The translations under genes were made by a program, and so were the position numbers. Positions 1-39,611 of a stretch of 39,611 nucleotides of DNA are shown one piece after another. The notes below the pieces were generated by a model that was not told the DNA's origin, searched no databases, and worked only from the letters and a program-made list of their open reading frames with translations. Every line of letters begins with the position of its first letter. The first letter of the stretch is position 1. Origin of the DNA: a bacterium (GTDB lineage Bacteria > Patescibacteriota > Minisyncoccia > Minisyncoccales > CG1-02-41-26); contig JAUWWY010000002.1 in the NCBI GenBank assembly GCA_030616605.1, positions 184,867 through 224,477 on the forward strand. Reading direction: 5' to 3'.

Positions 1-1
1 A

Positions 2-472
2 GAAGATATTGAAGCTTTAAAGTTTAATACTGCTGTTAGTTCTTTAATGGAGTTTTCTAATGCCTGGCAAAAAAATATAAAGGGTTTGAAAAAAAAGAAT
101 TTTAAAGATTTTTTGAAAATTCTTTCTCCTTTTGCTCCCCATTTAGCAGAAGAACTGTACCAAAAGTTCAAAGTGCAAAGTTCAAAGCGCAAAGCTACAA
201 CTAAAAGCTCAAAAGTTTCTAAGCTTAAATCAATTTTTAAAGAAAAATGGCCGAAATATGATATAAAATTAATTAAAGAAGAAAAGATAGTTTTAATAAT
301 CGAGATTAATGGAAAAGTTCGAGACAAAATAAAAGTTAAAAAAGAAATTTCAGAAGAGGAAGCAAAAAAAATTGCCTTGAATAGTCCGAAGATAAAAAAA
401 TGGCTTCAGGCTAAAAAAATCAAAAAAACAATTTTCCTAAAAAATAAACTAATTAATTTTGTAATTATATGA
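2..472 (+). CDS. leuS: Leucyl-tRNA synthetase, C-terminal part (5' truncated by window edge)
   Basis: Frame open from base 2: EDIEALKFNTAVSSLMEF...LSPFAPHLAEEL...INGKVRDKI...KLINFVI, class Ia anticodon-binding and LeuRS C-terminal motifs. Confidence 0.93.
   Translation, partial: EDIEALKFNTAVSSLMEFSNAWQKNIKGLKKKNFKDFLKILSPFAPHLAEELYQKFKVQSSKRKATTKSSKVSKLKSIFKEKWPKYDIKLIKEEKIVLIIEINGKVRDKIKVKKEISEEEAKKIALNSPKIKKWLQAKKIKKTIFLKNKLINFVII
163..218 (+). repeat. Degenerate 7-bp tandem repeat (AAAGYNC) in frame within leuS
   Basis: aaagttc aaagtgc aaagttc aaagcgc aaagcta ... aaagctc a aaagttt. Confidence 0.8.
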
Positions 473-1194
473 AAGTAGTTATTGCCGCAGCTGGTAGGGG
501 TACTCGGATGCTCCACCTGACAAACAAAAAATCAAAACACTTGATTAATATTCAAAAAAAACCTTTCTTGGCTTATCTTTTAGATAATCTTTTGGAAGCC
601 GGATACAAAGAGCTGATTTTAGTAATCGGTTATAAAGAAAGGATGATGAGGGAATTTTTAAGAAAATATAATTATAAAGTCAAGATTATTAATCAATTTC
701 AAGTTTTAGGCAAAAAAGAGTATGGCACTTTATGTCCTTTAAAATGTGTAAAGAATACTATAGGAAAAGAAAATTTTTTAGCTGTTTACGGCGACAATCT
801 TTATTCAGTAAAGGATTTGAAAGCCTTTAATATTAACGATAACTGCAATTATGTGGCTGGTTTCTTTCATTCCCAGCCCCAAAAATACGGCATTCTTATT
901 CCTAAAGATGGTTTTCTGAAGAAAATTGTAGAAAAGCCCAAAAAACAGGTTGGTAATTTGATAAATACCGGCCTTTATAAATTTACTCCAGAAATTTTTG
1001 ATAAGGTTTCTCAAGTAAAACTTTCCCCAAGAGGAGAATACGAATTAACTGATGCTCTTTCTCTTTTAGCAAAAGAGAATAAAGTAAAAATTAAAAAAAT
1101 TAAAGATTACTGGTTAGATTTTGGCAACCCAGCTGATATTTTAAAGTTTTACCGTTTCCTAAAAAAGCATGGAAATTTTAAAAATCAACCATAA
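469..1194 (+). CDS. Sugar-phosphate nucleotidyltransferase (NTP_transferase family)
   Basis: N-terminal AAGRGTRM..LT...K motif, YGD, IVEKP, SPRGEYELTD, WLDFG. Confidence 0.85.
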   Translation: MKVVIAAAGRGTRMLHLTNKKSKHLINIQKKPFLAYLLDNLLEAGYKELILVIGYKERMMREFLRKYNYKVKIINQFQVLGKKEYGTLCPLKCVKNTIGKENFLAVYGDNLYSVKDLKAFNINDNCNYVAGFFHSQPQKYGILIPKDGFLKKIVEKPKKQVGNLINTGLYKFTPEIFDKVSQVKLSPRGEYELTDALSLLAKENKVKIKKIKDYWLDFGNPADILKFYRFLKKHGNFKNQP

Positions 1195-1753
1195 AGGCTT
1201 AATTGAGAAAATTGAAAAATTTTTAAAAGAAGGCAAAGTTTTAATTTTTCCAACTGATACAGTTTATGGTCTTTTAGCTGATGCTACTAACCGAGAAGCA
1301 GTAGAAAAAGTTTTAAAGATAAAAAAAAGAAAAGAAGCAAAACCAATTCCTATTTTTGTTTCTGATTTAAAAATGGCAAGAAATTTAGCTGAGATTTCCA
1401 AAAGAGAAGAGGAATTTTTAGAAAAGGTTTGGCCGGGCAAAGTAACAGTAGTTTTGAAACGCAAAAATAACCTACCAAGAATTTTGTTTGGTAATAAAAA
1501 AACAATTGGTCTTCGAATTCCTAAATATCCTTTCTTAAATAAAGTCTTAAAAAGGACAAAACTTCCTCTTACTGCTACTTCAGCTAACATTTCTGGACTT
1601 TCTGCTTCAATAAAAATAAAACAAGTATTAAAACAATTTAAAAATCAGAAATATCAACCAGAGATTATAATTGATGCCGGGAATTTAAAATCATCCAAAC
1701 CCTCAATTGTGGTTGATATTTTCGGTCCAATCCCTAAAGTCTTAAGACATTAG
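1169..1753 (+). CDS. tsaC: L-threonylcarbamoyladenylate synthase (Sua5/YrdC/TsaC)
   Basis: FPTDTVYGL, KxR, WPG, IGLRIP, ATSANISG motifs. Confidence 0.93.
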   Translation: MEILKINHKGLIEKIEKFLKEGKVLIFPTDTVYGLLADATNREAVEKVLKIKKRKEAKPIPIFVSDLKMARNLAEISKREEEFLEKVWPGKVTVVLKRKNNLPRILFGNKKTIGLRIPKYPFLNKVLKRTKLPLTATSANISGLSASIKIKQVLKQFKNQKYQPEIIIDAGNLKSSKPSIVVDIFGPIPKVLRH

Positions 1754-1756
1754 TTT

Positions 1757-2956
1757 ATGCCTTCTCACTCTCCAATTTACCTTCTACAATATTTTTTAAG
1801 AAAACCCTCTAATCAGTTTTTTTTGAGCATTGCTATCCGTTCTTTTGCCATAGGAATGGTAGTAATTTTTGAGCCGATTTACCTTTATTTTTATTTCGGC
1901 AAATCTCTTTCATTGACTCTGCTCTTTTTTGCAGCAAATTATGGTCTTTTTGCAGTTTTGTCAGTTTTTGGAGGAAGGATAATGTCTAAAGTTGGATTTG
2001 ATTGGGCAATGTTTATTTCCCATTTTTTCTTTTTCTTTTACTATCTTCTACTTAATTTTATTGATTTTTCGCTTTTCTTTATTGGTTTAGCTATAATTAC
2101 AAGAGCTATTGGCATGACTCTTTTTTGGCCTTCATATCACACCGATTTTATTCGTTTTTCTCGAGAAAACCATAGGGGCACAGCCGTAGGGATAATGAAC
2201 ATTTTTACCATTATTCCTACTATATTAAGCCCTGTTATTGGAGGCTTGATTTTAAGCAAGCTCGGCTACCCTGGTTTATTTGCTTCTGTTTTAACAGTTC
2301 TTTTAGCTTCTGCTATTCCCTTGTTTTTTAATCATGAAAAGCACGAGATTTATAGCGACACTTTCAAACAAGCTTGGAGCAGGGTTTTTAAAAAAGAGAA
2401 CAGAAGAACTTCTTTGGCTTTTGGTTGCGTTGCTGTTGAGGGAACAATAGCTTTTATTTTCTGGCCTATTTTTATGGCTGTTTCTATGTTTGGCTTTATC
2501 GCTATGGGTAGTCTTACTTCTTTTGCTCTTTTTGTGGCTGCTCTTTTTTCCTTTTATATGGGCAAAGTTTCTGATACTAACAACCGAGCAAAACTTTTAA
2601 ACATTGGCGCTTTATTAACTTCAGTTTCTTGGATTCTAAAATATTTTGTTATCACTCCTTTCACTGCTCTTTTAGCTCACAGTTTTTATAAATTATGCCG
2701 GACTTCTGTTGCTATTCCTTTCCAGACATTTTTCTATGAAAAAGCGGCTTTAAAAAAGCATGAAGCTGATGAATTTGTAATTTATCGGGAGATAGTTTTG
2801 AATATTTCTAGATTCTTTTCTTTAATCTTTTTAGCCGGGCTATTTTTAATTTTTCCTAAAATAAATTTAAGTTTTATTTTAGCCGCAATAATTTCCTTTG
2901 GTTTTGTATTTTTGGGTAAACCTCCAAAATTTCTTAGAAGATTTAAAAAATTATGA
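1757..2956 (+). CDS. MFS-type membrane transporter
   Basis: 399 aa with about 12 hydrophobic segments in two halves; GKVSD loop resembling MFS motif A. Confidence 0.75.
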   Translation: MPSHSPIYLLQYFLRKPSNQFFLSIAIRSFAIGMVVIFEPIYLYFYFGKSLSLTLLFFAANYGLFAVLSVFGGRIMSKVGFDWAMFISHFFFFFYYLLLNFIDFSLFFIGLAIITRAIGMTLFWPSYHTDFIRFSRENHRGTAVGIMNIFTIIPTILSPVIGGLILSKLGYPGLFASVLTVLLASAIPLFFNHEKHEIYSDTFKQAWSRVFKKENRRTSLAFGCVAVEGTIAFIFWPIFMAVSMFGFIAMGSLTSFALFVAALFSFYMGKVSDTNNRAKLLNIGALLTSVSWILKYFVITPFTALLAHSFYKLCRTSVAIPFQTFFYEKAALKKHEADEFVIYREIVLNISRFFSLIFLAGLFLIFPKINLSFILAAIISFGFVFLGKPPKFLRRFKKL

Positions 2957-3459
2957 ATCTTGATATTTATATTTTTTCCCAAATAAACAATCTTGCTCTA
3001 AAACATCTTTGGCTTGATGCTCTGGTAATTTTCTTGGCTAAATATCTCCCCTGGCTTTTAATCGGAGTTTTAGTTTTGTTTTTAATAAAAGACTTTAGAA
3101 AATATTGTAAAATAGTAGAGAAGGTTCTTTTAGCTGTAATTTTTTCAGGAGTTATTGTCCAACTCATTCGTTTTATCTGGTATCGACCAAGACCATTTAT
3201 TGCTGAAGAGGTTAATTTACTTTTAAGTCATTCTCCAACAGGTTCTTTTCCTTCTGGTCATGCTGCCTTTTTCTTTGCTCTTTCTACCATCATTTATTTT
3301 CAAAACAAAAAAGCCGGACTTTTCTTTTTATTTGCCAGCCTTTTAATTGGTTTAAGTAGGATTTTTTCCGGTCTCCACTGGCCATTTGACATTTTAGCCG
3401 GAATTATCCTTGGTATTTTCTCTGCCTGGCTGATAAATAAACTCTTTTTCAAAGATTGA
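2953..3459 (+). CDS. PAP2-family phosphatase (undecaprenyl-pyrophosphate phosphatase-like)
   Basis: RPRP, SFPSGHA, SRI..GLHWP.D motifs; hydrophobic. Confidence 0.9.
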   Translation: MNLDIYIFSQINNLALKHLWLDALVIFLAKYLPWLLIGVLVLFLIKDFRKYCKIVEKVLLAVIFSGVIVQLIRFIWYRPRPFIAEEVNLLLSHSPTGSFPSGHAAFFFALSTIIYFQNKKAGLFFLFASLLIGLSRIFSGLHWPFDILAGIILGIFSAWLINKLFFKD

Positions 3460-3470
3460 GCTTAAAACCC

Positions 3471-3505
3471 AAAAAACAGAAATCCTTTCAGATTTCTGTT
3501 TTTTT
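3471..3505. terminator. Bidirectional intrinsic terminator
   Basis: aaaaaacagaaatc-ctttca-gatttctgtttttt between the convergent PAP2 gene and tRNA-Leu. Confidence 0.8.
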
Positions 3506-3506
3506 G

Positions 3507-3590
3507 TGCCGGGGGAGGGACTCGAACCCTCAAGCTCTTGCGAGCAATGGATTTTGAATCCATCGTGTTTTCCGATTTCACCACCCCGGC
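3507..3590 (-). tRNA. tRNA-Leu(CAA)
   Basis: Minus strand GCCGGGG...atgga-ttCAAaa-tccat, long variable arm, GGTTCGAGTCC, CCCCGGC-A; CCA not encoded. Confidence 0.95.
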
Positions 3591-3623
3591 TCGGCTTTTA
3601 TCTTATCACTAATTTTTTCCTTT

Positions 3624-5672
3624 TCAAGAATTTTTTTTAAAATTACATTCTTTATTCGAACACTTTAATTTTTTGCCTTTTTCCATTAAAAGAGAAGCAC
3701 ATTTTGGACAGGTTTCAGCAACTGGTTTATCCCATAAAGCAAAATCACATTCGGGAAAATTAGGGCAGCCATAAAAAATTTTTCCTCTTTTAGTTCTTTT
3801 TTCTACAATCTCTCCTTTTTTACATCTCGGGCATTCAATTTCTAAACTTGGTTTTTTAAGTGATTCTGTATATTTGCATTTGGGAAAGTTACTGCAAGCA
3901 TAAAATTTTCCATATTTGCCCAGTCTTATAATAATATTTGCTCCGCATTTTGGGCATTTTTTATCGGTTTCTTCAATTAATTTCTTTTTTGGAATTTCTT
4001 CTTGTTTTTTCTCTAAATTTTTTTCAAAAGGTTCGTAAAAATCTCTTAAGGTTTTAATCCAATCCTTTTTTCCTTTAGCAACTTCATCTAAATCTTCTTC
4101 CATATTAGCAGTAAATTTAAGGTCAACAATTTTTGGAAAATGTTCAACCAAAAGGTCATTAACCAGAACACCAATTTCTGTTGGCTGAAATTTCCTATTT
4201 TCATTTTTTCCAACGTAATTTCTTCTTTGAATAGTATCCAAAATCGGGGCATAAGTTGAAGGTCTGCCAATTCCTTCTTTTTCTAAAATTTTAATTAAAG
4301 TAGCTTCTGAATACCTAGCAGGAGGTTGAGTAAAGTGCTGGGAAGGAATAAGTTCTTTTAAATTTAAGATTTCATTTTTTTCTAAAGAAGGCAATTCATT
4401 TTCATTAAATTTCATCAAATAGACTTTCAAAAATCCATCAAATTTTAATGTTTGGCCATTAGCTCGAAAAGTATAATTCTGGGCTGAAATGTCAATTGTT
4501 AAGGAGTCAAAAATTGCTTGGGCCATTTGAGAGGCAATAAATCTTCGCCAAATTAAATCATAGACTCGGAAAAGATTATCATCTAATTTCACTTTTAATT
4601 TTAAGTCATCAGGGGTTTTATCTGGCTCAGTCGGTCTGATTGCTTCGTGAGCTTCCTGAGCGACTTTTGATTTTGTTTTGAACTTTCGCAAAGACCCGGC
4701 CCAGTATTCTTTTCCAAAAGTTCCAGTAATGAATTTTTTAGCAGCCAAAAGAGAAGACTCGCTTAAGTTTAGAGAATCGGTTCTATGATAACTGATAGTT
4801 CCTCTTTCATAAAGGTTTTGGGCAAGGAACATCGTTTTTTTAACTGAAAAGCGCAATTTATTCCCGGCTTCTTGCTGAAGGGTGCTGGTAGTGAAAGGGG
4901 GCAGGGGATTTCTTTTTATTTCTTTTTTTTCAATATTTATTACTTTGTATTCAGCTTTTTCTAAATCTTTGACAATCTTATTGGCTTCTTCTTTGTTTTT
5001 AATACCCAGTTTTGAGATGGGTTTATTATTTTTCTTTACTAGTAGAGCTTTAATTTCTTGTTTCTTATCTGTTCCGCGTTTTTGAAGCAAAGTTTCAATA
5101 CTCCAATATTCAGTTGGTTTAAAATTTTCTATCTCTTTTTCTCTTTCTGCTATAAGTCTTACCACTACTGATTGAACCCTTCCAGCTGATAAGCCCCGAA
5201 CTACTTTTTTCCATAAAAATGGAGAAAGCTTATATCCCACCAATCTATCCAAAATCCGTCTTGTCTGCTGGGCATTGACTAAATCCATGTCAATTTTCCT
5301 CGGGCTTTTAAGTGCTTGTTCAATGGCTTTTTTTGTTATTTCATGAAAAACAATTCTCTGGTAGGGTTTTTGGCCATTTAAATTTAAAATTTTAGTAAGA
5401 TGATAAGCAATTGCTTCTCCTTCTCTATCTTCATCAGTAGCCAAAATGACAATTTGAGATTTTTTTAAATAATTTTTTAATTCCTGGATTCTTTTTTTGA
5501 CTCGAAGAGGAATAACATACTTTGGTTCAAAATCATGTTTAATATCAACTCCTAATTGTTTTTCTGGTAAATCTCTGATATGGCCATAGGAAGATGCAAC
5601 TTTATACTCTTTACCTAGGAATTTTTCAATTGTGGTTCCCTTTGTGGGACTTTCTACTATAACTAAATTCAT
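3624..5672 (-). CDS. topA: DNA topoisomerase I (type IA) with C-terminal zinc ribbons; likely start 5672, alternative ATG at 5705 inside the repeat element
   Basis: LVIVESP.K, ATDEDREGEAI, SAGRVQS, ISYHRTDS, QEAHEAIRPT, GIGRPSTYA, CPKC zinc ribbons. Confidence 0.97.
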   Translation of the reverse strand: MNLVIVESPTKGTTIEKFLGKEYKVASSYGHIRDLPEKQLGVDIKHDFEPKYVIPLRVKKRIQELKNYLKKSQIVILATDEDREGEAIAYHLTKILNLNGQKPYQRIVFHEITKKAIEQALKSPRKIDMDLVNAQQTRRILDRLVGYKLSPFLWKKVVRGLSAGRVQSVVVRLIAEREKEIENFKPTEYWSIETLLQKRGTDKKQEIKALLVKKNNKPISKLGIKNKEEANKIVKDLEKAEYKVINIEKKEIKRNPLPPFTTSTLQQEAGNKLRFSVKKTMFLAQNLYERGTISYHRTDSLNLSESSLLAAKKFITGTFGKEYWAGSLRKFKTKSKVAQEAHEAIRPTEPDKTPDDLKLKVKLDDNLFRVYDLIWRRFIASQMAQAIFDSLTIDISAQNYTFRANGQTLKFDGFLKVYLMKFNENELPSLEKNEILNLKELIPSQHFTQPPARYSEATLIKILEKEGIGRPSTYAPILDTIQRRNYVGKNENRKFQPTEIGVLVNDLLVEHFPKIVDLKFTANMEEDLDEVAKGKKDWIKTLRDFYEPFEKNLEKKQEEIPKKKLIEETDKKCPKCGANIIIRLGKYGKFYACSNFPKCKYTESLKKPSLEIECPRCKKGEIVEKRTKRGKIFYGCPNFPECDFALWDKPVAETCPKCASLLMEKGKKLKCSNKECNFKKNS

Positions 5673-5682
5673 GGTTGTTGGA

Positions 5683-5845
5683 TGCTCGGCAGTCTCTCTC
5701 GCCATCGGACGCGGTCAATTTCCCCAGCGAGGAAATTCCCGCTCCCTCTCGGCCTCGCTCGTCGCCTTCGCCACGTCAGACGTGGCTTCGGCGACACCAT
5801 GCTCGCTCGGCCTGCGAGAGGCCTATGTCAAGAAAGCTGCCTCGC
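5683..5845 (-). repeat. GC-rich structured dispersed element, copy 1 (163 bp), between dprA and topA
   Basis: Reverse complement aligns with 30453-30596 with 8 substitutions, a 1-nt indel and a 20-nt insert; complementary termini. Confidence 0.92.
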
Positions 5846-5883
5846 TTACATGAAGTATGAAGTATTTATAATATGTTTCAAGT

Positions 5884-6750
5884 TTAGCGCATTAGGGCAT
5901 AGACGTTTCCGCCTAAATTTTTTACCCTGCCATATATTTCCATTAAGCTCAAGCTGGCTGAAACTTTTTGGGAAGGAAGTTTTGTTTTTTCAATAATCTT
6001 GTCTATATGTAAATTTCCTTGTTCCAGTACCTCTAAAATTAAATTTTCTTCCAAACTTTCTCCTTTAATTTTTTTTCTTTCAATTTTGGCTAATTTTAAT
6101 TCTTCTAAGATATCGTTAGCATTTTCAACCAATTTAGCCCCCTCTTTAATTAAAGAATGAGGACCTTTGGAATTTAAAGAATGAATTGAGCCGGGAAGAG
6201 CAAAAACTTTTCTTCCTTGTTTTTGAGCCCATTGAGCAGTGATTAGAGCCCCGGAGCCGAATTTAGCTTCAATTACCAAAATCCCCAAGCTCATTCCAGA
6301 GATTATCCGATTTCTTTCTGGAAAATTTTGTTTCCTTCCAGAAGTTCCCGGAGGATATTCAGAAATCAGGCAGCCCTCATTTTCTAAAATTTTTTTTACT
6401 AATTTCAAATTTTGTTGAGGATAAATGCTTTTTTCATCAAGACCGGTTCCCAAAACAGCAATTGTCCGACCTTTTCCTTCAAGGGCTCCCTGGTGAGCCA
6501 TGGTATCAATTCCTCTGGCCATTCCACTAACCACACTTATTCCAGCCTGAGCTAAATCTTTGGCAATGTCAAAAGCGATTTCTCTTCCATAATCTGAGCA
6601 GCGCCGGGTACCTACGATAGCAAAACAGAATTCATTTTTAAATAATTTTCCTCTAAGATAAAGAAGTTTTGGAGGAATAGAAATTTTTTTCAGAAGCTTA
6701 GGATAATCTTTGTCTTCAATTTTTATTGTAAAAATATCTTCTCTTGACAT
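5884..6750 (-). CDS. dprA: DNA-processing protein DprA/Smf
   Basis: AIVGTR, VVSGMARGIDT.AH, FPERNRIISG, SGALITA, C-terminal winged helix; adjacent to topA. Confidence 0.96.
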   Translation of the reverse strand: MSREDIFTIKIEDKDYPKLLKKISIPPKLLYLRGKLFKNEFCFAIVGTRRCSDYGREIAFDIAKDLAQAGISVVSGMARGIDTMAHQGALEGKGRTIAVLGTGLDEKSIYPQQNLKLVKKILENEGCLISEYPPGTSGRKQNFPERNRIISGMSLGILVIEAKFGSGALITAQWAQKQGRKVFALPGSIHSLNSKGPHSLIKEGAKLVENANDILEELKLAKIERKKIKGESLEENLILEVLEQGNLHIDKIIEKTKLPSQKVSASLSLMEIYGRVKNLGGNVYALMR

Positions 6751-6772
6751 TTTAATTTTATTATATTATAGT
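6744..6772 (+). promoter_or_regulatory. Sigma70-type promoter for the 86-aa gene
   Basis: TTGACA (6744-6749), 17-nt spacer, TATAGT (6767-6772); the -35 box overlaps the dprA start codon on the opposite strand. Confidence 0.7.
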
Positions 6773-6834
6773 AAATTATATCATATTCACTCAATCATCA
6801 AAAGTTCTTTAAAAAGTAAGAAAGGAAGACGACA

Positions 6835-7095
6835 ATGCCAGAAGCAGGGATGAGACCAACTGCTCATAAAAGAGCTGAGGTTTTACTCAAACAAGATCCA
6901 GTGGGCCATTTATTCACCTTAGCCCGAATCTATCAATTTGGAACAAAGGTTCCAACAACGGATATTCCTGGGCTTATCGAGGCTTTCCGAGTGGCAGAAG
7001 CAAAAATGATATCTTTGATTGAGAGGACAATTGAAGCCCTTGAAAGCCAAATGAAAGAGGATAAAGAAAAGGAAGGAGAGGAGAAAAAAGATTAA
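6835..7095 (+). CDS. Hypothetical 86-aa protein
   Basis: ATG with AAAGGA 8 nt upstream, its own promoter and a downstream hairpin; no recognised family. Confidence 0.7.
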   Translation: MPEAGMRPTAHKRAEVLLKQDPVGHLFTLARIYQFGTKVPTTDIPGLIEAFRVAEAKMISLIERTIEALESQMKEDKEKEGEEKKD

Positions 7096-7109
7096 TTTTT
7101 CAAATTTAT

Positions 7110-7144
7110 AAAGCCGAGACAAACCTTTTGCTTCGGCTTTTTTT
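7110..7144 (+). terminator. Intrinsic terminator
   Basis: aaagccgag-a-caaa-cct-tttg-c-ttcggcttt followed by a T run, between convergent genes. Confidence 0.7.
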
Positions 7145-7163
7145 ATTAAATCACCCAAGGATT

Positions 7164-7730
7164 TCAATTAAATTCTGTCATTGCTTTCTCTGTATTTTTA
7201 GTCAAAGCGGTTTTTAAAACTTGGCAAATTTTTTTAATAGTTTTTTTAACAATTTTTTCTTCCTCTTTACTGAATTTCTGAAGCACAAATTTTTCAGAGT
7301 TTTTCGGCTTACCCTTTTTAGGCTGGATTCCAATCCTGACTCTGATAAAATCTTTTGTTCCCAGTTCTTTGATTATTGATTCCACGCCCTTGTGGCCGGC
7401 CGAACCTCGGTTTTTTACAATTCTAATTTTACCTAAAGGCAAATCAATATCGTCATGCACAACTAACAAGTTTGTAGTTTGTAGTTTGTAGTTTGTAGTT
7501 AAAATTTTTACTGCTTTTCCAGAATTATTCATAAAGGTTTGAGGTTTAACTAAGATAATTTTTTTTCTGTCAATCTTTTCTTCAGAAATTAAAGAATTGA
7601 ACTTTTTTGAAACTTTAAAAAAAGGAAAGTTGCTTTCCTTTTGGAATTTATCTAAAACCCGAAACCCGACATTGTGACGAGTTTTGAGATATTTTTTTCC
7701 GGGATTACCCAGACCTACAATTAGAGACAT
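7164..7730 (-). CDS. pth: Peptidyl-tRNA hydrolase
   Basis: LIVGLGNPG, TRHNVGF, KPQTFMNNSG, VVHDD, GHKG, RVRIGI. Confidence 0.97.
   Translation of the reverse strand: MSLIVGLGNPGKKYLKTRHNVGFRVLDKFQKESNFPFFKVSKKFNSLISEEKIDRKKIILVKPQTFMNNSGKAVKILTTNYKLQTTNLLVVHDDIDLPLGKIRIVKNRGSAGHKGVESIIKELGTKDFIRVRIGIQPKKGKPKNSEKFVLQKFSKEEEKIVKKTIKKICQVLKTALTKNTEKAMTEFN
7469..7500. repeat. Perfect 7-bp tandem repeat (AGTTTGT x4.6) inside pth
   Basis: agtttgt agtttgt agtttgt agtttgt agtt; encodes TTNYKLQTTN. Confidence 0.92.
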
Positions 7731-7802
7731 AATGGCAGCTTTATTATATCAATTACTTGCTTAATTTAAAAATTTAAGTACAATTAAAATATAATCAACA
7801 CT

Positions 7803-8348
7803 ATGAAAAAAGCATTATTATTTTTTTGGGAAATATTAAAAATTGTTCTTTTAGCTTTAATAATAGTGGTACCTATTCGTTATTTTGTATTCCAACCATT
7901 TATTGTTAAAGGAGTTTCAATGGAGCCGAATTTCCATAATGGTGATTATTTGATTGTTGATGAACTTAGCTATCATTTAAGAACACCAGTAAGGGGAGAA
8001 GTGGTTGTTTTTAAGAATCCTAAAAATCTTTCTGAAAAATTTATAAAAAGGATTATTGGTTTACCCGGAGAAGAAATTATTTTTGAAAATAACCAGATAG
8101 TAATTATTGATGAATTTGCTAAAAAAACAATTTTAGATGAATCAACTTATCTTGGCTATCCTGTTAGCTTAAGTAAAAAAGAATTTTATTTAAAAGAAGA
8201 TGAATATTTTGTTTTAGGCGACAACAGATTACATTCTTTTGATTCAAGAGATTGGGGGCCGCTTCTTGAAAAATATATTATTGGCAGAGCAGTTTTAAGA
8301 GTTTTTCCGCCAATAGCAATGGCTTATTTTCCAACTCCCAGCTATTAA
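7803..8348 (+). CDS. lepB: Signal peptidase I
   Basis: N-terminal TM segment, GVSMEP (Ser), FIKRIIGLPG (Lys), YFVLGDNR..S.DSR. Confidence 0.95.
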   Translation: MKKALLFFWEILKIVLLALIIVVPIRYFVFQPFIVKGVSMEPNFHNGDYLIVDELSYHLRTPVRGEVVVFKNPKNLSEKFIKRIIGLPGEEIIFENNQIVIIDEFAKKTILDESTYLGYPVSLSKKEFYLKEDEYFVLGDNRLHSFDSRDWGPLLEKYIIGRAVLRVFPPIAMAYFPTPSY

Positions 8349-8364
8349 AAGTTTAGTCTAAAAT

Positions 8365-9714
8365 ATGGTAAAATTTCAATCACCAACTGGAATGCGCGAT
8401 CTTCTTGAGGAAGATTTTAAACATTTTCAAAAGATTGAAAGAGTTTGTCAAGAAATAGCAAGATTTTATGGTTTTAAGAGAATCGAAACTCCAATTTTAG
8501 AAGAAAGTGCACTCTTTGAGAAAGGAACCGGTTTTAGCACTGAAATTGTCAAAAAGCAGATGTTTAACTTAGAAACCAAAGGAGGAGACCATTTAGTTTT
8601 AAGGCCGGAAGGAACACCCTCGATTGTTCGAGCCTATCTTGAAAAAGGAATGGAAAGTTTGCCAAAGCCAGTTAAGCTTTGGCATTTTGGTCCCTTTTTC
8701 AGGCATGAAAGACCTCAAGCAGGAAGATACCGCCAGTTTTATCAAGCCGGACTTGAATCTTTAGGTAGTGATTCTTGGATTATAGATTCTCAAATTATCC
8801 AAATTTTTTATAATATATTAAAGAGTCTCGGTTTCAAAAATTTAATCGTTGAGATAAACAGCATCGGTGATTCTCAACACAGGGCTTACTACAAAAAAAA
8901 TTTAGTAAGCTATTTAAAAGATTACCGTAACTCTCTTTGTTCAGATTGTAAAAGGAGATTGCGGGAAAATCCCTTAAGAATTTTAGATTGTAAACAAGAG
9001 AAGTGTCAAAAAATTATCAGAGACGGGACTCCTCAGATTATTGATTATCTTTGTAGAAAATGTAATAATCATTTTAAAAATGTCTTAGAAACCTTGGAAG
9101 AATTAGAGATTTCTTACAAGTTGAATCCTTATTTAGTCCGAGGATTAGATTATTATACCAGAACCGTTTTTGAGATTTTTGAAGAAACAGAACCCACCTT
9201 TTTACCCACCAAAGCCACGTCTGACGTGGCGAAGGCGGGCGCCAGGGATACAGAGAGCGAGGAAGAGAAGAATCAGGAGCCCTTAGCTTTAGCTGGAGGG
9301 GGAAGATACGATGATTTAGTGAAATTATTAGGGGGAAAAGAGACACCGGCTTGCGGTGGCGCTTTAGGAGTAGATAGAATAGTTAATTTAATAAAAAAAA
9401 GAACTAAAAAAACTCGGAAAATTATCAAACATAGAATTTTCTTAGCTCAGATAGGAAAATTTCCCAAAATGAAAGCTTTAAAATTGATGGAAAAGTTTAG
9501 AAAATCTGAAATTAAAATAGCCGAAGCTTTGGATAAAGATTCACTTTCGAGTCAATTGAAATTAGCTGATAAATTGAAGGCTGAATATGTTTTAATTTTG
9601 GGTCAAAAAGAGACCCTTGAAGAAAAAATAATTTTAAGGAATATGAAAACGGGTAAGCAGAAGATAATAGCGATAAAAAAAATAGTTGGAGAAGTTAAAA
9701 AGAAAACAAAATAA
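8365..9714 (+). CDS. hisS: Histidyl-tRNA synthetase, with an in-frame palindromic insert
   Basis: LRPEGT, FRHERPQAGRYRQF, LVRGLDYY, GGGRYD, GVDR. Confidence 0.97.
   Translation: MVKFQSPTGMRDLLEEDFKHFQKIERVCQEIARFYGFKRIETPILEESALFEKGTGFSTEIVKKQMFNLETKGGDHLVLRPEGTPSIVRAYLEKGMESLPKPVKLWHFGPFFRHERPQAGRYRQFYQAGLESLGSDSWIIDSQIIQIFYNILKSLGFKNLIVEINSIGDSQHRAYYKKNLVSYLKDYRNSLCSDCKRRLRENPLRILDCKQEKCQKIIRDGTPQIIDYLCRKCNNHFKNVLETLEELEISYKLNPYLVRGLDYYTRTVFEIFEETEPTFLPTKATSDVAKAGARDTESEEEKNQEPLALAGGGRYDDLVKLLGGKETPACGGALGVDRIVNLIKKRTKKTRKIIKHRIFLAQIGKFPKMKALKLMEKFRKSEIKIAEALDKDSLSSQLKLADKLKAEYVLILGQKETLEEKIILRNMKTGKQKIIAIKKIVGEVKKKTK
9205..9239 (+). repeat. Palindromic module in frame in hisS; 26 nt identical to part of the topA-upstream element
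   Basis: cccacc-aaa-gccacgtc-t-gacgtggc-gaa-ggcggg; 9212-9237 is the exact reverse complement of 5763-5788. Confidence 0.9.
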
Positions 9715-9737
9715 TACGAATCTACGAAATTCGCATT

Positions 9738-10061
9738 ATGTCTTGTCTTTTTTGTAAAATCATAAATAAAGAAATGCCTTCGGAAATAGTTTACGAAGAT
9801 GATAAAATTCTTACTTTTAAAGACATAAATCCGAAAGCGCCGATTCATTTTTTAATTGTTCCCAAAAAGCATATTGAATCAATAAAATCTTTAAATTCAG
9901 AAAGAATAGTAGATAGCTTGATTTTGGCAGCAAAAAATATTGCTGAAAAAAATAAAATTTCAGGATACAAATTAGTTTTTAATGTAGGTCGAGAAGGAGG
10001 TCAGTTAATAGACCATTTACATTTACATTTCCTAGCTGGAAAACCAATAAAAATACCCTAA
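9738..10061 (+). CDS. HIT-family nucleotide-binding protein
   Basis: CLFCKI, DINPKAPIHFLIVPKKH, HLHLH triad. Confidence 0.93.
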   Translation: MSCLFCKIINKEMPSEIVYEDDKILTFKDINPKAPIHFLIVPKKHIESIKSLNSERIVDSLILAAKNIAEKNKISGYKLVFNVGREGGQLIDHLHLHFLAGKPIKIP

Positions 10062-10283
10062 ATGCCTTTAAAAGTTCAAAAACAAGGTAGAGAGTCTTCG
10101 TGGAATTTAATTCGCCGCTTTTCCCAGAAAATTCGCAAAAGCGGGCTTTTAGTTGAAACAAGAAAAAGAATGTTTAAAAGAAAGAAGAAAAGTCATCAAT
10201 TAAAGAAAAGATCAGCTTTAAGAAGAGAGCAAAAAAAGAAAGAATATGAAAGATTGAAAAAAATGGGGAAAAATTTAAAATGA
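10062..10283 (+). CDS. rpsU: Probable 30S ribosomal protein bS21
   Basis: Small basic protein ES...LIRRF......SG....R...F; hisS-HIT-rpsU-ybeY order. Confidence 0.75.
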   Translation: MPLKVQKQGRESSWNLIRRFSQKIRKSGLLVETRKRMFKRKKKSHQLKKRSALRREQKKKEYERLKKMGKNLK

Positions 10284-10702
10284 TTGAAATAAATAATTTA
10301 ACTAATGTTGAGATTGACGAAGATTTTATAAAAAAAATAACTCAGGAAGTTTTAAAAAAAGAAAAAAAACAAGGAAATATTTCTTTAGCCTTCTTGGGTC
10401 CAGCAAGAATGCGAAAAATAAATAAAAAATATCGAGGGAAAAACAAAGTAACTAATGTTTTATCTTTTTCCGAAAATGAAATTTCTTTTAAAAATTTGGG
10501 AGAGATTATTATTTGTTTACGGGAAATTAAAAAATCTTCCCAGAGAATAAATATTTCTTTTGAAAAAGAATTAGCCCGAGTTTTAATCCATGGAATTTTG
10601 CATCTTTTGGGCTATGACCATGAGAAATCAGAAGAGGAAGCAAGAAAAATGGAGGAGAGGGAAGAGTATTACCTTGGGAAAATTCAAACGTCAAATATAT
10701 AA
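10280..10702 (+). CDS. ybeY: rRNA maturation endoribonuclease YbeY
   Basis: NKKYRGK...TNVLSF, LGEI, IHGILHLLGYDH. Confidence 0.95.
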   Translation: MIEINNLTNVEIDEDFIKKITQEVLKKEKKQGNISLAFLGPARMRKINKKYRGKNKVTNVLSFSENEISFKNLGEIIICLREIKKSSQRINISFEKELARVLIHGILHLLGYDHEKSEEEARKMEEREEYYLGKIQTSNI

Positions 10703-10704
10703 TT

Positions 10705-11937
10705 ATGCCAAAATCTATCACTCTCACTGCCTTAGATATAGGGACAAGCTCTTCTAAATTATTAGTAGGGCAAAAAGAATTATATTCTCCAAATATTAAT
10801 ATTTTGGCAAAAGAAGAAATTCCTTATTCGGTTGGGGTTAGAAGGGGTGAGATTTACGATCCCCAAAAAGTAGCTGAGAATATATCTTTTTTAAAAAATA
10901 AACTTCAAAAATCAAAAGGAATTAAAATTAAAAAGGTACTTGCAAACATTAGTGGTCCTCATCTATTCACTCTTAGAAGCCAAGGATTGGTTTCTGTTTC
11001 CCGGGCTGACAAAAAGATTTCTCAAGAAGATATCCAAAGGGTTTTACAAGCTTCCCAGTCTGTTAACCTGCCTTCAAATAAAGAAATTTTGGAGGTTTTA
11101 CCTCAAGAATTTATAGTTGATGGTCAAAGAGGGATAAAAAATCCTTTGGGTTTGGAAGGGATTCGTTTGGAAGATGAGGTTCTTTTAATTTGTATTTTTT
11201 CCTTGGTTTTGGAACATTTGGAAACAGCGATTTTGGAAGCCGGACTTGAAATTGAAGAAGAAGTTATTCCCTCTCCTTTGGCTTCAGCTAGGGCGGTTTT
11301 GAGTCCTGAACAAAAAGAGTTAGGAGTGGCTGTAGTTGATATTGGAGCCGGAACTACTTCCCTTTCTGTTTTTAATGAAGGTAATTTAATAGACTTTACT
11401 GTTTTTCCAATGGGTTCTGCAAATATTACAAATGATATTGCTATTGGATTAAGAACTGAAATAGCTACAGCGGAAAGAATAAAAAGAGAATTTGGTTCTT
11501 TTGATTTATCTTCCCGAAAAAGAAAAACTAAAAAAGGAAAAATTAAAAAAGAAAGAATAGAAATTCCAGAAGAGGGACTTTCTTTTTCTAAAATTTCCTT
11601 AAAGAATATTATAGAATCTCGGGTTTCAGAGATTTTCTTAGAAGTTGCTAAAGACTTAAAAAGAATTTCAAAAAAAACAATTTTACCAGCCGGAGTTATT
11701 TTGACCGGTGGGGGAGCTTCTTTGCCGGGGTTGATAAAATTTGGAAAACAAAAATTTGAACTTCCTTGTTATTTAGCCAAGCCCGAAGAGATTCCTGTGC
11801 TTGAAGATCCAGCTTTTTATACTTGTGCTGGAGTTTTACTTTCTGGATTTGATTTTCAAGAAGGAAAAAGAGAAAAAATAGCTGGAGAGGGAATAAAGAC
11901 AAAATTTAAAAAAATATTTAAAATATTTCTACCCTAA
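10705..11937 (+). CDS. ftsA: Cell division protein FtsA
   Basis: LDIGTS, VDIGAGTT, IT.DIA..L, AERIK, VILTGGGA. Confidence 0.95.
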   Translation: MPKSITLTALDIGTSSSKLLVGQKELYSPNINILAKEEIPYSVGVRRGEIYDPQKVAENISFLKNKLQKSKGIKIKKVLANISGPHLFTLRSQGLVSVSRADKKISQEDIQRVLQASQSVNLPSNKEILEVLPQEFIVDGQRGIKNPLGLEGIRLEDEVLLICIFSLVLEHLETAILEAGLEIEEEVIPSPLASARAVLSPEQKELGVAVVDIGAGTTSLSVFNEGNLIDFTVFPMGSANITNDIAIGLRTEIATAERIKREFGSFDLSSRKRKTKKGKIKKERIEIPEEGLSFSKISLKNIIESRVSEIFLEVAKDLKRISKKTILPAGVILTGGGASLPGLIKFGKQKFELPCYLAKPEEIPVLEDPAFYTCAGVLLSGFDFQEGKREKIAGEGIKTKFKKIFKIFLP

Positions 11938-11943
11938 ACCATT

Positions 11944-12870
11944 ATGTCTATTCCGAAAATAAAAGTAATTGGAATTGGAGGAGCTGGTTGCAATACAATT
12001 TCTCGGCTGACAAAAGCCAACTTAAAAGGAATTGAACTTTTTGCTGCAAATACGGATATCCAGGCTTTAAAGAAAACTTTATCTCCCAATAAAGTTTTAA
12101 TAGGGGAGAAAATAACTGGTGGTTTAGGAACAGGCATGGATTGGGAATTAGGGGAAAAGGCAGCTCAAGAAAGTCAAGAATCTTTGAAAAATATTTTAAA
12201 AGGAGCAGAAATTGTTTTTTTAACCTGCGGATTGGGCGGGGGATCGGGTACATTTGGTATTTCAGTTCTAGGAAAGTTAGCTCAAGATTTGAAAATATTA
12301 ACTTTAGCTATTGTTACTTTACCCTTTTCTTTTGAAGGAAATTCAAGAAAAAGATTAGCAAAAAGAGGATTGAAAAAGCTTCAAGAAAATGTTGATGCCT
12401 TTTTAGTTATTCCCAATGACCGTATTTTAAAAGTAACCGCAAGAAACATTTCAATTGAAGATGCTTTTTTGAAAATTGATAGAGTTTTAGTCAACTCTTT
12501 GGAGGGAATCTCCGATTTGCTTTTACTTCCCGGAATTATCAGTCTTGACTTCGCTGATGTAGAAGAGATATTAAGAAATTCCGGAAGAACTTTATTTGGA
12601 CAGGGAAAAGCAAAAGGGGAACAAAGAGCGATTTCAGCCGCCAGTCAAGCCCTACAGTCTTCCCTGCTTGATTTTTCACCCAAAAAAGCAAAAGGAATTT
12701 TATTTAATGTCAGGGGAAGGGATGTTGCTTTGTCTGAGGTTCATTTGGTAGCCAACTTTATAAAAAAATTAGCTGACACAAAAACAAAAATAATCTTTGG
12801 AGTTTCTGAAGATAAGAGTTTGGAAAAGGGTGAAATAAAAGTCATCTTAATTGCAACCGGAATTCGATGA
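11944..12870 (+). CDS. ftsZ: FtsZ, divergent and lacking the C-terminal tail
   Basis: IKVIGIGGAG.N, NTD.QAL, GLGGGSGT, PFSFEG, LDFADV; ends at IATGIR. Confidence 0.9.
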   Translation: MSIPKIKVIGIGGAGCNTISRLTKANLKGIELFAANTDIQALKKTLSPNKVLIGEKITGGLGTGMDWELGEKAAQESQESLKNILKGAEIVFLTCGLGGGSGTFGISVLGKLAQDLKILTLAIVTLPFSFEGNSRKRLAKRGLKKLQENVDAFLVIPNDRILKVTARNISIEDAFLKIDRVLVNSLEGISDLLLLPGIISLDFADVEEILRNSGRTLFGQGKAKGEQRAISAASQALQSSLLDFSPKKAKGILFNVRGRDVALSEVHLVANFIKKLADTKTKIIFGVSEDKSLEKGEIKVILIATGIR

Positions 12871-13595
12871 TTATTGGCGGGCTTCAAAAACTAACTCTAA
12901 TTGATTATCCTGGTAAAATAGCCTGTACAGTTTTTTTACAGGGGTGTAATTATCGCTGTCCTTTTTGCTATAACCCAGAACTTGTTTCAAGAGAGGAAAT
13001 TAAAAAACATCTTCCAATTCCAGAAAAAGATTTTTTCCAATTTTTAAAACAGGGACTATTACCAAACAACAATAGTTCCCGTTTGGAAGGAGTCTCTGTT
13101 GGAGGAGGGGAACCTACCATTAACCAGGATTTACCCAAATTTTGCCAAAAGATTAAGAAACTGGGCTACAATTTAAAAATTGATACCAATGGTTCAAATC
13201 CTGATATGTTAAAAGATTTAATTGACCGAAAATTGGTAGATTACATTGCCATGGATGTTAAAGCTCCCCCAAAAAAGTATTGTCGAGTGATTGGTTTAAA
13301 GGATTGTTCAAATTATTATCTTTTGAGCAGGATTGAAGAAAGCATAAATATTTTGAAACAAGGTAAAGTAGATTATGAATTTCAAACAACTGTCACTCCA
13401 ACTTTATTAAAAAAAGAAGATATTTTAAAAATTGTTCATTGGATAGCTCCAGCAAAAAAATACGTTTTGCAAAATTTTGAGTCAGAAAAAACAGTTGACC
13501 CAAAATTTGAAAAAATTAAACCTTATCCCAAAGATTTTCTCTTTTCTCTTCAGAAAATAATCTCTCCATTTTTTGAAATCTCCGAAGTCAGATAA
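12867..13595 (+). CDS. nrdG: Radical SAM protein, anaerobic ribonucleotide reductase activase-like
   Basis: TLIDYPG, GCNYRCPFCYN (CxxxCxxC), GGEPT, KIDTNG, DYIAMDVK. Confidence 0.8.
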   Translation: MIIGGLQKLTLIDYPGKIACTVFLQGCNYRCPFCYNPELVSREEIKKHLPIPEKDFFQFLKQGLLPNNNSSRLEGVSVGGGEPTINQDLPKFCQKIKKLGYNLKIDTNGSNPDMLKDLIDRKLVDYIAMDVKAPPKKYCRVIGLKDCSNYYLLSRIEESINILKQGKVDYEFQTTVTPTLLKKEDILKIVHWIAPAKKYVLQNFESEKTVDPKFEKIKPYPKDFLFSLQKIISPFFEISEVR

Positions 13596-13599
13596 AATT

Positions 13600-14211
13600 A
13601 TGTTTCCCCTTTATCCTCAAATCAGAATACCGGGTAAAAAATCCTGGTTGATTATTTTTTTAATCGCTTTAAATACAACTCTTTTTTTAATTTCCTTGTC
13701 CAGACTTGAAGAGTTTATTTTTAAATACGGTATGATTCCAACAAAAATTTTTCAGGGTGAAGGTTCTTTAACCATATTCAGTTCAATGTTTTTCCATGCA
13801 AGTTTTTGGCATCTTTTCGGCAATATGTGGTTTTTGTGGGTATTTGGAAATAATCTGGAAAGAAAGTTGGGAAAAGTAAAATTTTTAGCTTTTTATATTA
13901 TTTGCGGGGTTTGTTCAGCTTTGATTTATTTACTTTTAGCTTCCCAAAAATCTATTCCCGCTATTGGAGCATCAGGGGCAATTTCCGGGGTTTTAGGTGG
14001 CTATTTAATTCTTTTCCCCAAGCACAAAATTATCAGTTTAGTTCCAATTTTCTTTTTTATCCAATTGATTGCTGTTCCAGTTTTAATTTTTATTGGCATC
14101 TGGTTTTTGTATCAACTTTTATATATTGGTTCTCAAACAATGATTGCTTATTGGGCCCACATTGGCGGTTTTCTTTCAGGTATCATTTTGATAAGATTTT
14201 TTGCTAAATAG
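13600..14211 (+). CDS. Rhomboid-family intramembrane serine protease
   Basis: SMFFHA...HLFGNM, GASGAISG, AHIGGF; ATG at 13600 avoids overlap with the upstream gene. Confidence 0.93.
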   Translation: MFPLYPQIRIPGKKSWLIIFLIALNTTLFLISLSRLEEFIFKYGMIPTKIFQGEGSLTIFSSMFFHASFWHLFGNMWFLWVFGNNLERKLGKVKFLAFYIICGVCSALIYLLLASQKSIPAIGASGAISGVLGGYLILFPKHKIISLVPIFFFIQLIAVPVLIFIGIWFLYQLLYIGSQTMIAYWAHIGGFLSGIILIRFFAK

Positions 14212-14215
14212 CCGT

Positions 14216-15424
14216 ATGACTCTTTCTAAGGTGCTTTCTTATTCTCTACTTTCCTTTGTTGGAGGGGTTTTTATTTCCTCTTTTTTAAATGTTCCCCAGT
14301 TTATAATTTATGAACTTTTTGTTTTAGGAATTTTTTATTCTTTAATTTTTTTCAAAGAAAAAGCAATTCTTGTTTTTGGAATCTTTTTAATAGTTCTTGG
14401 TTTTGGTATTTTTAGGACCGAGATAGCAAAGCCAGGTATTTCAGAACATGGATATTATGAAACTAATGAATCTCTTTCAGTAGTTGAAGAAAAGATTTAT
14501 CCATTAAAATATAAACTAAGAGAGATTATTTATGAGAACTTCTCACCACCGAACTCTTCAATTCTGGCAGCCCTGACCTTAGGCGATAAACAATATATTT
14601 CCAAAGAGTGGAAACAAAAACTGAATATTGCCGGAGTTCGTCATATAACTGCCGTGTCAGGACTACATGTGGTGATTGTAAGTGGTATTTTACTTTGGTT
14701 AGGTATAAGAATAGGATTATATCGCGGTCAGGCGTTTTATTTTGCTTTGTTTTTTCTTTGGTTTTTTATATTAATGATTGGTTTTCAACCATCCGCGGTC
14801 AGAGCTGGCATTATGGGTTCAATGTTGCTTTTTTGTCAGAAAATAGGACGACAGAGAGTGACTGATAGGGCATTATTGCTAACAGCAGCTGTAATGCTTG
14901 CTATTAACCCATTACTTTTAAGGTATAATGTTGGTTTTCAGTTGTCGTTTTTGGCAACCTTGGGCATAATTTATTTGATGCCTTTCCTCCAAAATCTTTT
15001 TGAAAGGATAAAGTTAACAAAACTTGGTGAAGTGAGCAATCTTTTAGCAATGACTTTTTCAGCCCAGATTTTTGTCCTGCCAATTTTAATTTATAATTTT
15101 GGACAATTTTCTTTAGTTTCGCCAATCACCAATGTTTTAATTGTTCCCTTACTTCCATACATTATGATAGCCGGATTTATTTTCTTAATTGGCGGATTGT
15201 TATGGCAGGGTTTAGGTTGGATTTTATCATTTCCTGTTTGGTTTTTATTGAGTTATGTCACAGGAATAGTTGATTTATTCTCCAGATTTTCTTTTTCATC
15301 CATTGTCTTTCAAATCTCTTGGATTTGGCTGCCAATTTTTTACTTAATTATAGGTTATTTACTTTGGTATATTCAAAAGAAAAAAAATATGTTAAAATTT
15401 TATGTATGGACTGGCAAAAAATAA
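14216..15424 (+). CDS. comEC: ComEC/Rec2 competence channel, core domain only
   Basis: LGDK, G..HITAVSGLHV, PSAVRA..M, GFQLSF.AT. Confidence 0.92.
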   Translation: MTLSKVLSYSLLSFVGGVFISSFLNVPQFIIYELFVLGIFYSLIFFKEKAILVFGIFLIVLGFGIFRTEIAKPGISEHGYYETNESLSVVEEKIYPLKYKLREIIYENFSPPNSSILAALTLGDKQYISKEWKQKLNIAGVRHITAVSGLHVVIVSGILLWLGIRIGLYRGQAFYFALFFLWFFILMIGFQPSAVRAGIMGSMLLFCQKIGRQRVTDRALLLTAAVMLAINPLLLRYNVGFQLSFLATLGIIYLMPFLQNLFERIKLTKLGEVSNLLAMTFSAQIFVLPILIYNFGQFSLVSPITNVLIVPLLPYIMIAGFIFLIGGLLWQGLGWILSFPVWFLLSYVTGIVDLFSRFSFSSIVFQISWIWLPIFYLIIGYLLWYIQKKKNMLKFYVWTGKK

Positions 15425-16779
15425 AACAATTTTTAAATAAAGATATCTTGCAGATAGGTCAACCAAAGAAAAAAAGAGTTGCCAAAAAGAGCAGAGCCCC
15501 AAAAAGAAACCGAGTTAATTCTTGGCTGGCTGGTTTGATTGTTCTTGCATTTTTTCTTGGGGTTTTTGGAGGTCTTTATTTTAAGGATTATATTCAGCCT
15601 ATTTTAAAAAACCTTTTCTCAGAATCTCAACCTCAACTTCAAACTCAACCTTCAACAACCCAATCTCAAGCTTATTCTCCTCAGACCAGCCAAGAAAAAG
15701 CAGTAATTGAGGTGGTTAAAAAAGTTTCTTCTTCAGTAGTAAGTATTATTATTACCAAAGACTTACCGGTTTATAAAGAATATTATGAAAGTCCTTTTGA
15801 AGGATTTGAAGAATTTTTTGGCGACGATCCTCTTTTCGAGTTTAAAGTCCCCAAATATCGTCAGGAGGGAACAGAAAAAAAGACAATTGGTGGAGGTACA
15901 GGTTTTATTATTTCTGAGGATGGTTTAATTTTAACCAACAGACATGTTGTTTCTGATGAGGAAGCAGATTATATAGTTATTACTAATAAAGGAGAAAAAT
16001 ATCAGGCTCAACTTTTAGCCCGGGATCCTTTTCAGGATTTGGCAGTTTTAAAGATTGAAGGAGAAAATACTATTAGCGGAGATGGAAATTTAACGGAGAA
16101 GAACTTCTCGGTTTTAAAACTTGGCGATTCCTCTATGCTCGAAATCGGTCAAAGTGTTATTGCTATTGGAAATGCCCTAGGAGAATTTCGGAATACTGTT
16201 TCAGTTGGTGTAATTTCAGGACTGGGCAGAAGAATTACTGCCTCAGGTGGAGGAATCGTTGAAACCCTGGAAGATGTCATTCAAACCGATGCTGCAATTA
16301 ATAGAGGAAATTCCGGGGGACCTTTATTAAATTTAAAAGGAGAAGTAATTGGAGTGAATGTTGCTATGGCTCAAGAAGCTCAAAGTATTGGTTTTGCTAT
16401 TCCAATTAATAAAGCAAAAAAAGCCATAGAACAGGTTAAAACCTTGGGTAAAATCGTTTATCCCTTTTTGGGAATAAGATATATTTTAATAACGCCCGAA
16501 ATCCAAGAAGGGAAAAATCTAAAAGTAGATTACGGAGTTTTAATTATTGGCGGAGATAACCCTGATAATCCGGCTATTATTCCCGGTTCTCAAGCTGAAA
16601 AAGCAGGTCTTCAAGAAAACGACATAATTTTAGAAGTTGATGGAGAAAAAATTACTTTAGAGAATTCTTTAGCCCAAATTATTAGAGCTCATCAGCCAGG
16701 AGATAAATTAATTTTAAAAATCTTAAGACAAGATAAAGAAATAACAATTGAAGCAACTTTAGGCGAAAAAACCAGCTAA
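15406..16779 (+). CDS. htrA: HtrA/DegP-like membrane-anchored serine protease with one PDZ domain
   Basis: TM segment, GTGFII, LTNRHVV, DLAVLKI, IQTDAAINRGNSGGPL, PDZ; start chosen at MDWQK. Confidence 0.92.
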   Translation: MDWQKIKQFLNKDILQIGQPKKKRVAKKSRAPKRNRVNSWLAGLIVLAFFLGVFGGLYFKDYIQPILKNLFSESQPQLQTQPSTTQSQAYSPQTSQEKAVIEVVKKVSSSVVSIIITKDLPVYKEYYESPFEGFEEFFGDDPLFEFKVPKYRQEGTEKKTIGGGTGFIISEDGLILTNRHVVSDEEADYIVITNKGEKYQAQLLARDPFQDLAVLKIEGENTISGDGNLTEKNFSVLKLGDSSMLEIGQSVIAIGNALGEFRNTVSVGVISGLGRRITASGGGIVETLEDVIQTDAAINRGNSGGPLLNLKGEVIGVNVAMAQEAQSIGFAIPINKAKKAIEQVKTLGKIVYPFLGIRYILITPEIQEGKNLKVDYGVLIIGGDNPDNPAIIPGSQAEKAGLQENDIILEVDGEKITLENSLAQIIRAHQPGDKLILKILRQDKEITIEATLGEKTS

Positions 16780-16833
16780 TCCACTTGATTTTTTATCCTC
16801 TCTTTGCTAAGTTGAAATATTAAATAATTTATT

Positions 16834-19539
16834 ATGCCATTTATTCAAGGGGGAGATTTTACCCACAAATCACAAGAAATAATGATTAAGGCTCAGACCG
16901 TTGCTAAAAATCACGGCCAACAGCAGATTGATGCTTTGCATCTTCTTCAGGCTCTTCTTGAAGAAGAAGAGAGTATTGTTTTAACATTGCTCAAAAATAC
17001 GGAGATTGATATAGAAGATTTAAAAAGAAAAACCCAAAAGGCAATTCTTCAAATTCCTTCTCTTTCTGACCCCCAAGTTACTGGTCAAATTTATCTTACA
17101 CAAGATTTAGCTCGGACCCTGGATAAAGCAAGGCAGGAGGCAATGAAAATGGGAGATGAATTTATTTCTATTGAACATTTATTTTTGGCTCTTTTAATGG
17201 TTAATACTGCAGCCCAAAAAGTTTTAGAAACTGCAAGATTTTTAGTTTCTAATGCTCCCGCTTCTTTAGATAGAGAAACTATTTTGAAACAACTTTCTGA
17301 GATTCGAGGTGGTGAAAGAGTTATTGATCCAAAACCAGAATCAAAATACGAAGTGGTTAAAAAATATACCAGAAACTTAACTGATTTAGCCAAGGATGGA
17401 AACATTGATCCGGTTATTGGCCGAGAATCAGAAATTAGAAGGTTAATGCAGGTTTTGTCCCGAAGAACAAAAAATAACCCGGTTTTAATCGGAGAAGCTG
17501 GAGTCGGCAAAACTGCAATTGTTGAGGGTTTGGCAAAAAAGATTACCACTTTAAATGTTCCAGAAAGTTTAGGAAAAAAGGAAATAATTGCTTTGGATTT
17601 AGGAGCTTTGGTTGCTGGTACAAAATACAGAGGAGAATTTGAGGCAAGAATTAAAGCTTTTTTGCGAGAATTAAAAAGAGCTAATGAGCAATATATTTTA
17701 TTTATTGATGAGCTTCATACTTTGGTTGGAGCTGGGGCAGCCGAAGGAGCAATTGATGCTTCAAATCTTTTAAAACCAGCTTTAGCAAAAGGGGAGCTTA
17801 GAGCAATTGGTGCTACCACTTTGAAAGAATATCAAAAATATATTGAAAAAGACCCGGCTTTAGAGAGAAGATTTCAGCCAATTTATGTTGCCGAACCTTC
17901 AATTGAAGATACACTTTCTATTTTACGGGGAATAAAAGAAAAGTATGAACTTCATCACGGAGTTAAAATTAAAGACGCAGCTCTTAAGACTGCTGTAGAA
18001 TTAAGTAATCGTTACATTACTGACAGATTTTTACCAGATAAAGCAATTGATTTGATGGATGAAGCAGCTTCGGTTTTAAGATTGGAGATAGAATCAGAAC
18101 CTTCAGAACTTGAAGAGCTCCGTAATCAAATTACCAAGCTGGAAATAGAAAAAGAGGCTTTAAAAAAAGAAAATTCACCCGGAGTGAACTCAAAAAGATT
18201 GAAGGTAATTGAAAGAAGTTTAGCTGACTTAAAAGAAAAAGCAAAAAGTTTGAAAGCTAAGTGGGATTCTGAAAAAGATTTAATTTTAAAAATTAAAAAC
18301 CTAAAAAGAGAGATTGATGACCTTTACTTTCAAATAGAAATTGTCCAGCGAGAAGGTGATTTGCAAAAGGTTGCTGAATTGACGTACGGTAAAATTCCAA
18401 GCTTAAAAAAAGAAACAAATCTTGCCGAAAAGAAATTGCGCGATCTTCAGAAAACGAGTCATCTCTTAAGGAAAGAGGTAACTGAAGAAGATATATCTCA
18501 GGTTGTTTCCCTTTGGACAGGAATTCCAGTGACAAGATTAATGGAGGGTGAAGCAAAAAAATTGGAAAAAATGGAGGAGATTTTGAAAAGGCGGGTTATT
18601 GGTCAGGACCAGGCAATTTTTATTGTTTCCAATGGTATCCGAAGAGGAAGAGCGGGGATTTCTGAAGAAAATCGGCCGATTGGTGTTTTCCTTTTTTTAG
18701 GACCAACAGGTGTCGGAAAAACCGAAACAGCCAAAGCTTTAGCTGGGTTTTTATTCAATACTGATAAGGCTCTTATCAGATTGGATATGTCAGAATACAT
18801 GGAAAAATACAGTGTTTCAAAGATAATCGGTTCTGCTCCGGGCTATGTCGGTTATGAGGAAGGAGGCCAATTAACCGAGAAAATTCGCCGGCGTCCTTAC
18901 AGCGTGGTATTGTTAGACGAGATTGAAAAGGCTGATACTGAAGTCTTTAATATTTTGTTACAAATTTTTGAAGACGGTAGATTAACCGATGCCAAAGGAA
19001 GAGAGGTTTCTTTCAAAAACACGATTATCATTATGACTTCTAATATTGGCTCAGAATATATTTCTGGAATGCAGACTTTAGGTTTTGAACAAAAAAGCGA
19101 GGAGAAAATATCCCAGACAAAACAGCTTAAAGACAAAGTTTATCAGAGCTTAAAAGAATTTTTTCGGCCCGAATTTTTGAACCGAATTGATGAAACCGTA
19201 ATATTCAATTATCTGGGTAAAAAAGAAATTAGAAAAATCGTTGATTTAGAATTAAAGAAAGTTAAAGAGAGATTGAGAAAAACAAAAGACATTAAAATTA
19301 GATTTTCCAAATCTTTAAAAGATAAGTTAGCCGAGCAAGGATTTGATCCAAATTTAGGGGCAAGACCTTTAAAAAGAATTATTCAGAAATTGATTCTTAA
19401 TCCTTTGTCTTTGAAAATCATAACTTTTCAGATTGAACCGGAAAGCAGAGTTTATGTTGATTTAGAAAAAGAAACAGTTGTCTTTCAAGTTTCTCAAGCT
19501 GTTTCTCAAAGAAAAAGGGAAGAAGCTTTAGTAAAATAA
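16834..19539 (+). CDS. clpB: ATP-dependent chaperone ClpB
   Basis: Clp N repeats, two AAA modules ([16 protein letters not shown]), long coiled-coil middle domain, GARPL. Confidence 0.92.
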
Positions 19540-19562
19540 TTGGTTTTTCAGATTGAAAAGGG

Positions 19563-19591
19563 TTGACAATCCTTTTCAAATTTGTTAATAT
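19563..19591 (+). promoter_or_regulatory. Sigma70-type promoter lying in a 13-bp inverted repeat
   Basis: TTGACA (19563-68), 17 nt, TGn-TAATAT (19586-91); ttgaaaagggttg-a-caatccttttcaa at 19553-19579. Confidence 0.65.
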
Positions 19592-19596
19592 TGAAA

Positions 19597-19684
19597 TTGT
19601 GAGGGTCAAATTCATCTTTTTAAGATGGATTTTCCAAAAGAGTCTGCGGAAGACCTCCTGGTAATTGGGAGGTCTTTTGCTTTT
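19597..19684 (+). ncRNA. Candidate small RNA 1, family unknown
   Basis: Downstream of a promoter; 11-bp hairpin 19608-19632 and terminator hairpin 19646-19680 plus TTTT; G-U pairs favour the + strand; no ORF. Confidence 0.5.
19646..19684 (+). terminator. Intrinsic terminator
   Basis: gcggaagacctcc-tggtaattg-ggaggtcttttgc-tttt. Confidence 0.75.
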
Positions 19685-19689
19685 AATAC

Positions 19690-19719
19690 TTGCCTTCTTG
19701 GGTAAAATTGGCATATAAT
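19690..19719 (+). promoter_or_regulatory. Sigma70-type promoter
   Basis: TTGCCT (19690-95), 18 nt, TATAAT (19714-19). Confidence 0.6.
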
Positions 19720-19724
19720 AAAAT

Positions 19725-19787
19725 TGGGTCGGGAGCAGGCCCTCACAAAAGACTTTGGAGGAAAAACCCTCCCGGCCCATTCCTTTT
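19725..19787 (+). ncRNA. Candidate small RNA 2 or structured murB leader
   Basis: 11-bp stem tgggtcgggag/ctcccggccca closing a 33-nt loop, followed by ttcctttt; begins about 6 nt after TATAAT. Confidence 0.5.
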
Positions 19788-19823
19788 CATTCGCAGTATT
19801 CGAATTTCATTCGCATTAATTTT

Positions 19824-20729
19824 ATGGAGTTTAAAAAAAATGTTCTGTTGAAAAATTATACCACCTTTAAAATTGGGGGAAGAGCAAAATATTTTTTAAA
19901 AGCAAAAACAAAAGAAGAACTAATTAAGGCAATTAAGATTGCTGAGCAAAAAAAATTGCCTTTTTTTATTTTGGGCAAAGGAAGTAATTTATTGGTTTCT
20001 GATAAAGGATTTAATGGATTGGTAATAAAAATAGAAACTAGAGACTACAAACTAGAAACTGACAAAATTTATGCCCAGGCCGGAATAGAACTAGCCCAAA
20101 TAGTAGATTTTGTGGCAAAAAAATCGCTTACTGGTTTAGAATGGGCAAAAGGGATTCCCGGAACAATAGGAGGAGCTATTTTTGGAAATGCTGCTGCTTT
20201 TAAAAATTCAATAGGAAATTTTATTGAAGAAGTAGAATGTCTTGAGATTGAACCCTCTTTAAAGGTTCAACCCCCCAAAATTAGAATCTTCAATAATAAA
20301 GATTGTGAGTTTAACTTCAAAGATAGCATTTTTAAAAAAAACAAAAATCTCATAATTCTCGCTTGTATAATTCAGCTAAAAAAAGGAGACAAGAAAGAGA
20401 TTAAAAAAAAGATGAAATATTTTTTAAATTATAGAAAAAGAAGTCAACCTTTAAAATTTCCCTCAGCTGGCTGTGTGTTTAAAAACCCCCTTAGAATTCC
20501 GACAGCAGAATTAATTGATAAATCTGGCTTAAAAGGGAGAAAAATTGGCAGAGCCATGATTTCCAAGAAGCATGCGAATTTTATTATCAATCTGGGAGGG
20601 GCTGAGGCAAAAGACGTTTTAAAACTGATTAATTTAATAAAAAAAGAAGTCAAAGAGAAATTTAGAATTGAACTTGAAGAAGAAATATCAAAAGTAGGGG
20701 TTGACATCTCTTCTTATAATTTGGAATAA
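19824..20729 (+). CDS. murB: UDP-N-acetylenolpyruvoylglucosamine reductase
   Basis: YTTFKIGG.A, LGKGSNLLV.D, GIPGTIGGA, PSAGCVFKNP, SKKHANFIIN, LEEEI; start at MEFKK. Confidence 0.95.
   Translation: MEFKKNVLLKNYTTFKIGGRAKYFLKAKTKEELIKAIKIAEQKKLPFFILGKGSNLLVSDKGFNGLVIKIETRDYKLETDKIYAQAGIELAQIVDFVAKKSLTGLEWAKGIPGTIGGAIFGNAAAFKNSIGNFIEEVECLEIEPSLKVQPPKIRIFNNKDCEFNFKDSIFKKNKNLIILACIIQLKKGDKKEIKKKMKYFLNYRKRSQPLKFPSAGCVFKNPLRIPTAELIDKSGLKGRKIGRAMISKKHANFIINLGGAEAKDVLKLINLIKKEVKEKFRIELEEEISKVGVDISSYNLE
20032..20060 (+). repeat. Degenerate 7-bp tandem repeat in murB
   Basis: tagaaac tagagac tacaaac tagaaac; one unit matches the pth repeat read on its coding strand. Confidence 0.75.
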
Positions 20730-20822
20730 TAATATAATAACTAAAATTTTTTGAGCAGATAGCTAAAGCTCAAGGGGCAAAAAGTCGACTATTTGCTAAA
20801 AATTAAATATTTCTAAAAACAA

Positions 20823-20876
20823 ATGCCAGCAAAAAAGAAAAAAAAGAAAGTCGCAAAGAGAAAGAAGAAGAAATAA
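20823..20876 (+). CDS. Putative 17-aa lysine-rich peptide MPAKKKKKKVAKRKKKK
   Basis: ATG..TAA frame made almost only of AAA/AAG codons, after TTGACA (20701) and a structured leader, followed by hairpins; below the ORF-track cutoff. Confidence 0.55.
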   Translation: MPAKKKKKKVAKRKKKK

Positions 20877-20963
20877 GAACCTGCTCGCTTCGTTCGCAGA
20901 ACCTTGTTTTCGGCAAGGTAAAAGATTGTATTCCGAAAATAGAAACATTTTAGAAAGCTTTCT

Positions 20964-21016
20964 AAAGTCTCGTTCTCTGCTCTATCTGATTTCTTAGAGA
21001 ACGAGACTTTTTATTT
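20964..21016 (+). terminator. Intrinsic terminator-like hairpin
   Basis: Perfect 15-bp arms aaagtctcgttctct / agagaacgagacttt followed by ttattt. Confidence 0.7.
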
Positions 21017-21043
21017 GCATTTTTTTTAAATTTCAGTTAATAT
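21015..21043 (+). promoter_or_regulatory. Possible promoter for hpf-secA
   Basis: TTGCAT, 17 nt, TAATAT. Confidence 0.4.
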
Positions 21044-21064
21044 TTATTTGTAAAAAATTTTAAG

Positions 21065-21502
21065 ATGAGAATAGTCATTAAAGCAACAAAAGTAAATCTG
21101 ACAGAGAATTTGCGAGAATTGATTCAAGAAAAAATTTCAAGTTTAGAAAAATTCTTAGAAGAAATTTTAGAAAAAGAAGATATTTTTGATGGTCAAAAGC
21201 CGAGAACAGAAGCTTTCGTTGAGGTCGGTAAACCCTCAGCTCATCATAGAAAGGGAAAGGTTTTTTATGCCGAATGTCAGATTCCTCTACCCGGAAAAGA
21301 ATTGAGAGCAATAGCTGAAAGAAAAAGTTTGGAAATGGCAATTACTGAAGTTAAAGATGAGTTGCAGCGTCAGTTAAAAAAGTACAAAGGAAGTCAAAAA
21401 GCTCAACAGAAAAGAAATCAAAGAAGAGCAAAAAAAGATTTCAAAATTTCAAAATCAGCTAGATTTTATAGAAAAGGAAGAATAAGAGAAGAAGGAATGT
21501 AG
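21065..21502 (+). CDS. hpf: Ribosome hibernation factor (HPF/RaiA family)
   Basis: MRIVIKAT..LT..L...I.EKI..L, FYAE, AI..VKD.L.RQLKKYK; directly upstream of secA. Confidence 0.85.
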   Translation: MRIVIKATKVNLTENLRELIQEKISSLEKFLEEILEKEDIFDGQKPRTEAFVEVGKPSAHHRKGKVFYAECQIPLPGKELRAIAERKSLEMAITEVKDELQRQLKKYKGSQKAQQKRNQRRAKKDFKISKSARFYRKGRIREEGM

Positions 21503-21506
21503 AATT

Positions 21507-23978
21507 ATGAAATTTTTATCTAAACTCTTAGGTGATCCAAACGAGAAATATTTTAAAAAACTTCAGCCCATTATTGATAAGATAAACAGCCTCGAACCAG
21601 AGTTCGAGCATTTTTCTATTTCTGAACTTCAAGAAAAGACAAAAGAATTTAAAGAAAGATTGAGAAAAGCCGAGACTTTAGACGATTTACTGCCAGAAAC
21701 ATTTGCTTTAGTTAGAGAAGCATCAAAGAGGACCCTTAATCAACGGCATTATGATGTTCAGTTATTAGATGGAATTGCTCTCCATCAAGGAAAAATTACT
21801 GAAATGAAAACAGGAGAGGGAAAGACTTTAGCTGCAACTTTGCCGGTTTATTTAAATGCTTTACTTGGCAAAGGTGTTCATATTATTACGGTTAATGACT
21901 ATTTAGCAAGAAGGGATATGGTCTGGATGGGACAGATTTACCATTTATTGGGTTTGTCAATTGGCTGTTTGAATAGCGAGCAGAGTTTTTTATACGACCC
22001 GGATTATAAAAAACCAACCGAAGAAAAAGAAAAAATTAGAGATGAACTCGGTAGTTTTTATATTGTTGAAGATTTTTTAAGACCTTGTTCCAGAAAAGAA
22101 ACTTATTTAACTGATATTGTTTATGGCACTAACAATGAATTTGGTTTTGATTACTTAAGAGACAATATGGTTCCCGATTTAAAAAATAAAGTTCAGCGCG
22201 ACTTTCATTATGCTATTTTAGATGAAGTTGATTCTATTTTAATTGATGAAGCAAGAACTCCTTTGATTATTTCCCAACCCGATTACGAGGCATCAAAAAT
22301 GTATAAAGAATTTTCAGGGATTGTTCCAAGACTGAAAGAAAATCTTGATTATAATATTGATGAAAAAATGAAGGCGGCGAGCTTAACCGAGGAGGGAATT
22401 GAAAGAATTGAAAAAATTTTAGGAATTGGAAATATTTATCAGGAAAAAGGAATAAGATATCTTCACCATTTAGAACAAGCCCTGAGAGCCAAAGTTTTTT
22501 TCAAAAAAGACAGAGATTATATTGTCAAAGAGGGGAAAGTAGTCATTGTTGATGAATTTACTGGTCGTTTGTTGCCGGGAAGAAGGTATTCAGGTGGTTT
22601 ACATCAAGCAATTGAAGCAAAAGAGAGAGTTGAAGTGAAGCCGGAATCAAAAAGTTTAGCTACTATTACTTTCCAGAATTATTTTAGACTCTACCAAAAA
22701 TTAGCCGGAATGACTGGAACAGCCCAAACTTCCGGTGAAGAGTTTGAAAAGGTTTATGGTATTTCCGTTGTTGTAATTCCTACTAATAAGCCAATGATAA
22801 GAAAAGATTTATCAGACAGAGTTTACAAAAACGAATTTGGTAAATTTAAAGCAATAGTCAAGGATGTTAGGAAAAGACATCAAGAAGGACAGCCGGTTTT
22901 AATTGGAACGACCTCAATTGAAAAAAATGAGCTTTTAACCAAGATGCTCTTGAGAGAGGGGATTTCCTGCGAAATTTTAAACGCCAAACAGCACCAGAGA
23001 GAAGGAGAAATTATAGCTCAAGCTGGTAAAAAAAGAGCGGTGACAGTAGCTACTAATATGGCTGGAAGAGGAGTTGATATAATTTTGGGTGGAAATCCAC
23101 CAGATTTAAAAGAGGCAGAGGAAATTAAAGCGATTGGAGGTCTTCATGTTATCGGAGTTCAGAGACATGAGGCCAGAAGAATTGACAACCAATTACGGGG
23201 TAGAGCCGGAAGACAGGGCGATCCTGGCTCTTCTCAATTTTTTGTCTCTTTGGAAGATTCACTTATAAGAATATTTGGCGGTGAGAGGATAAAAAATTTA
23301 ATGACCAGTTTAAATATCCCGGAAGACCAAGCAATTGAAGCAAAACTTCTTTCCGGGGCGATAGAAAAAGCTCAAGCCAGGGTTGAAGGAACAAATTTTG
23401 ATATAAGAAAGCATGTTTTAGAATACGATGATGTTATCTCAAAACAGAGAAATAAAATTTATTTTCAAAGAAAAGAAATTTTGGAAAAAGATTACCAAAA
23501 ACTTCGGAATTTTATTTTAGAAGTTATTGAAAATGAGATTAAAAGAATAATTGAAGCCCATCAAGAAAATGGATTTGATTTTGAAGAAATTTTTGAGGAG
23601 TTAAAAACAATTTTACCTTTGCCTGATGAAATTCATGTTAAATTGAAAGATTTTTTAGAAAGTCAAGAAATGTTTGAATTTCTGGCAGGGTTAACTAAAA
23701 AATATTTTACCCTCAAGGAAGAAAAAGAGGGTAAAGAAAATATGGAAAAGATTTTAGACTTTATTTGCTTAAGAACAATAGATATCTTTTGGTCCGAACA
23801 TTTGGAAACAATGGAACATTTAAAAGACTCAGTAAGATTACGAGCTTATGGGGGAAGAGATCCTTTGGTTGAATATAAAACTGAAAGCCACCGAATTTTC
23901 CAAGAGCTTCAAAAAACCATTGATTTTCAAATTGCCCGCACAGTTTTTAAACTAACCTCCTCTCAAGGAGCTCGATAA
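21507..23978 (+). CDS. secA: Preprotein translocase ATPase SecA
   Basis: EMKTGEGKT, TVNDYLA, DEVDSILIDEARTPLIIS, ATNMAGRG, QLRGRAGRQGDPG. Confidence 0.98.
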   Translation: MKFLSKLLGDPNEKYFKKLQPIIDKINSLEPEFEHFSISELQEKTKEFKERLRKAETLDDLLPETFALVREASKRTLNQRHYDVQLLDGIALHQGKITEMKTGEGKTLAATLPVYLNALLGKGVHIITVNDYLARRDMVWMGQIYHLLGLSIGCLNSEQSFLYDPDYKKPTEEKEKIRDELGSFYIVEDFLRPCSRKETYLTDIVYGTNNEFGFDYLRDNMVPDLKNKVQRDFHYAILDEVDSILIDEARTPLIISQPDYEASKMYKEFSGIVPRLKENLDYNIDEKMKAASLTEEGIERIEKILGIGNIYQEKGIRYLHHLEQALRAKVFFKKDRDYIVKEGKVVIVDEFTGRLLPGRRYSGGLHQAIEAKERVEVKPESKSLATITFQNYFRLYQKLAGMTGTAQTSGEEFEKVYGISVVVIPTNKPMIRKDLSDRVYKNEFGKFKAIVKDVRKRHQEGQPVLIGTTSIEKNELLTKMLLREGISCEILNAKQHQREGEIIAQAGKKRAVTVATNMAGRGVDIILGGNPPDLKEAEEIKAIGGLHVIGVQRHEARRIDNQLRGRAGRQGDPGSSQFFVSLEDSLIRIFGGERIKNLMTSLNIPEDQAIEAKLLSGAIEKAQARVEGTNFDIRKHVLEYDDVISKQRNKIYFQRKEILEKDYQKLRNFILEVIENEIKRIIEAHQENGFDFEEIFEELKTILPLPDEIHVKLKDFLESQEMFEFLAGLTKKYFTLKEEKEGKENMEKILDFICLRTIDIFWSEHLETMEHLKDSVRLRAYGGRDPLVEYKTESHRIFQELQKTIDFQIARTVFKLTSSQGAR

Positions 23979-24009
23979 ATCAAGCTTAATAGATTAGAAT
24001 AAGATAAAG

Positions 24010-25266
24010 ATGAGAAAAAGAAAAATTTATATTAATTTAATAATAATTATTGTCTTGGCTTTTTTTGCTTTGAATACAGCCTTTCCTAATATTAAACTTC
24101 CTTATTTTCCGGAAAAACCATTTAAACTGGGATTAGATTTACAGGGAGGAACTCATTTGGTTTATCAAGCCGACTTATCAAAAATTGAAGAAGATGAAAG
24201 AGGGGAGGCAATGCAAGGCTTAAAAGATGTTATTGAAAGAAGGGTTAATCTTTTCGGGGTGGTTGAACCCAAGGTTCAGCTTCAACAAACCCCTGAACAT
24301 CAGCGGCTGATAGTTGAATTGCCTGGAGTTAAAGATGTTACTCAAGCCATAGAAATGATAGGAAAGACCCCTTATCTTGAGTTCAAAGAGGAAATAGAAG
24401 AAGAACCTTATTTTCTAACAACTAAATTAACCGGTCGCTATCTAAAAAAAGCCCAATTAGCTTTTGACCAGACAACTTTTGAGCCTCAAGTTCTTTTAGA
24501 GTTTAATTCAGAGGGTAAAGAAATTTTTAAAGATTTAACCACCAAAAACGTTGGCAAAAGATTAGCTATTTTTATTGACAATGTTTTAATTTCAGCTCCA
24601 GTGGTTCAGGAAGTAATTTCTGGCGGTAAAGCTCAAATTACCGGTAGGTTTACAAACGAAGAAGCTAAAGAATTAGCCAGAAATTTAAATGCTGGAGCTT
24701 TGCCTGTCCCAATTAAATTAATTTCTCAAAATACAATCGGACCCATCTTAGGAAAGATTTCTTTGGAGAAATCTTTAAAAGCAGGGATAATTGGTTTTTT
24801 GGCTGTATTTTTATTTATGATTATTTTTTATAGGGTTTCTGGAATTCTGGCTTGTATGAGTTTGATAATCTATGCTGGAATTTTACTCTCTCTTTTCAAG
24901 CTGGTGCCAGTGACTCTAACCTTAGCTGGAATTGGAGGGACTATTTTATCGGTCGGGATGGCAGTTGACGCAAATGTTTTGATTTTTGAAAGAATGAAAG
25001 AAGAACGAAAGGAGGGGGAGGGTTTTTCGCGAGCAGTTGAAACAGGATTTTCCCGGGCTTGGCCTTCAATCAGAGATAGTAATCTGACTACTTTAATTGT
25101 TGCTTTGATAATGTTTAGTTTCGGGACATCATTTGTTAAAGGATTTGCTTTAACTTTGAGTTTTGGAATTTTAGTCAGCATGTTTTCTGCTTTATTTATT
25201 GTCAGAACTTTTTTAAGAAGTTTCATGGGAACAAGGTTGGAAAAAGTAAAATGGCTCTGGGGATAA
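24010..25266 (+). CDS. secD: Protein translocase subunit SecD
   Basis: LGLDLQGG, ERRVN..GV.EP, GALPVP, GMAVDANVLIFER. Confidence 0.96.
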   Translation: MRKRKIYINLIIIIVLAFFALNTAFPNIKLPYFPEKPFKLGLDLQGGTHLVYQADLSKIEEDERGEAMQGLKDVIERRVNLFGVVEPKVQLQQTPEHQRLIVELPGVKDVTQAIEMIGKTPYLEFKEEIEEEPYFLTTKLTGRYLKKAQLAFDQTTFEPQVLLEFNSEGKEIFKDLTTKNVGKRLAIFIDNVLISAPVVQEVISGGKAQITGRFTNEEAKELARNLNAGALPVPIKLISQNTIGPILGKISLEKSLKAGIIGFLAVFLFMIIFYRVSGILACMSLIIYAGILLSLFKLVPVTLTLAGIGGTILSVGMAVDANVLIFERMKEERKEGEGFSRAVETGFSRAWPSIRDSNLTTLIVALIMFSFGTSFVKGFALTLSFGILVSMFSALFIVRTFLRSFMGTRLEKVKWLWG

Positions 25267-25267
25267 T

Positions 25268-26170
25268 ATGTATATTCCATTTATAAGACATCGCAAAATA
25301 TTTTATATAATTTCTGTTATTTTGGTCAGTTTGGCCATAATCAGTGTTTTTGTCTTTGGGCTGAAATTAGGTATTGATTTTACTGGAGGGAGCTTACTCA
25401 GCTTAAATTATAAAAACCAGATTCCAAGTTCCTTAGAGATAAGAGAAAGTTTAAAAGAACTTGAATTAGGAGAAATTGTGGTTCAGCCGGTAGGAGAAAA
25501 GGGAATTCTCTTAAGGATGAAAGATGTTTCAGAAGAAAACCATCAGAAAATTTTGGAGAAGCTGAAAAAATTAGGAGAAATTGAACAAGGTTCTGAGAGT
25601 TTTCAGTCAATAGGACCGGTAATTGGCCAAGAACTTACCCAAAAAACAAAAATTGTCGTTTTTTTAGCTTTATTAGCCATTTTAATTTACATTGCTTTTA
25701 GTTTTAGGAGAATTTCTCGCCCGGTTAAATCCTATGTCTATGGATTGACAAGCTTAATTGCTCTTTTTCATGATGTTTTAATTCCTATTGGCATTTTTGC
25801 CGTCTTGGGTAAATTCTATGGAGTAGAAATAACCATTCCCATAATTACCGCCTTTCTGACCATTTTTGGTTATTCCATCAATGACTCGGTAGTTGTATTT
25901 GACAGAGTAAGGGAAAACCTTTTAAAATTAAGAAAAAGCAACTTTGAGCTTTTGGTTGAAAAAAGTTTGAATCAAACCCTGACCCGCTCTTTAAGTACTT
26001 CTTTAACCACCTTATTTGTTCTTTTTTCCATCTTTTTCTTTGGTGGTCAAACCTTAAAATATTTTTCTTTAACCTTGATTTTAGGAATTATTCTTGGCAC
26101 TTATTCTTCTTTATTTTTAGCCACCCCTCTTTTAGTAAGCTTTTATAAATTTAGAGAAAGAAATAGTTGA
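25268..26170 (+). CDS. secF: Protein translocase subunit SecF
   Basis: LGIDFTGG, ALFHD, GYSINDSVVVFDRVRE, GTYSS. Confidence 0.96.
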   Translation: MYIPFIRHRKIFYIISVILVSLAIISVFVFGLKLGIDFTGGSLLSLNYKNQIPSSLEIRESLKELELGEIVVQPVGEKGILLRMKDVSEENHQKILEKLKKLGEIEQGSESFQSIGPVIGQELTQKTKIVVFLALLAILIYIAFSFRRISRPVKSYVYGLTSLIALFHDVLIPIGIFAVLGKFYGVEITIPIITAFLTIFGYSINDSVVVFDRVRENLLKLRKSNFELLVEKSLNQTLTRSLSTSLTTLFVLFSIFFFGGQTLKYFSLTLILGIILGTYSSLFLATPLLVSFYKFRERNS

Positions 26171-26203
26171 CACTTGATTTTAGTTATGGTTAAATGGAAA
26201 AAC

Positions 26204-27208
26204 ATGACTGATTACAAAAAAATTTGTTTAAAAGTTTTAGAAGAACTGCCTCAACGGCAAAAAACTGTTATTATCAGGAGATTTGGTTTGGAAAATAAAG
26301 AGAGAGAAACCTTGGAAAAGATTGGTCAAAACCTTGGAGTAACCAGAGAAAGAATTCGGCAAATTGAAGCTGACGGTTTTAGAGAAGTTGAAAAGAAAAA
26401 AGAAGAAAAGGATTTAAAAAAGACCTTTTTTGAGCTTAAACAATATCTTCAAGGAAAGGGTGGTTTGAAAAGAGAGAATATTATGCTGGCCGACCTGGGA
26501 AAGAATGATTTCCCAAATTATATCTTTCTTTTACTTACTCTAGGAGATGATTTTCACCGCTTTCCAGAGGATAAAGATTTTTATTCTTTTTGGACTATTG
26601 ATAAAAATCTTTTTCAAAAAGTAAAGAATATTTCAGAGAGTCTTGTTAAAAAGTTTGAAAGAGAAAAAAAGCCCCTTTCAGAAAATAATTTCTTCAAATT
26701 AGGTAAAAATGAATCTCCTCAGATTTTTCTTTCTTCAGTTGAAATTTTGAAAAGAATTGAAAAAGGACTTCTTGGTCGTTTTGGTTTAGTTGATTGGCCG
26801 GAGATTAAGCCGCATGGAGTGAAAGATAAAGCTTATTTAACTTTAAGAAAAACTAATAAACCTTTACATTTTAAAGATATAGCTTATCTTTCAAGCGAAC
26901 TTGAAGGAGAATACTGCCAAAGAAAAACTGTTTTTCCCCAGACCGTTCATAATGAGTTGATTAGAGACGAAAGATTTGTTTTAGTCGGCAGGGGAATTTA
27001 TGCCTTGAAAGAATGGGGCTATAATTCTGGAACAGTCAAAGATATTATTGTTGATATTTTAAAGAAATCAAAAAAAACCTTAACCAAGAAACAAATATTT
27101 AATCAGGTTTTGAATCAGCGAATGGTAAAAGAGAATACAATTTTACTGAATCTTCAAAATAAAGACTTCTTTTCAAAAGATTCTCAAGGAAGATATATTT
27201 TAAAGTAG
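26204..27208 (+). CDS. Sigma70 region-4 HTH fused to C-terminal winged-helix (HARE-HTH / RNAP delta-like) domains
   Basis: RRFGL...ETLEKIG..LGVTRERIRQIE; KPLHF..IA, TVHNELI.D.RFVLVGRGIYAL.EWGY; no sigma region 2 seen. Confidence 0.75.
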   Translation: MTDYKKICLKVLEELPQRQKTVIIRRFGLENKERETLEKIGQNLGVTRERIRQIEADGFREVEKKKEEKDLKKTFFELKQYLQGKGGLKRENIMLADLGKNDFPNYIFLLLTLGDDFHRFPEDKDFYSFWTIDKNLFQKVKNISESLVKKFEREKKPLSENNFFKLGKNESPQIFLSSVEILKRIEKGLLGRFGLVDWPEIKPHGVKDKAYLTLRKTNKPLHFKDIAYLSSELEGEYCQRKTVFPQTVHNELIRDERFVLVGRGIYALKEWGYNSGTVKDIIVDILKKSKKTLTKKQIFNQVLNQRMVKENTILLNLQNKDFFSKDSQGRYILK

Positions 27209-27216
27209 AATCTAAA

Positions 27217-27438
27217 ATGCTATTTCTTGGAACAGCAATTACAATTTTATTGATAGCAGCTTTTGTCTTTTTTTTGATTTTCTCTTACGTTTGTTTACAT
27301 TGGACTAACAGAAATATAAAAGAGGCCAAAAATATATTTGGTGGTATAATGGTCTCTTTTTTATATACTTTTAAAATTTTGTTATTGGGTTTTGTGCTAA
27401 TTTTGATAGTTTCTTTGTTTTTGGATAAACCTTTTTAG
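27217..27438 (+). CDS. Small hypothetical membrane protein (2 TM)
   Basis: 73 aa, two hydrophobic stretches, fills the gap between neighbours. Confidence 0.6.
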   Translation: MLFLGTAITILLIAAFVFFLIFSYVCLHWTNRNIKEAKNIFGGIMVSFLYTFKILLLGFVLILIVSLFLDKPF

Positions 27439-27441
27439 AAT

Positions 27442-28737
27442 ATGTCAGAAGTAATTTCAATAATAATTTTGGTTTTAAAGGGTTGGTGGTGGTTATTTCT
27501 TCCGGCTATTTTGTATTTGCCCGTCAGTTTTCTTTATCTCTGGTGGGTAAAATGGGAGGTTTGGTATAAAAGAATAGATTGGATGATGCTTGAAATTGTT
27601 CCGCCGGGAGAAATTGAAAAACCTTTTCGGGCAATGGAAGATGTTTTTTCTGCTTTGTGGCCAATATATGATTTTGCCAATTGGCGAGAGAGATGGTGTG
27701 AAGGAGAATTTCCTTTGGGTCCTTATTGGTTTTCTTTTGAAATAGCAAGTTTTGAAGGTGATCTTCATTTTTATCTGAGAATAGAAAGAGGCCGGCGTAC
27801 TTTTGCTGAAAGTATAATTTATACTCATTATCCAGAAGCAGAAATTTTTGAAGTTGAAGACTACACTCAAACCATTCCTCAAGACCTTCCAAATAAAGTT
27901 TACGATGTTTATGGCGAAGATTTTAAATTTATAAGAGATCATTCTTATCCAATAAAAACTTATAAATTTTTTGAGGCTCGAATACCGGAAGCAGTAGAAG
28001 CAGAGAAAAGGATTGACCCTCTTTATTCTTTAATGGAGGCAATGACAAACCTTAGAAAAGGAGAGATAACTTGGTTTCAAATTGTACCTGTTCCTATTAC
28101 TAATGAAGATATTCCTTGGGCTTCTAAAGGAAAACAAATAGCTAACAAAATTGCCAGACGTCCCCAAAAACCAAAGTCAAGGTCAATTCTTCAAGAAATC
28201 TCAGATGTAATAATAGGCGGACAACCGGCTGAAGCTGAGAGAGAAAAGGGGCTGCCTCCTGGAGTTTCTGAGGAAACTGAAAGAGAAATGTTAATTACTC
28301 CTGGAGAGAGAGCTATTCTTACTGGAATTGAGGAAAAAATTTCAAAATATGGCTTTGCTACTTTTATCAGATTTCTTTATATTTTTCCCAGAGGTGCTTA
28401 TTATGTTCCTCATGGTAAGATTGGCAGAAGTTATTTCGCTCATTTTTTTACTCAAGACATGAATACAATTGTCTTTTCAGGAAGAACTAGGAGCAAGGTT
28501 CACTATCTTCTTAGAAAAAGAAGGGTTTATGCCAGAAAAAAAAGTCTTTTTGAAAAATATGTTAAAAGATTTCCCCCTTCTTTTCCAAAGATGGTAGGTC
28601 CAGAGACTTTAATTTTAAACATTGAGGAATTAGCTACTCTTTTTCATCTCCCAACTAAAGCGTCTATTTTACCGCCGGGGATTCCTCGAGTTCCTGTCAA
28701 AAAAGGAGCACCGCCCCCCGGCATTCCTACAGAGTAA
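27442..28737 (+). CDS. Hypothetical membrane-anchored protein next to the coupling-protein-like ATPase
   Basis: N-terminal TM segment, FSFEIAS, YPEAEI..VEDY, YPIKTY, LN.EELATLFHLP. Confidence 0.75.
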   Translation: MSEVISIIILVLKGWWWLFLPAILYLPVSFLYLWWVKWEVWYKRIDWMMLEIVPPGEIEKPFRAMEDVFSALWPIYDFANWRERWCEGEFPLGPYWFSFEIASFEGDLHFYLRIERGRRTFAESIIYTHYPEAEIFEVEDYTQTIPQDLPNKVYDVYGEDFKFIRDHSYPIKTYKFFEARIPEAVEAEKRIDPLYSLMEAMTNLRKGEITWFQIVPVPITNEDIPWASKGKQIANKIARRPQKPKSRSILQEISDVIIGGQPAEAEREKGLPPGVSEETEREMLITPGERAILTGIEEKISKYGFATFIRFLYIFPRGAYYVPHGKIGRSYFAHFFTQDMNTIVFSGRTRSKVHYLLRKRRVYARKKSLFEKYVKRFPPSFPKMVGPETLILNIEELATLFHLPTKASILPPGIPRVPVKKGAPPPGIPTE

Positions 28738-28743
28738 AAATTT

Positions 28744-30411
28744 ATGTCAGAAACAAACTTTTTTGCTGAAGCCATTTTTCGGACAAAGAGAAAAAAATTC
28801 GGAATTAAACTCGACGATAGACGTCGGCATGTTTATATTATTGGAAAAACTGGAATGGGTAAGACCGAACTTTTAAAAAATATGGCTATTCAGGATATTA
28901 GAGAAGGTAAAGGAGTTGGCTTTATTGACCCTCATGGAGAAGCGGCTGAGGAACTTTTAGATTTTATTCCCGAGAATCGAATTGATGATGTAGTTTATTT
29001 TAATCCAGCCGATTTTGATTATCCCATTGCTTTCAATGTCATGGAAAAAGTTGATGTTGAACACAGACATTTGGTAGCTTCGGGTTTAATGGGGGTTTTT
29101 AAAAAAATTTGGCCCGATGTCTGGTCAGCCCGAATGGAATATATTTTACACAATTCGATTTTAGCTCTTCTTGAATATCCCGATTCCACTCTTTTGGGGA
29201 TAAACCGGATATTAGCTGATTCTGAATATCGGAAGAAAGTCATTGAGAAGATAAGAGACCCGGTAGTTAAGTCATTTTGGATTAATGAATTTGCCAGATA
29301 TACTCAGCGTTATGAAGTTGAAGCAACTGCCGCCATTCAAAATAAAATCGGCCAATTTATTTCTGCTCCTTTAATTAGAAATATTGTTGGTCAAACTACT
29401 TCTTCAGTTGATATGAGAAAGGTGATGGACGAGGGTAAAATTTTGATTTTAAACTTATCAAAAGGCAGGATAGGAGAGGATACCTCAAAACTTTTGGGAG
29501 GACTTTTAGTAACCAAACTACAATTGGCGGCAATGTCCAGAGTGGATATACCAGAGAGTCAAAGAAGGGATTTCTTTTTGTATGTTGATGAATTTCAAAA
29601 TTTTGCCACCGAATCTTTTGTTAATATTTTATCTGAAGCCAGAAAATATAGATTAAGTTTAATCTTGGCTCATCAATATATTGCTCAAATGGAAGAGACA
29701 GTCGGAGATGCTGTTTTCGGCAATATTGGGACATTAGTTTCTTTTAGAATAGGAGCCGAAGATGCCGAATATTTAGAAAAGGAATTTTCCCCGGAATTTT
29801 ACGCCAGAGACTTTGTTAATCTGCCAAAATATCAGATATATTTAAAATTAATGGTTGATGGAGTTGCCGGCCGGCCCTTTTCAGCCCAAACCCTGGTACC
29901 TTTTGAAAAAATAGAGAAGAGTCAGGCAAAAAAAATTATTACCAGTTGCAGAGAAAAATATACTACTGGTCGCCAAACCGTAGAAGAAAAAATTGCTCGC
30001 TGGACTGGAGACTATGTTTTAGAAAAAAAACCATCAGCCTCTGAATTAGAACTCTATGATGCTAAATGCCAGAAATGCGACAAATGGACAAAAGTCCCTT
30101 TCAAGCCCGACCCCAAGCGACCCGTTTATTGTAAATCCTGTTTGAAAGAAATGAGAGAAAAAGAATCAGAGGGAAATAAAGAAAATAAGGAAGATATCAA
30201 AACTTTAACCCTTGAAGAACTGCTCTTAAAAAAACCAGTTTCTTTTTCTGGCCGAAAAGAAAGAAAGAAAGAAAAAAAAGAAATTGATAAAGAAAGCTTA
30301 AAAGAAACACTTAAAAAAGCCCTGGGAAATTCCCAGAAAGAATCAAAGGAAGAAAAAAAAAGAGAAAATAAAAGAGGTAAAATAGAACCAGGAGAGACAG
30401 TGAAATTCTAA
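28744..30411 (+). CDS. VirD4/TraG/HerA-like P-loop ATPase with a C-terminal CxxC-x17-CxxC zinc domain
   Basis: HVYIIGKTGMGKT, IDPHG, LYVDEFQNF, SEARKY, AHQY; CQKC..17..CKSC. Confidence 0.85.
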   Translation: MSETNFFAEAIFRTKRKKFGIKLDDRRRHVYIIGKTGMGKTELLKNMAIQDIREGKGVGFIDPHGEAAEELLDFIPENRIDDVVYFNPADFDYPIAFNVMEKVDVEHRHLVASGLMGVFKKIWPDVWSARMEYILHNSILALLEYPDSTLLGINRILADSEYRKKVIEKIRDPVVKSFWINEFARYTQRYEVEATAAIQNKIGQFISAPLIRNIVGQTTSSVDMRKVMDEGKILILNLSKGRIGEDTSKLLGGLLVTKLQLAAMSRVDIPESQRRDFFLYVDEFQNFATESFVNILSEARKYRLSLILAHQYIAQMEETVGDAVFGNIGTLVSFRIGAEDAEYLEKEFSPEFYARDFVNLPKYQIYLKLMVDGVAGRPFSAQTLVPFEKIEKSQAKKIITSCREKYTTGRQTVEEKIARWTGDYVLEKKPSASELELYDAKCQKCDKWTKVPFKPDPKRPVYCKSCLKEMREKESEGNKENKEDIKTLTLEELLLKKPVSFSGRKERKKEKKEIDKESLKETLKKALGNSQKESKEEKKRENKRGKIEPGETVKF

Positions 30412-30434
30412 AGGCTTTGGTCTGAAAATCCGAG

Positions 30435-30452
30435 TCCTGAACTTGTCGAAGG
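30435..30452 (+). repeat. Short GA-loop hairpin (CTGARCTTGTYGAAG type) abutting the large element
   Basis: tcctgaacttgtcgaagg resembles actgagcttgttgaagt at 36141-36157. Confidence 0.55.
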
Positions 30453-30596
30453 GCGAAGGCAGATCTCTTGCCATAGGCCTCTCGGAGGCCGAGCGGGCAT
30501 GGTGTCGCCGAAGGCGACGAGCGAGGCCGAGAGGGAGCGGCAATTTTCTCGCTGGGGAAATTGACCGCGTCCGATGGCGGGAGAGACTGCCGAGCA
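30453..30596 (+). repeat. GC-rich structured dispersed element, copy 2 (144 bp), upstream of pgk
   Basis: 94 of 144 bases are G/C (hand count); aligns with the reverse complement of 5683-5845. Confidence 0.92.
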
Positions 30597-30612
30597 CTTA
30601 ACAGTTTTTAAC

Positions 30613-31788
30613 ATGAACTCTCTCAAAAATTCCAATCTCCAAGCTAAGCGGGTTCTTGTTCGCTGTGATTTCAATGTGCCAATAAAGAATGGTAAAGTTT
30701 TAGATGATTTTAAAATCCAAAGAACTCTCGAGACTATTAGCTTTTTAAAAAAAGCAGGAGCAAAAATAATCTTAACCAGTCATTTAGGGTCGCCCTTAAA
30801 GACAGAAAGAAAAAAACAAAGATTAAAAGAATTTAGTTTAAAACCGGTTCAAAAAAAACTTCAGGATTTATTGAAAGAAAAGATTAGATTTTCTAAAAGG
30901 TGTATTAAAAGAAAGGCAAAAAAAGAAATTAAAAGATTGAAAAATGGTCAAATTCTAATTTTGGAAAACCTAAGATTTGAAAAAGGAGAAAAAGAAAATA
31001 ATGAAAAATTTGCTAAAGAATTAGCTAAACTCGGTGATGTTTATATTAATGAAGCATTTAGTACTTGTCACAGAAATCACGCTTCAATTGTCTTTTTGCC
31101 GAAGCTTTTGCCCCATTTTGTTGGATTAAATTTTGAAAAAGAGATTGAGGTTTTATCGCGAATTTCTCAAAATCCAAAACATCCTTTAGTCGTTATAATC
31201 GGAGGAATAAAGATTGCTTCTAAAATTGGAGTAATTAAAAAATTTCTGGAGGTTTGCGATCATCTTCTTTTGGGCGGTAAGATTGTTAATAATATTTTGA
31301 CAGTTAAAGGAATTTCTATTGGAAAACCTTGGCCAGAAGAAAAAGTTGTAGAAATTATTAAAAAAATCAATTTAACTGATCCTAAAGTTCACTTACCGAT
31401 TGATGTTTTGGTTTCTCCTGATATAAGTGGTGAAGTTTATGTCCGAAACACTGGTCCGGGCAGTGTTAGAAAAGATGAAGGAATTTTTGATATTGGCATT
31501 GAAACTATAAATACATTTTCAGAAATTATTAAACAAGCTCAGACAATATTTTGGTCTGGACCTTTAGGGGTTTTTGAGAATGAAAAATTTGAAAAAGGGA
31601 CTCAAGAAATAGCTAAAATTATTGGAGAGTCTAAGGATGCATTTACTGTAGCTGGAGGAGGGGATACTGTCCGGGCTTTAAAAAAGTTTAATCTTTTAGA
31701 TAATTTTTCCTTTGTTTCAACAGGTGGAAGTGCAATGTTGGCATTCTTAACTGGGGAGAAATTGCCTGGTATTGAAGCCCTGAGGTAA
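30613..31788 (+). CDS. pgk: Phosphoglycerate kinase; alternative in-frame ATG at 30574 inside the repeat element
   Basis: VLVRCDFNVP, SHLG, LENLRF, HR.HAS, GPLGVFE, GGGDT, VSTGGSA.L..L.G..LPG. Confidence 0.96.
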   Translation: MNSLKNSNLQAKRVLVRCDFNVPIKNGKVLDDFKIQRTLETISFLKKAGAKIILTSHLGSPLKTERKKQRLKEFSLKPVQKKLQDLLKEKIRFSKRCIKRKAKKEIKRLKNGQILILENLRFEKGEKENNEKFAKELAKLGDVYINEAFSTCHRNHASIVFLPKLLPHFVGLNFEKEIEVLSRISQNPKHPLVVIIGGIKIASKIGVIKKFLEVCDHLLLGGKIVNNILTVKGISIGKPWPEEKVVEIIKKINLTDPKVHLPIDVLVSPDISGEVYVRNTGPGSVRKDEGIFDIGIETINTFSEIIKQAQTIFWSGPLGVFENEKFEKGTQEIAKIIGESKDAFTVAGGGDTVRALKKFNLLDNFSFVSTGGSAMLAFLTGEKLPGIEALR

Positions 31789-31791
31789 AAA

Positions 31792-32940
31792 ATGGAGATT
31801 AAGAATTTAAAAAAAGCGGCAGATAGAATCAAAAAAGCAATCAAAGAAAAAGAAAAAATCGTTCTTTTTAGTGATGCTGATTTAGATGGGACAACTTCTT
31901 TGATTATTTTGGAAGAGACAATAAAAAATTTGGGCGGAGGAATTTCGGCCCTTTATTTTCCTGATAGAGGAAAGGAAGGAAGTGGTTTAAATGAGGAGGC
32001 TTTAAAATTTTTAAAAAAATATTCTCCAGCTTTAATAATTTTATTGGATTCTGGAATAGGGAATTTTAAAGAAATTGAAAAAGCAAAAGAATTGGGTTTT
32101 AAGGTAATAATAATTGACCACCACGAAATATTAGGGAAACTTCCTGTTGCCGAAATCGTTGTTGATCCGAAACAAAAAGGAGAAAAATATCCTTTTAAAT
32201 CATTGGCTGCTTGTGGTTTAAGTTTTAAACTTGCTGAACTTCTTTTAGAAGGCAGGATTTCAAAAAATATTAAAGAGAGCTTTTTGGAATTAGTGGCTCT
32301 GGGTACTATAGCCGACAAAATGCCTCAAATTGAAGATAATAAAGTTTTTATTGAAGCGGGATTAGACCATTTATCTTTTACTTTTCGGCCAGGTCTTAAA
32401 GTATTTTTTAAATTTTTTGAAAAAGAAACATATTCCTTTTCAGAGATTGTTCAGAAAATTATTTCAACTTTACAGATTACCGATAACAAAAATCATTTAA
32501 CAGAGGGCTATTTACTCTTAAGTGAATCAGACGAAAAAAAAGCTGAAAAACTTCTTGAATCTCTTTTAAAAAAATCTTCCCAAAGACAAAAAGCTATAAA
32601 AGAACTGATTAGTCAGATAGAAGAAAAAATTGTCTTAAGTGATTCTCCAATTATTTTTAAAGGGGGAGAGGATATTCCTTCTAATTTAACAGGTGCTTTA
32701 GCTGGAAGAATTTATTCAAAATTTAAAAAACCAACCTTCATTTTTACAATTAAAAAAAATTTAATTAGAGGTTCAGTAAGAAATCCTCAGGAGGTAAATA
32801 GTGTTGAAGCTTTAAGTCATTGTTCCTCTTTACTTGAGACTTACGGCGGTCATGCCCAGGCTTCCGGCTTCACTGTTAAAAAAAAGAACTTAGAAAAATT
32901 TGAAACCTGTCTTGAGGAATACTTCAAGTCTCATGAATAA
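31792..32940 (+). CDS. recJ: DHH/DHHA1 phosphoesterase, RecJ-like, short form
   Basis: D.D.DG, LDSG, IIDHH, LVALGTIAD, RGSVR, YGGHAQASG. Confidence 0.8.
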   Translation: MEIKNLKKAADRIKKAIKEKEKIVLFSDADLDGTTSLIILEETIKNLGGGISALYFPDRGKEGSGLNEEALKFLKKYSPALIILLDSGIGNFKEIEKAKELGFKVIIIDHHEILGKLPVAEIVVDPKQKGEKYPFKSLAACGLSFKLAELLLEGRISKNIKESFLELVALGTIADKMPQIEDNKVFIEAGLDHLSFTFRPGLKVFFKFFEKETYSFSEIVQKIISTLQITDNKNHLTEGYLLLSESDEKKAEKLLESLLKKSSQRQKAIKELISQIEEKIVLSDSPIIFKGGEDIPSNLTGALAGRIYSKFKKPTFIFTIKKNLIRGSVRNPQEVNSVEALSHCSSLLETYGGHAQASGFTVKKKNLEKFETCLEEYFKSHE

Positions 32941-33373
32941 ATTAATTATTTACATTGACGGTGGAGCAAGAGGTAACCCGGGACCAGCTGCTCTCGGAAT
33001 TTTATTTTTAACAGAAAAAAGAGAAGTTTTTAAAGAATATTCCCAATATCTTGGTAAGAAGACAAACAATGAGGCAGAATATCTTGCTTTAATTTTTGCT
33101 TTAAAAAAAAGCAAAGCTCTTTTTGGTCGAGAAAAAATAAAAAACCTTTTGATAGAATTAAAATCTGATTCTGAGCTTTTAGTAAAACAAATGAAAGGGG
33201 AATATAAAATAAAAGAGCCAAAAATTCAATCACTTTTTTTACAAGCTTGGAATTTAAAAGTTGATTTCAGAAAGTTAAAATTTTTATTAATTCCCCGGGA
33301 AAAAAACAAAGAAGCTGATAAATTAGTTAATGAAGCTTTAGATAGTGAAACTAGCAAAAAAACCTTGTTTTAG
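32933..33373 (+). CDS. rnhA: Ribonuclease HI family protein
   Basis: IDGGARGNPGPA, TNNEAEY.AL, SDSELLVKQ, IPREKN..AD.LVN. Confidence 0.92.
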   Translation: MNKLIIYIDGGARGNPGPAALGILFLTEKREVFKEYSQYLGKKTNNEAEYLALIFALKKSKALFGREKIKNLLIELKSDSELLVKQMKGEYKIKEPKIQSLFLQAWNLKVDFRKLKFLLIPREKNKEADKLVNEALDSETSKKTLF

Positions 33374-33384
33374 TTTGAGTCCTA

Positions 33385-33413
33385 TTTACTTTTAATAATC
33401 TTTTTGATATAAT
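33385..33413 (+). promoter_or_regulatory. rnpB promoter
   Basis: TTTACT, 17 nt, TGa-TATAAT immediately before helix P1. Confidence 0.7.
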
Positions 33414-33417
33414 TAAA

Positions 33418-33778
33418 AAGTTCAAGTAGGCAAGGCAACCGCCCTTTACCTTTAGTTAAAGGTGAAGGGAGGAAAGTCCGAACACTCATTCCATTTGGTC
33501 TAAAAAAGTAGCGGGTAACACCCGTCGCTAGTAATGGTAGAGGTGCGAACAGAGACGTGCGAGGCCGAAAGGCCGAGCACCCCGTCGAATGACGGGGCAG
33601 TCCTCGAGTAATCGAGGGGTGAAACGGCTAAATCCTTACTGGGTGCAAGAAGAAACTCTTTGGACATTCTCCGGATTTGCCCAAAGAGAAAAAGTGCTTC
33701 GCTAGAGCCAAGGAGTAATCTTTGGCCCAGATAAATGGTTGTCCTCGACAGAATTCGGCTTATTGCCTGCTTGAACTT
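33418..33778 (+). ncRNA. rnpB: RNase P RNA
   Basis: GAGGAAAGTCCG and ACAGAATTCGGCTTA (P4), GTGCGAACAGA, GGTGAAAC, GGGTGCAAG; terminal helix aagttcaagtaggcaa/ttgcctgcttgaactt. Confidence 0.96.
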
Positions 33779-33835
33779 TTTTTATTCCTCACTTTTAATC
33801 TTGTATAAAGTGGGGGATTTATTTAGAATAAGAGA

Positions 33836-35494
33836 ATGATTAGTAAGCTCTTAAACTCAAAGACAAAAACAGTTACTTTTAGCGCTTTTTTATTGGGTGT
33901 TTCTATTCTTTTTAGCCGTCTTCTGGGTCTGATTAGAGATAATCTTTTAGCCAATCTTTTTCCCAAAAGCCAAACCGATATTTATTTTGCTGCTTTCCGG
34001 ATACCTGATTTTCTTTACGGTATTTTAATAACCGGAGGAATAGTTGCTGTTTTTCTGCCTATTTTTGCTGAGAATTTCAAAAAAAGTCGTTTCCAGGCTC
34101 AATCTTTAACCAACACTGTCCTAACTTTTTTTCTAATCAACTTAATTCTCATTTCAACTATTTTAATAATTTTTACTCCCCAGCTTATTGAAATTATTAC
34201 TCCCGGCTTTAGTCAAGCCCAGAAAGCTCTCACTATTACCTTAGCTCGAATAATGTTTTTAAGCTCGATTCTTTTGGGGATTTCAGCGATATTCTCCAGT
34301 ATTTTACAATATTTTAATTTGTTTTTTGCTTATGCCTTAGCTCCTATTTTCTATAATCTCGGCATCATCCTCGGTATTTTATTTTTTGTTCCCTCTTTTG
34401 GCTTGAAAGGTTTGGCTTTTGGTGTAATTTTAGGAGCTTTTCTCCATTTAGTTATTCAATTTCCTCCACTTTTAAAGCATGGATTTTCTTTTCGGTTTTC
34501 TTTTAATTTTAAATCTCCAGGACTAAAGAAAATTCTTAAACTGATGGCTCCCCGAACATTAGGCTCTGCTGCTTATCATATTAATTTAATTGTTATTACT
34601 GCTATTGCTTCCACTCTTTCTCCGGGTTCAATCAGTGTTTTCAATTTTGCTAACAATCTTCAACATGTTCCAATTGGCTTAATTGGAACTTCTTTTGCTA
34701 TAGCCAGTTTTCCTTTTCTTTCCCGAAACTTCATTGAAAATAAAAAAGAAAAATTTTTAAAAAATTTTTCTCAAACCTTCAACCAAATCCTTTTTTTAAT
34801 AATTCCATTAAGTTGTTTGATGTTTCTTTTAAGAGCCCAGATAGTAAGATTAATTCTGGGAACCTCGATTTCAGGAGAGGGTTATTTCGGCTGGTTTCAA
34901 ACTCGCTTAACCGCTGCCTCTTTGGGAATTTTCGCTTTTTCTTTGTTTGCTGCTGCCTTGCTGCCGTTTTTGGTCCGGGTTTTCTACTCTTTTCAGGATA
35001 CAAAAACTCCGGTTAAAATCGCACTTGCCTCAATGGCTTTGAATATTGGTTCATGTTATCTTTTTGTCTGGTTGTTAAGTTTTTCTAATTTTTTCCAAAA
35101 AGCAGCTGTTGGCCTTTTAAAGCTTAGAGATATTGAAAATATCTCGGTTATTGGTTTGCCCTTGGCTCTTTCAATCTCTGTTATTTTTCAATTATTTTTA
35201 CTTATCTTTTTTCTAAAAAGAAAAATAAAAGTCTTGAATTACAAAAAAATTTATTCATCTTTGAAAAAAATTTTAATTGCCAGTTTTTTAATGTCAATTT
35301 TAATTTATTTTACCTTACAGGTATTTCCCTTAATAGGAGGAAACACTAAAACTGTTTTAGGAATTCTTCTTCAGGCACTCCTTGCTCTAATTGTTGGGAT
35401 ATCAGCTTATATTTTCTTTTCTCTAAATTTAAAATTAAAAGAACCAAAGCTTATTTTCTCTTCAATTTCCGCTCAATTCAAAAGAAAACATTGA
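33836..35494 (+). CDS. murJ: Lipid II flippase MurJ/MviN
   Basis: SRLLGLIRD, AAFRIPD, F.FA..L..VP.G..G, FYSFQDTKTP; about 14 TM segments. Confidence 0.94.
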   Translation: MISKLLNSKTKTVTFSAFLLGVSILFSRLLGLIRDNLLANLFPKSQTDIYFAAFRIPDFLYGILITGGIVAVFLPIFAENFKKSRFQAQSLTNTVLTFFLINLILISTILIIFTPQLIEIITPGFSQAQKALTITLARIMFLSSILLGISAIFSSILQYFNLFFAYALAPIFYNLGIILGILFFVPSFGLKGLAFGVILGAFLHLVIQFPPLLKHGFSFRFSFNFKSPGLKKILKLMAPRTLGSAAYHINLIVITAIASTLSPGSISVFNFANNLQHVPIGLIGTSFAIASFPFLSRNFIENKKEKFLKNFSQTFNQILFLIIPLSCLMFLLRAQIVRLILGTSISGEGYFGWFQTRLTAASLGIFAFSLFAAALLPFLVRVFYSFQDTKTPVKIALASMALNIGSCYLFVWLLSFSNFFQKAAVGLLKLRDIENISVIGLPLALSISVIFQLFLLIFFLKRKIKVLNYKKIYSSLKKILIASFLMSILIYFTLQVFPLIGGNTKTVLGILLQALLALIVGISAYIFFSLNLKLKEPKLIFSSISAQFKRKH

Positions 35495-35630
35495 AAAAAG
35501 GCAAAAAATTTTGTATTCTATCAGTAGAAGAGAGGAGTTAAGAGCCAAAGAACCATACTCAGAACTATTAACAAAATTACAATTATCCAGATAATTTTAA
35601 ATATAGTTTTGATTTTCATGTTTTATTTTT

Positions 35631-36032
35631 ATGATAACATCTTTTCGCAGATTTAAAAAGAAGAAAAATCCTTCTGTTTACTTTATAACAATTTTGATTT
35701 TTTTAATCACTGGAATTCTAGTCTTCTCCTCTCTTCTTAACTTTAAAATAGTCAAAAAGATAGCAAAGGTTAGAAGCGAAGTAAGTTCTTTAGAAGAAGA
35801 AATTGAAAACTTAGAATTAAACAAAAAGAAACTTTCAGAAAAAATATCAGAAGCAGAAAGTAGAGTTTATTTAGAAAGAATAGCTAAAGAGGAAAAGAAT
35901 CTTAAATGGCCAGGAGAGAAAGTTGTAGCTTTTATACTGTTAAAAAGCCAGAAGGAACAAGAAGAAAAAGAAAATCAAGTTGAGGAAAAAAATTTCTGGC
36001 AAGAAATTTTAGAGAAAATCGGAATAAAATAA
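35631..36032 (+). CDS. Septum formation initiator (FtsB/DivIC family)
   Basis: One TM segment, coiled coil, YLERIAKE..NLK.PGE. Confidence 0.8.
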   Translation: MITSFRRFKKKKNPSVYFITILIFLITGILVFSSLLNFKIVKKIAKVRSEVSSLEEEIENLELNKKKLSEKISEAESRVYLERIAKEEKNLKWPGEKVVAFILLKSQKEQEEKENQVEEKNFWQEILEKIGIK

Positions 36033-36060
36033 GTTTACACTGAGTCCGTAAGGGTGAAGT
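36032..36060 (+). repeat. tRNA 5' leader repeat, copy 1
   Basis: agtttacactgag-tccgtaaggg-tgaagt directly before tRNA-Gly. Confidence 0.75.
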
Positions 36061-36134
36061 GCGGGGTTAGTTGATCGGTTCAACGTAACCTTCCCAAGGT
36101 TGAGAGGCGGGTTCGACTCCCGTACCCCGCTCCA
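36061..36134 (+). tRNA. tRNA-Gly(CCC)
   Basis: GCGGGGT...taacc-ttCCCaa-ggttg...GGTTCGACTCC...ACCCCGC-T-CCA. Confidence 0.95.
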
Positions 36135-36157
36135 GTTTACACTGAGCTTGTTGAAGT
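36134..36157 (+). repeat. tRNA 5' leader repeat, copy 2
   Basis: agtttacactgag-cttgt-tgaagt directly before tRNA-Thr. Confidence 0.75.
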
Positions 36158-36229
36158 GCCGGAGTAACTCAGTGGTAGAGTAGCTATCTCGTAAATAGCA
36201 AGTCGTGGGTTCGATTCCCCCCTCCGGCT
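36158..36229 (+). tRNA. tRNA-Thr(CGT)
   Basis: GCCGGAG...gctat-ctCGTaa-atagc...GGTTCGATTCC...CTCCGGC-T; CCA not encoded. Confidence 0.94.
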
Positions 36230-36249
36230 CAAATAAAATTTTGTATAAA

Positions 36250-37353
36250 ATGATTGATGATTTTATTTCTAAAATTGAAAAGTTAAAAATAGAGATTAAG
36301 GAACTAAAAAAAAATCTTGATATTAAAAATAAAATAAAAGAACTAAAAAGATTAGAAAAAGAAATTCAAGAACCTAATTTTTGGCAAAAAGAAAAGAATC
36401 CAGCTAAGATTCAACAAAAAGCTGCCCAATTAAAGGAGAAAATCCAAGAGATTACTAATTTAGAAAAAGAAATTAAAGATTTAGAAGAATTTTTGCCGTT
36501 AGTGAAAGAGGATTCAAAGGAAGAAAAAGAATTTAAACAAAAACTGGAAGAACTCAGCTCTGAAATAAAAAATCAGGAAAAAGAAGTTTTTCTTTCTGGT
36601 AAATATGACTCTTACCCCGCTATCCTTTCTATTCAGGCAGGGGCCGGAGGAAGAGATGCCGAAGACTGGGTAGTTTTGCTTTTCAGAATGTATCAAAAGT
36701 TTTTTGAAAATAAAAATTGGAGATATAAAATTTTGTCTCAGACTTATACTGAAGGAGGGGGACCGGAAGGCAGAATTGGGATTAGAGAAGTCTCTATAGA
36801 AGTTAAGGGAAAATTTGCTTTTGGTTTTTTAAAGAAAGAAAAAGGAGTTCATCGCTTGGTTCGAATTTCTCCTTTTTCAAGTAAAGGAATAAGACATACT
36901 TCTTTTGCTAAAGTTGAAATTCTGCCTGAAATTAAAACTGAAGAAAGCCAAATTGATATTCGTCCAGAAGATTTGAAAATAGAAACTTTTCGAGCTTCAG
37001 GACCTGGCGGACAATATGTTAATAGAAGAGAGTCAGCTGTTCGTATTACCCACTTGCCAACCGGTATTCAAGCTGCTTCACAAGCTGAAAGATTACAGGG
37101 TGTAAACCGAAAAATTGCTCTTCAGATTTTAACCTCAAAACTCCAAAATCAGAAATTAAAAGAAGAAGATGAAAAACTGGAAAAAATAAAAGGCAAAAAA
37201 GTTTTAGCTGAGTTTGGAAATCAAATTCGCTCTTATGTTTTCCATCCCTATAAACTTGTCAAAGACCATCGAACCGGAGTTGAAACATCTGATGTGGAGA
37301 GAGTTCTTGACGGGAATTTAGATCGGTTTATTGAAGCAGAAATGAAATTGTAG
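36250..37353 (+). CDS. prfB: Peptide chain release factor 2, uninterrupted frame
   Basis: GVHRLVRISPF (SPF), RHTSFA, GPGGQ, QIRSYV..PY..VKDHRT; start at MIDDF after tRNA-Thr. Confidence 0.95.
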   Translation: MIDDFISKIEKLKIEIKELKKNLDIKNKIKELKRLEKEIQEPNFWQKEKNPAKIQQKAAQLKEKIQEITNLEKEIKDLEEFLPLVKEDSKEEKEFKQKLEELSSEIKNQEKEVFLSGKYDSYPAILSIQAGAGGRDAEDWVVLLFRMYQKFFENKNWRYKILSQTYTEGGGPEGRIGIREVSIEVKGKFAFGFLKKEKGVHRLVRISPFSSKGIRHTSFAKVEILPEIKTEESQIDIRPEDLKIETFRASGPGGQYVNRRESAVRITHLPTGIQAASQAERLQGVNRKIALQILTSKLQNQKLKEEDEKLEKIKGKKVLAEFGNQIRSYVFHPYKLVKDHRTGVETSDVERVLDGNLDRFIEAEMKL

Positions 37354-37362
37354 TAAATTTAT

Positions 37363-38052
37363 ATGATTAGATTCCAAAATGTTAGCAAAATATATCATTC
37401 GGGTAAAGAACCAATTGTAGCTTTATCTGATGTTTCTTTTGAATTAGAAAAAGGAAGTTTCGTTTCTATTATTGGTAAATCAGGGTCTGGCAAAACAACA
37501 TTAATTAAACTTTTAATTGGGGAAGAGAAACTAACAAAAGGAAAAATTTTTTTTAAAGAAAGAGAAGTTCATAAAATGAGTTCCAAAAAACTTCAAAATC
37601 TCCGCCGAAAAATCGGCGTTGTCCACCAGGATTATAAACTGCTTTTTTCAAAAAATGTCAGAGAAAATGTTGAATATATAATGCAGGTAATTGGAGCTTC
37701 TGATCAAGACATTTCAAGAGATACTCCTCAGGTTTTAGAATTAGTCGGTTTAATGGAAAGACAGGAAAATTTTCCTCAAGAGCTTTCAGGAGGAGAGAAA
37801 CAAAGATTAGCAATTGCTCGTAGTCTTTGCCATCGACCAGAAATCATTATTGCCGATGAACCAACCGGCAATTTAGACCTTTACAACACTTTTGAAATTA
37901 TTAATCTTTTTAAAAAAATTCATAGTTTTGGCACAACAGTAATTTTAGCCACTCACAATAAAGAAGTTATTGATAGTTTAGAAAAAAGAGCAATAACCCT
38001 GGAAAAGGGTAGAGTAATCCACGACCAAGAAAAGGGAAAATTTATTTTATAA
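37363..38052 (+). CDS. ftsE: Cell division ATP-binding protein FtsE
   Basis: GKSGSGKT, LRRKIGVV.QD, LSGGEKQR, ADEPTGNLD; upstream of ftsX. Confidence 0.92.
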   Translation: MIRFQNVSKIYHSGKEPIVALSDVSFELEKGSFVSIIGKSGSGKTTLIKLLIGEEKLTKGKIFFKEREVHKMSSKKLQNLRRKIGVVHQDYKLLFSKNVRENVEYIMQVIGASDQDISRDTPQVLELVGLMERQENFPQELSGGEKQRLAIARSLCHRPEIIIADEPTGNLDLYNTFEIINLFKKIHSFGTTVILATHNKEVIDSLEKRAITLEKGRVIHDQEKGKFIL

Positions 38053-38056
38053 ATCT

Positions 38057-38968
38057 ATGTTCATAAAGTTAAAACGTATTTTCAGATTTGCTTGGCAGAG
38101 CTTTTCACGCAATAAAGGTTTAAGCTTGCAGGTGGTTTTTATTATGGCAATTGCTATTTTTACTTTAACTTCACTTTTTATTTTCAAAGACTTAAGCAAC
38201 TTTTTAATTGCCAAAGCTGAAAAAAAAGTTGATATCTCGGTTTACTTTAAAAAGGATATTGAAGAAGATGAGATTTTTGTTGTCAGAGAGGGACTTTCTA
38301 ATTTTTCAAAAGAGATAGAAAATATTGATTATGTTTCAAAAGAAAAAGCAAAGGAGATTTTTCTTGAGAGACACAAAGATGATCCTCTTTATCTTGAAGC
38401 TTTAGAGCAAGTAGAAGAGAATCCCTTTTTATCTTCTTTAAATATTAAAGCAAAAAGTCCTGCTCTCTATGCTCAAATTTCCAGTTTTTTAACTAAAGGC
38501 CCCTTTCAAGCCTTGGTTGAAAAAGTTTCCTATTACCAGTCAGAAAAAGTGATTAGTAAACTCTTTGCCTTAACTTCAAATATAAAAACAGCTGGTCTTT
38601 TCTTTAGTTTCTTTTTGATAATTTTGGTTATTTTAATGACCTTCAATACAGTTAAGTTAACCATTTTTGCTTTCCGAGATGAAATTTCTACTATGCGATT
38701 AGTTGGTGCCTCCAGCTGGTTTATTCGAGGGCCCTTTGTAATTCAGGGATTTTTGTATGGAATTCTCTCTATCCTGATTGTTGATATTTTATTTCTTTTA
38801 TCTTTTGCTTTTTTAAATTCCGACCTTCAGACCTGGCTTTTTGATTTTAATCTTTTAGAATATTTTCAGGCGAACTTTTTGAACTTGTTTCTTTTGCAAA
38901 TTCTTTTTGCCTTTTTACTTGGAGGGATTTCTTCTTTCTTAGCTGTCCGCAAATATTTGAAGATTTAA
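38057..38968 (+). CDS. ftsX: Cell division permease FtsX
   Basis: TM1, extracytoplasmic domain (ISVYF, YVSKE.A), EI..MRLVGAS.WFIRGPF. Confidence 0.92.
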   Translation: MFIKLKRIFRFAWQSFSRNKGLSLQVVFIMAIAIFTLTSLFIFKDLSNFLIAKAEKKVDISVYFKKDIEEDEIFVVREGLSNFSKEIENIDYVSKEKAKEIFLERHKDDPLYLEALEQVEENPFLSSLNIKAKSPALYAQISSFLTKGPFQALVEKVSYYQSEKVISKLFALTSNIKTAGLFFSFFLIILVILMTFNTVKLTIFAFRDEISTMRLVGASSWFIRGPFVIQGFLYGILSILIVDILFLLSFAFLNSDLQTWLFDFNLLEYFQANFLNLFLLQILFAFLLGGISSFLAVRKYLKI

Positions 38969-38972
38969 AAAA

Positions 38973-39046
38973 TGCGGGGTGGTGTAATGGTAGCACTCGA
39001 GATTCTGGCTCTCGTAATCTAGGTTCGAATCCTAGCCCCGCAGCCA
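38973..39046 (+). tRNA. tRNA-Gln(CTG)
   Basis: TGCGGGG...cgaga-ttCTGgc-tctcg...GGTTCGAATCC...CCCCGCA-G-CCA. Confidence 0.95.
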
Positions 39047-39068
39047 CGTAAAATTCGTCCTCCGAGCA

Positions 39069-39106
39069 TAAAAAAATACCCTATCAAACAATAGGGTATT
39101 TTTTTA
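39069..39106. terminator. Intrinsic terminator, probably bidirectional
   Basis: aaaaaaataccctat-caaaca-atagggtattttttt. Confidence 0.82.
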
Positions 39107-39174
39107 ATCCGATATTAATATATTAGCTAAATTTAATAAACTTTTTTAAGCTAAATTACTTTCCTTTTTTGCTT

Positions 39175-39223
39175 TCCGATACCGATATTTTCATATCCGA
39201 TACCGATATTTGTATATCCGATA
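39175..39223. repeat. 21-bp tandem repeat x2.3 built from CCGATA
   Basis: tccgataccgatattttcata / tccgataccgatatttgtata / tccgata. Confidence 0.85.
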
Positions 39224-39224
39224 G

Positions 39225-39269
39225 TTATCCACAGGGGCTCTTGACAGAGAATTTTGAATAAAAGATAAT
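39225..39269 (+). promoter_or_regulatory. DnaA box plus sigma70 promoter, rightward
   Basis: TTATCCACA (39225-33); TTGACA (39241-46), 17 nt, GATAAT (39264-69). Confidence 0.65.
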
Positions 39270-39373
39270 AAGTAAAGATTAAAAGAAGGCCCAAAGGGCC
39301 AAAATCCTTTCTTAAAACTTGGGGGTTTTTGAAAAGAATTTTTTATTAGGTCGCTTTGAGCCTTCTGTCTATA

Positions 39374-39428
39374 ATTTTACTCATTTAAATCTATTTGTCA
39401 AGCTTTTCTAACCTTTTTCTGTGGATAA
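39374..39428 (-). promoter_or_regulatory. DnaA box plus sigma70 promoter, leftward
   Basis: Minus strand: TTATCCACA (39428-39420); TTGACA (39401-39396), 16 nt, TAAAAT (39379-39374). Confidence 0.55.
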
Positions 39429-39432
39429 TTTT

Positions 39433-39611
39433 ATGGAGGAAAAACCAGAAAGAAAATTAAATACGAATATAGATGATAATAATAAATACATATCTCTTCA
39501 GGAAGCGACAAAATTTTGTAATTACTCGCAGGAATATTTGAGCTTGAGAGCAAGACAGAAAAAATTAAAAGCAAAGAAAATCGGCAGGAACTGGATGACT
39601 ACCAAAGAGTG
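39433..39611 (+). CDS. Protein starting with an excisionase/MerR-like helix-turn-helix (3' truncated by window edge)
   Basis: MEEKPERK...YISLQEATKFCNYSQEYLSLRARQKKLKAKKIGRNWMTTKE; open to the window end. Confidence 0.75.
   Translation, partial: MEEKPERKLNTNIDDNNKYISLQEATKFCNYSQEYLSLRARQKKLKAKKIGRNWMTTKE

What the first reader, a model, noticed from the sequence alone, without database searches (positions are those of the whole stretch)
5683..5845. Unannotated GC-rich folded element placed just 5' of two unrelated housekeeping genes (topA and pgk)
Seen: 5683-5845 (minus) and 30453-30596 (plus) differ by only 8 substitutions, a 1-nt indel and one 20-nt insert. The element is about 65% GC in an AT-rich genome. 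Both copies are in sense orientation and end 10 and 16 nt before the likely start codon. Hand folding gives a closing stem (GGCAG..YTCTTG.CAT / ATGGCGRGAGAGACTGCC), an arm CCTCTCG/CGAGAGG enclosing GTCGCC-GAA-GGCGAC, and an arm GGAGCGG-AATTTYCTC-gct-GGGGAAATT-CCGC-TCC. Three substitutions swap G-U for G-C or A-U pairs; others make mismatches. No transposase or target duplication is visible. Inference: a non-autonomous mobile element acting as ssDNA or RNA, or a shared cis-regulatory RNA; I do not recognise the family.
Basis: partly seen in the sequence, partly recalled or inferred. Interest (0 to 1): 0.82.

Follow-up and report, generated by a model that had tools for sequence, protein, structure and literature searches.

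The report
Structured mobile repeat of CPR bacteria
The two GC-rich look-alike segments are copies of a small, gene-less, strongly folded mobile repeat that is scattered through the tiny genomes of Patescibacteria (CPR bacteria), almost always pointing one way relative to DNA replication; they are not a shared switch for topA and pgk.

Summary
They are 64-65% GC in a 33% GC window and end 10 and 16 nt before the topA and pgk start codons.

A third copy lies elsewhere in the genome, antisense to its neighbours. A covariance model finds 225 copies in 64 of 151 genomes of the order, and copies in 9 of 147 other genomes of the phylum. No Rfam family matches.

The fold is strongly supported: 56 of 58 pairs show changes on both sides. 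It is a long closing stem with a tandem G.A step and a three-way junction with invariant unpaired GCAUGGU and CGCUGG.

The element is mobile. The same gene junctions are 2-11 nt long in most relatives, and a 94%-identical copy sits at a non-orthologous site in another family. It has no gene, no target duplication and no conserved promoter.

Its folding strand lies opposite the G-rich (leading) strand in 67 of 75 copies. Placement in sense orientation 5' of genes is not a family trait.

Best reading: a non-autonomous DNA-level mobile repeat recognised as a folded single strand, with its mobilising enzyme unknown. This scan has already noted similar structured repeats in other CPR genomes.

The parts
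5683..5845 (-). Copy A of the repeat (163 nt), inserted in the dprA-topA junction. It is sense to topA, yet lies on the strand opposite the local G-rich strand.
   Evidence: (147.9 bits with model R1).
5766..5790 (.).
   Evidence: (repeat I6). Copy B has a single CGAAG at this place.
30453..30596 (+). Copy B of the repeat (144 nt), inserted in the junction between a TraD/TrwB-like gene and pgk. It is sense to both neighbours and lies on the G-rich strand, so it is an exception to the orientation rule.
   Evidence: (153.1 bits).
30453..30477 (+). P1, 5' strand of the long closing stem of copy B. It begins with GCGA(A)GG, whose G-A forms the conserved tandem G.A step with CCGAGC at the 3' end.
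   Evidence: (helix 2: 19 of 19 pairs with changes on both sides, 95.5% of cells paired).
30478..30496 (+). P2 and P3, 5' strands (CCUCUCG, bulge, GGCCGAGCG).
   Evidence: P3 added by hand and then counted; helix 4 has 9 of 9 pairs with double changes and 83% of cells paired. P2 (helix 3) is weaker at 70.8% paired.
30497..30503 (+). Conserved unpaired bulge GCAUGGU.
   Evidence: consensus GCAtGGt.
30504..30518 (+). P4, a variable hairpin (GUCGCC-GAA-GGCGAC) and the place where insertions are tolerated.
   Evidence: helix 5: 6 of 6 pairs with double changes; C[GAA]G is the commonest tip, 26 of 103 loops.
30519..30533 (+). P3 and P2, 3' strands (GAGCGAGGCC, GAGAG).
30534..30572 (+). P5 arm with the conserved apical loop CGCUGG (30550-30555).
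   Evidence: (helix 6: 12 of 13 pairs with double changes, 90.7% paired).
30573..30596 (+). P1, 3' strand, ending in CCGAGCA. It contains an ATG (30574) in frame with pgk.

Best explanation
The two segments are copies of a 140-200-nt, GC-rich, gene-less dispersed repeat family of Patescibacteria (CPR).

Each copy folds on its G-rich strand into these parts:
- A long closing stem (P1) with a conserved tandem G.A step (5' GCGAGG / CCGAGC 3') near its base.
- A three-way junction.
- One arm (P2-P3-P4) carrying an invariant unpaired GCAUGGU.
- A second arm (P5) capped by an invariant CGCUGG loop.

The stems covary freely and the loops do not change.

The element is a non-autonomous mobile element. 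It appears in gene junctions that are only a few bases long in relatives. Its copy number runs from 0 to 13 per genome, it forms within-genome clusters, and it has crossed between families.

Most likely (inferred, about 45% of my total belief) it moves as DNA. A trans-acting enzyme would recognise the folded single strand, with insertion or survival coupled to replication, because the folding strand almost always lies opposite the G-rich (leading) strand.

The two copies in this window are lineage-specific insertions into the dprA-topA and traD-like-pgk junctions. Their position just 5' of topA and pgk is incidental. At most they now form part of those genes' leaders.

Shown: the copies, the fold and its covariation, strand asymmetry, empty sites, distribution, orientation bias, lack of direct repeats, and lack of reverse transcriptase and TnpB.

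Inferred: the DNA (not RNA) intermediate, coupling to replication, and the existence of an unidentified mobilising protein.

The confidence given (0.68) is for 'structured non-autonomous mobile repeat, not a regulator or small-RNA gene'; the DNA-level, replication-coupled route is the less certain part.
For: Copies and family:
- 3 copies in G000.
- 28 matches in 8 of 39 genomes of the family with model R1.
- 225 matches in 64 of 151 genomes of the order with model R2, 1-11 per genome.
- 11 of 151 genomes in a phylum-wide sample. Nine of these are among the 147 genomes outside the order, and they carry up to 13 copies.

Fold:
- On 69 aligned matches, 86.8% of cells are paired, against 60.7% in 500 shuffles (0 of 500 reach the observed value) and 41-48% when partners are slid.
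- 56 of 58 pairs show changes on both sides.
- Three of the 69 rows are weak reverse-strand self-hits.

Strand:
- In 42 well-paired columns of 102 distinct copies there are 194 G.U against 92 A.C.
- Two positions read 46:0 and 40:0.
- The conserved tandem G.A would be pyrimidine mismatches on the other strand.
- RNA energy for copy B is -80 against -59.2 kcal/mol. DNA energy is -40.5 against -32.2.

Empty sites:
- 17 relatives have the same upstream gene tail before pgk. In 14 the spacer is 2-11 nt and in 3 it is 48-78 nt. In G000 it is 201 nt.
- No copy lies between that gene and pgk in any of the 29 relatives' loci. Three carry a copy elsewhere in the locus.
- dprA-topA spacers are 2-37 nt in 15 of 26 relatives, and 0 of 29 relatives' topA loci hold the element.
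- G029 has an antisense copy in a 205-nt spacer before its pgk, where its congener G030 has 30 nt.

Spread:
- A G079 (family f42) copy is 93.9% identical to a G067 (f30) copy at a non-orthologous site. The best pair within G067 is 85%.
- Within-genome clusters appear in the tree.

Orientation:
- 9 of 9 copies in the complete genome G067.
- 47 of 48 copies in 11 further genomes, judged by 20-kb GC skew.
- 9 of 15 in a third set and 2 of 3 in G000. Total 67 of 75.
- All 10 copies lying between convergent or divergent genes follow the skew rule.

No gene and no retro-route:
- RVT_1 found in 0 of 5 element-bearing genomes.
- TnpB domain found in 0 of 5.
- No conserved promoter: at most 0.30 bits per position beyond -9.
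- No excess of direct repeats in flanks: 5-mers 33 against 32.7 +/- 4.3.

P4 tips are mostly triloops (56 of 103 loops; C[GAA]G 26). From my own recollection this tip is typical of very stable DNA mini-hairpins.
Against: - No mobilising enzyme was found. The only HUH/Y1 gene of G000 is not next to any copy and carries a different hairpin (CACCGTCCCGACCGGTG) before, inside and after itself.
- 19 of 64 element-positive genomes have no Y1_Tnp hit, among them genomes with 11 and 9 copies.
- The strand that folds best lies on the leading-strand template, not on the lagging-strand template where IS200/IS605-type single-strand transposition acts (established knowledge, recalled). A simple IS608-like route therefore does not fit.
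- G.U wobbles, tandem G.A and invariant loops are equally typical of functional RNAs.
- The orientation rule has exceptions: 8 of 75, including copy B here and 3 of 3 copies in G016.
- GC skew and gene direction are strongly collinear in these genomes, so replication and transcription are only partly separated.
- ORF calls used for the flanks are crude: stop-to-stop ORFs of at least 100-120 codons.
- The same sites recur in different families, for example after rplC in 5 genomes of 3 families. This could mean old, retained and possibly useful insertions.
- Expression could not be tested.
Confidence: 0.68

Rival explanations
1. A multi-copy, trans-acting small RNA gene or RNA part of a ribonucleoprotein. 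Each copy would be transcribed on its own from the folding strand. The conserved GCAUGGU bulge and CGCUGG loop would be binding sites for a protein or another RNA.
For: - Very strong covariation with invariant unpaired motifs.
- G.U excess on one strand.
- High GC in an AT-rich genome, as for tRNA and RNase P RNA.
- One promoter-like site ends 9 nt before copy A.
Against: - No conserved promoter at a fixed distance in 87 copies, and none before copy B.
- Most copies would have to be transcribed head-on against replication and against both neighbouring genes, often inside ribosomal-protein operons.
- Patchy presence (64 of 151 genomes) and 0-13 copies per genome.
- Empty sites in relatives.
- Near-identical copies in different families.
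Confidence: 0.12
2. A host-useful 'punctuation' element of polycistronic mRNAs. It would be read as the complementary strand inside operons, forming a large hairpin just after the upstream stop codon that stabilises or processes the mRNA, as REP/BIME and ERIC can. Mobility would be secondary.
For: - 36 of 59 copies lie antisense between co-directional genes.
- The 3' end of the element is flush with the upstream gene's stop codon in most such copies; its terminal TTA is TAA on the other strand.
- The same junctions recur after rplC, rpsG, fusA, frr and others in several families.
Against: - The strand present in the mRNA is the one that folds worse: A.C and pyrimidine mismatches where the other strand has G.U and G.A.
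- Copies in sense orientation exist (9 of 59).
- Flush placement is also expected simply because junctions are only a few bases long and the next gene's ribosome-binding site must survive.
- Expression was not testable.
Confidence: 0.12
3. A shared cis-regulatory leader RNA (riboswitch- or attenuator-like) controlling topA and pgk.
For: - Copies A and B are in sense orientation 10 and 16 nt before the start codons.
- Each contains an ATG in frame with the gene.
Against: - The third copy in the same genome is antisense, after pnp.
- Relatives have 2-11-nt junctions at both places.
- 0 of 29 relatives' topA loci carry the element.
- G029 carries it before pgk in the opposite orientation.
- Neighbouring genes across the family are unrelated in function.
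Confidence: 0.04

Closest known systems
bcr1 (group A interspersed repeats of the Bacillus cereus group, about 155 bp)
   Same: Similar size and no gene. Distribution is not conserved between related genomes. A branched fold is kept by compensatory base changes. It is regarded as a non-autonomous mobile element (passages read in PMC3184786).
   Different: bcr1 is flanked by 5-bp direct repeats and is known to be transcribed (same passages). Here no direct repeats exceed chance and transcription is untested. The phylum and sequence differ. The fold here is a three-way junction with invariant loops, and orientation is tied to the replichore.
REP / REPIN elements mobilised by RAYT (TnpA-REP) Y1 transposases
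   Same: GC-rich hairpin repeats in intergenic DNA. They are thought to act as folded single-stranded DNA and are mobilised in trans by a single-copy gene (abstracts of PMC3337134 and PMC3116915 seen in the listing). Element presence is enriched in genomes with a Y1_Tnp gene: 45 of 64 against 33 of 87.
   Different: REPs are 20-40 nt and REPINs are simple inverted pairs with a conserved end tag (abstract of PMC3733652). Here the element is 150 nt with a three-way junction. The RAYT-like gene of G000 is flanked by an unrelated hairpin. No copy lies beside a Y1 gene in 5 loci examined. 19 of 64 carriers lack any Y1 hit.
Miniature IS200/IS605 derivatives (palindrome-associated transposable elements)
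   Same: No target duplication, dependence on single-strand hairpins, and strong orientation bias relative to replication (family properties recalled, not read here).
   Different: The TnpB domain was found in 0 of 5 carriers. The 5' and 3' ends pair with each other instead of forming separate left- and right-end hairpins. The best-folding strand lies on the opposite strand to that expected for IS608-type transposition (plus recalled knowledge).
TA-targeting MITE-like repeats: ERIC/IRU, Correia/CREE, RUP
   Same: Repeats of 100-160 bp in intergenic DNA that fold into long hairpins and are often co-transcribed (table and passages of PMC3184786).
   Different: Those have terminal inverted repeats with a TA duplication. 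Here there is no duplication, the closing stem contains a conserved G.A step, and the most conserved bases are internal unpaired ones.

Membership tests
Any Rfam 15 family | Match at or above the family's gathering score, or any consistent weak match | tested here: not met
   - Whole window at gathering threshold: only RNase P RNA and 4 tRNAs.
- Copy A region at E<=10: three chance-level hits, the best over the element being atpB at 11.5 bits against a 37.4 cut-off.
- 15 diverse members at E<=1: nothing over the element.
REP/REPIN-RAYT | Copies flank, or lie beside, the single-copy RAYT gene | tested here: not met
   The G000 Y1 gene has a different hairpin before, inside and after it. Model R2 found only hairpin-sized weak hits (at most 23.6 bits) within 1.5 kb of Y1 genes in 5 loci.
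REP/REPIN-RAYT | Presence of the repeat goes with presence of a RAYT gene | tested here: inconclusive
   The counts are 45, 19, 33 and 54 (element+Y1+, element+Y1-, element-Y1+, both absent) in 151 genomes. Odds ratio 3.9, Fisher p 1.3e-4. Related genomes are not independent, and 19 carriers lack Y1.
REP/REPIN-RAYT | Short (20-40 nt) palindromic unit, or two such units inverted | tested here: not met
   The element is a 140-200-nt three-way junction with five helices.
MITE (DDE-transposon derived) | Target-site duplication flanking terminal inverted repeats | tested here: not met
   Direct repeats in 24-nt flanks of 87 copies match permuted flanks: k=5, 33 against 32.7 +/- 4.3; k=6, 10 against 10.4 +/- 2.9. 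Inverted repeats are enriched: k=7, 19 against 3.6 +/- 1.7. The closing stem therefore extends into copy-specific sequence.
IS200/IS605 miniature derivative | TnpA (Y1) and/or TnpB present in the genome; active strand on the lagging-strand template | tested here: not met
   TnpB domain found in 0 of 5 carriers. The folding strand lies opposite the G-rich strand in 67 of 75 copies. That places it on the leading-strand template (inference from GC skew).
bcr1-like structured mobile repeat | About 150 bp, no gene, variable genomic distribution, fold kept by compensatory changes | tested here: met
bcr1-like structured mobile repeat | 5-bp direct repeats at the ends; transcribed | tested here: not met
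   No direct repeats. Transcription could not be tested: no RNA holder was listed.
cis-regulatory leader RNA | Constant sense position 5' of functionally related genes | tested here: not met
   Of 59 copies with both flanks called: antisense to both 36, sense to both 9, mixed 14. Neighbouring genes are unrelated in function.
Independent small-RNA gene | Own promoter and terminator at fixed distance | tested here: not met
   At most 0.30 bits per position from -40 to -9, and no U-tract after the 3' end, in 87 copies. No terminator-like site at copy A or over copy B.

The most novel reading that the evidence does not exclude
The family marks an undescribed way of moving DNA in ultra-small bacteria. 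A protein-less, precisely folded single strand would be copied or inserted in step with the replication fork, on the strand opposite to that used by IS200/IS605 elements. Examples are entry as or with nascent lagging-strand DNA, or on the leading-strand template. The enzyme would be neither a classical RAYT, nor TnpB, nor a reverse transcriptase. Alternatively the element has been taken over by the host as a replichore-polar structural signal. The invariant GCAUGGU and CGCUGG motifs would be the handle for that unknown protein.
Probability: 0.2. Interest if true: 0.85.

Novelty: new variant of a known kind. Interest (0 to 1): 0.56.

Why it matters
Patescibacteria have some of the smallest and most tightly packed bacterial genomes. 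Even so, this element puts 150-200 extra bases into junctions that are otherwise 2-11 bases long, including junctions inside ribosomal-protein operons.

Three features together are unusual for a bacterial repeat: a fold with near-complete covariation, invariant unpaired motifs conserved across a phylum, and an orientation tied to the replichore.

These features give a concrete handle on an unknown mobilising or binding protein. They also offer a marker of replication direction in fragmentary CPR assemblies.

In practice, a covariance model of this family would stop such segments from being mistaken for riboswitches or small-RNA genes in CPR genomes.

Tried and rejected
- Rfam at gathering and at permissive thresholds: no family.
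- RAYT as the mobiliser: no adjacency, and the gene has a different cognate hairpin. Only a loose statistical association.
- TnpB domain: 0 of 5 carriers. Reverse transcriptase: 0 of 5.
- Viral contigs: a three-block pattern gave 53 stretches, and 0 of 53 were confirmed by the model. The pattern is too noisy, so I ran no further search on it.
- RNA evidence: no RNA holder was listed.
- Pre-existing palindrome as target in G029: 0 matches to the 'empty' form, so the extended stem belongs to the element.
- Search for split copies with an ORF between the halves in G000 and G067: the loose half-patterns were too noisy to read.
- Conserved promoter or terminator: none.
- Literature searches found no description of this or a similar CPR repeat (and a term search in one preprint).
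- Searches were parameter slips. One search got no answer and was repeated.

Full report
**1. The observation**

Copy A (window 5683-5845, minus strand, 163 nt) and copy B (30453-30596, plus strand, 144 nt) align with exactly 8 substitutions, a 1-nt gap and a 20-nt gap. They are 64.4% and 65.3% GC in a window of 33.2% GC.

They end 10 and 16 nt before the ATG of a topA gene and a pgk gene. The gene identities rest on Pfam matches. The upstream neighbours are dprA and a TraD/TrwB-like gene.

As RNA, copy B folds to -80 kcal/mol on the stated strand (z -5.9), against -59.2 on the other strand. As DNA it folds to -40.5 against -32.2. Each copy contains an ATG that is in frame with the gene behind it, 33 and 39 nt upstream. 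I treat this as probably chance.

**2. More copies and a family**

The window lies in a 632,766-bp, 34% GC genome in 8 contigs. Relatives of its pgk are labelled Paceibacterota, Parcubacteria or Patescibacteria in public records.

A third full copy lies at G000:C4:4928-5079, between the stop codon of pnp and the start of the next gene. It is antisense to both.

- BLAST in the 39 genomes of the family gave near-full-length relatives in two other genera.
- A first covariance model (R1, from 8 sequences) found 28 matches in 8 of 39 genomes, 12 of them in one genome.
- A second model (R2, from 30 matches, with one helix added by hand) found 225 matches in 64 of 151 genomes sampled from the order, 1-11 per genome.
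- R2 also found matches in 11 of 151 genomes sampled from the phylum. Nine of those are outside the order, with up to 13 copies.

Rfam has no family for it. This holds for the whole window at gathering score, for copy A at E<=10, and for 15 diverse members at E<=1.

**3. The fold**

The architecture has five helices:

- A long closing stem P1. Its base carries a nearly invariant 5' GCGAGG / CCGAGC 3' step, that is two G-C pairs, a tandem G.A, and two G-C pairs.
- A three-way junction.
- P2.
- P3, which covaries through many different sequences and which in G000 itself contains a second CGAG/CGAG step.
- An invariant unpaired GCAUGGU, then a variable hairpin P4.
- A second arm P5 with an invariant CGCUGG loop.

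On 69 aligned matches, 86.8% of cells are standard pairs. Shuffles give 60.7% (0 of 500 reach the observed value) and slid partners give 41-48%. Changes on both sides occur in 56 of 58 pairs. Three of the 69 rows are weak reverse-strand self-hits. The alignment was fitted to the model, which favours the structure. P2 is the weakest helix at 70.8% paired.

The fold is selected on one strand. In 42 well-paired columns of 102 distinct copies there are 194 G.U against 92 A.C, and two positions read 46:0 and 40:0. The tandem G.A would be pyrimidine mismatches on the other strand.

P4 tips are mostly triloops (56 of 103 loops), with C[GAA]G the commonest at 26.

**4. It is an insertion, and it moves**

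Before pgk, 17 relatives in the family have the same upstream gene, whose product ends ...PGE..KF. In 14 of them the spacer to pgk is 2-11 nt and in 3 it is 48-78 nt. In G000 it is 201 nt. None of the 29 relatives' loci has a copy in that junction.

Before topA, 15 of 26 relatives have a same-strand upstream ORF, often a dprA-type gene end, within 2-37 nt. In G000 the spacer is 211 nt. None of 29 relatives' topA loci has a copy.

In G029 a copy lies 41 nt before pgk in the opposite orientation, in a 205-nt spacer. Its congener G030 has 30 nt there.

Copies occur inside conserved operons, for example between rplB and rpsS in G004.

- A tree of 102 copies shows within-genome clusters (G029, G141, G004, G162).
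- The tree also shows several subfamilies within one genome.
- One G079 copy (family f42) is 93.9% identical to a G067 copy (family f30), although the flanking genes differ. The best pair within G067 is 85%.

**5. What it does not have**

- No ORF.
- No excess of direct repeats in the flanks: 5-mers 33 against 32.7 +/- 4.3 in permuted flanks.
- No conserved promoter or U-tract at a fixed distance in 87 copies. A promoter-like site ends 9 nt before copy A and none precedes copy B.
- No reverse transcriptase in 5 of 5 carriers tested.
- No TnpB domain in 5 of 5.

Inverted repeats in the flanks are enriched: 7-mers 19 against 3.6 +/- 1.7. The closing stem therefore runs on into copy-specific sequence. 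In G029 this extension is part of the element, not a pre-existing palindrome, because there are 0 'empty' matches.

**6. The HUH/RAYT lead**

G000 has one Y1_Tnp gene of 257 aa. It is not near any copy.

In the same 151 genomes, 45 of 64 carriers and 33 of 87 non-carriers have a Y1_Tnp hit. The odds ratio is 3.9 and related genomes are not independent. Nineteen carriers have none, including genomes with 11 and 9 copies. No copy lies within 1.5 kb of a Y1 gene in 5 loci. I therefore do not file the element as a REPIN.

**7. Orientation**

In the complete 639,534-bp genome G067, cumulative GC skew puts the origin near 300 kb, and gene direction switches there. All 9 copies have their folding strand on the strand opposite the G-rich one.

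| Set | Copies opposite the G-rich strand |
|---|---|
| G067 (complete genome) | 9 of 9 |
| 11 further genomes, 20-kb local skew | 47 of 48 |
| Third set (G004, G016, G024, G029, G101) | 9 of 15 (G016: 0 of 3) |
| G000 | 2 of 3 |
| Total | 67 of 75 |

In G000, the pnp copy and copy A follow the rule and copy B does not. Copy A is informative: it is sense to its neighbours, but these are lagging-strand genes, so it still follows the skew rule.

All 10 copies lying between convergent or divergent genes also follow the rule. Relative to neighbours, 36 of 59 copies are antisense to both, 9 sense to both and 14 mixed.

The limits are these. Skew and gene direction are collinear in these genomes, ORF calls were crude, and related genomes are not independent.

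**8. Sites**

In antisense copies the 3' end of the element is flush with the upstream gene's stop codon. The terminal TTA of the element is TAA on the other strand. The 5' end is followed by a spacer before the next start.

The same junctions recur:

- after rplC in 5 genomes of 3 families;
- after a galT-like gene in 4 genomes;
- after frr in 3;
- after rpsG in 2 and after fusA in 2.

The gene names in this list are my reading of the C-terminal peptides printed, not family searches. The tree groups only some of these by site. I cannot decide between old retained insertions and preferred sites.

**9. Reading**

The data fit a non-autonomous mobile repeat whose unit of selection is a folded single strand. 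The absence of reverse transcriptase and of a promoter, the replichore-linked orientation and the DNA-type hairpin tips favour a DNA intermediate and an enzyme acting in trans.

The polarity is opposite to that recalled for IS200/IS605 elements, and no enzyme was identified. The mechanism therefore remains inferred.

A trans-acting small RNA, a useful mRNA punctuation element and a cis-regulator are weighed in the rival explanations. The cis-regulator is contradicted by orientation and distribution.

Expression could not be tested.

**10. Comparison and novelty**

The closest described thing is bcr1 of the Bacillus cereus group. It is about 155 bp, mobile, and has a branched fold kept by compensatory changes, but it has 5-bp direct repeats (passages of PMC3184786). 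REPIN/RAYT, IS200/IS605 miniatures and TA-targeting MITEs each fail at least one defining feature tested here.

Three full-text searches and one term search in a recent preprint found no description of a CPR repeat of this kind. Supplements were closed.

Earlier notes of this scan describe similar structured, orientation-biased repeats in other Patescibacteria genomes. None shares sequence words with this one. This is therefore one more family of a recurring CPR phenomenon. It is better characterised here than most, but it is not unique.

Noticed in passing
window 9215-9229 (context 9200-9290), inside the ORF 8365-9714: The same 15-nt palindrome CCACGTCTGACGTGG that is nested in copy A sits, with a CAAAG/CGAAG flank, in frame inside a histidyl-tRNA synthetase gene. 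It lies within a GC-rich stretch between the catalytic core and the anticodon-binding domain. Two more copies, each flanked by CTTCG or CTTTG, and one related palindrome lie on contig C7 (C7:1273, 14916, 21571).
   Followed up: partly
G000:C4:35327-36100 (locus L081:1210-1983, minus strand): A single-copy RAYT-like Y1_Tnp gene has the hairpin CACCGTCCCGACCGGTG just before, inside (in frame) and just after it. The second motif reads ...FQNRF... where a relative (G067) has ...FQGRY....
   Followed up: partly
window 33423-33777, 3507-3590, 36061-36229, 38973-39043: RNase P RNA (class A, 137 bits) and four tRNA genes. These are the other GC-rich islands of the window.
   Followed up: no
window 7469-7521 and 20015-20060: Tandem AGTTTGT heptamer repeats inside an ORF on the minus strand, with an inverted partial match 12.5 kb away.
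   Followed up: no
G000:C3:2574-2849: A second open frame of 96 aa, 63% identical to the first 92 residues of TopA, at the end of a 2.8-kb contig. It could be a paralogue fragment, strain variation or contamination.
   Followed up: no
G067:C1 about 466585-466610 and about 500150-500190 (loci L105, L107): Short remnants of element ends (GCTCGGCAGG..., ...GCGAGGTAACAAGTTTCAGAG) lie directly beside full copies. This suggests repeated insertion or replacement at the same junction.
   Followed up: no
L118:9567-9713(-) and 9962-10108(+) (G043:C3): Two copies of different subfamilies lie head to head, 248 nt apart. This is the only clear pair in opposite orientations on one stretch.
   Followed up: no
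L254:1501-1654 and 1665-2071 (G233:C21): In a genome of another order, a copy lies 10 nt upstream of the tmRNA gene, in the same orientation.
   Followed up: no
L166 (G024:C27:4-957), and pgk hits of G017 and G005: In three relatives the contig breaks inside the 5' part of pgk. A repeat upstream could be the cause. This was not examined.
   Followed up: no

Follow-up and report, generated by a model that had tools for sequence, protein, structure and literature searches.

The T-box leader (RF00230) captures tRNA through two base-pairing contacts and so sets the expression of the gene downstream. Four-way junctions between a small RNA and a leader hairpin are formed by CopA-CopT of plasmid R1 and by related antisense systems. 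OxyS and fhlA form a two-site kissing complex, and other trans-encoded sRNAs also have bipartite target sites. SreA of Listeria is a terminated riboswitch leader that also acts in trans. The Patescibacteria (CPR) have tiny genomes with few recognisable regulators, and to our knowledge almost nothing is known about RNA-based regulation in these bacteria.

The locus described here, from an ultra-small bacterium of the Patescibacteria type, contains the genes of two small RNAs, RNA1 and RNA2, which probably constitute a previously undescribed RNA-on-RNA control device. RNA2 resembles a T-box in being a putative leader with a terminator-like hairpin that is bound at two contacts by a separately transcribed, structured RNA, and the control of the downstream gene is predicted here. 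However, the effector of the T-box is tRNA, whereas RNA1 is not a tRNA and RNA2 has neither a T-box sequence nor an Rfam match. Neither contact of RNA1 overlaps the terminator stem of RNA2, and RNA1 is apparently dedicated to one leader, beside which it is usually encoded. As in CopA-CopT, the predicted complex is not a single long duplex but a stable junction of several helices, and it is four-way here when hairpin P of RNA1 is present. CopA and CopT are cis-antisense RNAs from opposite strands of the same DNA, which makes their complementarity automatic, whereas RNA1 and RNA2 have separate genes, mostly in tandem. Therefore, the complementarity of RNA1 and RNA2 requires compensatory mutation, as is observed. 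Unlike CopA-CopT of plasmid R1, the RNA1/RNA2 module is chromosomal and precedes a cell-wall gene. Like the sRNA OxyS, RNA1 is encoded in trans, has a promoter and a terminator of its own and would bind an mRNA leader through two helices of 7–15 bp. In contrast to the OxyS-fhlA complex, the two sites in RNA2 share a single closed loop and are permuted in order, so that an intermolecular pseudoknot would result; a scan of the source genome revealed a single bipartite site, the two RNAs co-evolve across the entire order, and they occur in genomes with very few known regulators. RNA2 is a putative short leader ending at its own hairpin and, like SreA, could be both a free small RNA and the 5′ part of an mRNA. 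It differs from SreA in having no known ligand or aptamer family, and its conserved partner is another RNA.

Layout of the two RNA genes

The window, which is the whole stretch of 39,611 nucleotides that was analysed, contains RNA1, RNA2 and murB in this order on the forward strand:

19563..19591, + strand: RNA1 promoter (TTGACA, 17 nt, TAATAT, with TG before the −10 box; promoter scan)
19599..19686, + strand: RNA1, a small RNA of about 88 nt composed of arm a, hairpin P, arm b and a terminator (CM match at 19599–19685, 66.6 bits)
19599..19607, + strand: RNA1 arm a, GUGAGGGUC, the 5′-terminal nucleotides, pairing with 19738–19746 to form helix A
19608..19633, + strand: RNA1 hairpin P, an optional and variable arm, here of 11 bp (fold)
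19633..19645, + strand: RNA1 arm b, UCCAAAAGAGUCU, pairing with 19750–19759 to form helix B
19646..19686, + strand: RNA1 intrinsic terminator, with 16 pairs at 19646–19680 followed by TTTT (terminator scan)
19690..19719, + strand: RNA2 promoter (TTGCCT, 18 nt, TATAAT; promoter scan)
19726..19781, + strand: RNA2, a stem-loop of about 55 nt and predicted 5′ leader of murB (CM match at 19725–19781, 71.9 bits)
19726–19735 with 19769–19778, + strand: RNA2 closing stem S, the loop of which carries a′ and b′ (fold, covariation)
19738..19746, + strand: RNA2 a′, GGCCCUCAC, partner of RNA1 arm a
19750..19762, + strand: RNA2 b′, AGACUUUGGAGG, partner of RNA1 arm b
19824..20729, + strand: murB, UDP-N-acetylenolpyruvoylglucosamine reductase (Pfam MurB_C and FAD_binding_4)

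Both RNA promoters are of the sigma-70 type and near consensus. An earlier note, made from the letters of this DNA, had given RNA1 its own promoter and terminator and RNA2 its own promoter, and the scans located all three elements. Comparison of the upstream regions showed a TTGACA...TAAnAT arrangement 6–8 nt before GTGAG in nearly all RNA1 homologues, and a TAnAAT-type −10 box is kept at a fixed distance before the RNA2 stem in all homologues. Based on the promoter spacing and the homologues, the 5′ end of RNA1 is most likely G19599. The promoter scan found no promoter-like site between 19720 and 19824, and stem S is separated from the murB start by 45 nt. Hairpin P and the terminator of RNA1 and stem S of RNA2 all appear in the predicted fold (z = −4.58; none of 200 shuffles was as good), and in free RNA2 the GAGG of b′ is predicted to be able to pair with the CCUC of a′. 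Hairpin P varies greatly in length between homologues, from 0 to about 100 nt, and UUCG or GNRA loops are common; the pairs of G012 and G055 are examples without it, with approximately 25 + 55 nt. Two reading frames were considered and rejected, since neither is conserved in homologues as judged by eye: a small ORF of 21 codons starting at the 5′ GUG of RNA1, and a frame running from RNA2 into murB (19755..20729). The window also contains an RNase P RNA, which was identified by the Rfam search.

The segments 19597–19607 (TTGTGAGGGTC) and 19738–19748 (GGCCCTCACAA) form 11 antiparallel pairs, one of them G-U, as the earlier note had described. The two U-A pairs at 19597–98 are probably untranscribed because of the likely RNA1 start at G19599, and helix A in the window consists of nine contiguous pairs from arm a (19599..19607). 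The second complementarity is exactly as claimed, with 19633–19645 (TCCAAAAGAGTCT) and 19750–19759 (AGACTTTGGA) forming 4 + 6 pairs around a 3-nt bulge. The GC stem that closes the loop of RNA2 was also found, with 10 bp and possibly two more beyond a bulge, instead of the 11 bp previously counted. The summed duplex energy of the two sites is −33.7 kcal/mol; shuffled controls never reached this value, whether the RNA1 core (1000 dinucleotide shuffles) or the RNA2 loop (1000 shuffles) was randomised.

Distribution and covariation of the pair

The CM of RNA2 matched 49 of the 61 genomes of the order, once in each, and that of RNA1 matched 46; both genes are single-copy. The RNA1-like gene of genome G050 had no RNA2 partner that could be found by pattern or CM. 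The comparison set comprises 45 cognate RNA1/RNA2 pairs, each from one genome. The module is missing from five murB-bearing genomes of the order, two of which are 99–100% complete. Among 151 genomes of the phylum, the RNA2 CM found only the four members of the order and one weak match (E = 5e-4). No match with the RNA1 or RNA2 model was found at seven murB loci that were judged to lie outside the order by their lower identity (titled Patescibacteria or Paceibacterota, plus one untitled uncultured bacterium), and inspection by eye of murB loci L166 and L174, outside the order, revealed no comparable leader.

The two genes are arranged in tandem on one strand in 30 of the 45 pairs, with at most 270 nt from the start of RNA1 to the end of RNA2. 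The other 15 pairs do not form a compact same-strand tandem, and the pairing is kept in every one of them. In seven of these, 0.9–2.2 kb of DNA with other genes separates RNA1 and RNA2, and three more (G022, G035 and G041) have a tandem that is only slightly more widely spaced. Of the remaining five, three are convergent, one is divergent and one is divided between two contigs. A single long clpB-murB transcript, which the earlier note had weighed, is unnecessary, since some genomes have 1–2 kb between the two genes, or have them on opposite strands or separate contigs. No protein gene is conserved alongside RNA1 and RNA2, and the intervening genes differ among genomes. A protein partner encoded between the two RNAs was rejected because the ORFs there are unrelated, for example a DegT-like protein and a multi-pass membrane protein, which at a guess is an EamA-type transporter. 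An invertible switch was rejected for the three inverted RNA2 cassettes, which have no flanking inverted repeats beyond stem S itself.

Many compensatory changes have preserved the two intermolecular helices in the 45 cognate pairs, with examples such as GCGAG:CUCGC, GUGGG:CCCAC, AUGAGGA:UCCUCAU and GUGUAAGUG:CACUUACAC. Helix A has 5–11 contiguous pairs from nucleotide 1 of RNA1 across the genomes. Its first seven positions are paired in 305 of 315 cells, compared to 85–169 of 315 when the partner is slid by 1–2 nt. Position 6 is U-A in 19, G-C in 17 and C-G in two of the pairs, and position 7 is G-C in 24 and A-U in 14. The mean number of contiguous base pairs in helix A is 8.0 for cognate and 5.8 for non-cognate partners, and the mean energy of helix B is −16.0 and −10.2 kcal/mol, respectively. 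Each of the two cognate means was reached by none of 10,000 partner permutations, a figure that overstates the significance, as do those from shuffling, because the genomes are related and not independent. The per-position table of helix B is noisy, since the automatic anchoring sometimes fell inside hairpin P, and the evidence for helix B therefore consists of the energies and a structure-pair count. This count, performed on the 30 adjacent RNA1/RNA2 pairs, found 91.6% of cells paired, compared to 38–54% when slid, and two-sided changes in 28 of 38 base pairs; the observed values were reached by none of 500 shuffles. In the same 30 pairs, helix A is 95.2% and the proximal part of helix B 93.4% paired, and two-sided changes occur in nine of the 11 pairs of the RNA1 terminator stem and in nine of the ten pairs of the RNA2 stem S. 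Helix B is shortened in concert in both partners in G021, G055 and G056. Almost no variation occurs in the cores GUGAG/CUCAC and CUCC/GGAG, a constancy that exceeds the needs of pairing, and the junction nucleotides of RNA1 are not conserved among homologues.

The main proposal of the earlier note, that two separately transcribed RNAs assemble into a junction in trans through the permuted pairing of their unpaired segments, is strongly supported by the 45 genome-matched pairs, and the complementarity, the loss of which in homologues would have counted against it, is retained. RNA1 has its own promoter and intrinsic terminator, a gene apart from that of its target, and intermolecular pairing with compensatory changes, which are the properties of a trans-encoded sRNA.

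Comparison with known RNA families

The Infernal search with Rfam 15 assigned no family to the locus: in the region 19540–19830 there was no match at gathering score. The best sub-threshold match was rpsL_ricks (28.4 bits with a cut-off of 60, E = 0.31), which fits mainly the generic shape of a hairpin plus terminator. The absence of tRNA, tmRNA, SRP RNA and 6S RNA hallmarks, which had been remarked on before, was borne out by the Rfam, ARAGORN and protein searches. We give next to no credence to a divergent or split housekeeping RNA (SRP RNA, 6S RNA or two-piece tmRNA) or a T-box-type leader. A replacement of the SRP RNA was attractive at first, as the small-SRP RNA is undetectable in the source genome and in the whole sampled phylum: the families RF00169 and RF01854 had no match in the source genome at E ≤ 10, and SRP RNA was found in none of 61 genomes of the order and none of 151 of the phylum. 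However, neither Ffh nor FtsY is present in the genome, and the pair is therefore not an SRP RNA or its replacement. PF02978 and PF00448 had no match in the source genome, PF00448 detected only P-loop scraps across 41 genomes of the order and nothing at 1e-10 in 101 genomes of the phylum, and E. coli Ffh compared by tblastn with the whole source genome gave a best E of 0.85. A published study (PMC4508563) already describes the loss of ffh and ffs in Parcubacteria. The motif AGCAGG of RNA2, which is slightly SRP-like, is not conserved in homologues.

The other families were rejected on similar grounds. ARAGORN found no two-piece (permuted) tmRNA at the locus, and a standard one-piece tmRNA is located elsewhere in the genome (contig C4:160606–160951, 148.8 bits with RF00023). 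The 6S RNA family (RF00013) had no match at the locus and only a weak one elsewhere on the contig (E = 2), and the fold of the pair is a junction and not a rod. A T-box leader would have been expected to give an Rfam match, which was not obtained, and RNA1 is not a tRNA according to ARAGORN. A cis-antisense pair of the CopA/CopT type does not agree with genes that are non-overlapping and mostly in tandem on one strand. Nothing was found in favour of a guide/target pair, one of the readings offered by the earlier note: no variable guide-like segment, as in a crRNA:tracrRNA-type pair, is apparent in the RNA1/RNA2 alignments, and the scan of the source genome for exact 7-mer matches showed no sign of a second target. 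The literature listings contained no account of the RNA1/RNA2 pair or of a murB leader.

RNA2 upstream of murB and possible function of the pair

A new observation is that, in 42 of 49 genomes, RNA2 immediately precedes murB and has the same orientation; it adjoins murB in any orientation in 45 of 49. The gap between RNA2 and murB is 5–180 nt in the 30 loci in which it was measured and at most 27 nt in 12 of these. Because of this same-strand position upstream, often 5–27 nt from the start codon, RNA2 is the predicted 5′ leader of murB. RNA2 is probably also a leaky intrinsic terminator. The 8 nt after stem S contain 4.4 T on average, compared to approximately 2.6 expected in a genome with 32% T, with at least five T in 24 and at most two T in nine of the 49 copies. 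In some genomes, an additional hairpin-plus-U terminator, or room for a separate promoter, is located between RNA2 and murB. It is the position that makes RNA2 an mRNA leader, and it does not hold in G054, G059 and four unlinked cases. In G054 and G059, RNA2 is inverted in place and convergent with RNA1, and the pairing persists there with compensatory changes specific to the lineage (in G054, GUGGG:CCCAC plus a helix B of 13–14 bp). In G008, G019, G022 and G031, RNA2 has no linkage to murB or a murB gene was not detected, and the pairing is kept there as well. In G019, the two RNAs are on different contigs and the murB pieces contain stop codons, and in G022, a 93%-complete genome in which murB was not found, the pairing is AUGAGGAUCA:UGGUCCUCAU. 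The GGAG of RNA2 was rejected as the Shine-Dalgarno sequence of murB, as it is too far from the start codon. An SD-like core accompanies only 46 of the 378 long ORFs of the source genome, counted with crude start calls, and the lack of an SD sequence at murB is therefore uninformative.

Based on the position of RNA2 and the covariation of the helices, a mechanism can be proposed in which RNA1, as an sRNA acting in trans and dedicated to this leader, clamps the loop of RNA2 into a three- or four-way junction and thereby tunes murB. We regard this mechanism as having about an even chance of being correct. A lineage-specific two-RNA control module would have been inserted in front of murB. RNA2 would be transcribed from its own strong promoter and start directly with the GC-rich stem S of 10–12 bp, which would close a loop of about 33 nt. 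Downstream of stem S there would be a U-rich stretch, with the start codon of murB as little as 5 nt away. The 5′-terminal GUGAG.. of RNA1 and a second, CUCCAUUCUUAGUC-like single-stranded segment would each pair with one of two neighbouring segments in the loop of RNA2. With the paired segments in the same 5′-to-3′ order in both RNAs, the complex would be an intermolecular pseudoknot equivalent to a three-way junction, or a four-way junction where hairpin P is present, as the earlier note had foreseen. RNA1 may splint the ends of the loop together and change the ease with which stem S forms, or the fate of the leader, and its binding may thereby set the transcription or translation that reaches murB. 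Our guess as to the direction is that bound RNA1 lowers murB by favouring stem S, and with it termination. The source genome contains 20 exact CCCTCAC sites, and only that in RNA2 has a strong second site (−13.4, compared to −7.4 for the next best). RNA1 likely has a single target, as this was the only bipartite site found in the source genome by a scan for exact 7-mer matches, which misses weaker targets.

Among the three readings of the earlier note, an sRNA controlling the murB leader fits best, on the basis of the leader position of RNA2 in 42 of 49 genomes, and the split ncRNA is retained as a rival. The absence of the module from five murB-bearing genomes means that a regulator fits better than an essential RNA. 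However, neither helix A nor helix B competes with stem S, and there is therefore no obvious terminator/antiterminator switch. Control of murB is also at odds with the persistence of the pairing in genomes that leave RNA2 no way of acting on murB in cis. RNA1 and RNA2 could instead be a self-contained two-piece RNA, the function of which resides in the heterodimer itself. They could, for example, serve as a scaffold to which a protein binds, assemble in trans into a fold that binds a ligand or is catalytic, or be an sRNA and its dedicated sponge, and murB would merely be co-transcribed by read-through owing to its place behind the two genes. We consider this unlikely, if worth serious attention. 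It agrees with the survival of lineage-specific double changes where RNA2 is no leader (G054, G059, G022 and G019), with single-copy genes under near-consensus promoters, with cores more invariant than pairing demands and with the A-rich linkers of RNA2, such linkers being typical of compact pseudoknots. It has difficulty in accounting for the 45 of 49 RNA2 genes that are adjacent to murB, the leader orientation being found in 42 and the distance often being 5–27 nt. The unconserved junction nucleotides of RNA1 and the optional hairpin P argue against a ligand pocket or catalytic core, no conserved protein gene stands beside the module, and the module is dispensable, being absent from the five genomes and from the examined Patescibacteria murB loci outside the order. 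Less probable still, RNA1 and RNA2 might be obligate halves of one structured RNA that exists only after assembly in trans and has a function beyond murB control. Assembly of the halves, probably during transcription and ahead of the closing of stem S, would yield an intermolecular pseudoknot that is topologically locked and that could act as a trans-assembled sensor (split riboswitch) or a scaffold for a protein, which would explain why the pairing survives with RNA2 inverted or murB missing.

Read-through from the RNA1 promoter across RNA2 into murB, with the helices forming an intramolecular, riboswitch-like pseudoknot and the internal promoter being secondary, would suit the compact tandem units of at most 270 nt in 30 of the 45 pairs and the order a-b-a′-b′, which is that of an H-type pseudoknot. 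Such a cis-acting leader is very improbable, since RNA1 ends in a strong, co-varying terminator of 16 pairs and a U-tract, the −10 box of RNA2 is present at a fixed distance in all homologues, and the pairing is kept in all 15 pairs lacking the compact arrangement.

As a control module for murB, RNA1 and RNA2 would represent a comparatively validated dedicated sRNA and its partner, the sites and geometry of which can be read from covariation alone in about 50 genera. The partner of RNA1 would be the leader of a gene for a step in peptidoglycan precursor synthesis. The predicted architecture is unusual, since a single closed loop accommodates two helices in permuted order, resulting in an intermolecular pseudoknot or three-/four-way junction. 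With approximately 55 + 60–90 nt, the module is of a size that suits biochemical and structural study and could be reused as an orthogonal RNA-RNA switch. In G025, an inverted RNA2 is located 6 nt before a DegT-family gene, which is another envelope gene.

The two transcription units between clpB and murB

The interval between clpB and murB contains two small transcription units, both on the forward strand. The first unit, which encodes RNA1, comprises a promoter, seven bases, GUGAGGGUC, the 11-bp hairpin P, UCCAAAAGAGUCU, and a terminator. In the second unit, which encodes RNA2, the promoter is directly followed by stem S. The loop closed by S contains GGCCCUCAC, complementary to the 5′ end of RNA1 (helix A), and, past an A-rich linker, AGACUUUGGA, complementary to the second free segment of RNA1 (helix B). 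The earlier note had placed both RNAs and their complementarities, and all of its coordinates agree with the window sequence.

Features of the window
3506-3590, 36061-36230, 38973-39046: four tRNA genes, Leu-CAA, Gly-CCC, Thr-CGU and Gln-CUG
16834-19539: clpB, upstream of both small RNA units
19563-19591, + strand: RNA1 promoter, near-consensus TTGACA-17-TAATAT (promoter scan)
19646-19686, + strand: RNA1 terminator, 16 pairs and a U-tract
19690-19719, + strand: RNA2 promoter, TTGCCT-18-TATAAT (promoter scan)
19726-35 with 19769-78, + strand: stem S of RNA2, 10 bp, GC-rich, closing a loop of ~33 nt
19824-20729: murB, Pfam MurB_C and FAD_binding_4
33423-33777: RNase P RNA class A, 137 bits

A 12-pair hairpin (TTGAAAAGGG..CCTTTTCAA) at 19553-19579, overlapping the -35 box of the RNA1 promoter, is probably the clpB terminator. 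Between RNA2 and the murB start codon, TTCATTCGCA forms an exact 10-nt direct repeat (19786-19795 and 19806-19815, 20 nt apart), which might be a candidate protein-binding site.

Pairing between RNA1 and RNA2

The duplex energies of the two sites in the window sum to -33.7 kcal/mol, a value reached by 0/1000 dinucleotide shuffles of either partner. The complementarity is retained in homologues, with compensatory changes in both helices, among 45 genome-matched RNA1/RNA2 pairs from fetched loci searched without filters. Helix A starts from the first nucleotide of RNA1 and has 5-11 contiguous pairs. Standard pairs occupy 305 of the 315 cells of its first seven positions, as opposed to 85-169 after a 1-2-nt shift of the partner. 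At position 6, 19 pairs have U-A, 17 have G-C and 2 have C-G; at position 7, 24 have G-C and 14 have A-U. Rare double changes lie even inside the near-invariant core, namely GCGAG:CUCGC in G055, GUGGG:CCCAC in G054, AUGAGGA:UCCUCAU in G022 and GUGUAAGUG:CACUUACAC in G021, all genomes of the same order. Helix B, with the consensus CUCCAUUCUUAGUC in RNA1 and GACUUAGAAUUGGAG in RNA2, varies in length and internal bulges, and is shortened jointly in both partners in three genomes (G021, G055, G056).

Cognate partners form on average 8.0 contiguous base pairs in helix A and -16.0 kcal/mol in helix B, whereas non-cognate partners form 5.8 and -10.2 kcal/mol. For either helix 0/10000 partner permutations reach the cognate mean. 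As an independent check, 30 tandem pairs were aligned as single stretches and counted against a structure in pseudoknot-bracket notation: paired cells make up 91.6% (95.2% in helix A, 93.4% in proximal helix B) versus 38-54% when slid, and 28 of 38 pairs show changes on both sides. These values are reached by 0/500 shuffles; the genomes are related, so the permutation and shuffle figures overstate independence, and the variety of pair types is unaffected by kinship. Based on these sequence comparisons, the RNA1:RNA2 pairing is real.

Segments a and b of RNA1 and their partners in RNA2 occur in the same order, which makes the complex an intermolecular pseudoknot. Hairpin P ranges from absent to ~100 nt, frequently with UUCG or GNRA loops. 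P is thus an optional fourth arm on a core three-way junction formed by S, A and B; the four-way junction in trans proposed in the earlier note holds where P is present. At one locus (G042:C11, L133 37-194), a ~100-nt hairpin insertion replaces P, and arms a and b still match their own RNA2.

Gene arrangement, the murB leader and its possible control

RNA1 and RNA2 are tandem neighbours in 30 of the 45 pairs. Seven pairs are 0.9-2.2 kb apart with unrelated genes between them (G011, G026, G032, G038, G042, G049, G056), and three are in same-strand tandem with slightly wider spacing (G022, G035, G041). The remaining pairs are divergent (G002), convergent (G025, G054, G059) or on different contigs (G019). 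Pairing is intact in all 15 non-compact arrangements. The RNA1 terminator co-varies, and RNA2 homologues have their own -10 box at a fixed distance. We conclude that RNA1 and RNA2 are two genes, not one transcript. The spacer has repeatedly acquired unrelated genes (G011, L113; G038, L130; G049, L137; G056, L140), on either strand, including a DegT-like aminotransferase, a multi-pass membrane protein, which we guess to be an EamA-type transporter, and other ORFs.

The coordinates of RNA2 were set against those of MurB in 49 RNA2-bearing genomes. The murB gene lies directly downstream on the same strand in 42; RNA2 adjoins murB in inverted orientation in three (G025, G054, G059), and is unlinked from murB, or no murB was found, in four. 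In two of the latter, murB is on another contig (G008, G019), with stop codons in the murB pieces of G019, and no murB was found in G022 and G031. The gap from S to the murB start codon is 5-180 nt, and at most 27 nt in 12 of the 30 loci with a located start codon. Such short gaps cannot hold a promoter, and a promoter scan found none in the 45-nt gap of the window; by its position, RNA2 therefore forms the physical 5′ leader of murB in the majority of genomes. On average, 4.4 of the 8 nt that follow S are T, against ~2.6 expected from base composition (≥5 in 24 of 49 genomes, ≤2 in nine). Because of this T excess, S looks like a leaky intrinsic terminator in many genomes.

In-place inversion of the cassette of RNA2 and its promoter is seen in three genomes, each from a different family (G025:C1:38339-40645, L124; G054:C4, L139 295-520; G059:C49, L143 207-400), and no flanking inverted repeats were found. 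In G025 the inverted RNA2 lies 6 nt before a DegT-family aminotransferase gene, where murB would otherwise follow. In four relatives the same gene is found on the opposite strand in the spacer that separates the two RNAs, so the leader seems to have been redirected to a different envelope gene. The inverted copies of G054 and G059 extend into the terminator region of RNA1 and precede no gene. In the source genome, GGAG, GAGG or AGGA is present within 20 nt upstream of the first ATG in 46 of 378 ORFs of at least 200 aa, with starts assigned crudely, which suggests weak Shine-Dalgarno use.

Free RNA2 is predicted to fold into a rod, with CCUC of a′ paired to GAGG of b′. The fourth pair of this inner stem is either C-G or A-U and follows the change in helix A; the pattern has essentially two states and counts as weak evidence. 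On binding of RNA1, the inner stem would open and give way to helices A and B. If the loop were already closed, more than one turn of helix B could form only by threading, so assembly likely takes place on the nascent RNA2, ahead of the closure of S. Both helices lie clear of S, and a classical competition between terminator and antiterminator is therefore not evident. We propose a splint function for RNA1: its short linker or hairpin P would tie helices A and B together at their junction-side ends, which would hold both strands of S close, and speed or stabilise closure just as the polymerase arrives at the U-stretch. Both RNAs would have their 5′ ends buried in helices. The outcome may be a change, in either direction, in read-through into murB, or in the stability or translation of murB mRNA, which has its start codon just behind S.

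We give about an even chance to control of murB by RNA1 through the RNA2 leader. A regulatory role fits the absence of the module from five genomes of the order that have murB (99-100% complete in two cases), the single bipartite RNA1 site in the source genome (RNA2, among 20 exact 7-mer matches), and the finding that the pair has no conserved protein gene as a companion when intervening genes are compared across genomes. The system belongs in kind with the trans-encoded sRNAs that have a leader target. It departs from them in its two-helix permuted clamp in one closed loop, its obligate co-evolving single partner, and its CPR setting. A literature search for the RNA pair or a murB leader found no relevant paper. 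The pairing, with lineage-specific compensatory changes, is also kept where cis action of RNA2 on murB is impossible (G054, G059, G019, G022), and the cores of both helices are nearly invariant in sequence. The heterodimer may therefore have a function of its own, and such a self-contained two-piece RNA is a possible, if doubtful, explanation. A single cis leader is improbable given the separable genes, the -10 box of RNA2 and the co-varying RNA1 terminator.

A known housekeeping RNA family is hardly credible. No family was recognised at the locus: at gathering thresholds, the only Rfam matches in the window were the RNase P RNA and the four tRNAs, relaxed thresholds over 19450-19900 gave only sub-threshold chance matches, and ARAGORN found no tRNA or tmRNA at the RNA1/RNA2 locus. 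A normal tmRNA and an RNase P RNA are present in the source genome. SRP RNA (RF00169, RF01854) was undetectable there, as well as in the 61 genomes of the order and the 151-genome phylum sample, and we therefore tested whether the RNA pair replaces it. This was rejected because the SRP protein partners are absent. The SRP54 M and GTPase domains are missing from the source genome, E. coli Ffh had no tblastn match in the whole assembly (best E 0.85), and PF00448 gave nothing but P-loop scraps in 41 genomes of the order and matched 0/101 genomes of the phylum sample at 1e-10. In agreement, Nelson & Stegen (2015, PMC4508563) had reported finding neither ffh nor ffs in Parcubacteria. Our searches suggest that the loss spans the whole sampled phylum, FtsY included.

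Distribution across the order

A BLAST-type search of 60 relatives found the RNA2 segment at 73-89% identity in more than 20 genomes. Covariance models were built from 24 RNA2 sequences (R1) and 16 RNA1 sequences (R2). R1 matches 49 of 61 genomes of the order, exactly once each, and R2 matches 46. In a phylum sample of 151 genomes, R1 matches only the four members of the order, and one more sequence weakly. Neither model matches at seven murB loci, which are titled as Patescibacteria or Paceibacterota apart from one untitled uncultured bacterium and which, judging by their lower identity, probably lie outside the order; in two of them (L166, L174) no comparable leader was seen by eye. Within reach of these models, the element appears specific to one order.

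One 96%-complete genome contains an RNA1-like gene (G050:C8:20990-21061, L154 111-182) composed of a promoter, GUGAGGGCG, a hairpin, CUCCACUAAGUC and a terminator; no RNA2 is detectable anywhere in this genome, and a different small hairpin follows the gene behind a TATAAT box. The gene upstream of RNA1 in six genomes (G001, G003, G006, G017, G045, G054) shares a C-terminal ..NP.W.. motif with the gene upstream of murB at L166; the G054 and L166 sequences, read by eye, look like a TPR-type repeat protein. At L166, a Paceibacterota locus with neither RNA, the ..NP.W.. gene immediately precedes murB, so the RNA pair seems to have been inserted between these two genes, in an intergenic region that is older than the pair.
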